64,000 bases of DNA from an uncultured delta proteobacterium (GTDB lineage: Bacteria; Myxococcota; Myxococcia; Myxococcales; Anaeromyxobacteraceae), in contig CAWHDZ010000017.1 of NCBI GenBank assembly GCA_963828255.1, forward strand, positions 1 through 64,000, given 5' to 3'. Numbering within the stretch: position 1 is the first letter of the stretch; every line of letters starts with the position of its first letter. Shown here piece by piece: positions 1 to 64,000 of the stretch. The notes beneath the pieces were generated by a model that was given only the letters and a program-made list of their open reading frames with translations, searched no databases and was not told the origin of the DNA. Both the position numbers and the translations under genes were made by a program.

Positions 1-1057
1 TGTAGGCCGGTGTGCCCGAGAGGCCGACGGGCTGGCCGAAGAAGTGGGCCAGACCCAGGTCCATGACCTTCACGCCGCCCGACTGGGTGAGGAAGACGTT
101 GCCGGGCTTGAGGTCCCGGTGCAGGAGACCGGCGCCGTGGGCGTGGGCCAGCGCGCGGGCCACCTGGCCGCCCACGTGCACGGCCTCGTGAACCGGGAGT
201 GGACCGCGGCCCAGCCGCGCGGCCAGCGTCTCCCCCTTGAGCAGCTCGAGGACCAGGTACGGTCCTGCCGCGCTCTGGCCGTAATCGAAGATGGAGACGA
301 TGTTCTCGTGCTGGAGGCTGGCCGCCGACTCGGCCTCCTTGAGCAGCATGGCGTCGAGCTGGCGGGTCCTCACGCCGGGGCGAACCGCCTTGAAGGCCAC
401 CGAGCGCCCCAGGTCCTTGTCGCGGGCCTCGAAGACCACGCCGAAGCCGCCGCTGCCGATCTCCTTCACCATCTCGAAGCGCCCCACCACCATCCCCGGG
501 GAGAGCTCCTTCGTGGCCGGCGAGGGGCGCGCCCCGTCGGGCTGGGCCCGCGTCCGGTTCTCCGCGCCGCCGGCCTTGGCGAGCTGCTGCAGCAGGAGCG
601 AGCGCCCCTCCGGGGCGGCCAGGATGCTCGCCAGCAGATTCGCCACGGTGGGCTGCGCGCCGCCCGCGGCGTCGTCGGCGGAGGCGGGAGCCTTGGCGAG
701 CTGCTCGAGGAGGAGCGAGCGGCCGTCGGCGCCCGGGGCGTTCACGGTGAGGAGATTGGCGGCGAGCCGGGTGATCTCCGCGCCGGCGTCGCCGCCCCCG
801 GCGGGTGCGCGGGCGAACTGCTCGACCAGCAGCGAGCGGCCGTCGGCGCCGCCCACCATCGAGGCGAGCGCCTCGACCAGCCGGCGCGACTTCTCAGCGT
901 CCGGGGTTCCTGGCGAGGCGGCGGCGAAGTGCTCGAGCAGGGCTGAGCGGCCGTCGGCCGAGTCGTCCGCTCCGGAAGGGCGACGTCCGTCGCCCGACGG
1001 AGTCAGGGGAGCGGGCTCCCCCGGGTCGCCGGGACCGGAATGGTTGCTCTTGGCCAA
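1..1057 (-). CDS. Ser/Thr protein kinase (3' end runs off the window), with N-terminal repeats
   Basis: Not in the ORF track. The minus strand reads IGSGGFGVVF...VAFK...LLHRDLKPGNVFL...VKVMDLGLA...SGTPAY. A TTG start at 1057 follows AGGAG. Confidence 0.9.
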   Translation of the reverse strand, partial: MAKSNHSGPGDPGEPAPLTPSGDGRRPSGADDSADGRSALLEHFAAASPGTPDAEKSRRLVEALASMVGGADGRSLLVEQFARAPAGGGDAGAEITRLAANLLTVNAPGADGRSLLLEQLAKAPASADDAAGGAQPTVANLLASILAAPEGRSLLLQQLAKAGGAENRTRAQPDGARPSPATKELSPGMVVGRFEMVKEIGSGGFGVVFEARDKDLGRSVAFKAVRPGVRTRQLDAMLLKEAESAASLQHENIVSIFDYGQSAAGPYLVLELLKGETLAARLGRGPLPVHEAVHVGGQVARALAHAHGAGLLHRDLKPGNVFLTQSGGVKVMDLGLAHFFGQPVGLSGTPAY

Positions 1058-1416
1058 CTCGGTCTCGCTCCTCTTGTCGCGGCGCTGCCCGCGTCTCCCA
1101 CCTGAAGGTTTGAGCAGAACTTGCGCCCCCAGGTCAAACGACAGGCGGTACGGGAGGATCGGACCGGGGGGACGGTCGAGGTGGGGCGGGGACCCCGATT
1201 TTCACGGCGAGCGAAATCCGGGCAACGCATCGCGTCGGACCCCTGATCCTCTTGATGGATTCGAGCAACGGTTGACCGGGGTCAATGACGTGCCCCGACG
1301 CAACCGATGCACATCCCTGCGTCGTTCATCTTTTGTCGGTCAGATGGGCATTTCCTGACTGTCCTCTGATGAGTTCGCGCAGATTTTGTTGCCGCTTTCT
1401 GGTGAAGGAGACACAC

Positions 1417-4400
1417 GTGAGCCGACACGTTCCGACACGAAGCCTGGCCGCCGTCGCCGTCGCACTGGGACTCCTGGTCATACCCGAGAGCGTGCACGCC
1501 CAGATCGCGGGCGAGAGCGTGAACATGGTCACGGGCACCGGCTGGCCCGGCGGTGACCCCTACCTCCAGCGCCAGAACGAGCCGTCGATCGCAGTGTCGT
1601 CCGCGAACCCCGAGCACCTTCTCGCCGGCGCGAACGACTACCGCACCGTGGACATCGCCAAGGCGCCTGCCGACAAGATGCCCGGCGACGCCTGGGCGGG
1701 GATCTTCAAGTCGCTCGACGGCGGCAAGACCTGGAAGAGCTACCTGATGCCGGGGTACCCGCAGGACCCGGCTCGGTACGCGAAGACCGCGCCCTTCGCT
1801 CCGCTGACCGGAGCCGCAGCGCCCCCGCTCATGTGGTGCGGCGTCCCCACGGCCGCGGTCCCCGAGGTCACGAACCCCGACGGAACGGTGACCTCCGCCG
1901 TCCCGGCCACCGACGGCACGTGCACGTCGGCCGCCGACCCGGTGGTCCGCGCCGGCGCGGACGGGATGTTCTACTACGGCGGGATCACGTTCCAGCGCTT
2001 CACCAACTACGGCAAGGTCTACCTGGCCCGCTTCATCGACCTGAACAACAAGGAGAACGGCGACGCCACGATGGGGACCGACCCCATCCGCTTCGTGGAC
2101 CAGAAGGTGGTCGCCCTCGGCAGCGCGACCGACTTCGTGGACAAGCCCTGGATCGCCGTGGACGTGCCGCGCTCCACCAACCCGTCCTGCACGGTGACGG
2201 TCGTCAACCCGGACAAGACCACCACCAAGCGGACCTTCCCCGGGCACACCATCTACGTGGCGTATCTGCGCCTCACGAACAACCAGACCCAGAGCGACGT
2301 GATGGTCCGTCACTCCGACGACTGCGGCGCCACCTGGGCCGCGCCCGTCAAGGTGAACGATGCCACCAGCCCGGCCAACGAGGGTCCGGCCCTGGCCATC
2401 GACCCGGTGAAGGGGCACGTCTACGTGACCTGGCGGCGGGTGGGCTCCCCCACCCAGCCCAACGCCATCATGATCTCCCGCTCCTTCAGCCGGGCGACCA
2501 AGTTCACCAAGCCGCGCGAGGTGGCCACCGTCTCGCCCTTCGACCAGCAGACCACCGACACCGGCTTCCGGGTCACCCTCTTCCCCAGCTCCGCCATCTC
2601 GGTGGACAAGGCCGGCGTGCGCCGCCTGCACGTGGCCTGGGCCGAGCGGGTGGACGCGACCAATTACGCACGCGTGGTGGTCGCCACCAAGCTGCTCTCC
2701 CCTCCGCCCGTCACCGAACACGAGGAGGACGAGGACGACAACACCTGCCAGAAGCTCGATCGGGCACGCGCCGTCGACGGCGCTCCCATCACGGTGGACG
2801 CCACCCCCATCCCCGGACGTGGCGTGGGGGAGTTCAGCAAGGGGCACCAGTTCATGCCCTCGATCACCTTCTCGCAGGGCAAGCTGATGCTGGTCTACTA
2901 CGACACGCGCCTCGACCACACGCGCGCCTACTTCAACCCCAACAAGCCGTTCGACGCCGATGCCCAGGGCAGCTTCTACGAGGTGATCCGCGGCCCGCTC
3001 GGCGCCCCCCCGGTGAGCAACGAGAACATCCCCGTCGGCCCGGACAACCAGCTCGACGCCGACGACGCCGTCTTCAACGCCTTCGTGGACGACGGAAACC
3101 TCACCAAGGTCCGCCACACCGTGGACGTGCGGGTGGCCTCGGCGCTCCCCTCCGACGCCCCCTCCTTCAGCGCGGCGCAGCTGTCCAAGTTCCCCTTCGG
3201 CACGCGAGGGGACGAGGCCTACCTGGCCGACGCCAGCGGCAACCTGGCCGTTCCGGGCTTCGGAGCGGATCTCCAGATCGTCGCCAACCGGGAGGTCAAG
3301 CTCCTCCAGCAGCTCAAGGTGAACCCGCCCAACCTGCCCATGTTCAAGGGCGGCACCAAGCCCTTCTTCGGTGACTACATCGACGTCCAGGGACCGGCCT
3401 TCGTGAAGAAGGCCGGGAAGTGGGTCTTCAACAACGATCTCAACCCGTCGCCGGTCTTCCACGCGGTGTGGACCAGCAACGAGGACGTGAAGGCGCCCCC
3501 CGACGGGAGGTGGGACCTCTACGCGCCCATCAACGTGCAGGGGCCGAGCCGCGTCGATCCCACCCAGCAGACCGTGGCCTGCACCCCGGCCACGGCGCTC
3601 TACGCCTCGTCCCGCAACCAGAACATCTACACCTCCCGGATCACCGAGGGGCTGCTCGTCTCCTCGCCGCAGAACACCAAGCCGCTCAGCTCCACGCAGG
3701 TCCGCTCCTTCGTGATCGCGGCGCACAACGCCACCAGCGTGAAGAAGACCGTCAAGTTCACCTACGTCATTCCCACCGGGGTGACGGCATCCTTCCGCGC
3801 GCTCTCCGGCAACCAGCTGGCCGTCCTCCCCATCGTGACGGCCGACATCCCGCCCCACTCGACCGTGTCACGTTCGCTCTTCGTGAAGTCCACCAGCGCA
3901 TCGGCCACCATCACGGCCACGGTGACCGAGCAGGGCGGCGCGTTCGCCTCCGGCTTCGTCCTCCTGAACCCGCCCGGCGCCACTCCCGGGCTCATCGCGC
4001 CCGACGGAGCGTCGGCGATCACCGGCGGCGAGACCTACACCCCCATCCAGGTGGCCGCGAACCTGTCCAACGCCAACCTGAGCAACGCGAACCTGAGCAA
4101 CGCCAACCTCTCCAACGCGAACCTGTCGAACGCGAACCTCTCGAACGCGAACCTGAGCAACGCCAACCTCTCCAACGCGAACCTGAGCAACGCCAACCTC
4201 TCCAACGCGGCGCTGGCCAACCTCTCCAACGCCAACCTGTCGAACGCGAACCTCAGCAACGCCAACCTGTCGAACGCGAACCTCAGCAACGCCAACCTGA
4301 GCAACGCGAACCTCTCCAACGCGAATCTGAGCAACGCGAACCTCAGCAACGCCAGCATCTCCGACCTCAACTACGAGTACCAGAACACCGGGAACACCAG

Positions 4401-7400
4401 CACCGCCTACTCCATCAAGATCGTGGGGACGAAGCCCAACCCCGGTGAGGTGCTCCAGCTCATCGTCGCCCGGACCTACACCACGCCCACCGCCGTCGGC
4501 TGCGAGCTCAAGGAGGAGGCGCACAACCACATCCTGGCCTCCATCGACGACGTGAGCGGCGCGGTCGTTTCCCCCACGTCAAAGGTGGATCCGGGCGTGG
4601 GAGACGCCAACGCCGCCAACGCCACCGTGGTGCTGGCCCCCGGCGAGAAGGTCCAGATCACCCTTCGCGGCAACGTGACCCTGGCGCGCATGGCCGAGAT
4701 CGGGGCCACGCTGGCGCCGCGCCCCGTCGCCCAGCGCACGCCCATCGGCGGGACGACTGGCACCACCACCTATGCCCAGTACGCGCCGCGGGGAGCGACC
4801 ACAACCGCGCTCTCGTACGACGGCTCGGCCGTCTTCACCGCCACCGTGAAGGACGCCGCCCTCGCGGCCGTGGTCTCCGGCTCGGTCAACTTCGTCGCCG
4901 CCGGCAACGTCTTCCTCGGAACCGTCCAGCTGGGCGCGGCGGGTACGGCGACGTTCACGCCAGTCGGCCTGCCGTCGGGGTCGACGGTGGCCGCGTACTA
5001 CAGCGGCTCCAACACCTTCCTGCCCAGCCAGGCGTCGCTCACGACGACGGCCTTTGGCGTGACCGTTTCTCCGGCGACCGTGACGCTGGCGCCGGGTGCC
5101 GAGCAGATCTTCGCGGCCACCGTGTCCGGCACGCCAAACCAGGACGTGGTCTGGTCGGTTGACGGAACCGGTGCCGGGACGATCAACGACGCCGGCCTCT
5201 ACATCGCCCACGCGGTGCCCGGGACCTACACCGTTCGTGCCACCTCTTCCGCCGACCCGACCAAGAGCGGAATCGCGACGGTCACCGTGTCGACGACCGC
5301 GCCTCCTCCCCCGAACGTCACCGTGACGCTGTCGCCGTCCGCGCCGGCTCTCCTGGTCGGCCAGGTGCAGACCTTCACGGCCACGGTCGCCGGCACGACC
5401 AACCTCGCGGTGAACTGGACCGTCGCTCCCTCGACGGGCGTGACCTTCACCGTGCTCTCGACCACCACCGTGAGCTTCGTGACGACGGTGCCCGGCAGTT
5501 ACACGGTCACGGCGACGTCGGTCGAGGTCCCGGCGGCATCGGCTTCCACGACCTTCACGGTCAGCGCCACCGCCCCCGGCGCACCTACCGGCCTCATGGT
5601 CACGGGCGCGCCTGGCAACGGGCAGGTGTCCCTCGCCTGGTCGCCTCCCGCCTCGGATGGCGGCTCCGCCATCGCTGGCTACATCGTCACCGCCACGTCG
5701 GTGGCTGCCAGCATCACCAGGGACGTCGGGTTGACGACGACGACGACCGTCGGGCTCCTCACGAACGGAGTCGCCTACACCTTCACCGTCGCGGCGTACA
5801 ACGGGGTCGGCGCCGGATCGGGCCCGGTGTCGAACTCCGTCACGGCCACGCCGGTGGCGCCCGTCACCGCTCCCGGCGCCCCCACCGGCCTGACGGTCAC
5901 GGCGGGCAACGGGTCCGCGACCCTCGGATGGACGGCTCCGGCCTCGGACGGCGGCAGCGCCATCACGGGCTACGACGTCACCATCTCGCCCGCCGCAGGC
6001 GCGGTCGTGGTCACCGGGACGACCGCATCGGTCACCGGGCTCGCGAACGGAACCGCGTACACGTTCACCGTCGCGGCGATCAACGTGGCCGGCACCGGAT
6101 CTCCATCGGTTGCCTCCAGCGCGTTCACGCCTGCCACTGTCCCCGGCGTTCCCACCGGTCTGACGGCCACGGCTGGCAACGGGTCGGCGACCCTTGGCTG
6201 GACGGCCCCGGCTTCGAACGGCAGCGCCATCAGCGGGTACACGGTGGCGATCTCGCCGGCCGCGGGAAGCATCGTGGTCACCGGGACGAGCGCAGCGGTC
6301 ACCGGACTCACCAACGGAACCGCTTACACGTTCACCGTCGCGGCGATCAACGGGGCCGGCACGGGCCCGGCTTCCTCGCCCTCCATCGCGTTCACCCCGG
6401 TCGCCCCGGTCCCGGTCGCCGTGACCGTCTCGCCGCTGGATCCCGGCGCCACCGTCGCCACGCCGCTGTCCTTCGCGGCGACCGTCACGGGGTCCGCCAA
6501 CACCGCCGTCAACTGGTCGGTGTCGCCGTCGACGACGGCGACCATCTCGCAGGCGGGCAGCTTCGTCGCCTCGCAGACCGGGCTCTACACCGTGACCGCG
6601 ACCTCGCAGGCCGACCCGACCAAGAGCGCCAGCACGGTAGTCACGGTGTGGGGCGCACAGTTCTCGACGTTCGCGGTCTCCGTGACGCCGAGCCCCTCGG
6701 CCTTCAGCGCCCCCGTCTCCGTCAACGTGACGTTCACGGCGCCGTTCGGTCGGCAGCCCGCTGGGACGGTGGTCATCTCCGACTTCCCCGCGACGAACTC
6801 GACCGGTGCCGTCGGTTTCGCCTCCGTCACCCGCCCCGTCGCATGTACGCGGACCTTCACCACCACCACCCCCCCCTGGGAGTGCAGCGTCAGCGTCGAG
6901 GCCGCGCCGGCCTGGGCGATCGCGGGGCTCCACTGGGTGGCCGCCGAGTACACCGGGGACTCCTACTTCGACGCCCAATTGGCCGAGATCGACACCGTCG
7001 TCGAGATCCCGGTGCCGGTGCTCGCCTACCTGGGCGCGGCCAATCGTCCCACGGGCGGCACGGACCACCATCTCCGGATCACCAACTGGGCCCAGTACCC
7101 GGTAGAGACCTTCGATCCGCAGACGCTCGTGGCGTGCGGCGCGAACCTGAGCCCGGCGCGGACCTGGGTCGACATCGTCGACGGGACGACCGGGGCCTTC
7201 ATCTACGGATACTGCGCGATGGCCTCGGAGGTCGACCTCCAGGACTTCTCCTTCTTCGTGGGGAACCTGATCGCGCCGCCCGCCAGCGTCAAGGTCCGGG
7301 TCATGGACCTCGTGCGAAGCGTCACGCTTGAATCCAACCTGGTCGCCATCCCCGCGCCCTTCGTGGTGCCCGCCCCGCAGGCCGCAAGCACCGTAGCCGG

Positions 7401-9990
7401 CGGTGGCAACTCGACCTTCTTCCTCGCGCCCGGCGGAACGGCCATGGCGCTTGGGCAGAACCTCGGTGGACAGCTCGGAATCATCTCGATCACCGATGCG
7501 GTGCTGCCGAACCCGACGCCGATCACCATTCCGGGTGGCGTGGCCGTGCGCAGCATCGACGCCGCCAGCTGGCATGGCATGGCCATCGACGTCACCGGGG
7601 GTCTCTGGGCATGGGGCTGGGGTCCTGCCATCGGGCTGCCCATTTCGGCCGCGACGCCGGTCCACCTCAGTACCGGCGACTACTCGATGTCGGTGACTGC
7701 CACCGCCATCTCGGCCGGATACGGCCACGGCCTCGTGCTGATGTCGAACGGGCACGTATGGGGCTTCGGCGACGACCAGTGGGGGCAGTTCGGACCGGCC
7801 CCCTTCCTGGGCACCAAGCGGCTCATCAATGACCCCGGCGGGATCGTCGCCATCGCCGCTGGTGAACACCACTCCATGCTGCTCGCATCCGACGGCACCG
7901 TCTGGACCATGGGCAGGAACGAGTACGGACAGCTCGGCGATGGCACCATCGCCGGCGTCGGTTCCACCTTCTCTCGCACCACGCCTCGGCGCGTGTCGGG
8001 GCTGACCCAGGTCGTCGCCATCGCGGCAGGGAGCTTCCACTCGGTGGCGTTGCGAACCGATGGCACTGTCTGGACCTGGGGCCACGGGACCGAGGGACAG
8101 CTCGGCAACGGCGGCAGCGCCGACCTCGGAAGCCCGGTGCAGGTGGTGGGGGTGGGAGGAACCGGGTTCCTGACGAACGTCCAGGCGATCTCTACCGGCA
8201 ACAACCACACGCTCGCGCTCCTGGCAGACGGAACCTTGCGTGCCTGGGGCTACAACGGGCAGGGCCAACTGGGAGATGGGTCCACCGCGAATCGCCAGAT
8301 GCCAGGCGCAGTGGCCGGCCTCGCCAGCATCACCGACATCGCCGGCGGCGAGTGGCACTCGGTGGCGCGCCGGTCCGACGGTACCATCTGGGCCTGGGGC
8401 CTGAACCAATCGAGCCAGCTCGGAACGGGGGCACCGTCGGGGACAGCTGGCTCGAACTCCCCCGTGCCGGTCCAGATCGGCACCGTCACGGTGACCGTCA
8501 CGCCGGGTACCGCAAGCGTCACCGGCGGAGGGACACAGGCCTTCACGGCTGTGGTCGCTGGAGCGGTCAACCAGGCCGTGACCTGGTCGGTTCAGGAGAC
8601 GAATGGCGGCACGATCGGCGCCACGACCGGCATCTACACAGCCCCCTCGACGCCGGGGACCTACCACGTCGTCGCGACCTCGGTCGCCGATCCGACGAAG
8701 ATTGGTACCGCCATCGTCACGGTCACGGCGCCCAACGTGCTCAGCTACACCCTCACGTCGGTCACGCCGAACAAGGCCGGGCTGGGCTACACGGTGAGGT
8801 TGACGGGGAGGGTCATCCGGAGTGGGGGATCGGTTTTCGATCCCACCGGAACGGTGACCTTCACCGAGACGACGACCGCGACTCTCCTGGGCACCGCGAC
8901 GCTGTCCTACGCCTGCGGGCTGGGAACGACCTGCGCGGACCTCGACGTCGTCACCGGAGCCGGCGGACTGCTCGGCATCCGGGGCGCACTCAATCATGAC
9001 GCCTGGATGATCAGCGCGAGCTACGGAGGCAACTCGATCCTGGTGCCCAGCACCGACACCTCCGGAGCCTTCCTCGGCGTGGACCGTCCCGGCGTCTGGT
9101 CCACGGTGCAAACCCTTCCGGAAAGCCACATGGGGCTCGTCGCGGTGGGCGGGAAGCTCTACTCCATGGGAGGCATCGTTGCTGCGGCATGGCAAGCCAC
9201 CGTCAGGGAGTTCGACCCGTCCATGAACGGCTGGACCGCAAAGACGCCGCTTCCCTCGGCGCCCGTGGGACCGGCCGTCGCAGCGGCGCCGAACGGAAAG
9301 ATCTACGTGTTCAGTGGATCGGGCGCCAACTCGACACAGGTGTACGACCCCGTCCTGGACACCACGAGCGTGATCGGCGCCTCGATGGGCTTGCCGCGTG
9401 ACTATGCGGTGGCCGTCGCGGTGCCCGACGGCAGGATCTTCGTCATCGGCGGTCAGGTGGTCGGAACCGGTGCGTACTCCGATGCGCTCGAGGTCTTCCA
9501 CACGGCGACCGAAACATGGGAAGCCCAGAGCCCGGGGTTGTCGATGCCGACTCCCCGCGCGCTGGCGAGCGCTGTGTACTGGAACGGGAAGATATACGTC
9601 GTGGGCGGGGACGATGGGGTGACGCGCGGGTTGCCCACCGTCGAGATTTTCGACTTGGAGACGAGCACCTGGTCGGCGGGCCCGCCGCTCGGCAGTCGAC
9701 GGAGGGAACTGGGTCTCGCCGTGTCAAACGGCATCGTCTACGCTGTGGGCGGGATGAGTTCGACCCCGGACTTCGCGCCCGCTGTCCTGGTGAATTTCCC
9801 GGCCCCGATGGAGGTACTTGACACCAGCGTGGTGGGAGCGGCCTGGACGGCCGGCGCCTCCATCCAGGTACCTCGCCGCGGTGGCGCGGCAGTGGCGCTC
9901 CCCTGGAATGGCGCAATCTACTTCTTCGGGGGCATGACCCAGGGTGGCGCCCAGACGCTCACGGGAGAGATCTACTTCCCCGTGCCCTGA
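1417..9990 (+). CDS. Giant secreted/surface mosaic protein: BNR/sialidase-like N-terminus, pentapeptide repeats, Ig-like domains, 3x FN3, RCC1 repeats, Kelch repeats
   Basis: ORF 1285..9990; a better start is GTG 1417 after AAGGAG, followed by a signal peptide. Motifs: Asp-boxes SLDGGKTW and [10 protein letters not shown]3 ([12 protein letters not shown]), RCC1 (GxNxxGQLGDG), Kelch (GKIYVVGG). Confidence 0.85.
4060..4353 (+). repeat. 19 in-frame NLSNA pentapeptide repeats (10 + ALA + 9)
   Basis: 15-bp units counted directly; synonymous codons vary between units. Confidence 0.95.
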
Positions 9991-10047
9991 CCGTCAGTCG
10001 CCAGCAGAACCCGGAGGGCGGCCCGCTCAGGGTCGCCCTCCTTCGCC

Positions 10048-11265
10048 TCACCCCCGCGCCCCCTTGGCCACGTACACCGCGGCCGCCAGGTCCCCGGTCA
10101 CGTTCACGGTCGTCCTCGCCATGTCGAGGAAGCGATCGACCCCCAGGATCAGCCCCAGCCCCTCCAGCGGGATGCCGTACATCTGCAGGATCATCGCCAC
10201 GACGGGGATCGACCCCGCCGGCACGCCCGCCGTCCCGATGCCGGCCAGGATGCAGATGCCCATCACTCCCAGCTGATCCCACACCCCCAGCGGCACCCCG
10301 AAGAGCTGGGCCAGGAAGAGGACCGTCACCCCCTCGAAGAGCGCCGTGCCGTTCTGGTTCATGGCCGACCCCGCGGTGAGCACGAAGCGCGACACCGCGG
10401 GCGGCAGGTGCAGGTCCTCCTCCGCCACCCGCAGCGCGGTGGGCAGCGTCGCCGACGAGGAGGCCGTGGAGAACGCCGTCACGATGGCCACCCGTGACCC
10501 GGAGAAGAACGCCCGCGGGCTCATCCCGCCCAGGAACCAGACCGACGCCGAGTAGACGACCCCCATCTGCAGCGCCAGTCCCAGCAGCACCACCCCCACG
10601 TAGGCCGCGAGCTGCGCCAGCACTCCGGCGCCGAGGCGGGCCGTCATCGAGAAGAGCAGGGCGGCCACGCCGATGGGCGCCACCCGGAGCACGAGGCCGA
10701 TGAGCTTCATCGACACCTCGTAGAGCCCCTCGATGGCCTCCCGCAGCCTCGCCGTGGCCTCCGTTCGCACCAGCGCGATCCCGATGCCGAAGAAGAGCGA
10801 GAAGAAGATGAGCCCGATCATGTCGCCGTCGGCGGCGGCCTTGATCGGATTTGCCGGGACGATTCCCACCAGGCTGAAGGACCCGGCGCCGGGCTTGATG
10901 GCGGTTCCCTGGCGGGCCAGCTCGAGGAGGGCAGGGGAGGCGCCGCGGCCCGGACCGATGACGTCCACGAGCACGAGCCCGATGACCACGGCGATGGACG
11001 AGACCACCACCGTGTAGCCGAGCATGCGCAAGCCCATGCGCCCGAGATCCTCGAGCTCCAGGCTCGCCACCCCCACCACCAGCGCCGAGAAGAGCACCGG
11101 CACCACCAGCATGAAGAGCAGCCGCAGGAAGATCTGCCCCACCGGCTGCGCAAGGTGGACGAGGATCCACTCCAGCCAGGGAGCGCCCCCGCCGAGCGCG
11201 TTGGCGGCGAGCCCGGCCACGGTTCCCACCACGATGGCCACGAGCATCTTCCTGGGTGCTGGCAT
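10048..11265 (-). CDS. Dicarboxylate/amino acid:cation symporter (DAACS family)
   Basis: AFSTASSSATLP, MNQNGTAL and GVDRFLDMARTTVNVTGD motifs; many TM segments. Confidence 0.92.
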   Translation of the reverse strand: MPAPRKMLVAIVVGTVAGLAANALGGGAPWLEWILVHLAQPVGQIFLRLLFMLVVPVLFSALVVGVASLELEDLGRMGLRMLGYTVVVSSIAVVIGLVLVDVIGPGRGASPALLELARQGTAIKPGAGSFSLVGIVPANPIKAAADGDMIGLIFFSLFFGIGIALVRTEATARLREAIEGLYEVSMKLIGLVLRVAPIGVAALLFSMTARLGAGVLAQLAAYVGVVLLGLALQMGVVYSASVWFLGGMSPRAFFSGSRVAIVTAFSTASSSATLPTALRVAEEDLHLPPAVSRFVLTAGSAMNQNGTALFEGVTVLFLAQLFGVPLGVWDQLGVMGICILAGIGTAGVPAGSIPVVAMILQMYGIPLEGLGLILGVDRFLDMARTTVNVTGDLAAAVYVAKGARG

Positions 11266-11378
11266 GGCCCGACTTTACACGGACGTGGTAGACCGGATCA
11301 TCCGCACGCGACGGGGGATCCCTGACCGCACCGACCGAAGCCGCGCCCGCCAAGCAAGCCCTGCCAAAGCCCACGCTC

Positions 11379-12914
11379 GTGCTGATCGGCGGCTCCGGCT
11401 TCCTGGGGCGGCAGATGAGCGCGACGCTCCGCGATCGCTACGAGATCCACGTGCTGGCCCGGCGCACCGAGCGCGCCGTCGGCTTCACGCCCCACCGCGA
11501 CGTCCACTGGACCCAGGTGGACATCGGCGACCGGCCCTGGATCGGCCACGCCTTCGAGAAGCTGCGCGACCTGCCCCGCCCCCTGCATGTCGTCCACCTG
11601 GCCGCCCACTACGACTTCACCGGCAAGAATCACCCGGAGTACCAGCGCACCAACGTGGACGGGCTGCGCAACGTGCTCGAGCTCTGCAAGGAGCTCCGCC
11701 CCGACTCCTTCGTCTTCGCGAGCTCGCTCGCCGCCTGCGCCTTCCCGCCCCCGGGGAAGGCCCTCACGGAGGAGAGCCCGCCCGACGGCGACCACATCTA
11801 CGCCGCCACCAAGCGGGTCGGCGAGGGGATGGTGCGCGGGTACCAGCAGCACTTCCCCACCGTCATCGTGCGCATGGCGGCGCTCTTCTCCGACTGGTGC
11901 GAGTACCCGCCGCTCTACTTCTTCCTGCGCACCTGGCTGTCCAACGCCTGGAACCGCAACGTCCTGGGCGGCCACGGCGACTCGGCCATCCCCTACCTCC
12001 ACGTCCGCTGCGCGGTGCGCTTCTACGAGCGGATCCTCGAGGTGGCGCCACGGCTGGGCCCCTCGGAGGTGGTGATCTGCTCGCCGGACGGGTCGATCTC
12101 CCACCGGGACACCTTCGAGGCCGCCACCGCCTCCTGGTTCGGGCGCGCCCTGCACGCGTTCGGGACTGCCAGGGTCATCGCCCGGCTGGGCCTGTGGGTC
12201 ATGGAGCAGACGGGGCGGTTCCGCGCCGAGCCTCCCTTCGAGCGCTCCTGGATGGGGCGCTACATCGACCTCAGGCTCGAGACCGACGGCCACCGGACCC
12301 GGGAGAAGATCGGCTGGTCACCGAACCCGCGCCTCTTCCTCCTCCGGCGCATCCCCTTCCTCCTCGAGAACCTCCGCGGGAACCCGCTCGAGTGGCACGC
12401 CCGCAACCTGGCCGCCATCGAGTCGATGCGCGTCGCGCCCAACCTGGCGCTCTACCACCTGCTGCACGAGCACGACGAGGAGATGCGCCGCGTCTCCACC
12501 GCGCGCTTCCTCGACCCCAAGGACGGGGTGCTGCTCCACCACTACCAGGAGATGGACCCGGAGGAGCTGCACTGGGCCAAGCGGCAGCTCTTCCTCCAGT
12601 TCCGCAACGCCATCCGCACCGACGACCGGACCGTCTTCCGCTCCTACTGCCGCGAGCTGGCCGACCGCCGGCACCAGCAGGGCTTCACCGTGGGCGAGGT
12701 CTGCGCGGCCATGGAGCTGGAGCGCCAGGTGGTGCTCTCGACGCTGCGGGCCGACCCCCGGACCACGAAGCTCATCGGCGACGTGAACGAGCGGGTGGTC
12801 TCCACCTTCGCCGCCGGGATCGACGAGATCCAGGACGTCTTCGAGGAGCTGGACGGCTTCCACCCCGCGGGCTTCAGCGACGGGCAGTCGATCTGGCCAG
12901 CCAACCAGCCGTGA
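11379..12914 (+). CDS. NAD-dependent epimerase/dehydratase (extended SDR) fused to a C-terminal helical, RsbRD_N/globin-like domain
   Basis: GGSGFLG, VVHLAA and YAATK motifs. The C-terminal ~150 aa are helical (LADRRHQQGFTVGEV). The true start may be slightly upstream. Confidence 0.75.
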   Translation: MLIGGSGFLGRQMSATLRDRYEIHVLARRTERAVGFTPHRDVHWTQVDIGDRPWIGHAFEKLRDLPRPLHVVHLAAHYDFTGKNHPEYQRTNVDGLRNVLELCKELRPDSFVFASSLAACAFPPPGKALTEESPPDGDHIYAATKRVGEGMVRGYQQHFPTVIVRMAALFSDWCEYPPLYFFLRTWLSNAWNRNVLGGHGDSAIPYLHVRCAVRFYERILEVAPRLGPSEVVICSPDGSISHRDTFEAATASWFGRALHAFGTARVIARLGLWVMEQTGRFRAEPPFERSWMGRYIDLRLETDGHRTREKIGWSPNPRLFLLRRIPFLLENLRGNPLEWHARNLAAIESMRVAPNLALYHLLHEHDEEMRRVSTARFLDPKDGVLLHHYQEMDPEELHWAKRQLFLQFRNAIRTDDRTVFRSYCRELADRRHQQGFTVGEVCAAMELERQVVLSTLRADPRTTKLIGDVNERVVSTFAAGIDEIQDVFEELDGFHPAGFSDGQSIWPANQP

Positions 12915-13236
12915 GCCCCATGAGGGCGTCGCCCGCCGCCGAGAAGGGGATGGCCCACCCCGGCGCGCCCCCGAGCCAGGAGGCGGCCAGGAAGACCGCC
13001 GCGACCGACTTGGCGGTGACGAGCAGGGCCACGCTGCCGCGCCGCAGGTCGAGGAGGTAGCCCGTCGCCAGCACCAGGTGGAACACCCCGGCCTGGCGGG
13101 CCAGGAAGAGCGGGTGCACCGGGCCGAACCCGGCGAAGGCCGTGGCCCACTCCGGGAAGAAGGTGAGGGCGATCCCCACCGCCGCGCTGTGGGCGGCGAC
13201 GAGGATCACCACGAGCCGCAGGAGCGGTGGGACCAC
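12874..13236 (-). CDS. Small 4-TM membrane protein downstream of hybC
   Basis: C-terminal 120 aa of ORF 12874..16164 with four hydrophobic segments; GTG start 14 nt after the hybC stop. Confidence 0.65.
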   Translation of the reverse strand: MVPPLLRLVVILVAAHSAAVGIALTFFPEWATAFAGFGPVHPLFLARQAGVFHLVLATGYLLDLRRGSVALLVTAKSVAAVFLAASWLGGAPGWAIPFSAAGDALMGLTAGWLARSTARR

Positions 13237-13250
13237 GGGGCTGGCAGGCC

Positions 13251-14951
13251 TCAGAGCGCCTTCACCTTGGCGATCTCGTTCCCGCTGGCGTCGTGGACGT
13301 GGACGGCGCAGGCGAGGCACGGGTCGAAGGAGTGGATGGTCCGCAGGGCCTCGAGGGGCTTGTCGGCCTGGGCGATGGGGTTGCCCACCAGCGAGGCCTC
13401 GTACGGGCCGGCCTGATCCCTGGCGTCGCGGGGGCCGGCGTTCCAGGTGGAGGGGACCACCGCCTGGTAGTTCTTGATCTTCCCGTTCTCGATGACCACC
13501 CAGTGGGAGAGGACGCCGCGCGGCGCCTCGTGGACGCCGTAGCCGCGCACCGTCCCAGACGGGAACTTGGGTTCGACGTAGACCGCCGTGTCGCCCTTGC
13601 CGATGTTGGCGGCCAGCAGCCCCCAGTGCTTGAGCACGATCTCGGAGAGAGCCGCGGCCCGGATGGCCCGGGCGGCGATGCGCCCCAGCGTGGAGTGGAG
13701 CACCGCCGGGGTGAGCTTGACGCCGGCCACCTTGCCGGCGATGGCCAGGCACTGGTTCGACCAGCGCTGGATGCGCTCGTCGCCCAGCGCGTAGCCCACC
13801 AGCACCTGGGAGAGCGGCCCCACCTGCATGGGCTTGCCGTCGAAGCGCGGCGCCTTCACCCAGGAGTACTTCTTGTCCGGGTCCCAGGGGTTGAACTTGG
13901 GGTCGGTGGTCCCGTCGTAGGGGTGCTTCTGCCAGTCGCCGTCGTAGTAGGCCCGGGCGATGCTCTCGGTGACGTTCTTCTCGAAGTACTCGTCCTTCCA
14001 CGACTTGATGGCCTTCACCGTGGAGAGGTCGCCGTTCATGATGGTGCCGCCGGGCAGGTCGAACTGGGTGGCCGCGGCGTCGGTGGGCAGGTCGGGGACG
14101 GCCAGGTAGTTCGTCACCCCGGCGCCGTAGCCCAGCCACTCGGGGTACATGCCGCCGATGGCCGCCACGTCGGGGAAGTAGACCTGCTGGACGAAGCGCA
14201 CCACCGACTCGAGCTGCGACCGGATCTCGAACAGCTTGTTCATGTTGAGCGGCGAGGCGGCATCCAGGTTGATGGCGTTGGCCACGCCGCCCACCGCCAG
14301 GTTCTGGATGTTGGGCGTCTTCGATCCCAGGATGGCCACCGCCTTCAGGGCGGAGCGCTGGAAGTCGAGGGCCTGGAGGTAGTGGGCCACGGCGAGCAGG
14401 TTCACCTCCGGCGAAAGCTTCATGGCCGGATGGCCCCAGTAGCCGTTGGAGAAGATGCCCAGCTGGCCGCGGGCCACGAACTGCTTGAGCCGCTCCTGGA
14501 CGGCCCTGAACTCCTGCACGCTGTTGCCGGGCCACTCGGAGAGCGACTGGGCGATGGCCGCCGACCTGGCCGGGTCGGCCTTGAGGGCCGAGACCACGTC
14601 CACCCAGTCGAGCGCGCACAGCTGGTAGAAGTGGACGATGTGATCGTGCAGCGCGTGGGCCGAGATGATCAGGTTGCGGATGAGCTGGGCGTTGAGCGGA
14701 ATTTCCAGGTTCAGCGCGTTCTCCACCGCGCGCACCGACGCCACCGAGTGGACCGTGGTGCAGACGCCGCAGATGCGCTGGGTGAAGATCCAGGCCTCGC
14801 GGGGATCGCGCCCCTGGAGGATGGTCTCGATGCCGCGCCACATGGTGCCGCTCGACCAGGCCTTGCCGATCTTGCCGCCGTCGACATCGAAGTCGACGCG
14901 GAGGTGCCCCTCGATGCGGGTGACGGGGTCGATGGTGATTCGCTTGCTCAT
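13251..14951 (-). CDS. hybC: [NiFe]-hydrogenase-2 large subunit
   Basis: L1 motif QRICGVCTTVH and L2 motif SFDPCLACAVH with a cleavable C-terminal extension. Confidence 0.95.
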   Translation of the reverse strand: MSKRITIDPVTRIEGHLRVDFDVDGGKIGKAWSSGTMWRGIETILQGRDPREAWIFTQRICGVCTTVHSVASVRAVENALNLEIPLNAQLIRNLIISAHALHDHIVHFYQLCALDWVDVVSALKADPARSAAIAQSLSEWPGNSVQEFRAVQERLKQFVARGQLGIFSNGYWGHPAMKLSPEVNLLAVAHYLQALDFQRSALKAVAILGSKTPNIQNLAVGGVANAINLDAASPLNMNKLFEIRSQLESVVRFVQQVYFPDVAAIGGMYPEWLGYGAGVTNYLAVPDLPTDAAATQFDLPGGTIMNGDLSTVKAIKSWKDEYFEKNVTESIARAYYDGDWQKHPYDGTTDPKFNPWDPDKKYSWVKAPRFDGKPMQVGPLSQVLVGYALGDERIQRWSNQCLAIAGKVAGVKLTPAVLHSTLGRIAARAIRAAALSEIVLKHWGLLAANIGKGDTAVYVEPKFPSGTVRGYGVHEAPRGVLSHWVVIENGKIKNYQAVVPSTWNAGPRDARDQAGPYEASLVGNPIAQADKPLEALRTIHSFDPCLACAVHVHDASGNEIAKVKAL

Positions 14952-14960
14952 GGGAGACCT

Positions 14961-16145
14961 CTAGCGGCTTTCGGCCGGGGTGGCGCTGGAGAGGACGGGG
15001 AACCGCCGGACGATCCACAGGTAGATCATCACCTGCGCGGCCACGAAGCCGGCGGTGATGAGGATCTCCAGCGTGGACGGGAAGTAGCTCCACCCCGGGC
15101 CCGGATCGTAGGCGACGATGTAGGTGTTGAAGCGGTAGAGCACGCCGCCTGCCAGGATGGCGAAGGCGGCTCCGAACTGGGTCGAGGCACGCTCCCGGGC
15201 GTTCTTCCCCAGAAGCACCAGCCCGGGCACGAGGAGGAGCAGGGTCTCCAGCCAGAACCAGCCGGCGTACTTGCTCAACCCGAAGGCGGCGCCCAGGCTC
15301 CCGCGCACGGCCAGGTCGCCGAAGCGGACCACCAGGAAGAGCAGGACCACGGCGCCCATGACGGGAGCCAGGGAGCCGAGCAGCCGGGTCTCGGAGCGGC
15401 GCTTGAAGGCCTGGGAGGATGCCGTGGACTCGGCGGTCACTGCGGCGTAGCCCAGGAAGAGGGCGTTCACCAGGAAGAGCAGGGGCAGGAGCGGGGAGAA
15501 CCAGAGCGGGTGCATCTTCGAGAAGGGCAGCATCATCACCGTGCCCAGCGACGACTGGTGCATGGTGGGGAGCAGCAGGCCGAGGGCGATGATCCAGGGC
15601 AGGGCCCGGTCGAGCCGGGGACCGGCCGACTCGGCGAAGGAACGCTGGCCAGGGGTCCCGGAGGCGCGCCAGCGCTCCAGGATCGAGGGCGAGAACTCGA
15701 TCCAGAGCACCAGCACGTAGGTCATCACGCAGAGCGCGACCTCGAGAAGCGCCGAGTCGAAGTTCCACCAGGAGACGTAGGTGGGGATCTTCCACATGCC
15801 CCAGTAGCGCCCCACGTCCACGATGATGGAGGTCGCCGCGAAGGTGTAGCCCAGCGCGCCGGTGAGCATGGCCGGGCGCACCAGCGGGTGGTACTTCCCC
15901 CGGTTGGCCACGTAGACCATGAGGGCCATGGCGTAGCCGCCGCAGCCGAGCGCGGTGCCCACCACCACGTCGAGGGCGATCCAGATGCCCCAGGCGTAGC
16001 CGTCGGACATGCCGCTGGCCGCGCCCAGCCCCTGGCCGAAGCGGATCACCAGGGCCGCCACGCCGACGAGCGCGACGAGCGCCATGAGGTTGAAGAACGG
16101 GGTGGTGAGCTTGCCGCCCACCGGGGTCGCCTTGACGTGGCTCAT
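14961..16145 (-). CDS. hybB: Hydrogenase-2 membrane subunit (NrfD/PsrC family)
   Basis: GYAWGIWIALDVVVGTALGCGGY and LPTMHQSSLG motifs; position in the operon. Confidence 0.92.
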   Translation of the reverse strand: MSHVKATPVGGKLTTPFFNLMALVALVGVAALVIRFGQGLGAASGMSDGYAWGIWIALDVVVGTALGCGGYAMALMVYVANRGKYHPLVRPAMLTGALGYTFAATSIIVDVGRYWGMWKIPTYVSWWNFDSALLEVALCVMTYVLVLWIEFSPSILERWRASGTPGQRSFAESAGPRLDRALPWIIALGLLLPTMHQSSLGTVMMLPFSKMHPLWFSPLLPLLFLVNALFLGYAAVTAESTASSQAFKRRSETRLLGSLAPVMGAVVLLFLVVRFGDLAVRGSLGAAFGLSKYAGWFWLETLLLLVPGLVLLGKNARERASTQFGAAFAILAGGVLYRFNTYIVAYDPGPGWSYFPSTLEILITAGFVAAQVMIYLWIVRRFPVLSSATPAESR

Positions 16146-17038
16146 GGCTTCTTCTCCTCGTCACCGCCGCCCCGGGTGTTCTTCCAGACGGCGAACCCGA
16201 TGGCGGCGTAGAGGGCCACCGGGGCGATCATCCCCTTGTAGATGCCGTGCTGGATGGAGGTGGAGAGCTGGGGCTGGGGCGTGGCGTCCACCCTGGGCAG
16301 CCCGAGCGACTCGAAGGGAACGTCGGCCGCGGTGAGGTAGAGACACTGGGTCCCGCCCACCTCGTGCTCGCCGTAGATCCGGGCCAGGTACTTGCCCGGG
16401 GAGGCGGCCTGGCGCCTCCTGGCCTCGGCCATGAGGTCGGGGACCTTGCCGGAGATCACCGCCTCGCGGGGACAGACCTCGGAGCAGGCAGGCCCCTCCT
16501 TGCGGTGGCGGCACATCTCGCACTTCACCATGATCGGGATGGCCTTCGACCACTGGAACTTGGGGACGTTGAAGGGGCAGGCGATCTGGCAGTAGCGGTC
16601 GCCCAGGCAGCGGCTCTGGTCGTAGGTGATCACGCCGCCCGGACCCTTCTGGTAGGCCTTGATCATGCAGGCGCTCACGCAGGCCGGGTCGAGGCACTGC
16701 ATGCACTGCCGCTTCACGAAGGCGAAGCGGTCGCCCTGCGTGGCCACCTGGATCACCGTCTTGGTGGTGGCGTTCAGGTCGTCGGGCGCGTCGTAGGGTG
16801 CGCCGTTGATGCGCAGGGCGTCCACGGGCAGCTCGTTGGCCTGCTTGCACCTGGTCACGCAGGCGCGGCACCCGATGCAGAGGGTCGAGTCGTAGAGGAG
16901 CCCCACGTCATCGGGCTTCCGGGCGCGCCTCTCGGCGGCCTCGGCGGTCGTGGGGACGGCCACGGCGGCGGCTCCGGCCACCGCCGCGCCCGCCACGGCC
17001 GCGCCCTGGAGGAGCTGGCGGCGAGTGAGGGTGGTCAT
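16142..17038 (-). CDS. hybA: Hydrogenase-2 4Fe-4S ferredoxin subunit, Tat signal
   Basis: MTTLTRRQLL Tat motif; CIGCRACVTRC, CMQCLDPACVSAC and CEMC clusters. It is the C-terminal part of ORF 16142..17980. Confidence 0.92.
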   Translation of the reverse strand: MTTLTRRQLLQGAAVAGAAVAGAAAVAVPTTAEAAERRARKPDDVGLLYDSTLCIGCRACVTRCKQANELPVDALRINGAPYDAPDDLNATTKTVIQVATQGDRFAFVKRQCMQCLDPACVSACMIKAYQKGPGGVITYDQSRCLGDRYCQIACPFNVPKFQWSKAIPIMVKCEMCRHRKEGPACSEVCPREAVISGKVPDLMAEARRRQAASPGKYLARIYGEHEVGGTQCLYLTAADVPFESLGLPRVDATPQPQLSTSIQHGIYKGMIAPVALYAAIGFAVWKNTRGGGDEEKKP

Positions 17039-17040
17039 GG

Positions 17041-18180
17041 TCACTTCTCCTCTCCGCCGTCCTTCTCGGAGGGCTGCTGCCCCAGCTTGCGGGTCATGAC
17101 GATGCCCGCGCCCACGGCCGCTCCGATGGCCACGCCGGCGATGCCCGTGGCGACCGGGCTCACCTCGCCGTGCTTGGCGTTCACCGACGGATACATGCCC
17201 GGGGGCCCGAGCTGCTCCGGCTCGACGGTCTGGAACATGGGCACCCGGAAGGCCAGCTCCTTCTCGGTGCAGCCGAAGCACTGCGCGCCGATGCCGATGG
17301 GCCATGCGCCGACCACCTCGCCGAAGTGGAGCAGCGAGCAGTTGGCGTGGGTGCGCGGCCCCTTGCAGCCCATCTTGTAGAGGCACCAGCCCTGCCGCGA
17401 GCCCTCGTCGCCGTAGCGCTGCGCGAAGCGGCCAGCGTCGAAGTGGGCGCGGCGCGGGCAGTCGTCGTGGATGACCCGGCTGTAGGCGAACTTGGGGCGG
17501 GCCTTGGCGTCGAGTTCGGGCAGGGTCCCGAAGGTCGCGTACTGCAGCACCAGGCCGAGCAGGTTGTAGGGGTTGGCCGGGCAGCCCGGGATGGTGACGA
17601 CCGTCTTGCCCTTCAGGATGTCGCCCACGCCCGAGGCGCCGGTGGGGTTCGGTTCGGCGGACGGGATGCCGCCCCAGGAAGCACAGGAGCCGATGGCGAT
17701 GATCGCGCCGGCGTGGCTGGCCACGTCCTTCACGATGTCGAGGGCGGTGCGGTCGCCGATCCGGCAGAAGTTGCCGTTGTCCTTCACCGGGATGGCGCCC
17801 TCCACCACCAGCACGAACTTGCCGTCGTTTTCCCTGATGGCCTCGGCGAGCACCTTCTCCGCCTGGTGCCCGGCCGCCGCCATGAGGGTCTCGTTGTAGT
17901 CGAGCGAGATGAGATCGAGGATCAGCTCGGCCACGCCGGGGTGGCTGGTGCGCAGCAGCGTCTCGGTGCAGCCGGTGCACTCCTGGAAATGGAGCCAGAT
18001 GACCGAGGGCTTCTTCGGCAGGGCAACCCGGGCCGCCATCTTCTCGGCGGCGGACGCGGGGAGGCCGACGGCCGCTGCGGCCAGCGAGCAGATCTTCAGG
18101 AAGTCGCGCCGGCCTACCCCCGAGGCGATCGCGGCGGCGGCGCTGGTGAGGTTGGAGACTTGAAGGGCATCGCGGTCCAT
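17041..18180 (-). CDS. hybO: [NiFe]-hydrogenase small subunit, Tat signal
   Basis: RRDFLK, ECTGC, PGCP, HDDCPRR, CLYKMGCKGP motifs and a C-terminal TM; ATG after GGAGG. Confidence 0.95.
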   Translation of the reverse strand: MDRDALQVSNLTSAAAAIASGVGRRDFLKICSLAAAAVGLPASAAEKMAARVALPKKPSVIWLHFQECTGCTETLLRTSHPGVAELILDLISLDYNETLMAAAGHQAEKVLAEAIRENDGKFVLVVEGAIPVKDNGNFCRIGDRTALDIVKDVASHAGAIIAIGSCASWGGIPSAEPNPTGASGVGDILKGKTVVTIPGCPANPYNLLGLVLQYATFGTLPELDAKARPKFAYSRVIHDDCPRRAHFDAGRFAQRYGDEGSRQGWCLYKMGCKGPRTHANCSLLHFGEVVGAWPIGIGAQCFGCTEKELAFRVPMFQTVEPEQLGPPGMYPSVNAKHGEVSPVATGIAGVAIGAAVGAGIVMTRKLGQQPSEKDGGEEK

Positions 18181-18472
18181 GTGGACACCTCCAGAAGGGT
18201 GCCCAAGGGTGGACGATGCACCCCCCAGATTTCCTTGCGCCGGGTCATTTATCCGAAAAAGGTGCGCGCAAAGGTTGCAAGAATCCCATCTGGGTACCCA
18301 CTTGCGGCCCGCCCGGCGGAGGCACATGATCAGCCCGTAGCACTCCTGAAGCACTCACCATGAGGAGGCTGAGATAGCGGAACCGTCGAACCAGACGACA
18401 GATTCGCATTCTCCACCGGCGTGAAGCCGGACGGGCTCCCGCCCAAGGGAGCCAAACAGGTAGCGCAGGAAC

Positions 18473-18496
18473 GAAGAGGCCCCGAGGGGCCTCTTC
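18473..18496. other. Perfect 11-bp hairpin (GAAGAGGCCCC-GA-GGGGCCTCTTC), terminator-like
   Basis: Inverted repeat read directly; it lies between divergent genes. Confidence 0.5.
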
Positions 18497-18533
18497 CCAT
18501 GTCCGGACCGCGCGCTTCGCCTAGAATCCCCCG

Positions 18534-19091
18534 ATGATCAGGCCCCTCACCGTCTCCGCGCTCGCGGTGGCCCTTCTCGGGTGCGCCACGACTCCGAAGC
18601 CGCCCGCACCCCCCGTCCCCATGACGGAACCGCCCTCTGGCGGACCCGGCGAGTTCAGCCCGAAGGGTGAGGTGATCTGGAAGGACCTCACCGGCGTCAG
18701 CCCGCCGCGGCGGGTCTCCTTCGACGACTGGCGCGTCCAGGGGCCGAGCGTCTCGCTCACCCGCTCCTCCGACGGCCGATGGGTCGGCAGGGCGCGCGGG
18801 AAGGACGTCGCGTTCACCGCCGTCGCCGGGAAGATCTCCGGCGGCGACACCGACCTCGCCGTGACCATGGGTGAAAAGGGGGAGATCGTCGTCGAGGGGG
18901 CCTGGGGCGGGAAGCGGGTCCGGCTCGTGCTCGCCAAGGACCGGGTCAGCGGGGCCCTCCCCGGCGGCCCGATCGACATGACCGACATGGGCACCGGGAT
19001 GTTCAACAGCTACCAGGGCATGCTGCAGATCTCCGGGCCGCCCGACATGCCCCAGATCGCCATCGCCCTGCTCGACGCGATGGTCCGGTAG
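18534..19091 (+). CDS. Hypothetical lipoprotein
   Basis: Lipobox LLGC after a hydrophobic signal. Confidence 0.75.
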
Positions 19092-19096
19092 GCGGG

Positions 19097-19741
19097 ATGG
19101 CGCTGCCTCGCCCCGCCGCCCGCGCCGCCGCCCTGGGGCGCCCGGCCACCGACCCGGGGTGCGCAGGGTGCGCCCACCTGGTCACGCTGCGTGCGCTGCG
19201 GCGCGCCGGGGTCGAGGTGCAGGGAGGGCTCGGCTGCGAGGAGGGGGAGGCGAGGGCCTTCGTCCCGTCGTACGGTCGCTGGGGCGCGGTGACCGGCGTG
19301 GTCCGCCTGCTCCGGGAGGGCGCGCCCGCGCTGCTCGCCGAGGCGTCCCGGGCCGGGGCGGGGCTCCTCGTGATCGCCGACCGGGTCGCGCCGGTGCGCT
19401 CGCTGCGCATCGAGGAGGAACTGGCCCGGGCCGGGGCAAGCCACGCCTGGATGGACCTCGACGACGCCGTCGCGGCGGAGGCGCTGGTCCGCGAGGTGCT
19501 GGACGGGCCGGGGCGGGTGATCGTGGCCCTGGCCCGCTGCGTGCGCGGCGTCCCCCATGCCCCCCCGCTCGCCGTGGAGGCATCGCTCTGCAACCGCTGC
19601 GGCTCCTGCCTCACGCTGGCCTGCCCGGCCCTCTCCGACGGGGAGGAGGCGACGGTGGTGGACCCGGCCGCCTGCACGGGGTGCAGCCGCTGCGCGCCAC
19701 TCTGCCGGTCCCGCGCACTCGGCGCGCCCCGGCCGGTGTAG
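19097..19741 (+). CDS. Degenerate IorA-C-terminal-like protein with a 2x[4Fe-4S] domain
   Basis: GCAGCAH and GGLGC motifs; CNRCGSC..CP and CTGCSRC..C clusters. Confidence 0.65.
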
Positions 19742-19752
19742 TCTCCCCGGCC

Positions 19753-20367
19753 ATGCCCGCCCTGCCCCGCTTCTCCGCCTTCACCGACGGCTCGTCCCTC
19801 GTGAACCCGGGAGGGCCGGGCGGGACCGGCTTCGTGGTCCTCGACCGCGGGACCATGGCCATCCGATTCGGCGGTACACGCTGGGTGAATGACGGCCCGG
19901 CCGGCGTGACCAACAACCGCATGGAGCTGCGGTCCGTGCTGGACGCCCTCGAGGGGATCCCCGGCGGCGAGGCGGTCGAGCTGACCTCCGATTCGCGGTA
20001 CGTCATCGACGCGCTGACGAGGTGGATCGCGGGGTGGCGCCGCAAGGGCTGGCGAACCTCCACCGGCGGCCCGGTCCTGAACCGGGACCTCATCGAGGCC
20101 ATCGACGCCAGGCAGGCGGAGCTCCGCGTCCGATACTCCTGGGTGCGCGGCCACGTCGGGCACCCGGTGAACGAGATCTGCGACGCGCTGGCCTCGTCGG
20201 CCGCGCGCAGGCAGCCCGGGCCGGCGGCGGGCGCCGTGGTCGCCGCGCTGCGCGCGCAGGGGCTCCTGGGAGCGTCGGACGAGCCGCGCGTGGCGGAAGC
20301 GGGCTTCGGGTCGCCTCGTCCCGCCGCCGCGGCGCCGGGGCGGAGTCAGCTCTCGCTGGATCTCTGA
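19753..20367 (+). CDS. rnhA: Ribonuclease HI
   Basis: FTDGS, TNNRMEL, SDSRYV and WVRGH..NEICD motifs. Confidence 0.92.
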
Positions 20368-20843
20368 GGGGCGGCCGGGTCGCCCCAGCCGGCCGGGACC
20401 TCCACCGCCACCACCTCGGCGCGGGCCACCGCGCGTCCGTCGGAGCGCATGGTGCACTCCACGATGCGCTTCCTGCCGCTGGCCTCGCGCACGCGGGCCC
20501 GCAGCTCCACGGGGCGGTCGATGGGGGTGGGGGCCAGGTAGTCGATGCGGAGCGACGCGGTCACGCACCAGCGGTGCGGCTCACTGCCGATGGCCTGCCC
20601 GGCCGCGCGGTATGCGTCGGCGATGGCCGTGCAGACCGAGTGGCAGTCGATGACCGCGGCGATGATGCCGCCGTAGAGGACGGTGGTCGGCCCGGCCATG
20701 TGGTCGGGCGAGGGCTCGAAGGTGCAGACCACCTCGTCCCCCTCCACGAAGCTCTTGATCCGGAGCCCGCGCGGGTTCAGCGTCCCGCAGCCGAAGCAGT
20801 GGTTGTGCGGGAGCAGGTCCTGGATGGCGACGGGAACGGGCAC
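20346..20843 (-). CDS. PaaI family hot-dog-fold thioesterase
   Basis: [22 protein letters not shown] and TASLRIDYL motifs. Confidence 0.85.
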
Positions 20844-20846
20844 CGC

Positions 20847-23312
20847 TCACCCCTCGGCCGGCGCGGCCGGCAGCTCCATGCGGAAGGTGGAGCCCCTTCC
20901 CGGCGTGCTCGTGACCGAGAGCGTGCCGCCGTGGGCGGTCACGATGGCGTGGCAGATGGCCAGGCCGAGCCCCATCCCCCGCCCTTCGCCGGTCGGACGG
21001 GTGGTGAAGAAGGGCTCGAAGATCCGCTCCAGCAGGTCGGGCGGGATGCCCTTGCCGTCGTCGATCACCTCGAGCCGCGACATGCCCGGCTCCCCCGCCC
21101 CCGTGCGGACGACGACGAGCCCGCGCCTGCCCGGGGGGATGGCCTTGGCCGCGTTGGTGACCAGGTTGACCACCACCTGCTCGAGCTGGCCGATCGAGGC
21201 GACCACATCGGGAGCACCACCGTCCTCCACCTGGACCACCGCGCTCCGCGCCACCGATGCGGGTACCCAGCGCAGCGCCTCGGCCACCACCTCGCCGAGC
21301 CGGATCCGCGTGCGGCGCGGGTCGGGCCGGCCGAAGGTGCTCAGGTTCTTCACGACCCGTGCGATGCGCAGCCCGCCCTCCTGGGCTTCCTCGAGGGCCT
21401 CGACGGCGTCGCCGAGGATGCGGGCCTCGGCCAGCCGGTCGATGGCCTCGCTCCCCTCGAGCCGCTCCCTCAGCTCGCGGACGATCTCGAGCGCCAGCCC
21501 CTGGTCGGCCATCTCCGCCGCCAGCGGGTTGTTGACCTCGTGGGCCACCCCGGCGACCAGCGTCCCCATGGCGGCGAGGCGGGAGGCCATGGCCACCTGG
21601 GCCTGGAGGGCCCGGGCCTCGGTCACGTCCACGAAGGTGACGAGCAGGTTCTCCCCGACCGGGACCCCGGAGATGAGCATGGTGCGGACGGCCCCGGCCT
21701 TCGTGGTGACCCGGTACTCCGCCGGGGTGACCTCCCCCCTCGTGGCCCCCGCGTTGCGGGTCGCAGCGGCCCAGCGCTCGGTCACTTCGCGGCGGTAGGC
21801 CTCGTCGGGATATGCGCGCGGGAACCAGTGACCCAGGGTGGGGATGTCCTCCAGCGTGTAGCCCAGAACCTGGGTGAAGCGGTCGTTGATGTTGACGATC
21901 CGTCCGTCCGGGCCGTTGAGGGCCAGCGGGATGGGGAGAAAGCGGACCAGCGTCCGGAAGTGCTCCTCGCTGGCCTTGAGGGCGGCCTCGCGCCGCATCT
22001 GCTCGGTCACGTCCCGCACCACCGACACGGCGCCGATGCTCCTGCCGTCCCGGTCCTTCACCGGCGCCGAGGAGACCATCCGGGTGCGCAGCTCGCCGGT
22101 GGCCGGGGTGCGGACGATCTCCTCCTGGTCGATCACCACCTCCCCGCGCAGGGCACGGAGGGGCGGGGCCTCCTCGACCGGGCGCGGGGACCCGTCCGCC
22201 CGGAACACCTCCAGCGACCGGGCCAGCTCCTCGACGGAGACGCCGCTCGCCGAGACCATCCCGAACTCGGTGAGACCCGCCGGGTTCGCCAGCGCGAAGC
22301 GCCCCTTGGTGTCCGCGAACCAGACCTCGTCGTGGATGCTCGCGAGGAGCGCCGAGAGCAGCTCCTTCTCCCCCTGCACCTGCTCATGCACGGACCGGGT
22401 GGTGGCCTCGGCCTGCTTGCGCTCGGTGATGTCCCGGACGATGGCCCACATGGCCGAAGGGCGGCCGCCCTCGCGGACGAGGAAGGTCCGGAGCTCGACC
22501 GGGAAGATCGACCCGTCCTTGCGAACGTACTCCTTCTCGTAGACCTCCGAGTAGCCGCGCGGGAGGACCTGCTCGGCCACGATCCGCGCCTCCTCCGCGT
22601 GCCAGCGCTGCGGCGTGAGCTCGGGGTAGGTCTTCGTCCCCAGCTCTTCGGCCGTGTAGCCGAGCATCTTCCGGGAGGTCTCGTTCGACTCGAGGACGAG
22701 GCCAGCCATGTCCACCACCACGAGCCCGTCCATCATGCTGTCGAAGAGGCCGCGGTATTTGGCCTCGGAGAACGCCAGCGCCTCCTCGGAGCGCTTTCGC
22801 GCCACGATGTCCCAGGCCAGGTCGGCGAGCGCGGCGACGTCGGCGACGTCCTCCTCGTCGTAGGCCGAAGGCTTGTTCCCCACGCCGAGGACGGCCCGGG
22901 CCCGGCCGGCGCGGAGAACCGGCACGGTGAGCTCGCGGGCGACCGGCGCGTGCCCCTCCGGCAACCCCTTCCGCCCGGGCACGGAGGGGTAGTCGTCGTG
23001 GACGACCGCCTTGCCGGTCCGGACGCAGTCGGCCCACACCCCGGCCCGGTCGATCGGGTAGTGGGAACCAGCCCCCTCGGCGCTGCACATCCGAGCCACC
23101 GTGTTGGTGGACCAGGCCTGCAGCCACAGGGTCTTCTGGTCGTCCTCGACGAAGTGGAAGAAGCCGATATGGCTTCCGGTGAGCTCCTCCGCCAGGTCCA
23201 GCGTGGCGGTGAGGAGGTCCTTCAGCGTCGAGCCGGCGGCCTCGAGATCAAGGAGGCGCAGACGGGCGCCATCGACGCGCTCGCGGCGCGTTCGAGGCTC
23301 GGGGGAGGACAC
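20847..23312 (-). CDS. GAF-PAS-PAS-PAS sensor histidine kinase
   Basis: H-box AHEVNNPL, N-box NLVTNA, DDGKGI and GMGLGL; PAC motifs RDITE/RDVTE. Confidence 0.93.
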   Translation of the reverse strand: MSSPEPRTRRERVDGARLRLLDLEAAGSTLKDLLTATLDLAEELTGSHIGFFHFVEDDQKTLWLQAWSTNTVARMCSAEGAGSHYPIDRAGVWADCVRTGKAVVHDDYPSVPGRKGLPEGHAPVARELTVPVLRAGRARAVLGVGNKPSAYDEEDVADVAALADLAWDIVARKRSEEALAFSEAKYRGLFDSMMDGLVVVDMAGLVLESNETSRKMLGYTAEELGTKTYPELTPQRWHAEEARIVAEQVLPRGYSEVYEKEYVRKDGSIFPVELRTFLVREGGRPSAMWAIVRDITERKQAEATTRSVHEQVQGEKELLSALLASIHDEVWFADTKGRFALANPAGLTEFGMVSASGVSVEELARSLEVFRADGSPRPVEEAPPLRALRGEVVIDQEEIVRTPATGELRTRMVSSAPVKDRDGRSIGAVSVVRDVTEQMRREAALKASEEHFRTLVRFLPIPLALNGPDGRIVNINDRFTQVLGYTLEDIPTLGHWFPRAYPDEAYRREVTERWAAATRNAGATRGEVTPAEYRVTTKAGAVRTMLISGVPVGENLLVTFVDVTEARALQAQVAMASRLAAMGTLVAGVAHEVNNPLAAEMADQGLALEIVRELRERLEGSEAIDRLAEARILGDAVEALEEAQEGGLRIARVVKNLSTFGRPDPRRTRIRLGEVVAEALRWVPASVARSAVVQVEDGGAPDVVASIGQLEQVVVNLVTNAAKAIPPGRRGLVVVRTGAGEPGMSRLEVIDDGKGIPPDLLERIFEPFFTTRPTGEGRGMGLGLAICHAIVTAHGGTLSVTSTPGRGSTFRMELPAAPAEG

Positions 23313-23344
23313 CGGGCAATCGTACCGCCGGTGGAGCTACGAAC

Positions 23345-23374
23345 AAAAGAAGCCCGGCCCTTTCGGACCGGGCT
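23345..23374 (-). terminator. Rho-independent terminator of the cold-shock gene
   Basis: The minus strand reads AGCCCGGTCC-GAAAG-GGCCGGGCT followed by TCTTTT. Confidence 0.8.
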
Positions 23375-23396
23375 CCGGAGCCGATGTTGAAGTGGC

Positions 23397-23600
23397 TCAG
23401 ACGGGGCGGACGTTCGCCGCCTGCAGGCCCTTGGGGCCCTTGGTCACTTCGAACTCCACCTTCTGGCCCTCGGCCAGGGTGCGGAACCCGTTGGCCTGGA
23501 TGGCGGTGTGGTGGCAGAAAACGTCCTCGCCCCCGCCGTCCTGGGTGATGAATCCGAAGCCCTTCGCGTCGTTGAACCACTTCACGGTACCGGTAGCCAT
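23397..23600 (-). CDS. csp: Cold-shock protein (CspA family)
   Basis: [18 protein letters not shown]...DVFCH motifs. Confidence 0.97.
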
Positions 23601-23738
23601 TTCGTTTTGCTCTTTTCGATTTGCTGGCGGCAAGACGCCGCCTGGCCCCTCCAGTTCGAGGAGGGAGCGTGGGATCTAACCCGGATGGTGTCCCGTGTCG
23701 AGTCCCGCCCCATCCGGAGGGTGCCGGGGGGCCTCCCC

Positions 23739-25079
23739 CTAGAGGAACCCGAGCCGCGGGTAGCTCCCGTCGAGCAGCGCGTCGGTGGCGCCCGCCGACT
23801 GGCCGAGCCAACCCTGCAGGAGCGTGGCGTAGAGGCTCCGGTAGTCCACGGTGAACACCATGTTCTTGTTCCGGTCGAGGGTCACGAGATCAGGGTAGTT
23901 CCCGTGGAATCCGCCCCGGACGCCGTTTCCGACCGCGAAGGAGAGCCCGGCAGTGCCGTGGTCGGTCCCGCCGTCGTTCTCCGGCACGCGCCGGCCGAAC
24001 TCGCTCCAGCCCACGACGATGGTGCGGTCCTGGGCGTTGCCCTCCGAGGTGGTGATCGAGGAGAGGTCGTTCCAGAAGGCCTGGACGGCGCCGCCGAGCG
24101 TCCGGAGGAGGTTGGGGTGGTCCACGGCCTGGTTGCTGTGGGTGTCCCAGCCGCCCAGGCGGGTGAAGTAGACCTGCCCCGGCAGCCCGTTCGCGATCAT
24201 CTGCGCCACGAGCTTGAGCTGGTTGCCGAGCCCGGAGGAGAGGCTCGATCCGTCGAGCCGCTTCACGGGGTACTCCGCGTCGCCCGGGTAGGGCACGGTC
24301 GGTGTGCGGGCGGTGAGCGCGCCGTCGGTCCCGAAGCCGTTCTGTGCGTCGAAGAAGAGCTTCGCCACCTTCGCGGCGGCCGAGTACCCGGGGCCGGAGG
24401 CCGGGTCGGTCGAGGTCGATCCAGCGGCGACGCCGTACGCCTTCTCGAGGAGCGCGGTGTCGAAGGGCGCACCGATCCGGTTGGAACGCAGCCACGCCGG
24501 GTAGACGTAGCCGCTCGGCCCGGTGATGGAGACGAAGCTCCGCGACCCTCCGCGCAGCATGACGGGGAGGTCGCCCGTGACCGTGATCCCCCGCAGCACG
24601 TCGCCAGCCGGATCGAAGGCCAGGTCGGCGTGGCGGCCGAGCCAGCCGGTGCCGTCCGGCATCGCCGAACCCTGGCCCCAGAGGTCGGCGGAGACGAAAT
24701 GGGAGAGGTTCGGGTTGTTCATCCCGATCCCCGGGATCCAGGCCACGCGTCCGCGCGCGTGCAGGTCGGCCATGCCGGTGAAGTCCGGGTGGAGACCCAC
24801 GCCTCCCCCCAGGTCCACGAGGGACGAGGTCGGGATGGCCAGCGTCGGCCGTGCGGCCTCGTAGGCAGCGCGGTTTGGTCCGGAGAGGGGCGGCAGCATG
24901 CTCAGCCAGTCGTTGCCGCCGTCGAGGAAGAGGAGGACCAGGATCGGCTTCTTCGAGGGCGGGGTCGGGGGCGTGCCGCCGTCGCCGGCGCTCGTGCCCG
25001 CGCTCCCGCAGCCGGAGGCCAGCAGGGCGCCGCCCGCCCCGAGCCCCTGGAGGAACCTGCGCCGCGTGATCGCCGCCAT
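23739..25079 (-). CDS. DUF1501 family protein (Tat/lipoprotein signal)
   Basis: TRRRFL, LDGGND, NLSHF, GGWDTH, SEFGR and GTDHG motifs. Confidence 0.88.
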   Translation of the reverse strand: MAAITRRRFLQGLGAGGALLASGCGSAGTSAGDGGTPPTPPSKKPILVLLFLDGGNDWLSMLPPLSGPNRAAYEAARPTLAIPTSSLVDLGGGVGLHPDFTGMADLHARGRVAWIPGIGMNNPNLSHFVSADLWGQGSAMPDGTGWLGRHADLAFDPAGDVLRGITVTGDLPVMLRGGSRSFVSITGPSGYVYPAWLRSNRIGAPFDTALLEKAYGVAAGSTSTDPASGPGYSAAAKVAKLFFDAQNGFGTDGALTARTPTVPYPGDAEYPVKRLDGSSLSSGLGNQLKLVAQMIANGLPGQVYFTRLGGWDTHSNQAVDHPNLLRTLGGAVQAFWNDLSSITTSEGNAQDRTIVVGWSEFGRRVPENDGGTDHGTAGLSFAVGNGVRGGFHGNYPDLVTLDRNKNMVFTVDYRSLYATLLQGWLGQSAGATDALLDGSYPRLGFL

Positions 25080-25088
25080 GGTTCTCTC

Positions 25089-26726
25089 CTAGTGAAGCTG
25101 CCCGGACGGGGAGCAGAGGACGAGGTAGGCCAGCTCGCGCGCCCGGAGCTGGCTGGCCGCGTCCCAGGTGAAGGCGGCCGGCCAGAGCGCCAGGAGCCAG
25201 GCGTCGGAGACCTGGGTCGGGATCGGGGCAGGCTGCAGCAGCGCCACCAGCCGGGCCAGGACGTCGACCGGAGAGGCCGGCGCCACCGGGAACCAGCGCG
25301 CCACGTCGGTGGGGAAGAGCAGGGAGTCGCTTCCACCGGCCGCCTGGCCGGAGCCCAGTGCCACGGCGGCCGCCTGACGGGTCCGGTACCGGATGGAGTT
25401 GGTGTTCAGCCAGGCCACGTCCTCCTTCCAGCCGTTCGGTCCCGGCGGGTCGAGCAGCTTCATGCCGGCCTGGTCGAAGCTCGAGACCACATTCGTCCAG
25501 GCCGGAAACGAGGGCTTCGCTCCGTCGGCCGCGGCCAGCGGCGGCGTGAGGGCCCGCGCGGCCCGGACGATCCAGGAGACCGGCCCCTCGACGAGCGCGA
25601 AGCGGTGGGCCGGGTCGAGGAAGTACCGCGACCCGAGAAGCGTCTTCATCACCACGCGCAGGTCGAAGGAGGAGGCCTGGATCATGGCCGCCACGTCGGC
25701 GAGGTCGCCCGACCCGAAGCGCGGCGTGACGAAGTGGAGCAGCAGACGGGAGGCCAGGAAGCGGGCGCACTGGGGCGCGCGGGACTGCAGGATGGAGCGG
25801 AGGACGTCCTCGCCCGGAACCATTCCACCGGGCGGGGTGGCCACGTCGAAGGTCCGGTCGAGGAAGGTCACGGTCCCGGTGGCGTGCATCCTCGGCAGGT
25901 TGGCCGGCCGCCCCATCCACCATGTGGAAGCGCCCACGATGGCCGAGCCGTCGTAGAGCCGGAAGGTGGCGTCGGCGGCCACCTTGCGCGTGGGGTTGGT
26001 CGGGTCGAGGACCACGGAGGCATCGGGGACGACGAAGCTCCAGCCCGAGAGCGCCCGGGCCAGCTGGGTGATGTCGGCCTGGGTGTACCCGTTGTCCGCG
26101 CCCAGGCTGTAGAGCTCCATCACCTCGCGCGCGTAGTTCTCGTTCGCGACGCTGGTTCCCGACGCGTTGTTGTGAACGGAGTCGAGCCACACCGCCATGG
26201 CGGGGTCCTTCGAGACCGCCACGAGCAGGTCGTCGAAGCGCGAAAGCCCCAGGCTCCGGAACAGGTCGTACTGCTTCAGCATCAGGGCGACGCCGTTCAC
26301 CTTGTGGAAACCGGTCGCGAAGAGGTTCGACCAGAAGAGGGCCATCCGCTCCCCGAAGGCGTGGGGCTCGTACTGCATCCGGAAGGCGAGGCTGGCCTGG
26401 GCGCGACCCAGGCTGTTGCGCCAGGCGTGCTGCCCCTCCACGAGGAACGGGTGCGGCGCGGGGACGAGGGGCACGTCCACCGCCCCCGCGACGCTGGCGT
26501 TCGCGCTGCGCTTCGGCTCGTCCACGACGTCGGCCCGGGTCGCCAGCACGTCCAGGAAGAGGGTGCGGTCGAGGCCGGCTCCATCCACCCAGTCGGCCAC
26601 CGCCGCGGCGGGCGGGTGGGCTGCGAGCGTGGCGGCCTCCTCCGGCGAGATGCCGAAGCCGGCGCGCCGTCCGAGGTGCGCGGCGTCGTCGGCGGTCCAG
26701 GAGGTGGCGGGGGTGAGGTCGGCCAT
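25089..26726 (-). CDS. DUF1800 family protein
   Basis: HLGRRAGFG, ERMALFW, DPAM..WLD and NENYAREVMELYSLG motifs. Confidence 0.88.
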   Translation of the reverse strand: MADLTPATSWTADDAAHLGRRAGFGISPEEAATLAAHPPAAAVADWVDGAGLDRTLFLDVLATRADVVDEPKRSANASVAGAVDVPLVPAPHPFLVEGQHAWRNSLGRAQASLAFRMQYEPHAFGERMALFWSNLFATGFHKVNGVALMLKQYDLFRSLGLSRFDDLLVAVSKDPAMAVWLDSVHNNASGTSVANENYAREVMELYSLGADNGYTQADITQLARALSGWSFVVPDASVVLDPTNPTRKVAADATFRLYDGSAIVGASTWWMGRPANLPRMHATGTVTFLDRTFDVATPPGGMVPGEDVLRSILQSRAPQCARFLASRLLLHFVTPRFGSGDLADVAAMIQASSFDLRVVMKTLLGSRYFLDPAHRFALVEGPVSWIVRAARALTPPLAAADGAKPSFPAWTNVVSSFDQAGMKLLDPPGPNGWKEDVAWLNTNSIRYRTRQAAAVALGSGQAAGGSDSLLFPTDVARWFPVAPASPVDVLARLVALLQPAPIPTQVSDAWLLALWPAAFTWDAASQLRARELAYLVLCSPSGQLH

Positions 26727-26734
26727 GGAGCTTC

Positions 26735-27211
26735 CTAGAAGGGCGCGCCGTCGGCGATCCAGGCGAGCAGGACGTCGAGGGTCGGCTGGCAGAGGTTGGG
26801 GCGCCCGAGCGGCATCCTCGCGCCGTAGCCGGCGCCGCCCGGCTGGTCCTGGGTGACCTTGGCGAGGAGCCAGGAGTGGGCGGCATCGCCGGGCGCGATG
26901 CGCTGGAAGCCCGGCGGGGCGTTTGCCGGAGTGGCGCCCACCAGGTCGGCGTGGACGTCCCGAGCGGTCCGGGAGAGCGAGGTGGAGTAGTCCACGTGGC
27001 CGGTCGCCGTCGGGCCTCCGTGGCAGGTCGTGGTCGCAGCTCCGCAGCTGGGCTGGATGGCCGGGAGGATGTCGGTGGCGAAGGTGGGGTGGGCCGGGGC
27101 GACCGCGATCGGGCAGGTGGTCGAGGGGGCAGGCTCCGGGGCCGAGCCCCCGCAAGCCGCCGCGAGGAGGAGGGCCGGCGCGGGGATCCAAAACCACCTG
27201 GAGCGGTCCAT
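26735..27211 (-). CDS. Lipoprotein with a cytochrome-c-like (PSCyt1-like) domain and an atypical CX6CH motif
   Basis: Lipobox AAAC; CGAATTTCH; RMP and WIADGA motifs. Confidence 0.65.
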   Translation of the reverse strand: MDRSRWFWIPAPALLLAAACGGSAPEPAPSTTCPIAVAPAHPTFATDILPAIQPSCGAATTTCHGGPTATGHVDYSTSLSRTARDVHADLVGATPANAPPGFQRIAPGDAAHSWLLAKVTQDQPGGAGYGARMPLGRPNLCQPTLDVLLAWIADGAPF

Positions 27212-27281
27212 GACCCCTGAAGGCCTAGCACGGGGCTCGGGGGACCGTCGATGTGGGACCGGGGCGCACCCCGGCCCGGCG

Positions 27282-28631
27282 CTACTGCGCCGGGGCCAGG
27301 ATCGCCAGCATGGCGTCCACGTCCACGATCTTGTCGCGTGGGGCCCCGCGCCTGGCTCCGCGCGCCACTTCCACGTCGTCGAGCTGCTTCCAGTCCTGGA
27401 AGGAGACCAGCTTCACGCCCCGCTCGCGCAGGAGCGCGTCGACGGCCTCGCGCGGCGGCAGCGCGCGGGCCTCGAGCCCGGCGCCGTCGGCGACCATGTG
27501 GGCGACCACCTGCGCGGAGGCACGCTTGTGCTCACCGATGAGCCCCTGCGGGCCGCTGCGCGCCCAGCCCACCACGTACTCGGCCGGGATCACGGCGCGC
27601 GTGGCGGCATCCACCACGCGCCCGTCCACATTGGCGACGATCTTCGCCTTCTCGTCGTATGGGACGCCTTCGATGCGCTGGGCAGCGAATCCCACCGCCG
27701 GGAGCACCATCCCCACGTCGAGCTGCTCGACCTGGCCGGTTCCGACCGCGGCGAAGGCGCCGTCGGGGCGCGACTCCAGACGGTTCCGCTCGAGCTTCAG
27801 CCCGGCCACCCCGCCCGCGCCGTCGGCCACCACCTCCACCGGCGAGACCAGGAAGCGCAGGTGGATCTTCTTGCGGTCCGGGTGGGGGGCGCGGGCGGCG
27901 TAGGCGCGGAGCAGCCCGAGGTTTCCCTTGTGGGCCTCCTCGCCGACCAGGGCCCCCTCGGCGAGATCGGCCGGGTCCACCACGACGTCGGCGTCCTCCA
28001 TCTCCCCCAGCTCCTCCAGTTCACCAGAGGTGAATGCTGCCTGGGCCGGGCCGCGCCGCCCCAGGACGAAGACCTCGCGCACCTTGCTGTGGACCAGCGC
28101 CTCGAGCGCGTGCCCGGCGATGTCGGTCTTCTCCAGCTCGGCGCGGGAGCGGAGCAGGATGCGCGCCACGTCGAGCGCGACGTTGCCGTTGCCCACCACG
28201 GCGACCCGGGGCGCCGACAGGTCGATCTTCGCGTTCCGGTAGTCGGGGTGCCCGTTGTACCAGCCGACGAAGACGCTGGCCGGCGTGCAGCGGGTGATGC
28301 CCTCGCCGGGGATGCCGAGCCGGCGGTCCCCCTCGTTCCCGGTGGCGAAGACGACCTGGTGGTAGTGGCGGTGAAGCTCCTCCACCGTCAGGTCGCGCCC
28401 GAGCTGGACGTTTCCGAGGAACCGGAACGTGGGCCGGCCCGCCGTACCCGCGAAGACCCGGGCCACCGACTTGATCTTCTGGTGGTCGGGAGCCACGCCT
28501 CCGCGGACCAGCCCGTAGGGCGTGGGGAGGCGATCGAACACGTCCACCTCGACGGGGGTGTCGGTGCGCTTCAGGAGCGCCTCAGCTGCGTAGAAGCCTG
28601 CCGGGCCGGAACCGATGATGGCGATGCGCAT
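27282..28631 (-). CDS. Ferredoxin/flavodoxin-NADP+ reductase (FprA/adrenodoxin reductase type)
   Basis: GSGPAG, PYGLVRGGVAPDH, GNGNVALD and RRGP motifs. Confidence 0.92.
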   Translation of the reverse strand: MRIAIIGSGPAGFYAAEALLKRTDTPVEVDVFDRLPTPYGLVRGGVAPDHQKIKSVARVFAGTAGRPTFRFLGNVQLGRDLTVEELHRHYHQVVFATGNEGDRRLGIPGEGITRCTPASVFVGWYNGHPDYRNAKIDLSAPRVAVVGNGNVALDVARILLRSRAELEKTDIAGHALEALVHSKVREVFVLGRRGPAQAAFTSGELEELGEMEDADVVVDPADLAEGALVGEEAHKGNLGLLRAYAARAPHPDRKKIHLRFLVSPVEVVADGAGGVAGLKLERNRLESRPDGAFAAVGTGQVEQLDVGMVLPAVGFAAQRIEGVPYDEKAKIVANVDGRVVDAATRAVIPAEYVVGWARSGPQGLIGEHKRASAQVVAHMVADGAGLEARALPPREAVDALLRERGVKLVSFQDWKQLDDVEVARGARRGAPRDKIVDVDAMLAILAPAQ

Positions 28632-28769
28632 GAGAAAACTCCAACCGTATCGAGGGGTTCAACGATACATCCTAACGCGACTCCCTCCGCCTGCCCGGGA
28701 AACCCGTTCGGAGTTCCCCCGACCGTGCGACTGGACGCGATGCGTTGAAACGCGCTCACTCTGGATCAA

Positions 28770-29264
28770 ATGAAGGGCATCGACGCCACCCGGATCTTGC
28801 CCGCGATCCTGGCAGGAGTCGTCGCGATCTCGGGTTGCGGGGGGACCGCGCCCGGACCTGCGCCCGCCGCCTGCGAGGGACTCGTCCTGCGCGGTGCCTG
28901 CTGGGTGGCGGAGGAAGGGATGACCCTGTCGGTGGAGCGCATCGCCCGCGTCGTCGCCCGGGCCGAGGCCTACTGGGGCTATCCGCCCGCCTCCCTCAAC
29001 GGCTGGCGGATCGAGTTCCGGCGCGACCGGGTCGTCGTGGACGGCGCGCTCTTCGACGGCTACTGCTGGCCCGGGGAGCGCCTCGTGGTGGCGACGCCGT
29101 TCGCCCGCGACTGCTTCGAGCGCTCGGCGATCTTCCACGAGCTGGGGCACGTCTGGGGCTTCGGCGAAGGGGACCCGCGCATGTCCGACACGTGGCAGCT
29201 CGTCCAGGCGGCCATGGAGGCCTCCCGGTGGGGGGGCTGCGACCCCGACGAGGACGACGACTAG
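28770..29264 (+). CDS. Small lipoprotein with an HExxH zinc-binding motif
   Basis: Lipobox ISGC; IFHELGH. Confidence 0.65.
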   Translation: MKGIDATRILPAILAGVVAISGCGGTAPGPAPAACEGLVLRGACWVAEEGMTLSVERIARVVARAEAYWGYPPASLNGWRIEFRRDRVVVDGALFDGYCWPGERLVVATPFARDCFERSAIFHELGHVWGFGEGDPRMSDTWQLVQAAMEASRWGGCDPDEDDD

Positions 29265-29358
29265 GCCGGATTCACCCAGCGCCACACCAGGAAGGCGAGG
29301 ACGGGCAGGATCCCCGCCATCGGGCGCGGGCCGCTCAATCCGTGATAACCGTTTCCAG

Positions 29359-29844
29359 GTGACCCGGGCCGGAGGCAAGGGGCTTCGCGTGCGAGCCCCG
29401 CAGGATCTCGTGGCGGGCCTCGCGCTCGTGGGGGTGGCGCTCCTCGCGCTCTGGGCGGCGCGCGCGCTCCCGGGCGGGCGGCTCGGAGCACCCGGTCCCG
29501 GCCTCCTGCCGCGCGCCATGGCGACCGGCCTCGGCCTCACCGGCGCCGCCCTGGCGGTCCTCTCCTTCCTGAAGGCCGGCGAGCCGCTGGGGCGCTGGCC
29601 CTGGCGCGGGCCGATCCTCGTGCTGCTGGCGGTGGCCGGATTCGCCCTCACGATCCGCACACCGGGGCTGCTCGTGGCCGGGCCGCTCGTGGTGCTGGTG
29701 GGCGGGGCCGCCTCGCCCGAGTCACGCCCGCGGGAACTCCTGATCTTCGCGGTGGTCATCACGCTGGCCTGCGCAGGCCTCTTCCGCTACGCGCTCCACC
29801 TCCCCATCCCCGTGCTGGTGATCCCGGGCGTGGTGACGCTGTGA
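29359..29844 (+). CDS. tctB: Tripartite tricarboxylate transporter TctB
   Basis: Four TMs with GPGLLP; upstream of tctA. Confidence 0.85.
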   Translation: MTRAGGKGLRVRAPQDLVAGLALVGVALLALWAARALPGGRLGAPGPGLLPRAMATGLGLTGAALAVLSFLKAGEPLGRWPWRGPILVLLAVAGFALTIRTPGLLVAGPLVVLVGGAASPESRPRELLIFAVVITLACAGLFRYALHLPIPVLVIPGVVTL

Positions 29845-29857
29845 GATTCGCCCCGCC

Positions 29858-31360
29858 GTGACCGACCTGCTCGCCAACCTGACGCTGGGCTTCGGGGTGG
29901 CGCTGTCGCTCCAGAACGCCGGGCTCGCCCTGGTGGGCTGCCTGGTGGGGACGCTCATCGGCGTGCTGCCGGGCGTGGGACCCATCGCCACCATCACCAT
30001 GCTGCTCCCCATCACCTTCGGCCTGCCGCCGGTGGGGGCGCTCATCCTGCTGGCCGGCATCTACTACGGAGCGCAGTACGGCGGCTCCACCACCGCCATC
30101 CTGGTGAACATCCCGGGCGAGGTGACCTCGGTGGTCACCACGCTCGACGGCCACCAGATGGCGAAGCAGGGACGGGCCGGGGCCGCGCTGGGGGTGGCGG
30201 CGCTGGGTTCCTTCTTCGCCGGGTGCCTGGCCACGCTGGTGGTGGCGGGGCTCGCGGTTCCGCTCACCCGGCTGGCGATGGTCTTCGGTCCGGCCGAGTA
30301 CGCGGCCTTGATGACCGCCGGCCTGGCCTTCGCGGTGGTGCTGGCGCGCGGGTCGGTGCTGAAGTCGATCGCCATGATCTTCCTGGGGCTGCTCCTCGCC
30401 ACGGTGGGAACGGACCTCGACACCGGCGTCGAGCGGATGACCTTCGGCCTGCCGGCCCTGGCCGACGGCCTGGAGTTCGCGGTGCTGGCCATGGGGCTCT
30501 TCGGCTTCGCCGAGGTGCTCCGGAATCTGGAGTCCACGGAGGCGCGCGACCTGGTGCGCGCACCCATCGGAAGGATCTGGCCCACCCGCCAGGAGCTTCG
30601 CCAGTCGGCCGGCCCGGTGGCCCGAGGCAGCCTGCTGGGCGCGGTGCTCGGCATCCTCCCCGGCAACGGCGCGGTGCTCGGCCCCTTCGCCTCCTACGCG
30701 CTGGAGAAGCGGCTGGCGAAGGACCCTTCCCGGTTCGGCCGCGGCGCCATCGAGGGGGTGGCGGGGCCGGAGGCGGCCAACAACGCCGGGGCCCAGACCT
30801 CCTTCATCCCGCTGCTCACCCTGGGGATCCCGCCCAACGCGGTGATGGCGCTCATGGTCGGGGCCATGACCATCCACGGGATCGTGCCCGGCCCGCTGGT
30901 GATGTCCCGGAACCCGGCGCTCTTCTGGGGGCTCATCGCCAGCATGTGGATCGGCAACCTCATGCTGCTCGTCATCAACCTGCCGCTCGTCGGCCTGTGG
31001 GTGCGCCTGCTGCGCGTCCCCTACCGGTTGATGTTCCCGGCCATCCTCCTCTTCTGCTGCATCGGCATCTACTCGGTGAACAACTCGCCCTCCGACGTGA
31101 TGCTCACCGCCGGGTGCGCGCTGCTCGGCTACGGCGCGGGAAAGGTCGGACTCGAGGGAGCCCCGCTCCTGCTCGGCCTGGTGCTGGGCCGGCTCTTCGA
31201 GGAGAACCTGCGCCGCGCGCTGGCCATCGCGCGCGGCGATCCCTGGGCCATCCTCCAGCGCCCCATCACCGCAGGGCTGGTGATCGCCGCGCTCCTGGTT
31301 CTCTCCGCCGCCATCCTGCCCGCGGTTCGCCGCGGCCGGCGGGAGGTCTTCACCGAGTGA
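29858..31360 (+). CDS. tctA: Tripartite tricarboxylate transporter TctA
   Basis: GVLPGVG, YGGSTTAILVNIPG and PEAANNA motifs. Confidence 0.95.
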   Translation: MTDLLANLTLGFGVALSLQNAGLALVGCLVGTLIGVLPGVGPIATITMLLPITFGLPPVGALILLAGIYYGAQYGGSTTAILVNIPGEVTSVVTTLDGHQMAKQGRAGAALGVAALGSFFAGCLATLVVAGLAVPLTRLAMVFGPAEYAALMTAGLAFAVVLARGSVLKSIAMIFLGLLLATVGTDLDTGVERMTFGLPALADGLEFAVLAMGLFGFAEVLRNLESTEARDLVRAPIGRIWPTRQELRQSAGPVARGSLLGAVLGILPGNGAVLGPFASYALEKRLAKDPSRFGRGAIEGVAGPEAANNAGAQTSFIPLLTLGIPPNAVMALMVGAMTIHGIVPGPLVMSRNPALFWGLIASMWIGNLMLLVINLPLVGLWVRLLRVPYRLMFPAILLFCCIGIYSVNNSPSDVMLTAGCALLGYGAGKVGLEGAPLLLGLVLGRLFEENLRRALAIARGDPWAILQRPITAGLVIAALLVLSAAILPAVRRGRREVFTE

Positions 31361-31388
31361 CCCCCGCCCTACACGAAAGGAACGCCCG

Positions 31389-32363
31389 ATGAGACTCCTC
31401 ACCGCACTCGCAGCCTGCCTGGCCCTCGCGCTCCCCGCCGCCCCGGCCCACGCCGCCTACCCGGAGCGCAACATCACCATGCTGGTCCCCTTCGCCGCCG
31501 GCGGCCCCACCGACGTGGTGGCGCGCATCGTGGCCGAGCACATGTCGCGGACGCTCGGGCAGCAGGTGATCATCGAGAACGTGGCCGGCGCCGGCGGGAC
31601 CACCGGCATCGCCCGCGCCGCGCAGGCGGCTCCCGACGGCTACGCCATCATGATGGGGCACATGGGGACCCACGGCGCCGCGCCGGCGGTCTACCCCGGC
31701 CTGAAATACGACCCCACCAAGGACTTCGCGCCGGTGGGGCTGGCGGCCGGCACGCCCATCGTGATCGTGGCCCGCAAGAGCTTCCCGGCCAAGGACCTGA
31801 AGGAGTTCATGACCTACGCCAAGGCCAACGCGTCGAAGCTCAACGAGGCCCACGCCGGCGTGGGCTCGGTCTCCTTCACCACCTGCTCGCTCCTCAACTC
31901 CATCCTCGGGGTCACCCCCACCCGCGTCGCCTACCGGGGCACCGGGCCGGCGCTGAACGACCTGGTCTCCGGCCAGGTGGACTACATGTGCGATCAGATC
32001 GTGAACCTGGTGCCGCAGATCCAGGCCGGGACCATCAAGGCCTACGCCGTGGCCCTGCCGGCGCGCTCCCCGGCCATCCCGGAGGTTCCGACCACGAAGG
32101 AGGCCGGGCTTCCCGAGTTCCAGGTCACCGCCTGGAACGCCATCTTCGCGCCCAAGGGCACGCCGCCCGAGGTCGTGGCCACGCTGAACGGGGCGCTCAT
32201 CAAGGCGCTCGAGGATCCGGCCACCAAGAAGCGGCTCCTCGACCTGGGCGCCGACCTCTCCGACACCGCATCGCGCACCCCCCAGGGGCTGCAGAAACTG
32301 GTGGAGAGCGAGGTGGCGCGCTGGAACAAGGTCCTCAAGGGCGCCGGGCAGGTCACGCAGTAG
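31389..32363 (+). CDS. tctC: TctC/Bug substrate-binding protein
   Basis: Signal peptide; VPFAAGGPTD and YRGTGPA motifs. Confidence 0.93.
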   Translation: MRLLTALAACLALALPAAPAHAAYPERNITMLVPFAAGGPTDVVARIVAEHMSRTLGQQVIIENVAGAGGTTGIARAAQAAPDGYAIMMGHMGTHGAAPAVYPGLKYDPTKDFAPVGLAAGTPIVIVARKSFPAKDLKEFMTYAKANASKLNEAHAGVGSVSFTTCSLLNSILGVTPTRVAYRGTGPALNDLVSGQVDYMCDQIVNLVPQIQAGTIKAYAVALPARSPAIPEVPTTKEAGLPEFQVTAWNAIFAPKGTPPEVVATLNGALIKALEDPATKKRLLDLGADLSDTASRTPQGLQKLVESEVARWNKVLKGAGQVTQ

Positions 32364-32439
32364 GAGACCTTGACCGGGACGATCCCCCGGGCCGGGCCAC
32401 GGGGGATCCTCACCCAGCCGATCGGGGCGGCGCCCGCGG

Positions 32440-32886
32440 CTACTTGTAGTAGCCGACCGCGCAGACCTGATCGCCGACCTTGGTGACGAAGCTCACCTTC
32501 TGGACGGGCTCGGTCGTTCCGGGGCGAGGCCACATGTAGGAGACCTCGCCGATCTTCCCCTGCTGCGCGGTCTTGTAGATCTCCTCGCCGAGGGCCTTGC
32601 CGGACTTGTCCTTCAGGTCCTTCAGGCTCTTGCCGACGAGGGAGGGGTGGGCGGTGAACATGCCGTCCGGGCCGCCGCAGAACGGATAGAGGTCACGGTC
32701 CTTGAAGCCTCCTTCGCCCTTGGTGAACATGGAGAGCGCGGTGGCCTGGTTGGCCTTCAGGGCGACCATGGCCTTCTCCAGCATCGCCTTGGCCTCGGCG
32801 GAGGTGCCGAAGTCGGCGGCGAGGGCGGAGGTTGCGAGGGCCAGCGAGAGAACGGCGAGACAACGGACGACCAGCTTGCGGATCAT
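32440..32886 (-). CDS. Stand-alone secreted Cache-domain protein
   Basis: C-terminal part of ORF 32440..34200; signal peptide, FKDRDLYPF, YMWPRPG..K and VGYY motifs. Confidence 0.8.
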   Translation of the reverse strand: MIRKLVVRCLAVLSLALATSALAADFGTSAEAKAMLEKAMVALKANQATALSMFTKGEGGFKDRDLYPFCGGPDGMFTAHPSLVGKSLKDLKDKSGKALGEEIYKTAQQGKIGEVSYMWPRPGTTEPVQKVSFVTKVGDQVCAVGYYK

Positions 32887-33087
32887 GACGGCCTCCTCGA
32901 CTACCTTGGTGGGTTGTCCCCTCCCACTTCGGGCTTCGGATAGTCGGTGAAGGGGGGCCAGGAGTGCAAGAGGGCGGCACTCGGCGAGGTGCGACGATAA
33001 GCCGCAGCGCGATCGCTTTCGCAGCAGCCCTCCTCGCCGTAAAAGAGGATTCGTTCTGTCCACTTTGCCCAGGGAGGCAACCCAAAG

Positions 33088-33945
33088 ATGAACCGGATCT
33101 CGATCGCAGCACTCGCGACCATCGCCACGCTGTCCACCGCCTGTGGAAGCAGCACCGACACGGATCCCCAGCCGGTCACCATCGACTTCAAGGCGCTGGT
33201 GGGCAACCAGGCGTTCAGCTGCGCCGACACCGCGGGCTACGCCATCGGGACCGGGACGCTCCCCTGGATCCCGAAGGACTTCCGTTTCTACGTCTCCAAC
33301 GTCCGGCTGGTGGACGCGAGCGGCGCCGAGGCGCCGGTCACCCTCGATTCCAGCTTCTGGCAGGGCTACGGCATCGCGCTGCTCGACTTCGAGAACGGGA
33401 CCGGGAACTGCACGGGGGGCACGCTCGAGATGAACACCTCCGTCATCGGCACCGCCAATCCCGGGACCTACGTGGGCCTCAAGTTCGACGTGGGCGTCCC
33501 CACGGCGTCGAACCACCTGAACTACCAGGCGGCCAACCCGCCGCTCTCCAACTCGGCGATGTACTGGAGCTGGACCAGCGGCTACAAGTTCATCAAGGTT
33601 GACGGGCTCATCAACCGCGCGACTCCCTTCACCTTCAACTTCCACCTGGGCTCGACCGGCTGCACGCTCGCGACCCCTGGCGACTTCTCGACCGCCTTCT
33701 GCACGACGCTCAACGTTCCCTCGGCGACCTTCACCCCCTTCAACGCCAGCACCCAGGCGGTGGCGCTCGACCTCGCGCTGCTCTTCGCGGCCACCAACTT
33801 CGACACCGCCGACGGCGGCGGAGCCCCCGGCTGCATGTCGGGCCCGACCGATCCCGAGTGCGCTCCGATCTTCCCGACGCTCGGGCTCCCCTTCGGCGCC
33901 ACTCCGGCCGGCACGCAGACCGCCTTCCGCGTGGTCGCGAAGTAG
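33088..33945 (+). CDS. mbnP: MbnP family copper-binding lipoprotein
   Basis: Lipobox STAC; DFRFYVS, LLDFENGTG.C, NH, MYWSW..GYKF (WxW) and FHLGSTGC motifs. Confidence 0.85.
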   Translation: MNRISIAALATIATLSTACGSSTDTDPQPVTIDFKALVGNQAFSCADTAGYAIGTGTLPWIPKDFRFYVSNVRLVDASGAEAPVTLDSSFWQGYGIALLDFENGTGNCTGGTLEMNTSVIGTANPGTYVGLKFDVGVPTASNHLNYQAANPPLSNSAMYWSWTSGYKFIKVDGLINRATPFTFNFHLGSTGCTLATPGDFSTAFCTTLNVPSATFTPFNASTQAVALDLALLFAATNFDTADGGGAPGCMSGPTDPECAPIFPTLGLPFGATPAGTQTAFRVVAK

Positions 33946-33963
33946 CAGGATGCCCGGGACGCC

Positions 33964-35094
33964 ATGCGTATCCGACTCGGACTCTCCACCGTCGTCGTCG
34001 CGCTCGTCGCGGCCTGCGGCGGTGGGGGGCCAGTCCGGACCACGTGGCCGGATACACCTGGGATCCTCCCGCGGGATTTCCCACGCCGGCAGATCCCGGC
34101 CAACAACCCGATGAGCGCCGTGAAGGTGGAGCTGGGGCGCCGCCTCTTCTACGACACGCGGCTCTCGGGCAACCAGACCTTCTCCTGCGCCAGCTGCCAC
34201 CTGCAGGAGCTCGCCTTCACCGACGGCCGGGCAGGGGGCTGGGCTCGACCGGGATGCTGCACCCCCGCGGGCCGCAGCCGCTCGCCAACCTCGCCTGCTT
34301 CCGCGCCTTCACCTGGGCCAACTCGGTCGTTCCCGACCTGGAGGTCCAGGCGCTCGTCCCCATGACGGGGAGCGACCCGGTGGAACTCGGCATCGCGGCA
34401 TGGACGTGGACGGTGGCCGCGCGCCTCGGGCCGACCCGGCGTACCCCGCGCTCTTCCGCGCCTCCTTCCCGGAGGAGGTGGAGCTCTTCACCTTCCCGAA
34501 CATCGCCAAGGCCATCGCCGCCTTCGAGCGGACGCTCATCTCGGGGAACTCGCCCTACGACCGGCACCAGCGCGGCGACGCCACGGCGCTCTCCGCTTCG
34601 GCGCGCCGGGGCGCGGACCTCTTCTTCTCGTCCCGGCTGGCCTGCGCAGAGTGCCACTCCGGCTTCGCCTTCACCGACGCCGCAGCGGCGCCGGGTGACG
34701 TCCGGGAATCCCTTCCCGTTCCACAACATCGGCCTCTACGACGTGGACGGGCGCGGCTGCGTACCCGGCCGGCGGGACCGGCCTCGAGGCGCTCACCGCC
34801 CGGCCCGAGGACATGGGCAAGTTCCGCACCCCACCCCTGCGCAACGTGGCGGTGACCGCCCCGTTCATGCACGACGGCAGCGTCGCCACCCTGTCCGAGG
34901 TGATCGACCTCTTCGCCGCCGGCGGACGGGCGCGGATGGAGAACGGGGCGCCGAGCCCGCTCCAGAGCCCGCTGGTCGGGGGATTCGCCATCACCCCCGG
35001 TGAGAAGGCCGACCTCCTGGCCTTCCTGGAGGCGCTGACCGACGAGGCGTTCCTCCGGGATCCCCGCTTCTCGGATCCCTTCGCGAACCGGTAG
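33964..35094 (+). pseudogene. mbnH: MbnH family di-heme enzyme (CCP/MauG superfamily), broken by about 6 frameshifts
   Basis: Pieces in different frames: [60 protein letters not shown]. Confidence 0.8.
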
Positions 35095-35108
35095 CGGTCC
35101 GGCCCGCC

Positions 35109-36539
35109 CTACCGCCGCGTGGTGACCTGGGAGACCGGGCGACCGCCCATGGTCCCGATGGTCCCGTATCCCGCCTCCGACGTCCCGGTCATGCAGGTCG
35201 CCCCCATCATGCCGCCGGGGGCGCAGTCCGCGTAGGCCATCTTGTCGATCTGCCCCTGGGTGGGGACCGCCGCCGGATCGGCCGCGTTGACGAAGATCAT
35301 CGCGTAGGCGTTTCCGGGGTTCGCGCCCGGATAGTTGAAGTGGAGCCCCGAGCCGGAGCCAGGCGCCCAGCCGTCGGTGCCGCCGAACTTCGGGTCGGTG
35401 GCCAGCGTGTCGGTCCCGTCGAGCCGGAAGGTGGTGACCAGCCATCCCTCCGCGCCGTCCAGCACGACGGGGCGCGCGGACAGCTGGTTGCCGAGGGTCA
35501 CCCAGGTCATGGTGTCGTCCGGGAAGCCGATCGGGCCGCCGGTCATGGACTCGCTCAGCTCGCCCCGCAGCGCGGAGACGACGCCCGAGCTGGCGTCGTA
35601 CGTGAACGTCCCGATGAAGATGGAATCGTTGGGCTGGGTGTCCGGCTCCCGGAAGGTGGCGACCACGTCGTAGAGGGTGACGATCTCCCCCGGTGCGGAG
35701 GGTGGGCTCGTCCCGGCGGCGTTGGTCGCGGCCACGGAGAGCCGGTACCCGGCGCAGGAGGAGGGGCAGGTGACGGTGACCGGCGTGGTCGCGCCGGTCG
35801 CCGACAGGCCCGCAGGGGTGGAGGAGACGACGTAGCCGGTGATGGGGCTGCCGCCGGCCTGGACCGCTCCGATGCGGACCGTCACGGAGGCCGGACCGGT
35901 CGCCGTGGCGGCGGCGCCGGACGGCGCGCCGGGGGGCGTCACCCCTGAAGGAACGGCGACGGCGATGGCCTGGGACGCCGTGACCTCTCCGGCGCTGGCG
36001 ACGATCGTGCAGTCGCCCGGGGAGAGGGCGGTGAGGAGCCCGGTGGCGGCGTCGACGAAGCAGACCGCCGGGGTGGCGCTGACGTAGGCGACGGCGAGGC
36101 CGGTGCTCTCGACGGCGGTGACGGTCGCCAGGTCGTACACGCTCGGTGATGGAGCGGGCCCGAAGGTGATCACGCCCCGGAAGGTGAAGGTGACGTCCTG
36201 GGTGGCCGAAGGGGCCGCGGCGTACTGCGCGTCCCCGGACTGGCTCGCGGCGACGGTGCAGGTGCCGGACGCGGTGGCGGTCACGACTCCGGTGACCGCG
36301 TCGGCGGAGCAGAGGGAGGGGGTCCGGCTGCCGTAGCGGACCGGGAGGCCAGAGCTGGCCGTGGCCGACACGGTCACGGAGGGCTGGTTGGGCGCGGGCG
36401 AGGGCGCGGGGGCGAAGGTGATGGTCTGCGGGCGCGCCTCGATCCGGGGACCCTCGTCGCACCCGAGGAGCGCCGAGGCCGCCAGCACGGCCAGGGAGGC
36501 CAGGATCGGGTCGCGGGCGGGCTTCGTGGAGGTGTGCAT
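35109..36539 (-). CDS. Lipoprotein with Ig-like repeats, FN3 and a C-terminal Cys/Met-rich domain
   Basis: Lipobox LLGC; QTITF..SGLPV repeats; FN3; YADCAPGGMMGATCMTG. Confidence 0.75.
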   Translation of the reverse strand: MHTSTKPARDPILASLAVLAASALLGCDEGPRIEARPQTITFAPAPSPAPNQPSVTVSATASSGLPVRYGSRTPSLCSADAVTGVVTATASGTCTVAASQSGDAQYAAAPSATQDVTFTFRGVITFGPAPSPSVYDLATVTAVESTGLAVAYVSATPAVCFVDAATGLLTALSPGDCTIVASAGEVTASQAIAVAVPSGVTPPGAPSGAAATATGPASVTVRIGAVQAGGSPITGYVVSSTPAGLSATGATTPVTVTCPSSCAGYRLSVAATNAAGTSPPSAPGEIVTLYDVVATFREPDTQPNDSIFIGTFTYDASSGVVSALRGELSESMTGGPIGFPDDTMTWVTLGNQLSARPVVLDGAEGWLVTTFRLDGTDTLATDPKFGGTDGWAPGSGSGLHFNYPGANPGNAYAMIFVNAADPAAVPTQGQIDKMAYADCAPGGMMGATCMTGTSEAGYGTIGTMGGRPVSQVTTRR

Positions 36540-36562
36540 GCCTGTTCTCGGGATCGGGCGGC

Positions 36563-38794
36563 TCAGAAGGAGAGGTTCAAGGCCACGTTGAACGACCGCG
36601 CCGCGCCGGGGACGGCGACGCCCCAGGGGATGCCGGTTGTGCTCATCGAGGGGCCCTGGCCGACGTAGGCCCCTCCCAGCGGGTTCGCGTAGAGCCGGTC
36701 GAGCAGGTTCTCGATGCCGACGTCCACCCGGATGAACCGCCACTCGTAGCTGCTGCGCAGGTTGAGCACGAAGTAGGCGCCGGTCGGGATCTCGTTCCGG
36801 ACCTGGGACAGGTGGGCCTTGGCCGCGACCGCCAGGAATTCCGCGGTGGTGGTCCAGGTGCCCAGCTGGTGGACCAGCGAGAGCAACCCGTTCAGCGGCA
36901 TGACGTTGAACAGGCCGTCACCCGTGGTGAGGTTGTCGCCCCGGACCCAGCCCAGCGAGAGGTTGCCGGTGAGGCTGCCCCAGGAGCTCCCCTCGGCGAG
37001 CAGCAGCCGGGCCGACAGGTCGAGCCCGTAGAGGCGGGCAGCCTGGTTCACGTACTGGAGGATCACGAAGCCGTCCGTGGCGGTCACGTTCTCCGGGCTG
37101 CACTGGCCGAAGTCGCAGCGGCGCGCGTCCACGTAGTCGTGGACGTGGGTGTAGTAGGCGGTGGCCTTGACGCCCCAGCGCGCCCTGGCCTCGTCGTGCC
37201 AGTCTCCGGTTGCGCTCACGGTGTGGGCGACCTCGGGGTCGAGACCGATGAGCCCGACGTAGCCGTTGCCGTCCCCCAGCAAATTGTTCATGAGCGCCGC
37301 CATGGCGTTGGTGGACCAGGGATAGCGCTGGTAGAGGTTCGGGGAGCGGGACTTGCGCGCGTAGCCCCCCTCGTAGGTCTGCGTGGGGTCCGGCGTGTAG
37401 CGCGCCAGCGCCGAGAGATCGAGGAGGAGGTCGGTGCGCCGGCGCGGCGTGGCGTTGAACGCGGCTGCGTCGATCCCCCAGGCGGGAAGGGAGTCGTCGT
37501 AGCCCTGGACCGGTCCGGCGTCGGTGATGACCGTCTCGCTGCGGATGCCCACCTGGCCGAGCCAGGCATCGGTCCAGCGAGCCTCCCACTCGGCGTACGC
37601 GTCGTACCGCTGCCGCTGCCCGTAGTCCACGTTCCAGAAGGTGTTCGGCCCCATGTTGCCGCCCACCGGCGGCCAGAAGTCGTACAGCGTGTGGGACTGG
37701 TACTCCGCGCCCACCCGGAGCAGGTGCCGGTCGGTCAGGATCACGTTGGCCTTGAGGACCGCCCCCCGGGTCCGCGCCTCGGTGATCATCGGCATGCCGG
37801 TCCCGTAGGAGTAGCGGTCAGGTCCCATGTCCATCTCGTGCTGGGTGTCCTGGTAGCTGAGGCGCCCCTCGAGGTCGCCCCAGGCGAACGACCCCGTGTA
37901 GCGCAGCGCGCCCTGCCAGTTGTCGTTGCCGGTCATGTCCATGCGCTGGTTCGGGAACCCCTCGAACCCCACCTTCTGCTGGCCGGCCTCCAGCTGGAGG
38001 AGGTGCCCCTGGGTTCGAAGCGAAAGCCCCAGCGACCGCCGGACGGTGCCGTGATAGGCCGAGGAGCCGACCACGTCGCCCGGGATGGGTTGGCCTCCCT
38101 CCGTGCCAGGCGTGGCGGGCTTGAAGCTGCCCCCCGCCTTGAAGTTCTCCGACCGCGAGTCGGACTGCCCGAAGGTCAGGTTCACCCACTCCCCGGCGAT
38201 GGTCGCCCGGAGGTTGTACCCGAAGCCGTTTCCGTTGCTGCGGTAGTACGAGCCCACCGTTCCACTGGCGAGGAACGGGTCGGTGGGAGTCGCGAACCGG
38301 GGCGGCGCGGACTTGACCTGGATCGAGCCTCCGATGCTGTCCCCACCCACGCTGACCGGGGTGATCCCGGAGAAGACGGTCACGCTCTCGATGCGGCTGG
38401 GGTCCGCGTAGGAGAGCGGCGAGTTCATGTGGTTGGGGCAGGCAGCCATCAGGTCGGCGCCGTCCACCTGGATGCGGAGCCGGTCGTCGGAGAGGCCGTG
38501 GATCGCCGGGAGGCTCGAGACGCCGCCCGCGCCGCTGAGGGTCACGCCGGGGACGCCGCGCAGCAGGTCGGCGGCGTCGCCCGTGGTGGACCTCCGGGCC
38601 GCCACGTCCGCCTTCCCGGGACCGGAGGAGCCGAGGCTCGCATCCGTGGACTCGACCTTCGGGTTGTCGATCACGACCTCGTCGAGGCGCACCTCGTCCT
38701 TCGGCTCGTCGTCCGCGAGGGCGAACAGCGGCACGAGGAGCAGCAGCGCGGGGAGGGGAATCGCCGGACGGATACGGTGCACCGGTCCCACCAT
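36563..38794 (-). CDS. TonB-dependent receptor, OprC-like copper type
   Basis: Plug motif CPNHMN (CxxxM); Met-rich loops; C-terminal Phe. Confidence 0.85.
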   Translation of the reverse strand: MVGPVHRIRPAIPLPALLLLVPLFALADDEPKDEVRLDEVVIDNPKVESTDASLGSSGPGKADVAARRSTTGDAADLLRGVPGVTLSGAGGVSSLPAIHGLSDDRLRIQVDGADLMAACPNHMNSPLSYADPSRIESVTVFSGITPVSVGGDSIGGSIQVKSAPPRFATPTDPFLASGTVGSYYRSNGNGFGYNLRATIAGEWVNLTFGQSDSRSENFKAGGSFKPATPGTEGGQPIPGDVVGSSAYHGTVRRSLGLSLRTQGHLLQLEAGQQKVGFEGFPNQRMDMTGNDNWQGALRYTGSFAWGDLEGRLSYQDTQHEMDMGPDRYSYGTGMPMITEARTRGAVLKANVILTDRHLLRVGAEYQSHTLYDFWPPVGGNMGPNTFWNVDYGQRQRYDAYAEWEARWTDAWLGQVGIRSETVITDAGPVQGYDDSLPAWGIDAAAFNATPRRRTDLLLDLSALARYTPDPTQTYEGGYARKSRSPNLYQRYPWSTNAMAALMNNLLGDGNGYVGLIGLDPEVAHTVSATGDWHDEARARWGVKATAYYTHVHDYVDARRCDFGQCSPENVTATDGFVILQYVNQAARLYGLDLSARLLLAEGSSWGSLTGNLSLGWVRGDNLTTGDGLFNVMPLNGLLSLVHQLGTWTTTAEFLAVAAKAHLSQVRNEIPTGAYFVLNLRSSYEWRFIRVDVGIENLLDRLYANPLGGAYVGQGPSMSTTGIPWGVAVPGAARSFNVALNLSF

Positions 38795-38936
38795 ACCCGG
38801 GAGGGACCCCCGTGGAGGTGCGGCCAAGTGTCGCAGGAGCTTCCCGCGGAAGACCTGGGCGACTGCGAACCCGCTGCATTCGCGCGCTCCCCGAGCCGGA
38901 GTGGACGGGAGGTTCGCGATGAAGCGCCTTCTCGTC

Positions 38937-39050
38937 GTCCTCGTGGCGCGCATGCTCCACCGGGGCAGCGGCAGGGCCGGCCCGTTCCTCGCGGTCAACT
39001 GCGGCGGGTTCACCGACGGCCTGCTGGCCAGCGAGCTCTTCCGTCACGGA
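38937..39050 (+). pseudogene. Remnant of a sigma-54 activator AAA domain
   Basis: LVARMLHR.S.RAGPFLAVNCGGF..LLASELF(R)H, isolated with no flanking domain. Confidence 0.7.
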
Positions 39051-39128
39051 TGTACCGGATGCTCTGGTCGGCAGGCCTGGAACCGGCCCAGTTCCGCGGT
39101 CGGCCGGTACCCGGGAATACGCAGTAGG

Positions 39129-39419
39129 CTACTTCACGGCCTTCTTGGCGGCGTCGGCGGTGTCGTCGGCGGCCTTCTTCGACCAGTCCGACGTGTCGTC
39201 GGCCGCCTTCTTGGTTGCCTTCGACGTGTCGTCGGCGGCCTTCTTCGACCAGTCCGACGTGTCGTCGGCGGCCTTCTTCGACCAGTCCTTCGTGTCGTCG
39301 GCAGCCTTCTTCGACCAGTCCTTCGTGTCGTCGACCGCCTTCTTGACGTCGTCGGCAGAAGCGGGGCCGGCAAGGGCCAGGAAGGCAACGGCGCACAGCG
39401 CGCTCAGGATCTTCTTCAT
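39129..39419 (-). CDS. Secreted small protein with 11-aa tandem repeats (LEA-like)
   Basis: Signal peptide plus ~6x KKAADDT(K/S)DWS. Confidence 0.75.
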   Translation of the reverse strand: MKKILSALCAVAFLALAGPASADDVKKAVDDTKDWSKKAADDTKDWSKKAADDTSDWSKKAADDTSKATKKAADDTSDWSKKAADDTADAAKKAVK

Positions 39420-39700
39420 GGTCGATTCTCCAGCCCGTTCTGGACCAGTTGAGGGTGTGCTTCACTCCATCGTGCCGCCCTGGGTCCGGGGCAACGAGAC
39501 TTTCGGGTCTACGGGCGCTCCTGTATGCGCGTCGCCGCGCTCCGACCCCGCGTGCACGGCCCGGCCCCCTCGAACCTCGTCAGCGCCACGAGGCCCTCGA
39601 AGTGAAGGAGGCGTGCCCTCATTCTGATGGGATGAGCCAGTTCCAGACGAGCGCGAAAGGGCTAAGCGCTCGCAAGTAGGGGATTTCGCCGGCGGCCCGG

Positions 39701-40318
39701 ATGCTGCTCTCTCATGACGCCATGAGAACAGCCATGTCGCCAGGACACACCATGGAAGCCCGCAGCGCGCTCCCCGCCCACGTTCCCCAGAAGGGACTGG
39801 ATCCGGCCGAGGTGGCTGCCCTCACCGCTGCCCTCGACGAGGTCCCGTCCTCGGCGTTCGTGATCTGGGCGGACGGAAGTGTCGCGCTCGCCAACGCCGC
39901 CGGCCGCGCGGCGATCGAACTGGCCCCGGAGCGCGTCGCCACGAGCCTCCTGGCGAGCCTGGGCGGACGCGACGACACGTTCCGTGTCCGGCGGATCGAC
40001 TACCCGGGGGCGCCCAGCCACTACGTCGCCGTGCAGCAGGGAAAGGCCGAGGATCCCGAGCCGCGTGTCGCGGCGGCGGTGGCGAACTGGGGTGTCACTC
40101 CGCGTCAAGCCGAGGTGCTCGGCCTGCTGGCTCTCGGGCAGGCGAACAAGACCATCGCAAGCGTCCTGGGGTGTGCGGGCGGGACAGTCGAGATCCACGT
40201 CACCGACTTGCTCAGGAAGTCGGGCTGCCAGAGCCGCTGCGAGCTGGTGTCGAGGTTCTGGTCCCGGCCGATCGCCCCGGTCCCGCAGGAGCGGTCGGGA
40301 CGGGGAGCGCGATCGTGA
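39701..40318 (+). CDS. LuxR-type HTH regulator with a PAS-like N-terminus
   Basis: TPRQAEVL.LLA.G.ANKTIA..LG...TVEIHV motif. Confidence 0.85.
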   Translation: MLLSHDAMRTAMSPGHTMEARSALPAHVPQKGLDPAEVAALTAALDEVPSSAFVIWADGSVALANAAGRAAIELAPERVATSLLASLGGRDDTFRVRRIDYPGAPSHYVAVQQGKAEDPEPRVAAAVANWGVTPRQAEVLGLLALGQANKTIASVLGCAGGTVEIHVTDLLRKSGCQSRCELVSRFWSRPIAPVPQERSGRGARS

Positions 40319-41193
40319 AGAACCGGCTCGACGACGGAACGGTCCGCATCCTCGACATGGCCTGTCTCTTCCTGGCGATGCCGGTGGCCTGGTGGGCCCG
40401 GGCGCTTCTCCCCGGGAGCGACCCCGTGCTGGCCCGGATCGAGTACGCACCCTTCCTCGCCTTCACCCTCCTCATGTGGTTCGTCGCCGCCCGCGTCTGC
40501 CTGGACCTCTACGAGGTGGACGGCGCCCGGGCCGAGCTCGGGGACCTCGACGGCCTTCCCACGCTCTCGTTCTCGAGCGCGCCGACCGACGAGGTCGCGC
40601 TGCTCTTCAAGCGTGCCTTCGACGTGCTCTCGAGCGCCGCGGCCCTGCTGCTCTTCTCGCCGGTGCTCCTGGCCACCGCACTCGCGGTCAAGCTCGAGTC
40701 CCCCGGGCCGGTCTTCTTCCGGCAGGTGCGGGTCGGGAAGAATGGCCGGCCCTTCCGGATGTTCAAGTTCCGCAGCATGCGCGCCGACGCCGAGGAGCGG
40801 CTCGAGTCGCTGCGGGCCCGGAACGAGGCCTCCGGTCCGGTCTTCAAGATGCGGAACGACCCACGTGTCACCCGCGTCGGCGCCTTCATCCGCCGGTACT
40901 CCATCGACGAGCTGCCCCAGTTCCTGAACGTCCTCTCCGGGGAGATGAGCGTCGTCGGTCCGCGGCCGCCGGTTCCGGCCGAGGTCCGTCAGTACGAGCG
41001 CTGGCAGCGCCGTCGCCTGAGCGTGAAGCCCGGGATCACCTGCACCTGGCAGGTGAGCGGCAGGTCGGACATCACCTTCGACCGGTGGATGGAGCTCGAC
41101 CTCGCCTACATCGACTCCTGGTCGCTCTGGCGGGACGTGCAGATCTGCTTCCAGACCATTCCCGCGGTGCTGACCTCGCGCGGCGCGCGGTGA
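40315..41193 (+). CDS. Polyprenyl-phosphate hexose-1-P transferase (WcaJ/EpsZ-like), apparently internally deleted
   Basis: KRAFD, KFRSM, SIDELPQ, GEMSVVGPRP and KPGIT motifs; short N-terminus; GTGA overlap with the upstream gene. Confidence 0.85.
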   Translation: MKNRLDDGTVRILDMACLFLAMPVAWWARALLPGSDPVLARIEYAPFLAFTLLMWFVAARVCLDLYEVDGARAELGDLDGLPTLSFSSAPTDEVALLFKRAFDVLSSAAALLLFSPVLLATALAVKLESPGPVFFRQVRVGKNGRPFRMFKFRSMRADAEERLESLRARNEASGPVFKMRNDPRVTRVGAFIRRYSIDELPQFLNVLSGEMSVVGPRPPVPAEVRQYERWQRRRLSVKPGITCTWQVSGRSDITFDRWMELDLAYIDSWSLWRDVQICFQTIPAVLTSRGAR

Positions 41194-41421
41194 TCGGTCC
41201 GCCCCGTCGCGCCAAGCCAGATCCGACAGGGGCCCGTGACGCTGTGCATGGCCCAGAGGTCCCCGTCCGGGCCGTAGGCGAGGGCGGAGAAGGTGGCCCC
41301 GGTCCCGGCGCCGACCGGCTGGGTCCCTGGCGCTGGCACAGGTCCTCATGGCCATTCGCGGCGCCGTTGCCGGAGAACGTGGCGACGACCAGCGGCACGG
41401 GGCCGTCCTGAACTCTTCGGG

Positions 41422-41865
41422 TCAGGCGTGACAGGCGCTGCAGTTGCCGACGTGGACGCGGGCCGCGGCGGCCCCGGCCGGCTTGTGGCAGGAGCCGCAG
41501 GCGCCGCTGGAGGCGGGGCCCGACATCGTGCTGGTCTGCCCGCCGGAGGAGACCGAGACGGTGAGCGGCGGGCTGAGGGGCGCCGACGTGTAGAAGTTGC
41601 CCACCGAGTTGGTGGTCAGCCGGACGGCCGTGCCGGTCTTCGGGACGATGGTCACCACCGCGCCGGCCAGGCCGGGCGCGCTGCTGCCGCCCCCCGCGAA
41701 GACGGTGCCCGCCGCGGTGAAGCGGCCGGCCTCGCCGCCTTGGTGACAGGACATGCAGTTCGAGCCCGGCTGCATGGTGGGCCCTCCCTCGTCCTCGCTC
41801 TCGCCGCCGCAGGCGGTGAGGGTGAGGAGGGCAAGGGCGACGACGGCGGCGCTGACGAGACGCAT
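41422..41865 (-). CDS. Small triheme c-type cytochrome lipoprotein
   Basis: Lipobox LTAC; CMSCH, CGSCH and CSACH. Confidence 0.8.
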   Translation of the reverse strand: MRLVSAAVVALALLTLTACGGESEDEGGPTMQPGSNCMSCHQGGEAGRFTAAGTVFAGGGSSAPGLAGAVVTIVPKTGTAVRLTTNSVGNFYTSAPLSPPLTVSVSSGGQTSTMSGPASSGACGSCHKPAGAAAARVHVGNCSACHA

Positions 41866-42018
41866 GGTGGCGGGGCTCCTGCAGGATCCCATGTTCGTGG
41901 GCATGAAACCACGGCCTGGCCCGGCGGGCCAGGAGCCCCGTGCCGTTCGCGCCGCAAAGGGGGCGACGGGCCCTTCGTGGCGTTGCGCGGACGCCCCTGC
42001 GGCGACAGAAGAAGTCCC

Positions 42019-42645
42019 ATGACGCGCCTCCTGCCGCTCGCCGCGGCCCTTGCCCTCTGGGCGCTCGCGGAGCCGGCCATGGCCACGGAGAAGCCGAAGT
42101 ACACGGTCGTCCAGCAGGTCGAGGGGCTGGAGGTGCGCCAGTACGCGCCCTACCTGGTCGCGGAGACCGAGGTGACGGGTTCCCGGGAGGAGGCGGGGAA
42201 CGAGGGGTTCCGCCGGCTCGGCGGCTACATCTTCGGCAAGAACCGGGGGGAGCGGAAGATCGCCATGACGGCCCCGGTCGCGCAGCAGGAGGGAACCAAG
42301 ATCGCCATGACGGCTCCGGTCTCCCAGCAGGAGAGGCCCGATCGCGGGAAGTCCGCGTGGGTGATCCAGTTCATGATGCCCTCGGACCTCACCCTGGCCA
42401 CGCTGCCCGAGCCGCTCGACCCGGCCGTCCGGTTCCGCGAGGTCCCGGGGCGCAAGGTCGCCGTGCTCGCCTACTCGGGGAGCTGGTCCGAGGGGCGCTA
42501 CCTCGAGAAGCTCGCCGAGCTGCGAACGGCCATGGCGAAGGCCGGGCTGCGGCCGGAAGGGGAGCCGGTCTGGGCGCGCTACGATCCGCCGTTCATGCCG
42601 TGGTTCCTGCGAACCAACGAGATCCTGGTCGAGATAGCTCCCTGA
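42019..42645 (+). CDS. SOUL heme-binding protein
   Basis: E.P.Y, GFRRL..YIFG.N, IAMTAPV x2 and YDPP..RTNE motifs. Confidence 0.9.
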   Translation: MTRLLPLAAALALWALAEPAMATEKPKYTVVQQVEGLEVRQYAPYLVAETEVTGSREEAGNEGFRRLGGYIFGKNRGERKIAMTAPVAQQEGTKIAMTAPVSQQERPDRGKSAWVIQFMMPSDLTLATLPEPLDPAVRFREVPGRKVAVLAYSGSWSEGRYLEKLAELRTAMAKAGLRPEGEPVWARYDPPFMPWFLRTNEILVEIAP

Positions 42646-43234
42646 CCTGCCTGTCCTGCTTCCCGATCAGGCGCTCCACCGCTTCCAGCTCCTGGCCGAC
42701 GCCCGCGGCCTGGGCCTCGAAGGTGCGCTTCACGGGCACTTCCGGCGTGACGCTGGCGTCGGGGGGCTGAAAGTCCCAAGGCTCCAGGAGCCTCGGGATA
42801 TCCCCCGGATCCGCCGGGGAGGCAGTAGAAGTGGGACTTCTCGGGGAGCGTCTCCACCTGGATGCTATCAGGTCGTCCGGCACGCCACCCGCCGACAGAC
42901 CTCGCGCAGGACGGGATAGGATGTCTTCCAGCGGCGACCTTCCCGTCCGGGCTGATCTTCGAACGACCCGCCGGAAGCCGTGACCGAGTCGTTCTCTGGC
43001 CTGCGTGGAACGGGGCACTCGATGAATCGCTTCAGACACCTCCTCGTGAATCTGGATCTGCAGGGCGCTCACGACTGGTCGGCGGTGCGTTCCGCGGCGC
43101 TGCCGGGGAGCAGGACCGCGGAGGTGGTCCGGAGAGCGCAGATCTTGACGACGGTCGTGAAGCCCAAGGGCGCCGGGCGCTGCCTCCTCGAGTCCGAGGC
43201 GATCCAGGACTGCGTGTCGATACGGACGCAGATT

Positions 43235-44578
43235 TCAGAGACGGCGGACAGCCTTCTCGTAGAGACCGGGGAACCGGCCCGTCGGATCGTAGTCGCGCTT
43301 CAGCGCATCGTACGCCCGGCGGTCGCAGGTGTCCCAGAACGCCTGCTCGTCGAAGGTGCTGCGCGAATACAGGCTCTTCTTGCCGTCGTACCGCGCCACC
43401 AGCCGTTCGACGATCGCGTTGTAATGACCGTCCGGCTGCCGGCTGCGCACGGTGTCCCAGAACCCGAAGTTGACGTACGGCGTGTCCGTCCGCAGCCGGT
43501 ACAGCGGATACCGGTCGGTCGTGACCCTGAACGGGCAGACCCAGACCGGCGTGATGCCGACCTCGGCGTGCAGCTGCGCCAGGAAGGCCGCGGCGTTGGC
43601 GAGCGGGATGTCCACGTCCTGGATCACCGATTCTGCGTGCCGACGCAGGAGCTCGAGCGCCTTCAGAGGATAGCGCTCTGCCGCGCGCATGATCCTCTGG
43701 TAGGTGACGCTCGACAGGAGTCGGGGTCCGGCGAGCAGGCGGACGGGCGCGAGGTGCGCGCCGACGTTCCGGCTGCACCAGAACCAATCCGTGTCCCAGC
43801 GCCACAGGTAATCCCGGGTGGTCAGGTGGTCGTCGGGACGCGCACGCAGACTCCTCCAGAACTGCTGCATCCATTTGTAGTCGCTCGCCCTGAGGCCAGG
43901 CGGCAGTGCCTCGACCGTCGTCGCACGCGTGAGCACGAAGTCGCCGGGGCCGAAGAACACGCCGTCGAGATAGTCGCAGTTCGGGTTCGCGCACTCCGCG
44001 GCGACGGCGGCGAAGAATCGTCCTGCGTCCGCGAATCGCTCGTGCCTCAGGTGCACGAAGGGAGCGACGGGGATGAGCCTGATGGTCAATCGTGTCGCAT
44101 AGCCGAGGCTGCCGTAGGAGTTCGGGAAGCCACGGAACAGGTCCGCGTGCTCCGTCGACGAGCAGCGCAGCACGCGGCCGTCAGCCACGAGCACGTCGAA
44201 CGCGGCGACGGTCTCGTGCACCAGGCCGTGGCGAAACGAGCTCGACTCGATGCCGAGGCCGGTGGTCGCGCCGCCGACGGTGATGCTCTTCAGCTCGGGG
44301 ACGACCGCAGGCGCGAGCCCATGGGGCAGCGTCGCGTCGACGAGGGCGGCGTAGGTCGTCATGCCCTCGACGTCCGCGGTGCGTGCGTCGGAGTCCATCG
44401 AGATCACGTGATCGAGCGTCGTTCCGTCGATGAGGACCCGATCGGCCGCGAGCCGGGGACGGAACAGGTTGCTGGTGCGCTTGCGCAGGCGAACGGGGCC
44501 GGTCGAGCCGCGCAGCGCGGCCGCGAGCCGCTCCACCCGTCCGCGGTGCGATTCGATCGTGGCGGGGGAATCGCTCAT
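43235..44578 (-). CDS. FAD-binding oxidoreductase, Rv3719/TmsA(BfaA)/TmpA-like
   Basis: RLRKRTSNLFR, VVPELKSITVGG..GLGIESSSF, PNSYG.LGY and DYLWRWDTDWFWCSR motifs. Confidence 0.85.
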   Translation of the reverse strand: MSDSPATIESHRGRVERLAAALRGSTGPVRLRKRTSNLFRPRLAADRVLIDGTTLDHVISMDSDARTADVEGMTTYAALVDATLPHGLAPAVVPELKSITVGGATTGLGIESSSFRHGLVHETVAAFDVLVADGRVLRCSSTEHADLFRGFPNSYGSLGYATRLTIRLIPVAPFVHLRHERFADAGRFFAAVAAECANPNCDYLDGVFFGPGDFVLTRATTVEALPPGLRASDYKWMQQFWRSLRARPDDHLTTRDYLWRWDTDWFWCSRNVGAHLAPVRLLAGPRLLSSVTYQRIMRAAERYPLKALELLRRHAESVIQDVDIPLANAAAFLAQLHAEVGITPVWVCPFRVTTDRYPLYRLRTDTPYVNFGFWDTVRSRQPDGHYNAIVERLVARYDGKKSLYSRSTFDEQAFWDTCDRRAYDALKRDYDPTGRFPGLYEKAVRRL

Positions 44579-45705
44579 CTTGCCGGTACGTAGCGCGGGA
44601 CGTCCCCCCGGCTCAGCACGAGCTGCCAGAGATTGAGCGTGCGCGCGCGAAACGCGCCGGCGCAAGAGTTGAGGTAGTAGCGCCACAGCCGGTGGAAGCG
44701 TTCGTCCATCGCCGGGTGCTTGCCGAGCTCCGGCACTGCGGCGCGGAAGTTCTCATCCCACGCGAGCAGTGTCCGGTCGTAGTCCGGCCCGAAGTTGTGC
44801 CAGTCCTCCAGGACGAAGAGCCCTTCCTTGGCCGCGGCGAGCTGCTGCTCGGAAGGAATGACGCCGCCCGGGAAGATGTACCTGGAGATCCACGGATCGG
44901 TCGTCACCATGCTGACGTTGCCACCGATCGTGTGCACGAGGGCGAGTCCGCCGGGCGCGAGCCTCGCCCGCGCCATCTCGAAGAATCGCCGGTAGTTCTT
45001 CGGCCCCACGTGCTCCATCAGTCCGATGCTGACGACCCGGTCGTACGTCTGCGGATCCGACGCGGCCTCCCGGTAGTCCTGCAGGCGGAACTCCACCGGC
45101 AGCCCGTCGCACCAGGCGCGGGCGAACTCGACCTGTTCCCGGCTGATGTTGTAGCTGACGATGCGGCACCCATGGTGAATTGCGAGATGCCGGGCGAGGC
45201 CCCCGAAGCCGCCGCCGAGTTCGAGCACCGACATGCCCGGCTGCAGGCGGAGCTTCCTCGCGATCAAGTCCAGCTTGCGGTCCTGCGCCTCGTCGAGCGT
45301 CTGGTCCGCGCCGTCGGGACCGTAGTAGGCACAGGTGTATTGCATGGTGCGGCCGAGCATCGCGGCGTACAGCTCGTTGGAGAGGTCGTAGTGCTGCCGC
45401 GCCACCCGCTTCGAAAGCCATCGCCCCTGCTGGTTGGCGAGCTTGCTCAGCGCGACCTGGGCCAGCATCCCGGTGGTCACGAGCCGGCGGTCGATCCGCC
45501 CCGCATGGATGCGCACGAAGAACTCGTCGAGCTTCTCGGCGTGCCACCATCCGTCCATGTAGGCCTCGCCGGCGCCCAGGGTGCCGTGCGCCAGCACGCG
45601 CGCGTAGAGGCGTTCGTCCTGAACCTGCAGGTCCCAGGGATTGCCGCCGTTGATCTCGATGCCTGCGGCCCGCAGCAGGACCGCGACGCATTCCTTTGCC
45701 GCCAT
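44575..45705 (-). CDS. cfa: Cfa-family SAM-dependent fatty-acid methyltransferase
   Basis: GEAYMDGWW, HYDLSN, MQYTC, EHVG and YIFPGG motifs; ATGA overlap with the reductase. Confidence 0.9.
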   Translation of the reverse strand: MAAKECVAVLLRAAGIEINGGNPWDLQVQDERLYARVLAHGTLGAGEAYMDGWWHAEKLDEFFVRIHAGRIDRRLVTTGMLAQVALSKLANQQGRWLSKRVARQHYDLSNELYAAMLGRTMQYTCAYYGPDGADQTLDEAQDRKLDLIARKLRLQPGMSVLELGGGFGGLARHLAIHHGCRIVSYNISREQVEFARAWCDGLPVEFRLQDYREAASDPQTYDRVVSIGLMEHVGPKNYRRFFEMARARLAPGGLALVHTIGGNVSMVTTDPWISRYIFPGGVIPSEQQLAAAKEGLFVLEDWHNFGPDYDRTLLAWDENFRAAVPELGKHPAMDERFHRLWRYYLNSCAGAFRARTLNLWQLVLSRGDVPRYVPAR

Positions 45706-46039
45706 GGATACGGTCCGACCGTCCGATGGGCACCGGCCCCATTCGGTACGAACCACATATCGCTTGCTGCGGCGGCGCGCAATCCGTACCCGGCGTGAAT
45801 CGAGCTGGTCGCAAGGCGGCGGCCGGGTTCCGACCACGCTCCCCTCGGCGACGAGGACGGTCGCCTCACCGGAGGTCACATGCTGCAAAGACTAGTGGTG
45901 AACCCAGTCGCCCGCGCCCGCCGTACAGGCTCGGTCGGGTGCTGGACGCTGCAGTGGTCGCGGGCAGGAGATGCAAGCTGCATCTCGGGTCTGGCGACGG
46001 CCGGTGGGAAGCTCAAAGCTTCCTTCGGGTCGGGTAACC

Positions 46040-46260
46040 GCAGCAGGTCGGCGCCTTCGCTTGGGTGCGAAGATGCCGTGGTATCGGACGGAGTGGATCC
46101 TCGGCGGCGGCACCAGGGTGGCGAGCCGAGCGAGGAAATCGTCTGGCGCGAGGCGCAGGAGGAGCGAGCCGCCGCGGGGGCGCTTCATCTGGTAGACGAG
46201 TTGCCCGTCCTCGCCCTGCGAGAGCCTTTGAAGAACAGGGGAACGGCAATGCTGCTGGGC
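46040..46260 (-). pseudogene. IS91/ISCR-type (Y2) transposase C-terminal fragment
   Basis: QRLS...LVYQMKRP...DFLARLATLVPPPR.HSVRYHGIFAP. Confidence 0.75.
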
Positions 46261-46588
46261 AACGGCTCCGGGTGTACGGCCAGGAGGCCACGCAGTTGGT
46301 TGAGTTCCTTTGTCTGCCGTCCAGCCGGGACCAGGGCTCTCCCAGCGCGAGCGGTCTCGAGAGCGGCGGCCTTCCTTCCTGGACCTGCTCCCGGGACGCC
46401 TCGACCTCACGAACAGGGATCAAATCTCGAAGCACGGACATCAACTTCTGCGCTTCGCTCATGAGCCTACGCGCCGTCTTGTCCCGTCCGCTGCTGAGCA
46501 AGGAGCTCCAGAAGAGGGTGTAGGGCGGCCGCTGGTCGAGCCCGTCGCCTCGGCGCGCATCTCGGGCACGCGGGGCCAGGGGGCACGA

Positions 46589-46951
46589 TCAGGCTACCCG
46601 GAGCCCCTGAAGCTCCTCGCGACTGACCCGAGCGAATTCCGTGATCACGTCCGCGTTTCGATCATCCATCATGCGGCGCATCTCCTCCGCGCTGCGCGCG
46701 GGTCCCATGGCGAGGTCGACGACGAACTTCAGCGCCCGGTCGGCACCGTCGACGACGGGCTTCGTGGAGATCAGCGTGATTCGACTGCGCAGTGAGAACG
46801 GGTTCATCAGCTTCGCATGGTCCACCATCACGCTGGCCGGGGCGTTGGCGCAGAGCACTGCCAGCTCGTCCATGAATCGTCCGTAGAGTTCTTCCCGCTC
46901 GGTGGGCCCTGATGCCAGTCGCGCCGCGTGGGCCCGTGAAGTCGTCGTCAT
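46589..46951 (-). CDS. Hypothetical protein (possibly truncated by the repeat at 46984)
   Basis: 120-aa ORF with natural-looking composition and no recognised motif. Confidence 0.4.
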   Translation of the reverse strand: MTTTSRAHAARLASGPTEREELYGRFMDELAVLCANAPASVMVDHAKLMNPFSLRSRITLISTKPVVDGADRALKFVVDLAMGPARSAEEMRRMMDDRNADVITEFARVSREELQGLRVA

Positions 46952-46983
46952 CCAGGTCGTGGCAAAGGAAGTGGCGCCACCGA

Positions 46984-47426
46984 CCCGACGAGACCGGCGC
47001 GATGCGCAACGTGACCTGGCAGCCGGAGGACGTGCTGCGACGGGCGCTCAAGCGCGCCGGGATCGTCACCGGGTGCAAGCACAAGCGCCGGCGGAAGGGC
47101 TGCGGCCACGAGGAAGCCCACGCCGACGCCAACCCTCGGCGCTGCCCTCGATGCGATTTCCTGCTCTGGCCGAAGGCTCAGGTGCAGGCGACCCGCTTCC
47201 ACGACCTCCGTCACACCTGCGCGAGCGTGCTCCTCATGCTCGGGGCGAACCTCGTGTCGATGCAGAAGGTGCTCGGCCACTCCGACCCGAAGATCACGGA
47301 GCGGCGCTACGGCCACCTGCTGCTTGCCAAAAGGAGAGGCCGGAACCCCTTCGGTTTCCCGAGAGATTCCAGCCTCGTTTGTGGCGGGGAGTACGGGACT
47401 CGAACCCGTGGCCTCCGGCGTGACAG
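46984..47426 (+). repeat. 443-bp direct repeat, copy 1: integrase 3' part + terminator + tRNA-Asp 3' half
   Basis: Matches 54707..55149 (offset 7723); I saw 3 substitutions. Confidence 0.95.
47382..47426 (-). other. att core: duplicated 3' 45 nt of tRNA-Asp
   Basis: Identical to 55105..55149, covering the anticodon arm to CCA. Confidence 0.9.
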
Positions 47427-47572
47427 CCGCTGAACCAGGGCTGGCGGGGATGGGTCAATCGTTGCAACCCCCTGCAACTACTCGGTTCGGGAGCCGCTCG
47501 GACTCCAGCGCTTCGCCAGGTTTGGGAGCGTTTTCCCGTCCGCGAGTTACACCTGGGTTACAGTCACCGATC

Positions 47573-47791
47573 GTGAAATCCGTCGCCTCGGAGCGGCTCC
47601 TGTCGGTTCGCCAGGTGGCTGCGCGGCTCGGGGTCAGCACCTCGACCATCTACGGCCTGTGCCAGAAGGGAAGGCTCCCTCACGTTCGCGTCTCGAACGC
47701 CATCCGCGTGGCACCCGAGGCCCTTGAGGACCTGGTGGGAGGTGGGGCGCGCCCCGGGGGGACCTACAGCGCCGGGCCCCGTCCTCGGTAA
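47573..47791 (+). CDS. HTH_17 (excisionase-like) domain, probably the attP-side C-terminus of the integrase
   Basis: LLSVRQVAARLGVSTSTIYGL...LPHVRVSNAIRV, in the open frame 47324..47791 that crosses the att core. Confidence 0.7.
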   Translation: MKSVASERLLSVRQVAARLGVSTSTIYGLCQKGRLPHVRVSNAIRVAPEALEDLVGGGARPGGTYSAGPRPR

Positions 47792-48051
47792 GCGCTCCAG
47801 ACTGCGACGACGTAGACACGATTGGCCTCCACCAGAAAGTACAGGTGGTAGCTCGTCCTCTGGAGCAGGAGTCGACGGATGCCCGGCTTCGGCGCGTACC
47901 GCAGGCCCAGTCCGGGCGCGCCTTCAAGCGCGATCAGTGCCTGGTCGAGCTCGTTCACGAAGAGGTCGGGGGCCGCCGGGCGGTTCTCGCGCCACCAGGC
48001 ATCGGCGCGTTCGACCTCGGCCCGCGCTTCGCCGGAAAGCTCGACTTTCAC
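47764..48051 (-). CDS. RelE/ParE family toxin
   Basis: 95 aa; A..E...A..W, P..G, IRRLLL..YHLYF and VVAVW pattern. Confidence 0.8.
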   Translation of the reverse strand: MKVELSGEARAEVERADAWWRENRPAAPDLFVNELDQALIALEGAPGLGLRYAPKPGIRRLLLQRTSYHLYFLVEANRVYVVAVWSAYRGRGPAL

Positions 48052-48302
48052 CGACCGGATGCTCTCGCGCGCAGTTCAGCCATCACCTGGCGGGCATCGG
48101 TCGTGCGTCCCGCGTGAACGTCGGCGAGCCCCCGGTCGATGGAAGCGTGAAGCCGCTCGCGCTCCTCGGCGTCGAGGTAGTCCCCGCCGCTGGTGAGCAC
48201 CTCGTCGAGGGGGACAAGCTCGACGACCTCGCCGTTGGGCAGATCGGTGGGCTCGTCCAGCAGCAGCCGGCCACCTCGAACGTGTGCCTTGAGCGCCCTC
48301 AT
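48048..48302 (-). CDS. Cognate antitoxin
   Basis: MRALKAHVRGGRLLLDEPTDLP...SIDRGLADVHAGR; GTGA overlap with the toxin. Confidence 0.75.
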   Translation of the reverse strand: MRALKAHVRGGRLLLDEPTDLPNGEVVELVPLDEVLTSGGDYLDAEERERLHASIDRGLADVHAGRTTDARQVMAELRARASGR

Positions 48303-48590
48303 GGTGCTGATCATCTTAACGCTTCCCGGAGTCGTCCGCAGCCTCGACGGACGGGCCCGAGTGGCGGAACCAGGATCTCCCGGTACCGGATCCGTTCCCA
48401 CCTCATGTTCGAAACGAAGGAGGTTCCGTACCGTCTGCTGGGGCTGATCTCCCGCGACCGGCAAAGGGCTTTCCACGGGCGGGTCTGGTAGCTGGTGGAA
48501 CAGGCCGTTCGCGGCGAGCTTCGGCCTTCTGATTTCTACTTCTACCTCGACTGCTCCCGCCCCGAGGAGCCAAAGCCTAGGTCCTTACCT

Positions 48591-49175
48591 TCACGGTGCC
48601 CTCGCCGAGGTGGCGCGCCCGGACCGGGTCAGGCGTGCGAGCTCAGCCTTGGGCACGAGCCCCCGATGACCCGCCTGCTGGATGGCCGGAAGCAGGAGGT
48701 CAGGCGCGACTCCCGCCGCCAGGCAGTCGGCCAGCGTCCGCCGAACGGCCGTCACCTGGACGGGCCCCACCCACGTTCGATCGACCTTGGGGACGTCTGC
48801 GTAGGCCAGGACCACGCCCTGGGGTACCCGGAGCCGTCGCTGGCTCCAGCTGGACGGCACCGTGAGGTGGACTTGCGCGGGTAGCACGTCCGAGAGTTCA
48901 TGCAGGGAGAGGGCGGTCTCGTGGGAGAAGACCCCGGCGCGGTTCGACCAGAGCCAGACCGCGGCCAGGTCCTCGTGCTCACCTGGCGGGAAGTGGACGA
49001 GTCGGTAGACGCCCCGGCGCACGCGTCGCACCCGGCCGGCGCGGAGGTGCTTCTGGAGAAGCTGGGGGGAGTAGCCCGCCTCGGCCGCCTGCGCGGTCGA
49101 GAAGAGGCCGTCCTGACCGGCGGCCAGGTCGAACAGGTCGTCCCAGTTCGGTGTCGTGGGGCTCGCGCTGGTCAT
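48591..49175 (-). CDS. AbiEi family (type IV TA) antitoxin
   Basis: QDGLFSTAQA, RVRRGVYR, SHETAL..HEL and VT..RTLAD motifs. Confidence 0.85.
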   Translation of the reverse strand: MTSASPTTPNWDDLFDLAAGQDGLFSTAQAAEAGYSPQLLQKHLRAGRVRRVRRGVYRLVHFPPGEHEDLAAVWLWSNRAGVFSHETALSLHELSDVLPAQVHLTVPSSWSQRRLRVPQGVVLAYADVPKVDRTWVGPVQVTAVRRTLADCLAAGVAPDLLLPAIQQAGHRGLVPKAELARLTRSGRATSARAP

Positions 49176-49276
49176 GCACGAATATAAACCTGTGGTGTAT
49201 GTTTATGCAAGCTCGCGGATTGGGCATCCGACCCTCGTCTCAGGCGTCCGAAGGGCTGCCTTCCGAGCCGCGCGTC

Positions 49277-51256
49277 TTACCCTGCCGGCACCTCGAGAAA
49301 GACGTATTCGTGCTGGGCGTCGCGAACGAGGAGGGCCCGCTTCCCGTCGCGCTCGGCCACCACGAACTCGAATCCCTCCCGGCAGGGCTCCACGGTCAGG
49401 AACGACGTGGTTCCGTCGTCGTTCTTCCGCGAGGCCACCTTGCTCCGCCACTCGCCCATGTCGAACGTCACTTCCGCTCCGCTGCGGAGCACGTTCACCG
49501 AGCCCAGCGCCTGGCTCCGGTACCCGGGTGCGAGCCTTGCCACCTCGGCGGCGTCGGGCGGTATGACAAGACGCTTCCGTGCCTCGGCGATGGCGGCCTT
49601 CCGCTGCTTCGCGGTCGCGGCGAGGTCGGCGACCGCCTCGGGCTTCCCGTCGAAGAGCACCTCCAGGATCCGGCGCAGGAACGGTCCGCGCAGGCGGTAG
49701 CCAGCGTCCGAGTTGGTCAGGATGACGGCGCCCACGCCGTTCTCGGGGAGCCAGATCATGTCGCTGTGGTACCCGAACATGTCGCCCCCGTGGTGGACGA
49801 CGGGGGTCCCCCAGCGGCGGTTCACCGTGAGTCCCATTCCGTAGCTCACATCCTCGCCTTCCGCGACCTGCGGCTTGCGGCGCTCGAGCAGATTCTCCTC
49901 CGACACGAGCCGCTTGCCGTCCGGGAGCATCCCGTTGGCGAGCTCCATCTGGACATAGCGGGTGAGCTCCCGCGCACTCGTCCAGACACCCCCTGCTGGC
50001 CTGATCGGAACCACCGAGTAGTTGAGCCCCACCGGCGCCGGAAGGGTTCGGCCGTCGACGTCTTCCCCGTGGGGAGACGCGTGGTTTCCGCGGAGCGCCT
50101 GGGCGAAGTCGAAGGTGGACGTCTTCATGCCCAGCGGAGCCAGAAGCTTCTCCCGCATGGCCCGGTCGAACGCCGCGCCGAGCTCGGCCTTCGGGTCGGA
50201 GAGGTGTCCGCCGATGAACCCAGCCGCCGCTGCCATGAGGTTGCTGTACTGGAAGACCTCGCCGAACTTGCTCGTGGGCTGCATGGTGCCGAGCAGTCGC
50301 ATCGTGGACTCGGGCGTCTCGCGGTCGTATTCGAAGAGCCACTCCAGATCCTGCCGGGGCATCCCGGTGCAGGCGCAGACGAGGTGCTTCACGAGCACCT
50401 GCTGTGTGGTCTCGGCGTCCCCGAGCTTGAAGCCGGGGTAGAGCTGCGTCACCGGCTGGTCCCACCCCAGCTTCCCCTCGTCCGCCAGCTTCGCGAGCAG
50501 CAGGGTCACGAGCGCCTTGGTGTTGGAGGCGGCGGGGAAGAGCGTGTCGGCGTCGACCTTGCCCGGCTTCCCCAGTTCCTTCACGCCCAGGCCGCCCACG
50601 TGGACCACCTTCCCGTCCTGGACGAGGCTGAAGGAGAGCCCCGGCACGTCGAGCTGGCGCATCCCGTCCTCGAGGAACCGGCGCACCTGGGCGACGCGCG
50701 CGGCGTCGAGCTTGTGGGCCTTCCTTCCGGCGAAGGTCTCCCGCACGTATCCCTTGGGCCGCAGGCTCGACCAGCCGAGGCTGAAGGGCGAGTTGCGCTT
50801 CTCCCAGGTCGGATCGGTAGCCTCGACGATAGCCACCGTCCAAGTTCCTCCGGCCCGTCGAGCCAGCGCGAACACGGTCATGCGCTCGTTGGGAGAGGTC
50901 TCGTAGTTCACGACGAGAACTTCCTCCCAACCGTCCTTGGGGGCGCGGGGCGTGGAGAGCTTCACCGGCCACTTCGCGTCCGGACGGTAGGCGGCCCACG
51001 CGGCGGCCGCTGCGGCCTCGCCGGTCGGAGCCACGACGTCCACGAACGCCAGATGCGAATCTCCCTCCGGCGGGTCCACCACGACCACGTTCCCGCGACG
51101 GGTGACGGACCATCCGGCCGGCGCGGTGAAGGTCGCGCCGGCCGAGGTGGCCATCGGGGTGTCGGCGGCGAGCCGGTCGGGCGCGGCGCCGTGGGTCGAT
51201 CGGGCCGGGACGGCGACGAGGAACGCGAGCGCTGCCAGGACGACGGTCCGGTTCAC
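49277..51256 (-). CDS. Secreted serine hydrolase (beta-lactamase/class C family)
   Basis: SxxK (ASNTK), YSN and HGG motifs; signal peptide from GTG 51256. Confidence 0.88.
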   Translation of the reverse strand: MNRTVVLAALAFLVAVPARSTHGAAPDRLAADTPMATSAGATFTAPAGWSVTRRGNVVVVDPPEGDSHLAFVDVVAPTGEAAAAAAWAAYRPDAKWPVKLSTPRAPKDGWEEVLVVNYETSPNERMTVFALARRAGGTWTVAIVEATDPTWEKRNSPFSLGWSSLRPKGYVRETFAGRKAHKLDAARVAQVRRFLEDGMRQLDVPGLSFSLVQDGKVVHVGGLGVKELGKPGKVDADTLFPAASNTKALVTLLLAKLADEGKLGWDQPVTQLYPGFKLGDAETTQQVLVKHLVCACTGMPRQDLEWLFEYDRETPESTMRLLGTMQPTSKFGEVFQYSNLMAAAAGFIGGHLSDPKAELGAAFDRAMREKLLAPLGMKTSTFDFAQALRGNHASPHGEDVDGRTLPAPVGLNYSVVPIRPAGGVWTSARELTRYVQMELANGMLPDGKRLVSEENLLERRKPQVAEGEDVSYGMGLTVNRRWGTPVVHHGGDMFGYHSDMIWLPENGVGAVILTNSDAGYRLRGPFLRRILEVLFDGKPEAVADLAATAKQRKAAIAEARKRLVIPPDAAEVARLAPGYRSQALGSVNVLRSGAEVTFDMGEWRSKVASRKNDDGTTSFLTVEPCREGFEFVVAERDGKRALLVRDAQHEYVFLEVPAG

Positions 51257-51960
51257 GGGATTCCCCTTCGTGCTGCGGGTACGCTGCAACCGCTCCGGTG
51301 GTCCGGGACAAGGGGTGTGCGCGCAGGGGAGCGTCGATGGACCCGGAGTGAAGACCGGGCCGGGACATCCTGCTCCACCGGGTACTCGGATGGCGAGCAC
51401 CCCCGTTGGGGCGTCCCCTCGTCCCGGAAGTACCGCAGCATGGGTGCGCCGGAAGCCCGATGACGGCCGCCGACGTTCCTGGTCGCCGAGTGTGAATCGG
51501 GATCGACCGCCGAGGTGGCATCAGGGTTCGAAGGCGTAACCCCGCGATCAGACCTGCCCCGCCCCGCCGCCCGAGAGGTCGACAGGCAGGTGTCGGGCGG
51601 GCGCCAGAAGGCCAATCCCACACTCCCTACCATCATGGGGTGTGGGATCGGCCTTCTGTCACCTTGAGTGATTCAAAGGACAGAGGGGCGGCGGGGCAGG
51701 GCAAGTCGGAGCAGGGGAGGGATCGGAGTCCAAGTCGGTCCAGCAGGGAGCGAAAGTTGGAGTTTGGGATGGAGGAGGCCAGGGGGAGATGGAGCGGGCG
51801 GGGGTATGAGTTCCAGGCCATCGGTCTCGTTCGGATTGCGGTCACGGACAGTGAGAGGGGCGTGGAGGAGTGCGAAGAGGCGAGCACCGAGGTCTTGCCG
51901 GGAAGCGCTTCGGGAGCGCGGGTGGAGGGGAGCAAGACTGGAACCGGTGAGCATTTCCTC

Positions 51961-51995
51961 TTGACAGGTCGTACCGCGGATGTAATACGTACGGC
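51961..51995 (+). promoter_or_regulatory. Putative sigma70 promoter with an overlapping inverted repeat
   Basis: TTGACA-N16-TAATAC; GTCGTAC...GTACGGC arms. Confidence 0.5.
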
Positions 51996-52001
51996 AGCCC
52001 G

Positions 52002-52343
52002 ATGCCTGCCAAGCTCAAGACCCCCGAAGTCGACGCCTTCTCGAGCACCGAGAAGATCATGCAGACCTTCCGCATGCCGCGGGAACTCGTCACCTTCCTG
52101 AAGGAGGAGGCGACCGCCCGCGGCTCCGACCTCACCGGGCACGTGATCCGGCACCTGGACGGGCTCCGCACTTGGTTCGGCCTACCGGGAGCGGCCACGG
52201 CGCTCCTCGAGGCCGATCGCCAGGCGCTCAGAATGGGCCGCTACGAGTACCTGCTCCACCTGCTCTTCCAGCGCAGCCTGGAACTCCGCGAGAAGGGACC
52301 GGGCTTCGAGGCGCCGACCACCGGAGGGACGCGCCGCAGGTAG
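52002..52343 (+). CDS. Small putative DNA-binding protein (RHH-like)
   Basis: MQTFRMPRELVTFLKEEA beta-alpha pattern; first gene of the element core. Confidence 0.55.
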   Translation: MPAKLKTPEVDAFSSTEKIMQTFRMPRELVTFLKEEATARGSDLTGHVIRHLDGLRTWFGLPGAATALLEADRQALRMGRYEYLLHLLFQRSLELREKGPGFEAPTTGGTRRR

Positions 52344-52355
52344 CGGCGCGCCTCG

Positions 52356-53534
52356 GTGATGCCGGGCCCGGCAGGCTACGTCCGCACGGTTCGGGACGAC
52401 CGGCTCCTCGCCTACCTCGGGATCGCGCGCTACGCCTCTGCCGAGCAGATCCACCGGCTCTTCTTCGACGGCGCCAGCAAGAAGCAGACGTATCGCCGGC
52501 TCGGGAAGCTCTGCGAGCCGGGCGGACAACCGGGGGAGGGGCCCTGCCTTCGCAGGCTCGCCTACAGGCGCCGGGACGGGCTGGAAGTGCCCGTCTGGGC
52601 CCTGGCGCCGTTCGGGCGGTCCATCGCCTCACGGCAAGTGCCCTGGCTTCGGCCACCGGCCGCGACGGACATCGGGGCCAGGTTCCTGGAGCACACCCTC
52701 GTCCTCAACGACGCGCTCGTGGGGATCGTCCTGCCGCTGCGTGCGAATTCGGCGGCGCCGATGCACGACCTCCCGTTCCGCTGGCTCAGCGAGGACGACG
52801 ACTCGCTCGGCTTCCAGGTGCTCCACCCGCGGACCGGTCGATGGCTTCAGTCGGTGCTCAAGCCCGACGCCATCATGACCATCCCGGCCCGGCGGCGGCG
52901 GCTCTTCATCGAGGCGGAGACGGGAAGCCAGTCGATCGCGACGGCGCACCCCGACCGAACGGGCGCCGTGCTCTCGAAGCTCGATCGTTACCGGACTTAC
53001 CTCACCGACAAGGCATCCGACGGGTACGGCACCTGGTACCGGTCCGCCTTCCCCGACGATCACGAAGCCCGCCTCGTCTTCCTCGTTCACTCGGACGAGC
53101 GGCGGAAGAAGGTCGAGCGGGCGGTGAAGGAGCGGCTCGGCATGCTGCCGCCGAGTCAGTTTCGCGTGCTCGTCATGACCTTCGCCGAGGCCCCGAGCCT
53201 GCTCGTGCGCTACGTGCGGGAGGGTGTGGCGGAGCCGGCCAGGCCTCGCCGGGAGCGGGTGGTCCGGGTGGACGAAGCGGTGCTCGAAGAGGCGCGCAAC
53301 GGCTACAACGCGCTCACCGACGCCCTGAGGGCCTGCCGTCAGGTCATCACCGACCACAACCAGCGAGGCGGACCGCAGCTGCAACTCCCGTCCGTTACCG
53401 GCGCCGCCATCAAGGGCCTCCGGGGCTTCGTGATGACGGTCCAGGCTGCAGAGGTGGCACCGGACGAGCCCTCGCCGAGAAATGCGTCGGCGCAACCTCC
53501 CCCAGCGTCATCGGCGCCGTGGGCAAGCCGATAG
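52356..53534 (+). CDS. Replication-relaxation (Replic_Relax) family protein
   Basis: wHTH-like N-terminus, HTLVLND, KPDA, FIEAETG and KLDRY motifs. Confidence 0.75.
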   Translation: MMPGPAGYVRTVRDDRLLAYLGIARYASAEQIHRLFFDGASKKQTYRRLGKLCEPGGQPGEGPCLRRLAYRRRDGLEVPVWALAPFGRSIASRQVPWLRPPAATDIGARFLEHTLVLNDALVGIVLPLRANSAAPMHDLPFRWLSEDDDSLGFQVLHPRTGRWLQSVLKPDAIMTIPARRRRLFIEAETGSQSIATAHPDRTGAVLSKLDRYRTYLTDKASDGYGTWYRSAFPDDHEARLVFLVHSDERRKKVERAVKERLGMLPPSQFRVLVMTFAEAPSLLVRYVREGVAEPARPRRERVVRVDEAVLEEARNGYNALTDALRACRQVITDHNQRGGPQLQLPSVTGAAIKGLRGFVMTVQAAEVAPDEPSPRNASAQPPPASSAPWASR

Positions 53535-53546
53535 GCGGAGCGAACC

Positions 53547-53891
53547 ATGGACGAGACGAATCGCGACCAGGCGACGTTCGGATGGGCTGGCCAGGCCCCC
53601 GGGAAGGGCCCTCGGAGGCCCGCGCGCGCGTCGCCCGGCGTCGCCCCGGGTCTTCCGGCCTCCAGGGCCGCCAGCGAGCCGCCAAGTCAGTCCGCGCTGC
53701 CACCCGACAACGAGCTCTGGGACGTCCACGCGGCCGCGCGCTTCCTGAAGCGCAGCGTCAGCTGGGTCTACCACAAGGCCGAGGACGGGACGCTTCCGGT
53801 CCGGCGGCTCGGCGGCTGGGGCATCCGGTTTATACCCGGTGAGCTCCGCGCCTGGGTCGAGTCGGGCGGCGCGCGTCGGTCCGGTCGGTAG
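53547..53891 (+). CDS. Excisionase-like HTH (AlpA/HTH_17)
   Basis: LWDVHAAARFLKRSVSWVY...LPVRRLG..IRF; directly upstream of int. Confidence 0.8.
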   Translation: MDETNRDQATFGWAGQAPGKGPRRPARASPGVAPGLPASRAASEPPSQSALPPDNELWDVHAAARFLKRSVSWVYHKAEDGTLPVRRLGGWGIRFIPGELRAWVESGGARRSGR

Positions 53892-53926
53892 AATCGAGGA
53901 CGGACGGAGCACGCGGAGGTTCGAGA

Positions 53927-55181
<1,255 letters not shown>

Positions 55182-55195
55182 AAATCAACGATGCT

Positions 55196-55267
55196 TGGGC
55201 GGAGCAGGTTTCGAACCTGCGACCCTCGCCTTGTAAGGGCGACGCTCTACCCCTGAGCTATCCGCCC
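55196..55267 (-). tRNA. trnV: tRNA-Val (TAC), CCA not encoded
   Basis: GGGCGGATAGCTCAG...CTTACAA...GGTTCGAAACC cloverleaf. Confidence 0.95.
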
Positions 55268-55405
55268 CCGAGGCGGTGGAGCGGTCGGGGTTCTAGCTTG
55301 GCAGGATGCCGGTGTCAATGATCGGCGGACGACCCAAGCGCCCGGTCCTTCCGGGGATTAAATGAATGGTTTCGCGCCGTACGAAGGGGTAGAGGACCGC
55401 TGGGA

Positions 55406-58099
55406 ATGAGCTGGAAGAAGGGGCAGAAGCTCGTCCACCGGGCCCAGCCCGCGTGGGGCGTGGGCATCGTGCTGGAGGTGGGCGAGGACGCCCGCCGCCT
55501 CGCCGTGCGCTTCGCCGGCCGCGAGGGGGTGACGGTGGTCTCCGGGCGGGACAAGGCCCTCATCGCCGTCCCCGACGAGACTCCGCTCGATCAGCCGGCC
55601 GGCGGCCTCCTCGACCGGCTCACCTCGGGCGACGCCGGCCCCGCCAGCGCCTTCGCGCTGCGAACCCGCGTCGTCCGGCTCGAGGCCATGCGCCGCGCCG
55701 ACAGCCTGGGCGCGCTCCTCTCCTCCCGCGTCCACGTCCTGCCGCACCAGGTCGGCGCCGCCGGCCGCATCCTCGCCGACCGGACCCCGCGCTTCGTTCT
55801 GGCCGACGAGGTCGGTCTCGGCAAGACCATCGAGGCCGGCCTGGTCTACGCCGGCCTGCGCCAGCTCGGCCTCGCCGACCGGGTGCTGGTCGTCGTGCCC
55901 GAGCACCTCGCCTTCCAGTGGATGGCCGAGCTCTTCCACAAGTTCAACGCGCTCTTCACGCTCCTCTCCCCCGACCGCGTCGTCGCGCTGGGCGGCCCGG
56001 AGGCCGCGCTCGCGCAGTCGAAGCTCGCCATCCTCTCCCAGGAGCAGCTCGCCTCGGACCCGGCCGTCGCCGCCGCGGCCGCCGCGCTGGCCTTCGACCT
56101 CGTCATCGTGGACGAGGCCCACCACCTGGCCGATGACCGGCTCTTCGAGGCGGTGGCGCCGCTGGCCCGTTCCTCCTTCGGCCTGCTGCTGCTCACCGCC
56201 ACGCCGGTCCGGCTCGATCCGCGCGAGTACTTCCGCCTGCTCTCCCTCGTCGAGACCGTGCCCACCACCACGCTCGAGGACTTCCTGGCCCGGCTCGAGT
56301 CGCACGAGGCCTACGCCGCGGTGGCCCGCGACCTGCTCGCGGGCGGCAAGGTCGAGGACGGGCTCTCCCGGCTGCGAAAGCTCTCCCCCGACGATGAGGC
56401 CTTCGTCGCCCCGGCCGGCAAGAAGAAGGGGCCGTCGCGGGCCGCGCTCCTCGAGCACCTGGCCAGCCGTTACGGCCTCTCCTCGCGCCTCGTCCGGAAC
56501 CGGCGCGTCAAGGTGGGAGCGTTCACCCGGCGTGTGCTGCGTCGCCAGGACGTTCCGGAGGGCGGCAAGATCGAGGCGGCCGCGGCGCTGTGCGGCCGGC
56601 TGGCCCGCGACGGGGAGAAGGTCCTGGTCTTCGGCGGCGACCTGGACCGGCTGCGGGAGCTCCAGGCACGCATCGCCTCGGCGGAGAAGCTCGAGGCCCT
56701 CCTCTACGACGACGCGCCCAGCCTGGAGGCCCGCGACCGGCTGGTGGCCCGCTTCCGCGATCGGGAGGGGCCCATGCTGCTCCTCTCCGGCGAGTCGGGC
56801 GGCGAGGGGCGCAACTTCCAGTTCGCCTCGCACCTCATCTGCCTCGATCTTCCCGACTCCCCGCTCACGCTCGAGCAGCGCATCGGCCGGCTCGACCGGC
56901 TGGGCCAGGCGCGCCCGGTCGAGATCCACGTCCTGCCCGAGCCCGGGGAGGAGGCCTTCCTGGCCGACCTCTACGAGAAGGAGATCGGCATCTTCGACGA
57001 GCCGGTGGGCGGCCTCGACGCCGTGCTGGCCTCGGTGCCGGAGGAACTCACGGCCTTGCGGACCCGGCGCACCGAGAAGGCGCGGCAGGCCTTCAGGAAG
57101 GGGATCGCGGCGCGCGTCGCCGAGGGGCGGCGCGCCCAGCACGAGGGGTACGACCCCCTGCTCGACGTGCGTTCGGCGTCGATCCCGGAGCTGACCGCGC
57201 TGGTCTCGGCTGCCTTCGCGCGGATGGGCGAGGATCCTCCCGAGGACGGGGAGGAGATCGGCGCCTCGCTCTCGACCCTCTCCCGCTGGCTGGAGGAGGA
57301 GCTGGAGGAGCTGGTCGTCGAGGCCGGGCGTCGCGTGGGCATGGACGTGGACACCGACGAGAACGTCCACCCCTTCGAGTCGGCCTTCACCTTCGGGTCC
57401 AGCATGCGCATCGAGGCCCTGCCCGGCATGGAGATGCCGGAGGAGGAGCGCACCCTGCTGGGCAGCTTCTGGCGCGAGACCGCGGTGGTCCGCGAGGAGC
57501 TGGAGTGGTTCGCCACCGGCCACCGGCTCGCCGAGGCGCTGCTCGAGCTGGCCCGCGACGGCGAGGCGGGCCGCACGGCATTCCTGCAGTCCCGCGCCGC
57601 CCCCCGCAGCGGCGGCCTCTACCTGCGCTGGAAGCTTCGCTGGTCGTCGCCGGCCGACCTGGCGCCGGGCGCGCGGGTCCCCTCCCGGCAGGCTTCGCGC
57701 TACCTCGACGAGTCGCCGCTGTCGGTGCTCGTGGACATGGGCGGCGCCCACGCCATCGTCGATGGCGGGGCCGGACGGCTCGAGGAGTCGATCGACCGGG
57801 CCCGCGACGCCAAGGGCGCGCCCCCGCCCGGTGACGTCCTCGGGCCGGCCGCGGAGGCGGCGGAGGAGGCCGCGCGCGCCGAGCTGTCCCGCCGCGTTGC
57901 ACGCGCGGTGAAGAAGCTGGCTTCCCATGCCGAGGCCGAGGAGGAGCGGCTGGTCTCGGCCGCGCTGCAGGGCGGCGCGTCCCGGCAGTCCGTGGAGCGT
58001 GCGCTCGTCGCGGTGCTCCTGCACCGGGAGCTGGTCGAGGAGGCGCTCGGCAAGGTGGCCCTCGAGCTCGACGCCGCCGCGGTGGTCCTCCCGGGGTAG
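55406..58099 (+). CDS. rapA: RapA/HepA-like SNF2 helicase
   Basis: LPHQ, LADEVGLGKT, DEAH, TATP, EGRNFQF and EQRIGRLDR motifs. Confidence 0.88.
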   Translation: MSWKKGQKLVHRAQPAWGVGIVLEVGEDARRLAVRFAGREGVTVVSGRDKALIAVPDETPLDQPAGGLLDRLTSGDAGPASAFALRTRVVRLEAMRRADSLGALLSSRVHVLPHQVGAAGRILADRTPRFVLADEVGLGKTIEAGLVYAGLRQLGLADRVLVVVPEHLAFQWMAELFHKFNALFTLLSPDRVVALGGPEAALAQSKLAILSQEQLASDPAVAAAAAALAFDLVIVDEAHHLADDRLFEAVAPLARSSFGLLLLTATPVRLDPREYFRLLSLVETVPTTTLEDFLARLESHEAYAAVARDLLAGGKVEDGLSRLRKLSPDDEAFVAPAGKKKGPSRAALLEHLASRYGLSSRLVRNRRVKVGAFTRRVLRRQDVPEGGKIEAAAALCGRLARDGEKVLVFGGDLDRLRELQARIASAEKLEALLYDDAPSLEARDRLVARFRDREGPMLLLSGESGGEGRNFQFASHLICLDLPDSPLTLEQRIGRLDRLGQARPVEIHVLPEPGEEAFLADLYEKEIGIFDEPVGGLDAVLASVPEELTALRTRRTEKARQAFRKGIAARVAEGRRAQHEGYDPLLDVRSASIPELTALVSAAFARMGEDPPEDGEEIGASLSTLSRWLEEELEELVVEAGRRVGMDVDTDENVHPFESAFTFGSSMRIEALPGMEMPEEERTLLGSFWRETAVVREELEWFATGHRLAEALLELARDGEAGRTAFLQSRAAPRSGGLYLRWKLRWSSPADLAPGARVPSRQASRYLDESPLSVLVDMGGAHAIVDGGAGRLEESIDRARDAKGAPPPGDVLGPAAEAAEEAARAELSRRVARAVKKLASHAEAEEERLVSAALQGGASRQSVERALVAVLLHRELVEEALGKVALELDAAAVVLPG

Positions 58100-58109
58100 G
58101 TTGCCCGCC

Positions 58110-59516
58110 ATGCCGACGCCGCCCCGCGCCTACCTTCCCGATCTCCTCGTCGCCGGAGGAAGGGTGCACGAGGGGGCAGCCCTGTCGGTGTCCGGCGGCG
58201 CCGTGGTCGCGGTGGGGGAGCCCGCTCCGGGCTTCGCGCCGGTGCGCCTCCCCGGCAAGGCCCTCCTCCCTGGCCTGGTCTCGGCCCACGGCCACTCCTT
58301 CCAGCGGGCCATCCGGGGACGCACCCAGGTGAGACACGCCGGCCGGAGCGACTTCTGGTCGTGGCGCAAGGCCATGTACCGCGCCGCCACCCGGCTCGAT
58401 CCGGAGGACGTGTACGCGGTGGCCCGCATGGCCTTCCACGAGGCGGCGCGCGCCGGGATCACGGCGGTGGGCGAGTTTCACTACCTGTCACGAGATCCGG
58501 CGGGGCGGCGCTACGACGACTCCGAGCTGCTGGCCCGCCAGGTGATCCGCGCGGCCCGTGAGGTGGGGTTGCGCATCGTGCTCCTGCGAACCGGCTACGC
58601 CCGCGGCGGGGCGGGGATCGCCGCCGCGCCGGAGCAACTCCGCTTCGTGGACGGGTCGCCGGACGAGGTGGTGGAGAGCGCCATCCGCCTCTCCGCCCTC
58701 TCCGGGCGCGACCCGGCCGTCACCGTCGGCCTGGCCCCCCACAGCGTCCGGGCCTGCCCGGCGGAGTGGATCGGGACACTGGCCTCGGAGGCCCGCCGCC
58801 GCGGCTGGCCGCTCCACGTCCACGTCGCCGAGCAGCCGGCCGAGGTGGAGCAGTGCCGCGCCGAGCACGGCCTCACCCCGGTGGAGCTGCTCGGGAACCT
58901 TGGCGCCCTCGGCCCGGGAACCACTGCGGTCCACGCCATCCACCTCACCCCCGCCGACGTGGAGGCGCTGGGGCGCAGCGGGACCACGGTCTGCGCCTGC
59001 CCCACCACCGAGCGCGACCTGGGCGACGGGGTGGTCCCCGCCGACGCGTTGCTGCGGGCCGGCGCCGGGATCGCGCTGGGCACCGACTCGTTCGTGCAGG
59101 TGGACCTCCTCGAGGAGGCCCGGGCGCTGGAGGGCAACCTGCGCCTGTTTCACCGGGAGCGTGGGTTGCTCGCGACCGCAGGAGGAGACGGGCGGATCGA
59201 CGCGCTCGCCGCCCGGCTGTACGGGTTCGCCTCGGCGGGAGGGATGCGCTCGCTCGCCCTTCCGGGCGGGACGCTGGCGACGGGCGAGCCGGCCGACTTC
59301 GTGGCCCTCGACCTCGGCGACCCGTCGATCGCCGGCGCCTCCGCGGAGGCCCTCCTGCCGACCGTCCTCTTCTCCGCGGCCCGCACCGCGGTGATGGACG
59401 TCGTGGTGGCGGGGGAGCCGGTGATCCTCGAGGGCGCCCCGCCGGCCGGGCGACCCTCGACGTCCGAGGTGGTGTCGGATTTCCAGCGCACCATGAAGAA
59501 GCTGTGGGGAGGATGA
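58110..59516 (+). CDS. hutF: Formimidoylglutamate deiminase
   Basis: HGHSFQR, FWSWR..MY, EFHY, APHS, HVAEQ and CPTTERDLGDG motifs. Confidence 0.92.
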   Translation: MPTPPRAYLPDLLVAGGRVHEGAALSVSGGAVVAVGEPAPGFAPVRLPGKALLPGLVSAHGHSFQRAIRGRTQVRHAGRSDFWSWRKAMYRAATRLDPEDVYAVARMAFHEAARAGITAVGEFHYLSRDPAGRRYDDSELLARQVIRAAREVGLRIVLLRTGYARGGAGIAAAPEQLRFVDGSPDEVVESAIRLSALSGRDPAVTVGLAPHSVRACPAEWIGTLASEARRRGWPLHVHVAEQPAEVEQCRAEHGLTPVELLGNLGALGPGTTAVHAIHLTPADVEALGRSGTTVCACPTTERDLGDGVVPADALLRAGAGIALGTDSFVQVDLLEEARALEGNLRLFHRERGLLATAGGDGRIDALAARLYGFASAGGMRSLALPGGTLATGEPADFVALDLGDPSIAGASAEALLPTVLFSAARTAVMDVVVAGEPVILEGAPPAGRPSTSEVVSDFQRTMKKLWGG

Positions 59517-59517
59517 G

Positions 59518-60636
59518 ATGGACATCGTGGAAACGCTGCAGCAGCTCGTCGCCATCGACTCGACCTCGTCGCGGACGAACCTCCCGGTCCTCGACTGGCT
59601 CGAGCCGCGCGTCCGGCACCTGGGCTTCGAGACCCGCCGGATGACCTGGCTCGATGCGGAAGGCGTCGAGAAGGGCAACCTCATCGGCCGGCTCGGCCCC
59701 GACGAGCCGGGGGGGCTGGCGCTCGTCGGGCACACCGACTGCGTCCCGTTCGACCCCGACTGGGGCGAGGCCCTCTCCGGCACGGTGCGCGACGGAAAGC
59801 TCTTCGGCCGAGGATTGGCCGACACCAAGGGCTCCATCGCGGCCATGCTCCTGGCTGCATCCCGCGTCCGCCCGGCCCGCGCCCCGCTCTGGCTCCTCTT
59901 CACGGCCGACGAGGAGGTGGGGTGCCAGGGAGCCAAGGCGCTCGCGCACGAGGGGCGGATCCGCCCGGCCAGGGCCATCATCGGCGAGCCCACCCGGCTC
60001 GTCCCGGTGCGCGCCCACAAGGGCTACTGCGCGGTGGACGTGACCGTCACGGGGGTCGAGGGGCACAGCGCCTTCCCGGACGTGGGGGCCTCGGCCATCC
60101 ACGCGGCGGTGCGGCTCGTCACCGAGATCGAGCGCATCCAGGCCCGGCTCGCCGCCGAGCACTCCGACCCGGTCTTCTCACCCCCGCACACCACCTTCAA
60201 CGTGGGGATCATCCGAGGCGGCAAGGCCCGCAACGTGCTCGCCGGGGAGTGCTTCTTCACGCTGGAGTGGCGGCCCCTGCCGGCCCAGCCGCCCGAGAAG
60301 GCGCTCGAGATGGTGGACGCCGCGGCCCGCGCGCTCGAGGAGGCGGGCCGGGGCAAGCTCCAGATCACCCGCACGCCGCTGCGGGTCGATCCGGCCGGCG
60401 TGACCTCCCCCGACGCCGAGGTGGTTCGCTTCCTCGAGGGCGAGAGCGGGAACGGCAGCACCGCCATCCCCTTCGGGACCGAGCTTCCCGAGCTCATCCA
60501 CCTGGGCGCGGAGGCCTGCGTGTTCGGTCCGGGCGACATCCGGGTGGCCCACCGCACCGGCGAGTTCGTCCCGCTTCCCGAGTTGCACCAGGCCGCAGAG
60601 ATCTACGGCCGGGCCATCGCCCGTTTCTGCGCCTGA
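59518..60636 (+). CDS. argE: Acetylornithine deacetylase (M20)
   Basis: GHTDCVP, DTKG, DEEVG, GEPT and AH motifs. Confidence 0.9.
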   Translation: MDIVETLQQLVAIDSTSSRTNLPVLDWLEPRVRHLGFETRRMTWLDAEGVEKGNLIGRLGPDEPGGLALVGHTDCVPFDPDWGEALSGTVRDGKLFGRGLADTKGSIAAMLLAASRVRPARAPLWLLFTADEEVGCQGAKALAHEGRIRPARAIIGEPTRLVPVRAHKGYCAVDVTVTGVEGHSAFPDVGASAIHAAVRLVTEIERIQARLAAEHSDPVFSPPHTTFNVGIIRGGKARNVLAGECFFTLEWRPLPAQPPEKALEMVDAAARALEEAGRGKLQITRTPLRVDPAGVTSPDAEVVRFLEGESGNGSTAIPFGTELPELIHLGAEACVFGPGDIRVAHRTGEFVPLPELHQAAEIYGRAIARFCA

Positions 60637-60659
60637 GCCGATCGGCTAGGATTCCCTTC

Positions 60660-61442
60660 GTGGCCCTTCACTTCTGGAAATACCACGGCCTGGGGAACGA
60701 CTTCGTCGTGGTCGAGGGCGGCGCGCCCATGGCGCCCGGGCGAGCCGTGGCCATCTGCGACCGGCACCGCGGCATCGGCGCCGACGGCGTGCTCGGCGTC
60801 CTGCCGGCCCGTGACGGCGGCGCCGCCCGCATGCACATCTTCAACCCGGACGGCTCGGTGGCCGCCATGTGCGGCAACGGGATCCGCTGCGTCGCGCGCC
60901 ACCTGGCCGAGACCCGCGCGCTCGACGGCGAGATCGTCATCGAGACCGATTCCGGGCCGCGCACCTGCACCGTCCACCGCGGTCCGGCCGGGGTGGACTC
61001 GGTCACCGTGGAGATGGGGCGCGCCCGCATCGAGGGGACCCAGGAGTTCGTGGTCGGCGTCGAGCGGGTGCGCACGCTCCGCGTCTCCATGGGAAACCCG
61101 CACGCCGTGATCCTGGACGGACCCGACGCGGCCCGTGCCGGCGTCCTGGGTCCCGCCATCGAGGCCCTGGTGCCGGGCGGCGTGAACGTCGGGTTCGGCC
61201 AGGCCGCCGGGTCTTCCGTGGACCTCGTGGTCTGGGAGCGGGGCGCCGGTCTCACCGAGGCCTGCGGCACGGGCGCCTGCGCCGCGGCGGTGGCCGCGCT
61301 GCACGAGGGGCGCCTCGACGGATCCGGCCCGGTGACGGTGTGCCTCCCCGGGGGCGCGCTCGAGATCACGGTCGGCCCCGATCTCGCCGTGCGCATGAAG
61401 GGGCCGGCGGAGAAGGTTTTCGAGGGGGAGACGGAGTTGTAG
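60660..61442 (+). CDS. dapF: Diaminopimelate epimerase
   Basis: KYHGLGNDF, MCGNG, MGNPH and ERGAG.TEACGTG motifs. Confidence 0.95.
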   Translation: MALHFWKYHGLGNDFVVVEGGAPMAPGRAVAICDRHRGIGADGVLGVLPARDGGAARMHIFNPDGSVAAMCGNGIRCVARHLAETRALDGEIVIETDSGPRTCTVHRGPAGVDSVTVEMGRARIEGTQEFVVGVERVRTLRVSMGNPHAVILDGPDAARAGVLGPAIEALVPGGVNVGFGQAAGSSVDLVVWERGAGLTEACGTGACAAAVAALHEGRLDGSGPVTVCLPGGALEITVGPDLAVRMKGPAEKVFEGETEL

Positions 61443-61466
61443 GCAACAGCCGCGAAGGCGGCGCAG

Positions 61467-61790
61467 TCAGTGCGTCAACCTCCACAGCATGGCGAGTACG
61501 CGGTCGCAGAAACCCAGCGTCCTCGCGGTGGCGTCAGCTCCCAGGTACCCGAACGCCTCCGCCACCCGCAGGCAGGCGACCACCTCGTCCGCGCTGCCCG
61601 CGGCGACGCGAAACAGGTGGAGGCGGTCCTTCCCTTTGCGCCGGCTGCCCTCGCTCACGTTCAGCGGAACGGACGCTGCGGCGCGGCGGAGCTGTCTCGC
61701 GAGGTCCGGGTCTCGCCGGTCCAGATTCGCAAGCGGCCCCTCGAGCGACCGGGCCATCTCGAGAGCGACCTCGAACGCGTGAAATGTCAT
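61467..61790 (-). CDS. Four-helix-bundle protein (23S rRNA IVS protein/bAvd-like)
   Basis: [19 protein letters not shown]...[14 protein letters not shown] after AAGGAG. Confidence 0.9.
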
Positions 61791-61797
61791 CTGCGGC

Positions 61798-61921
61798 TCC
61801 TTTCGGGTGGGGTTTGCCCCATCCGGCGCAGGACCCGTGACAGCCCGACGCGGGATCCACCCTCGAACGACCGCGGGCTGGCGCGGGGCGTGCGCCACCG
61901 AGGCAACCCCACCCGAAAGGA
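61798..61921. repeat. 20-bp inverted repeat (one bulge) enclosing ~83 nt in the leader of the four-helix-bundle gene
   Basis: TCCTTTCGGGTGGGGTTTGCC (61798-61818) and GGCAACCCCACCCGAAAGGA (61902-61921). Confidence 0.9.
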
Positions 61922-61923
61922 CC

Positions 61924-62091
61924 GAGTCGGAGTCGGAGTCGGAGTCGGAGTCGGAGTCGGAGTCGGAGTCGGAGTCGGAGTCGGAGTCGGAGTCGGAGTC
62001 GGAGTCGGAGTCGGAGTCGGAGTCGGAGTCGGAGTCGGAGTCGGAGTCGGAGTCGGAGTCGGAGTCGGAGTCGGAGTCGGAGTCGGAGTCG
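61924..62091. repeat. Perfect microsatellite (GAGTCG)28
   Basis: Counted directly: 168 bp. Confidence 0.97.
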
Positions 62092-62140
62092 GAAAAAATC
62101 AACTAATAGTGACACGCGTTCGCTGAACGGGCATCCATCT

Positions 62141-62320
62141 CCGAACCCGAACCCGAACCCGAACCCGAACCCGAACCCGAACCCGAACCCGAACCCGAAC
62201 CCGAACCCGAACCCGAACCCGAACCCGAACCCGAACCCGAACCCGAACCCGAACCCGAACCCGAACCCGAACCCGAACCCGAACCCGAACCCGAACCCGA
62301 ACCCGAACCCGAACCCGAAC
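62141..62320. repeat. Perfect microsatellite (CCGAAC)30
   Basis: Counted directly: 180 bp. Confidence 0.97.
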
Positions 62321-62329
62321 CCGCCCCGT

Positions 62330-62632
62330 CTACTCCTCCCCCAGCGCCGCCCTCACGATCGGATTCGTGAGCAGCATCCGGTACTCCGCCGGGCTGAGCC
62401 ACGCCTCCCGGCTTCCTCCCCGGTACGCGAGCGACACCCTCACCCTCCCGTCCCTCGCCTCGACCCGCGCCGGCCAGCCCGCCTCCAGGTCCCTCTCGAT
62501 GGATCTCAGATGTCTGGCGATCCTGACCGCCCGCCTTCCCTCCGGCGACGACAGCGCGAGGAAGTGCCTGTTGCGGCTGAAGCCGCGGTCCTCGCGCATC
62601 CGGCGCACTGCGAGCTCGACGAAGCCTGCCAT
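62330..62632 (-). CDS. Hypothetical protein
   Basis: 100-aa ORF co-oriented with its neighbours; FSRNRHF motif. Confidence 0.6.
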
Positions 62633-62653
62633 CGTTCCCGAGGCTACCAGAGA

Positions 62654-63070
62654 TCAGCGGGGGCGGGCCCGCCGGACGAACCGCGCCATGGCCACGTCGG
62701 TGATCCCGATGTGCGTCCGCAGCCAGTCGGCGAGGAACCGATCGACGCGGACCAGTGGGTTCGCCGCATTCCCCCGGCGCCGGTGGTCGGTCTCGATCTC
62801 CAGGACCGCCTCCAGCATCGTGACGTGCTCCTCCCGGTGCCTGGCCAGGTCCGGGAAGCGCTTCTCGGCCATGAACCGCTCCTCGGCCTGGAAATGGAAC
62901 TCCACGTACTCCCGCAGGAAGGCGAGCGTCCGGTCGACCTCCGCGCCATCGTCGCCGGCGGCCGCGGCCCGGACCCGGGCGGCGCACCGGAAGAGCTCCT
63001 GGTGCTGCTCGTCGATGTCACCGATCCCGGTGACGAGCGCCGCCGTCCACTCGAGCCAGGAGGCTTCCAT
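62654..63070 (-). CDS. Bacteriohemerythrin
   Basis: IDEQHQEL, HFQAEE..M, H.EEH and WLRTHI..D motifs. Confidence 0.92.
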   Translation of the reverse strand: MEASWLEWTAALVTGIGDIDEQHQELFRCAARVRAAAAGDDGAEVDRTLAFLREYVEFHFQAEERFMAEKRFPDLARHREEHVTMLEAVLEIETDHRRRGNAANPLVRVDRFLADWLRTHIGITDVAMARFVRRARPR

Positions 63071-63113
63071 CGCCGGATCCTACCCGAGATGCCCGCCCCG
63101 GTGACAGCCGGGA

Positions 63114-64000
63114 TCAGGCGAGCGGCGAGGCAGCGGCCGCACGGGCCAGCGCCCGCCGGAGCGACCGGGCATCCGGCCCGACCGCGACCGCCACCAGGTG
63201 ACGGCGCCGGAACATGGTGCGGGCCACCCGCTGGACGTCCGCCGCGGTCACCCGCTCGACCCGCCGGCAGCGCTCCTCCAGCGTCTCGTCGGTCCCGAAG
63301 AGCTCCCCGGTCCCGAACCAGCCCACCAGCTCCGACGGGTTGTCGAGGGCGAAGGTGAGGGACATGCGGTGCCGCTCCTTCACCCGGGCCAGCTCGTCGG
63401 CGGGCAGCAGCCCGTCCCAGAGCCCGGCGGCGACCCGGAAGATCTCGCTGGTCACCCGCTCGAGGCGCGAGGGCGTGCAGGCCCCCTCGAAGGTGAAGAG
63501 CCCTCCGTCCTCGAAGGTCTCCAGGCTGGCGTGGATCGAGTAGGCGAGGCCGTGGCGCTCCACCACCTCGAAGGGGAGGCGGGAGGAGAGCCCGTCGTCG
63601 AGGAGGCGCCGGACGACCAGCGCGGCGGCGTGGTCGCGGTGCCACTCGGGGACGGCGGGGAAGGCCAGCGAGAACTCGACCTGCGCGTCGTCGTGCTCGA
63701 CGGCCCGAAGCGTGGGACCGGCCGGCCAGGCCGGCGGCGGGTCGTCGGGCCGGACGACGCCCCGGGGAAGCGCCCCGAGCCGTGGCGCTGCGAGCTCGAC
63801 CACCTCCTCGAAGGAGACCGGTCCGGCTGCAACCAGCACCACGTTGGCGCCGGTGTAGTGGCGGGCGTGGTGGGCGCGGATGGCGCCCCCGTCCAGCCCG
63901 CGGACGCTGCCCCGGGAGCCGGCGATCTTCTGACCCAGGCCGTGGCCGGGATAGGCGGTTCGCTTCACCAGGTTGTCGGGATCGACGTCGCGGCCGCGCG
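63114..64000 (-). CDS. M16 (pitrilysin-family) peptidase, C-terminal part
   Basis: HPLG-like HGLG, HYTGANVVL and SSRL..VVERHGLAYSI motifs; the start lies beyond the window. Confidence 0.85.
   Translation of the reverse strand, partial: RGRDVDPDNLVKRTAYPGHGLGQKIAGSRGSVRGLDGGAIRAHHARHYTGANVVLVAAGPVSFEEVVELAAPRLGALPRGVVRPDDPPPAWPAGPTLRAVEHDDAQVEFSLAFPAVPEWHRDHAAALVVRRLLDDGLSSRLPFEVVERHGLAYSIHASLETFEDGGLFTFEGACTPSRLERVTSEIFRVAAGLWDGLLPADELARVKERHRMSLTFALDNPSELVGWFGTGELFGTDETLEERCRRVERVTAADVQRVARTMFRRRHLVAVAVGPDARSLRRALARAAAASPLA

Follow-up and report, generated by a model that had tools for sequence, protein, structure and literature searches.

We favour, at a probability of roughly 0.55, the reading that the two perfect hexamer arrays in the window (the whole stretch of 64,000 nucleotides that was analysed) are the opposite-polarity arms of a six-copy cassette, likely a selfish passenger that overwrites its sister copies at old intergenic sites. 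The cassette is composed of hexamer arms, a hairpin leader of about 125 nt and a gene of the PF05635/TIGR02436 family, and all six copies in this genome (G000) show the order array-leader-gene and sit between protein-coding ORFs. The protein family, the rRNA intervening sequences (IVS) and IS1182 were already known; what is new is the cassette, no description of which was found in the literature searched (few subscription journals, main texts only).

The inner arm, (GAGTCG)28, lies at 61924..62093 (28.3 copies and 100% purity according to TRF) and reads (CCGACT)n in the sense of the cassette, and the outer arm, (CCGAAC)30, lies at 62141..62323 (30.5 copies, 100% purity) and reads (GTTCGG)n, with a polarity opposite to that of the inner arm. 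They are separated by an AT-rich spacer with two small palindromes (62094..62140; no strand is assigned to the spacer or to the arms), which measures 47 bp between the TRF ends and 49 bp if whole units are counted; the copy numbers are assembly figures. TRF therefore agrees with an earlier note on this DNA, which had described a perfect hexamer pair of similar length around an AT-rich spacer of about 49 bp, and the ORF positions bear out its remark that the minus strand is sense for both flanking genes. Perfect hexamer runs of at least four copies number nine in the 4.3-Mb genome and only five reach at least 28 copies; since every one of these five adjoins a cassette copy, the window arrays are not chance tracts, as the earlier note had maintained.

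That we are dealing with chance slippage tracts or an assembly artefact is exceedingly improbable, and is refuted as far as the existence of the arrays is concerned. Perfect purity and copy numbers of 28-42 could be inflated by consensus polishing, but an independent assembly has the same layout. In the sister genome G010, the orthologous host gene is followed by [GGGTTC]x9, a spacer 83% identical to that of the window, and [CCGACT]x15+ running to the contig end, while a second contig begins in 20 unit copies and continues through leader and gene into dapF; we infer that the two contigs join into one window-like locus with other copy numbers. The arrays are therefore not a private assembly artefact. 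In addition, a 128-nt short-read contig, from a run that is possibly that of the source sample, spans the leader-GAGTCG junction with zero differences, and the enrichment of arrays beside homologues described below equally argues against an artefact.

The spacer was rejected as an essential part of the unit, its homologues being found at only two other array pairs (83% and 81% identity); elsewhere it is absent or unrelated, and another pair is separated by 9 bp. A scan of spacers for palindromes (5-bp arms, at least 3 A/T) gave one match among 11 loci, and neither a sigma-70 promoter nor an intrinsic terminator was found within 61400-62400, spacer included. A coding role of the arrays was also considered, as an ORF starting at 62102 reads (Ser-Asp)28 in frame with the gene. 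It was ruled out: counted from the ATG, the leader core falls in each of the three frames (12, 23 and 5 of 40), a stop occurs within 300 nt in 14/40, and units of 7, 12 and 13 nt exist. Coding-type tandem repeats were detected by TRF elsewhere in the window, namely a 15-bp pentapeptide-like run (4056-4352), a 267-bp domain duplication (5872-6362) and a 33-bp run (39139-39356).

Homologues of the PF05635 type are present in 18 of the 41 genomes searched (9/13 within the genus), and a pattern scan for the cassette gave 53 loci, the closest being from uncultured Anaeromyxobacter; none of 93 pattern matches in viral contigs was confirmed. We assembled 60 homologue loci with start codon and flanks (29 genus copies and 31 others), a set that is not independent, 14 or so coming from one genome and three being identical, and counted as arrays CCG- or CGG-core repeats of at least eight units, with 1,476 genes as background. 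Arrays flank 54 of the 60 loci as against 28/1,476 background genes, and both polarities occur at 30/60 as against 2/1,476, so the association of opposite-polarity pairs with homologues that the earlier note had predicted does recur. A single polarity is seen at 24/60 loci, including three of the six G000 copies, and several others of the 24 end at a contig break. Where the arms are paired, two layouts exist: the arms enclose the gene (15 loci), or both lie upstream of it, as in the window (14 loci). Repeat units vary widely across loci (6-, 7-, 12- and 13-mers), and the inner unit of the window also abuts the leader at three other G000 copies.

Composite arrangements were also observed. Twin cassettes lie back to back around one common array at L039 (G001 C1:36128-37188), convergent cassette pairs surround a common hairpin at six loci of other genomes (L155, L158, L159, L169, L172 and L179), and a second leader core without a gene stands inverted at the far end of the array pair at L150:316-465. 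The earlier suggestion of an undescribed module of repeats and a four-helix-bundle gene stands insofar as the unit recurs and acts as a mobile or recombining one, but it had missed the leader and the five other copies.

No function has been assigned to PF05635, a widespread family of which structures have been solved; it is known from rRNA intervening sequences and related to DGR Avd. The window member (61467..61790, minus strand, 107 aa) was identified by profile and fold matches. It scores 55.2 bits against Pfam PF05635 (cut-off 33.8) and 57.8 bits against TIGR02436 (cut-off 24), which confirms that the gene next to the arrays encodes a four-helix bundle, and all six G000 copies exceed the Pfam cut-off. 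Its sequence matches 2GSC (E 1.4e-6), and the predicted fold (pLDDT 79, one of five models confident) matches 2GSC and 2RLD best (TM 0.76-0.85, Foldseek), the match to DGR Avd 4DWL being weaker (TM 0.73, E 0.34). With a median dN/dS of 0.19 over 402 gene pairs, and 0.12-0.25 among diverged G000 copies, the cassette gene is under purifying selection. In the accessible parts of the respective sources, the Xanthomonas family protein is a homopentamer (PMC4990558), the family is called uncharacterised (10.1101/2024.02.27.582315), and it is linked to Avd (PMC10053308).

The most conserved part of the cassette is the leader, which lies between the inner array and the ATG and is present at 6/6 G000 copies with 89-97% identity. 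In the window it occupies 61798..61921 on the minus strand and is predicted to form an outer stem hiding the Shine-Dalgarno sequence (GGAG, 61797..61800, minus strand), an inner stem with three conserved mismatches, and a variable loop. The 3' arm of the inner stem, CTGTCAC-N5-CTGCGCC, lies at 61825..61846 and the 5' arm at 61875..61896 (both minus strand; positions 61879-61893 of the plus strand read TGGCGCG-N4-GTGC). We aligned 35 of 57 distinct leaders, picked by position, to a structure derived from one member, leaving out 22 (two near-duplicates, four with the inner stem deleted, and 16 of other types). In this alignment 96.6% of cells are paired (at most 45% in slid controls), and nine of 27 pairs covary, changing on both sides, a value reached by 0/500 shuffles. 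The predicted pairing probability of the Shine-Dalgarno sequence is 0.93 at the window copy, and it exceeds 0.8 in 47/60 cassettes vs 20/111 control starts. No known RNA family emerged as a candidate, since Rfam gave no match at gathering level in 61300-62500 and one weak match of 17 bits where 49 are needed.

The inner-stem mismatches are nearly fixed (C.C in 34, C.A in 34 and C.U in 35 of 35 leaders); among variable departures from pairing, C.A occurs in six column types vs one for G.U. Read on the opposite strand, the mismatches become G.G, G.T and G.A, and the template strand of the leader folds better in 35/35 cases as DNA and in 26/35 as RNA, counts that are not independent as the 35 leaders are kin. 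Sigma-54 promoters have a consensus with GG-N10-GC spacing. The 5' arm read antisense has this spacing, with GG and TGC conserved in 35/35 aligned leaders, whereas the sense arm has GT, not GG; the genome contains rpoN. The inner stem may therefore be put forward, as a hypothesis, as a single-strand-dependent sigma-54-type promoter. We go no further, because genome-wide counts, made with a crude gene mask, reveal no excess of the motif in intergenic DNA and none by spacing (35 vs 26, 1, 24 and 13), and because four genus copies have lost the inner stem. These four still have an intact gene, so such a promoter step would be inessential.

An unlikely alternative is the model of the earlier note, in which the arrays are selected as a long sense-strand RNA duplex in the read-through transcript that controls the gene, whether as an RNase III substrate, an IVS-like stem or a protein-binding array. 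RNAfold of both strands did reproduce its periodic pairing at five of six positions on the minus strand: the arrays alone reach -228 kcal/mol on the minus strand vs -195.5 on the plus strand, and the region 61790-62340 reaches -324 vs -286 kcal/mol (z -6.3 and -8.9), the plus strand, too, folding far better than shuffles. The mean pairing probability of the arrays is about 0.8, yet they appear unpaired in the centroid because the register of the duplex slides. As DNA, the plus strand of the window pair is the more stable one (-103.7 vs -86.2). The layout is kept in G010 and, according to the available text of PMC4990558, IVSs with an S23p gene undergo RNase III cleavage from a terminal stem, both of which would suit a selected duplex.

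A further comparison is that between native and foreign arms, scored on 48-nt pieces paired with their own partner or with same-polarity arms from other genomes (swaps). The native partner beats the swap mean at 14/15 loci where the arms enclose the gene, at 11/14 where both lie upstream, and at 5/8 genus pairs of the window type (5-7 swaps each). However, at the window two of five foreign arms do no worse than its own partner, and the sense strand is the more stable one at just 11/29 paired loci as RNA and 9/29 as DNA. The minus-strand G.U advantage at the window is therefore a local accident of the units, and the claim of a selected minus-strand duplex is not supported. At many loci the two arms differ in length (86 vs 180 nt, for instance). 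The arrays of single polarity at half of the G000 copies and the position of the window gene outside the stem speak further against the duplex model. What we do observe is a match between the arms of one cassette, clearest where they enclose the gene; inverted duplication and conversion can produce such a match with no selection acting on RNA.

Evidence for a passenger that overwrites its sister copies comes from the sites. At the window, the cassette lies between dapF (60660..61442, plus strand, PF01678), which is convergent with it, and an upstream host gene (62330..62632, minus strand) of 100 aa that belongs to no Pfam or NCBIfam family and whose protein is conserved in 22/25 genomes searched across the order. 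Among 11 syntenic genomes, the window site is filled in four, empty in six and occupied by another small ORF in one; at the empty sites, dapF directly abuts the upstream host gene, the two stops lying within about 30 bp. Comparison of these loci shows the cassette as inserted relative to empty orthologous sites; no target-site duplication is visible at the window, where relatives are just 79-95% identical. The other five G000 sites, traced in 13 relatives, are filled, empty or scarred, the scars being a 3' gene remnant in G001, a scar of the last codons in G013 and a decayed copy in G002. The host genes at these sites, judged by translation, are presumably smc, ftsY, hemW, polA, divIVA, nadA, a speB-like gene and an S46 peptidase.

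The cassette is oriented oppositely between species at three sites, and in G010 one cassette (L090, C18:37858-39333) joins the flanks of two sites that are separate in G000 and other relatives, reflecting either ectopic recombination or misassembly. In G006, the entire dapF region is found twice in identical form (C3:19805-23101 and C20:3928-7224), with a cassette that has lost its leader. In a tree of 30 genes, from which broken copies were left out, same-genome copies cluster across sites with support of 97-100 (97-98.5% identical in G006, 98.5% in G000 and 93-95% in G001), and G000/G010 gene pairs follow the site. Monophyly of same-site copies is rejected at 6/6 sites (p-AU 0.007 to 1e-60), so cassettes likely overwrite one another. 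This overwriting would be patchy, since the mean identity of same-genome pairs (78.3%) is hardly above that of same-site pairs (77.2%). No insertion at a new site was caught among close strains, most copies being at old sites common to relatives. To judge by these comparisons, the six sites are old, and the same sites are shown to carry different cassette lineages, in both orientations, in different species.

Most cassette sites lie between convergent 3' ends, a placement that would also suit a domesticated, host-kept device in which the arms and the protein serve as terminator or roadblock where host genes converge. The codon use of neighbouring genes bears on this account. Over the last 40-45 codons of the upstream host gene, C at fourfold sites falls to 0.12 vs 0.49 ± 0.13 in the genome (3,652 crudely called gene ends), and the orthologous gene ends have 0.15-0.27 at four filled sites and 0.33-0.62 at six empty ones, the silent-site C being replaced by G. 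Depletion was found at 5/8 G000 flanks tested directly, the ends of dapF, nadA and divIVA being normal; further exceptions are two filled sites in G002 and G003, which are normal, and one empty site in G011, which is low. Cassette and a local change in the codon use of the host thus coincide, and the frequent loss of silent-site C in arm-facing host genes would fit stalled transcription or R-loops. We nevertheless consider a host device even less likely than a selected RNA duplex: most relatives do without the cassette between the same genes, losses are frequent, no intrinsic terminator was found, and C loss is also seen at an unrelated GTAG palindrome. This REP-like palindrome, GTCTAC-N4-GTAGAC, has six copies in G000 (C25:97483-97650, C40:112800-112911, C7:180131, C8:54757, C19:39077 and C26:69019), and at two sites it stands between convergent genes with silent-site C loss.

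Somewhat better placed than either of these, though still doubtful, is the view of the cassette as a stranded IS1182-type passenger, delivered long ago by a transposase and left with decayed ends, the arrays being neutral slippage of IS-end hexamer runs and later similarity being ordinary gene conversion. Three identical IS1182 copies in G041 (L195, L196 and L197), with inverted ends, CTAG on both sides and 294 bits against a cut-off of 270, do have the leader, the gene and hexamer runs inside them; G045 has this IS lacking the cassette gene (L194), and G044 has a MITE of about 290 bp with hexamer runs (L205). The purifying selection on the gene could date from a mobile phase. On the other hand, G000 has no IS1182 transposase over the cut-off and no IS ends at its cassettes, and among 194 loci the transposase occurs in one locus group only (L142/L144/L145, one genome). 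The low dN/dS persists among diverged G000 copies, and arm pairs stay matched while units change, both of which speak against a stranded passenger. More than 20 right-end copies of the IS1182 element were seen in G042.

No mobility enzyme linked to the cassette was found in G000 in searches for reverse transcriptase and IS1182; reverse transcriptase (PF00078) had no match in this 99%-complete genome, the control being positive in 3/14. PF01797 gave one weak match, 26 kb from the nearest cassette copy. Elsewhere in the window, an ORF at 53927-55162 resembles a tyrosine integrase in its translation, and its end runs into tRNA-like sequence, which suggests an integrated element to its left.

Returning to the selfish passenger that we prefer, its first entry into a lineage would probably have been by a borrowed vehicle, for example an IS1182 element as in G041. 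The CCG/CGG arms would grow by slippage and provide homology handles usable in either orientation, and recombination between them could bring about overwriting, flipping and deletion scars. By analogy with the IS200 tnpA leader, the outer stem of the cassette leader would keep the gene silent in transcripts that read through from the host gene. The inner stem, which likely folds on the template strand, may be a single-strand-dependent promoter during copying of the cassette. The protein is likely an Avd-like ring binding to the DNA or RNA of its own cassette. A tighter version, in which a transposase-free selfish element exposes single strands at its microsatellite arms, fires a hairpin promoter solely on the exposed template strand, is steered by the ring protein in copy-and-overwrite homing among sites marked by arms, and leaves a strand-specific cytosine-loss footprint in adjacent host genes, is at present speculative and rather improbable; if true, this selfish-element reading would for the first time assign a function to PF05635 and account for one class of tandem repeats in bacteria. 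As it stands, the cassette connects an orphan family of proteins with bacterial repeats that had lacked an explanation. It accounts for each of the five long perfect microsatellites in the genome and, in relatives, for inversions and at least one apparent rearrangement. Being compact and multi-copy, it also offers concrete candidate ligands for PF05635, namely the leader hairpin and the arm duplex, and a way of spreading that can be tested.

Several known systems resemble the cassette in part. REP/BIME and cyanobacterial STRR repeats lie in intergenic DNA close to gene ends, frequently as inverted pairs, and are prone to homogenisation. Placement and pairing are similar in the cassette, but its arms, which are perfect or degenerate hexamers with a CCG core, go with one gene family, no RAYT lies beside the cassettes, and the genome has its GTAG palindromes at other places. 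IS1182 elements that have passenger genes, and their MITEs, provide the case of G041, where the cassette is inside one, while the window copy has no transposase, terminal inverted repeats or CTAG duplication. In IS200, as far as the accessible part of PMC4513863 goes, a long 5' stem-loop hides the Shine-Dalgarno sequence of the mobile-element gene tnpA, as predicted for the cassette leader, and guards it against impinging transcription; unlike IS200, the cassette has no transposase, and a second conserved stem, in which mismatches are fixed, is part of its leader.

Frpo / ssi promoters are likewise large imperfect hairpins directly upstream of a gene, with the more stable DNA template strand also seen in the leader; those known from the text available of PMC12672017 rebuild sigma-70 -35/-10 boxes in plasmid leading regions, whereas the cassette is chromosomal and resembles putative sigma-54 boxes. 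Folding of the template strand would place the GG arm opposite the gene template, in line with the single-strand promoter logic set out in that text. DGR Avd, described in the part of 10.1101/2023.10.23.563531 at hand as a barrel with RNA lying over it, has the same fold as the modelled cassette protein (TM 0.73-0.78, 8-9% identity; 4DWL, 8UB7-8UBE), but the cassette genome has no reverse transcriptase, and no template/variable repeat pair was seen.

A further parallel is with IVSs (S23p/PF05635), which, in the portions of PMC4990558 and 10.1101/2024.02.27.582315 available, resemble the cassette in protein family and patchy insertion, in having complementary arms and, before the start, short tandem repeats, and in a poorly accessible ribosome-binding site; the Coxiella IVS, in the former source, has heptamer tandem repeats upstream of the start. 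Unlike IVSs, the cassette is found between protein genes, none of its six copies per genome lying inside an rRNA gene, and its gene is under purifying selection. Its arms are long microsatellites; both are upstream of the gene at the window, whereas at 15/29 paired loci the ORF is enclosed by complementary arms, as in an IVS. The window unit thus belongs to none of IVS, DGR, IS1182 or REP/RAYT; its protein is a member of the PF05635 family, and the unit works like an IVS or an IS passenger.
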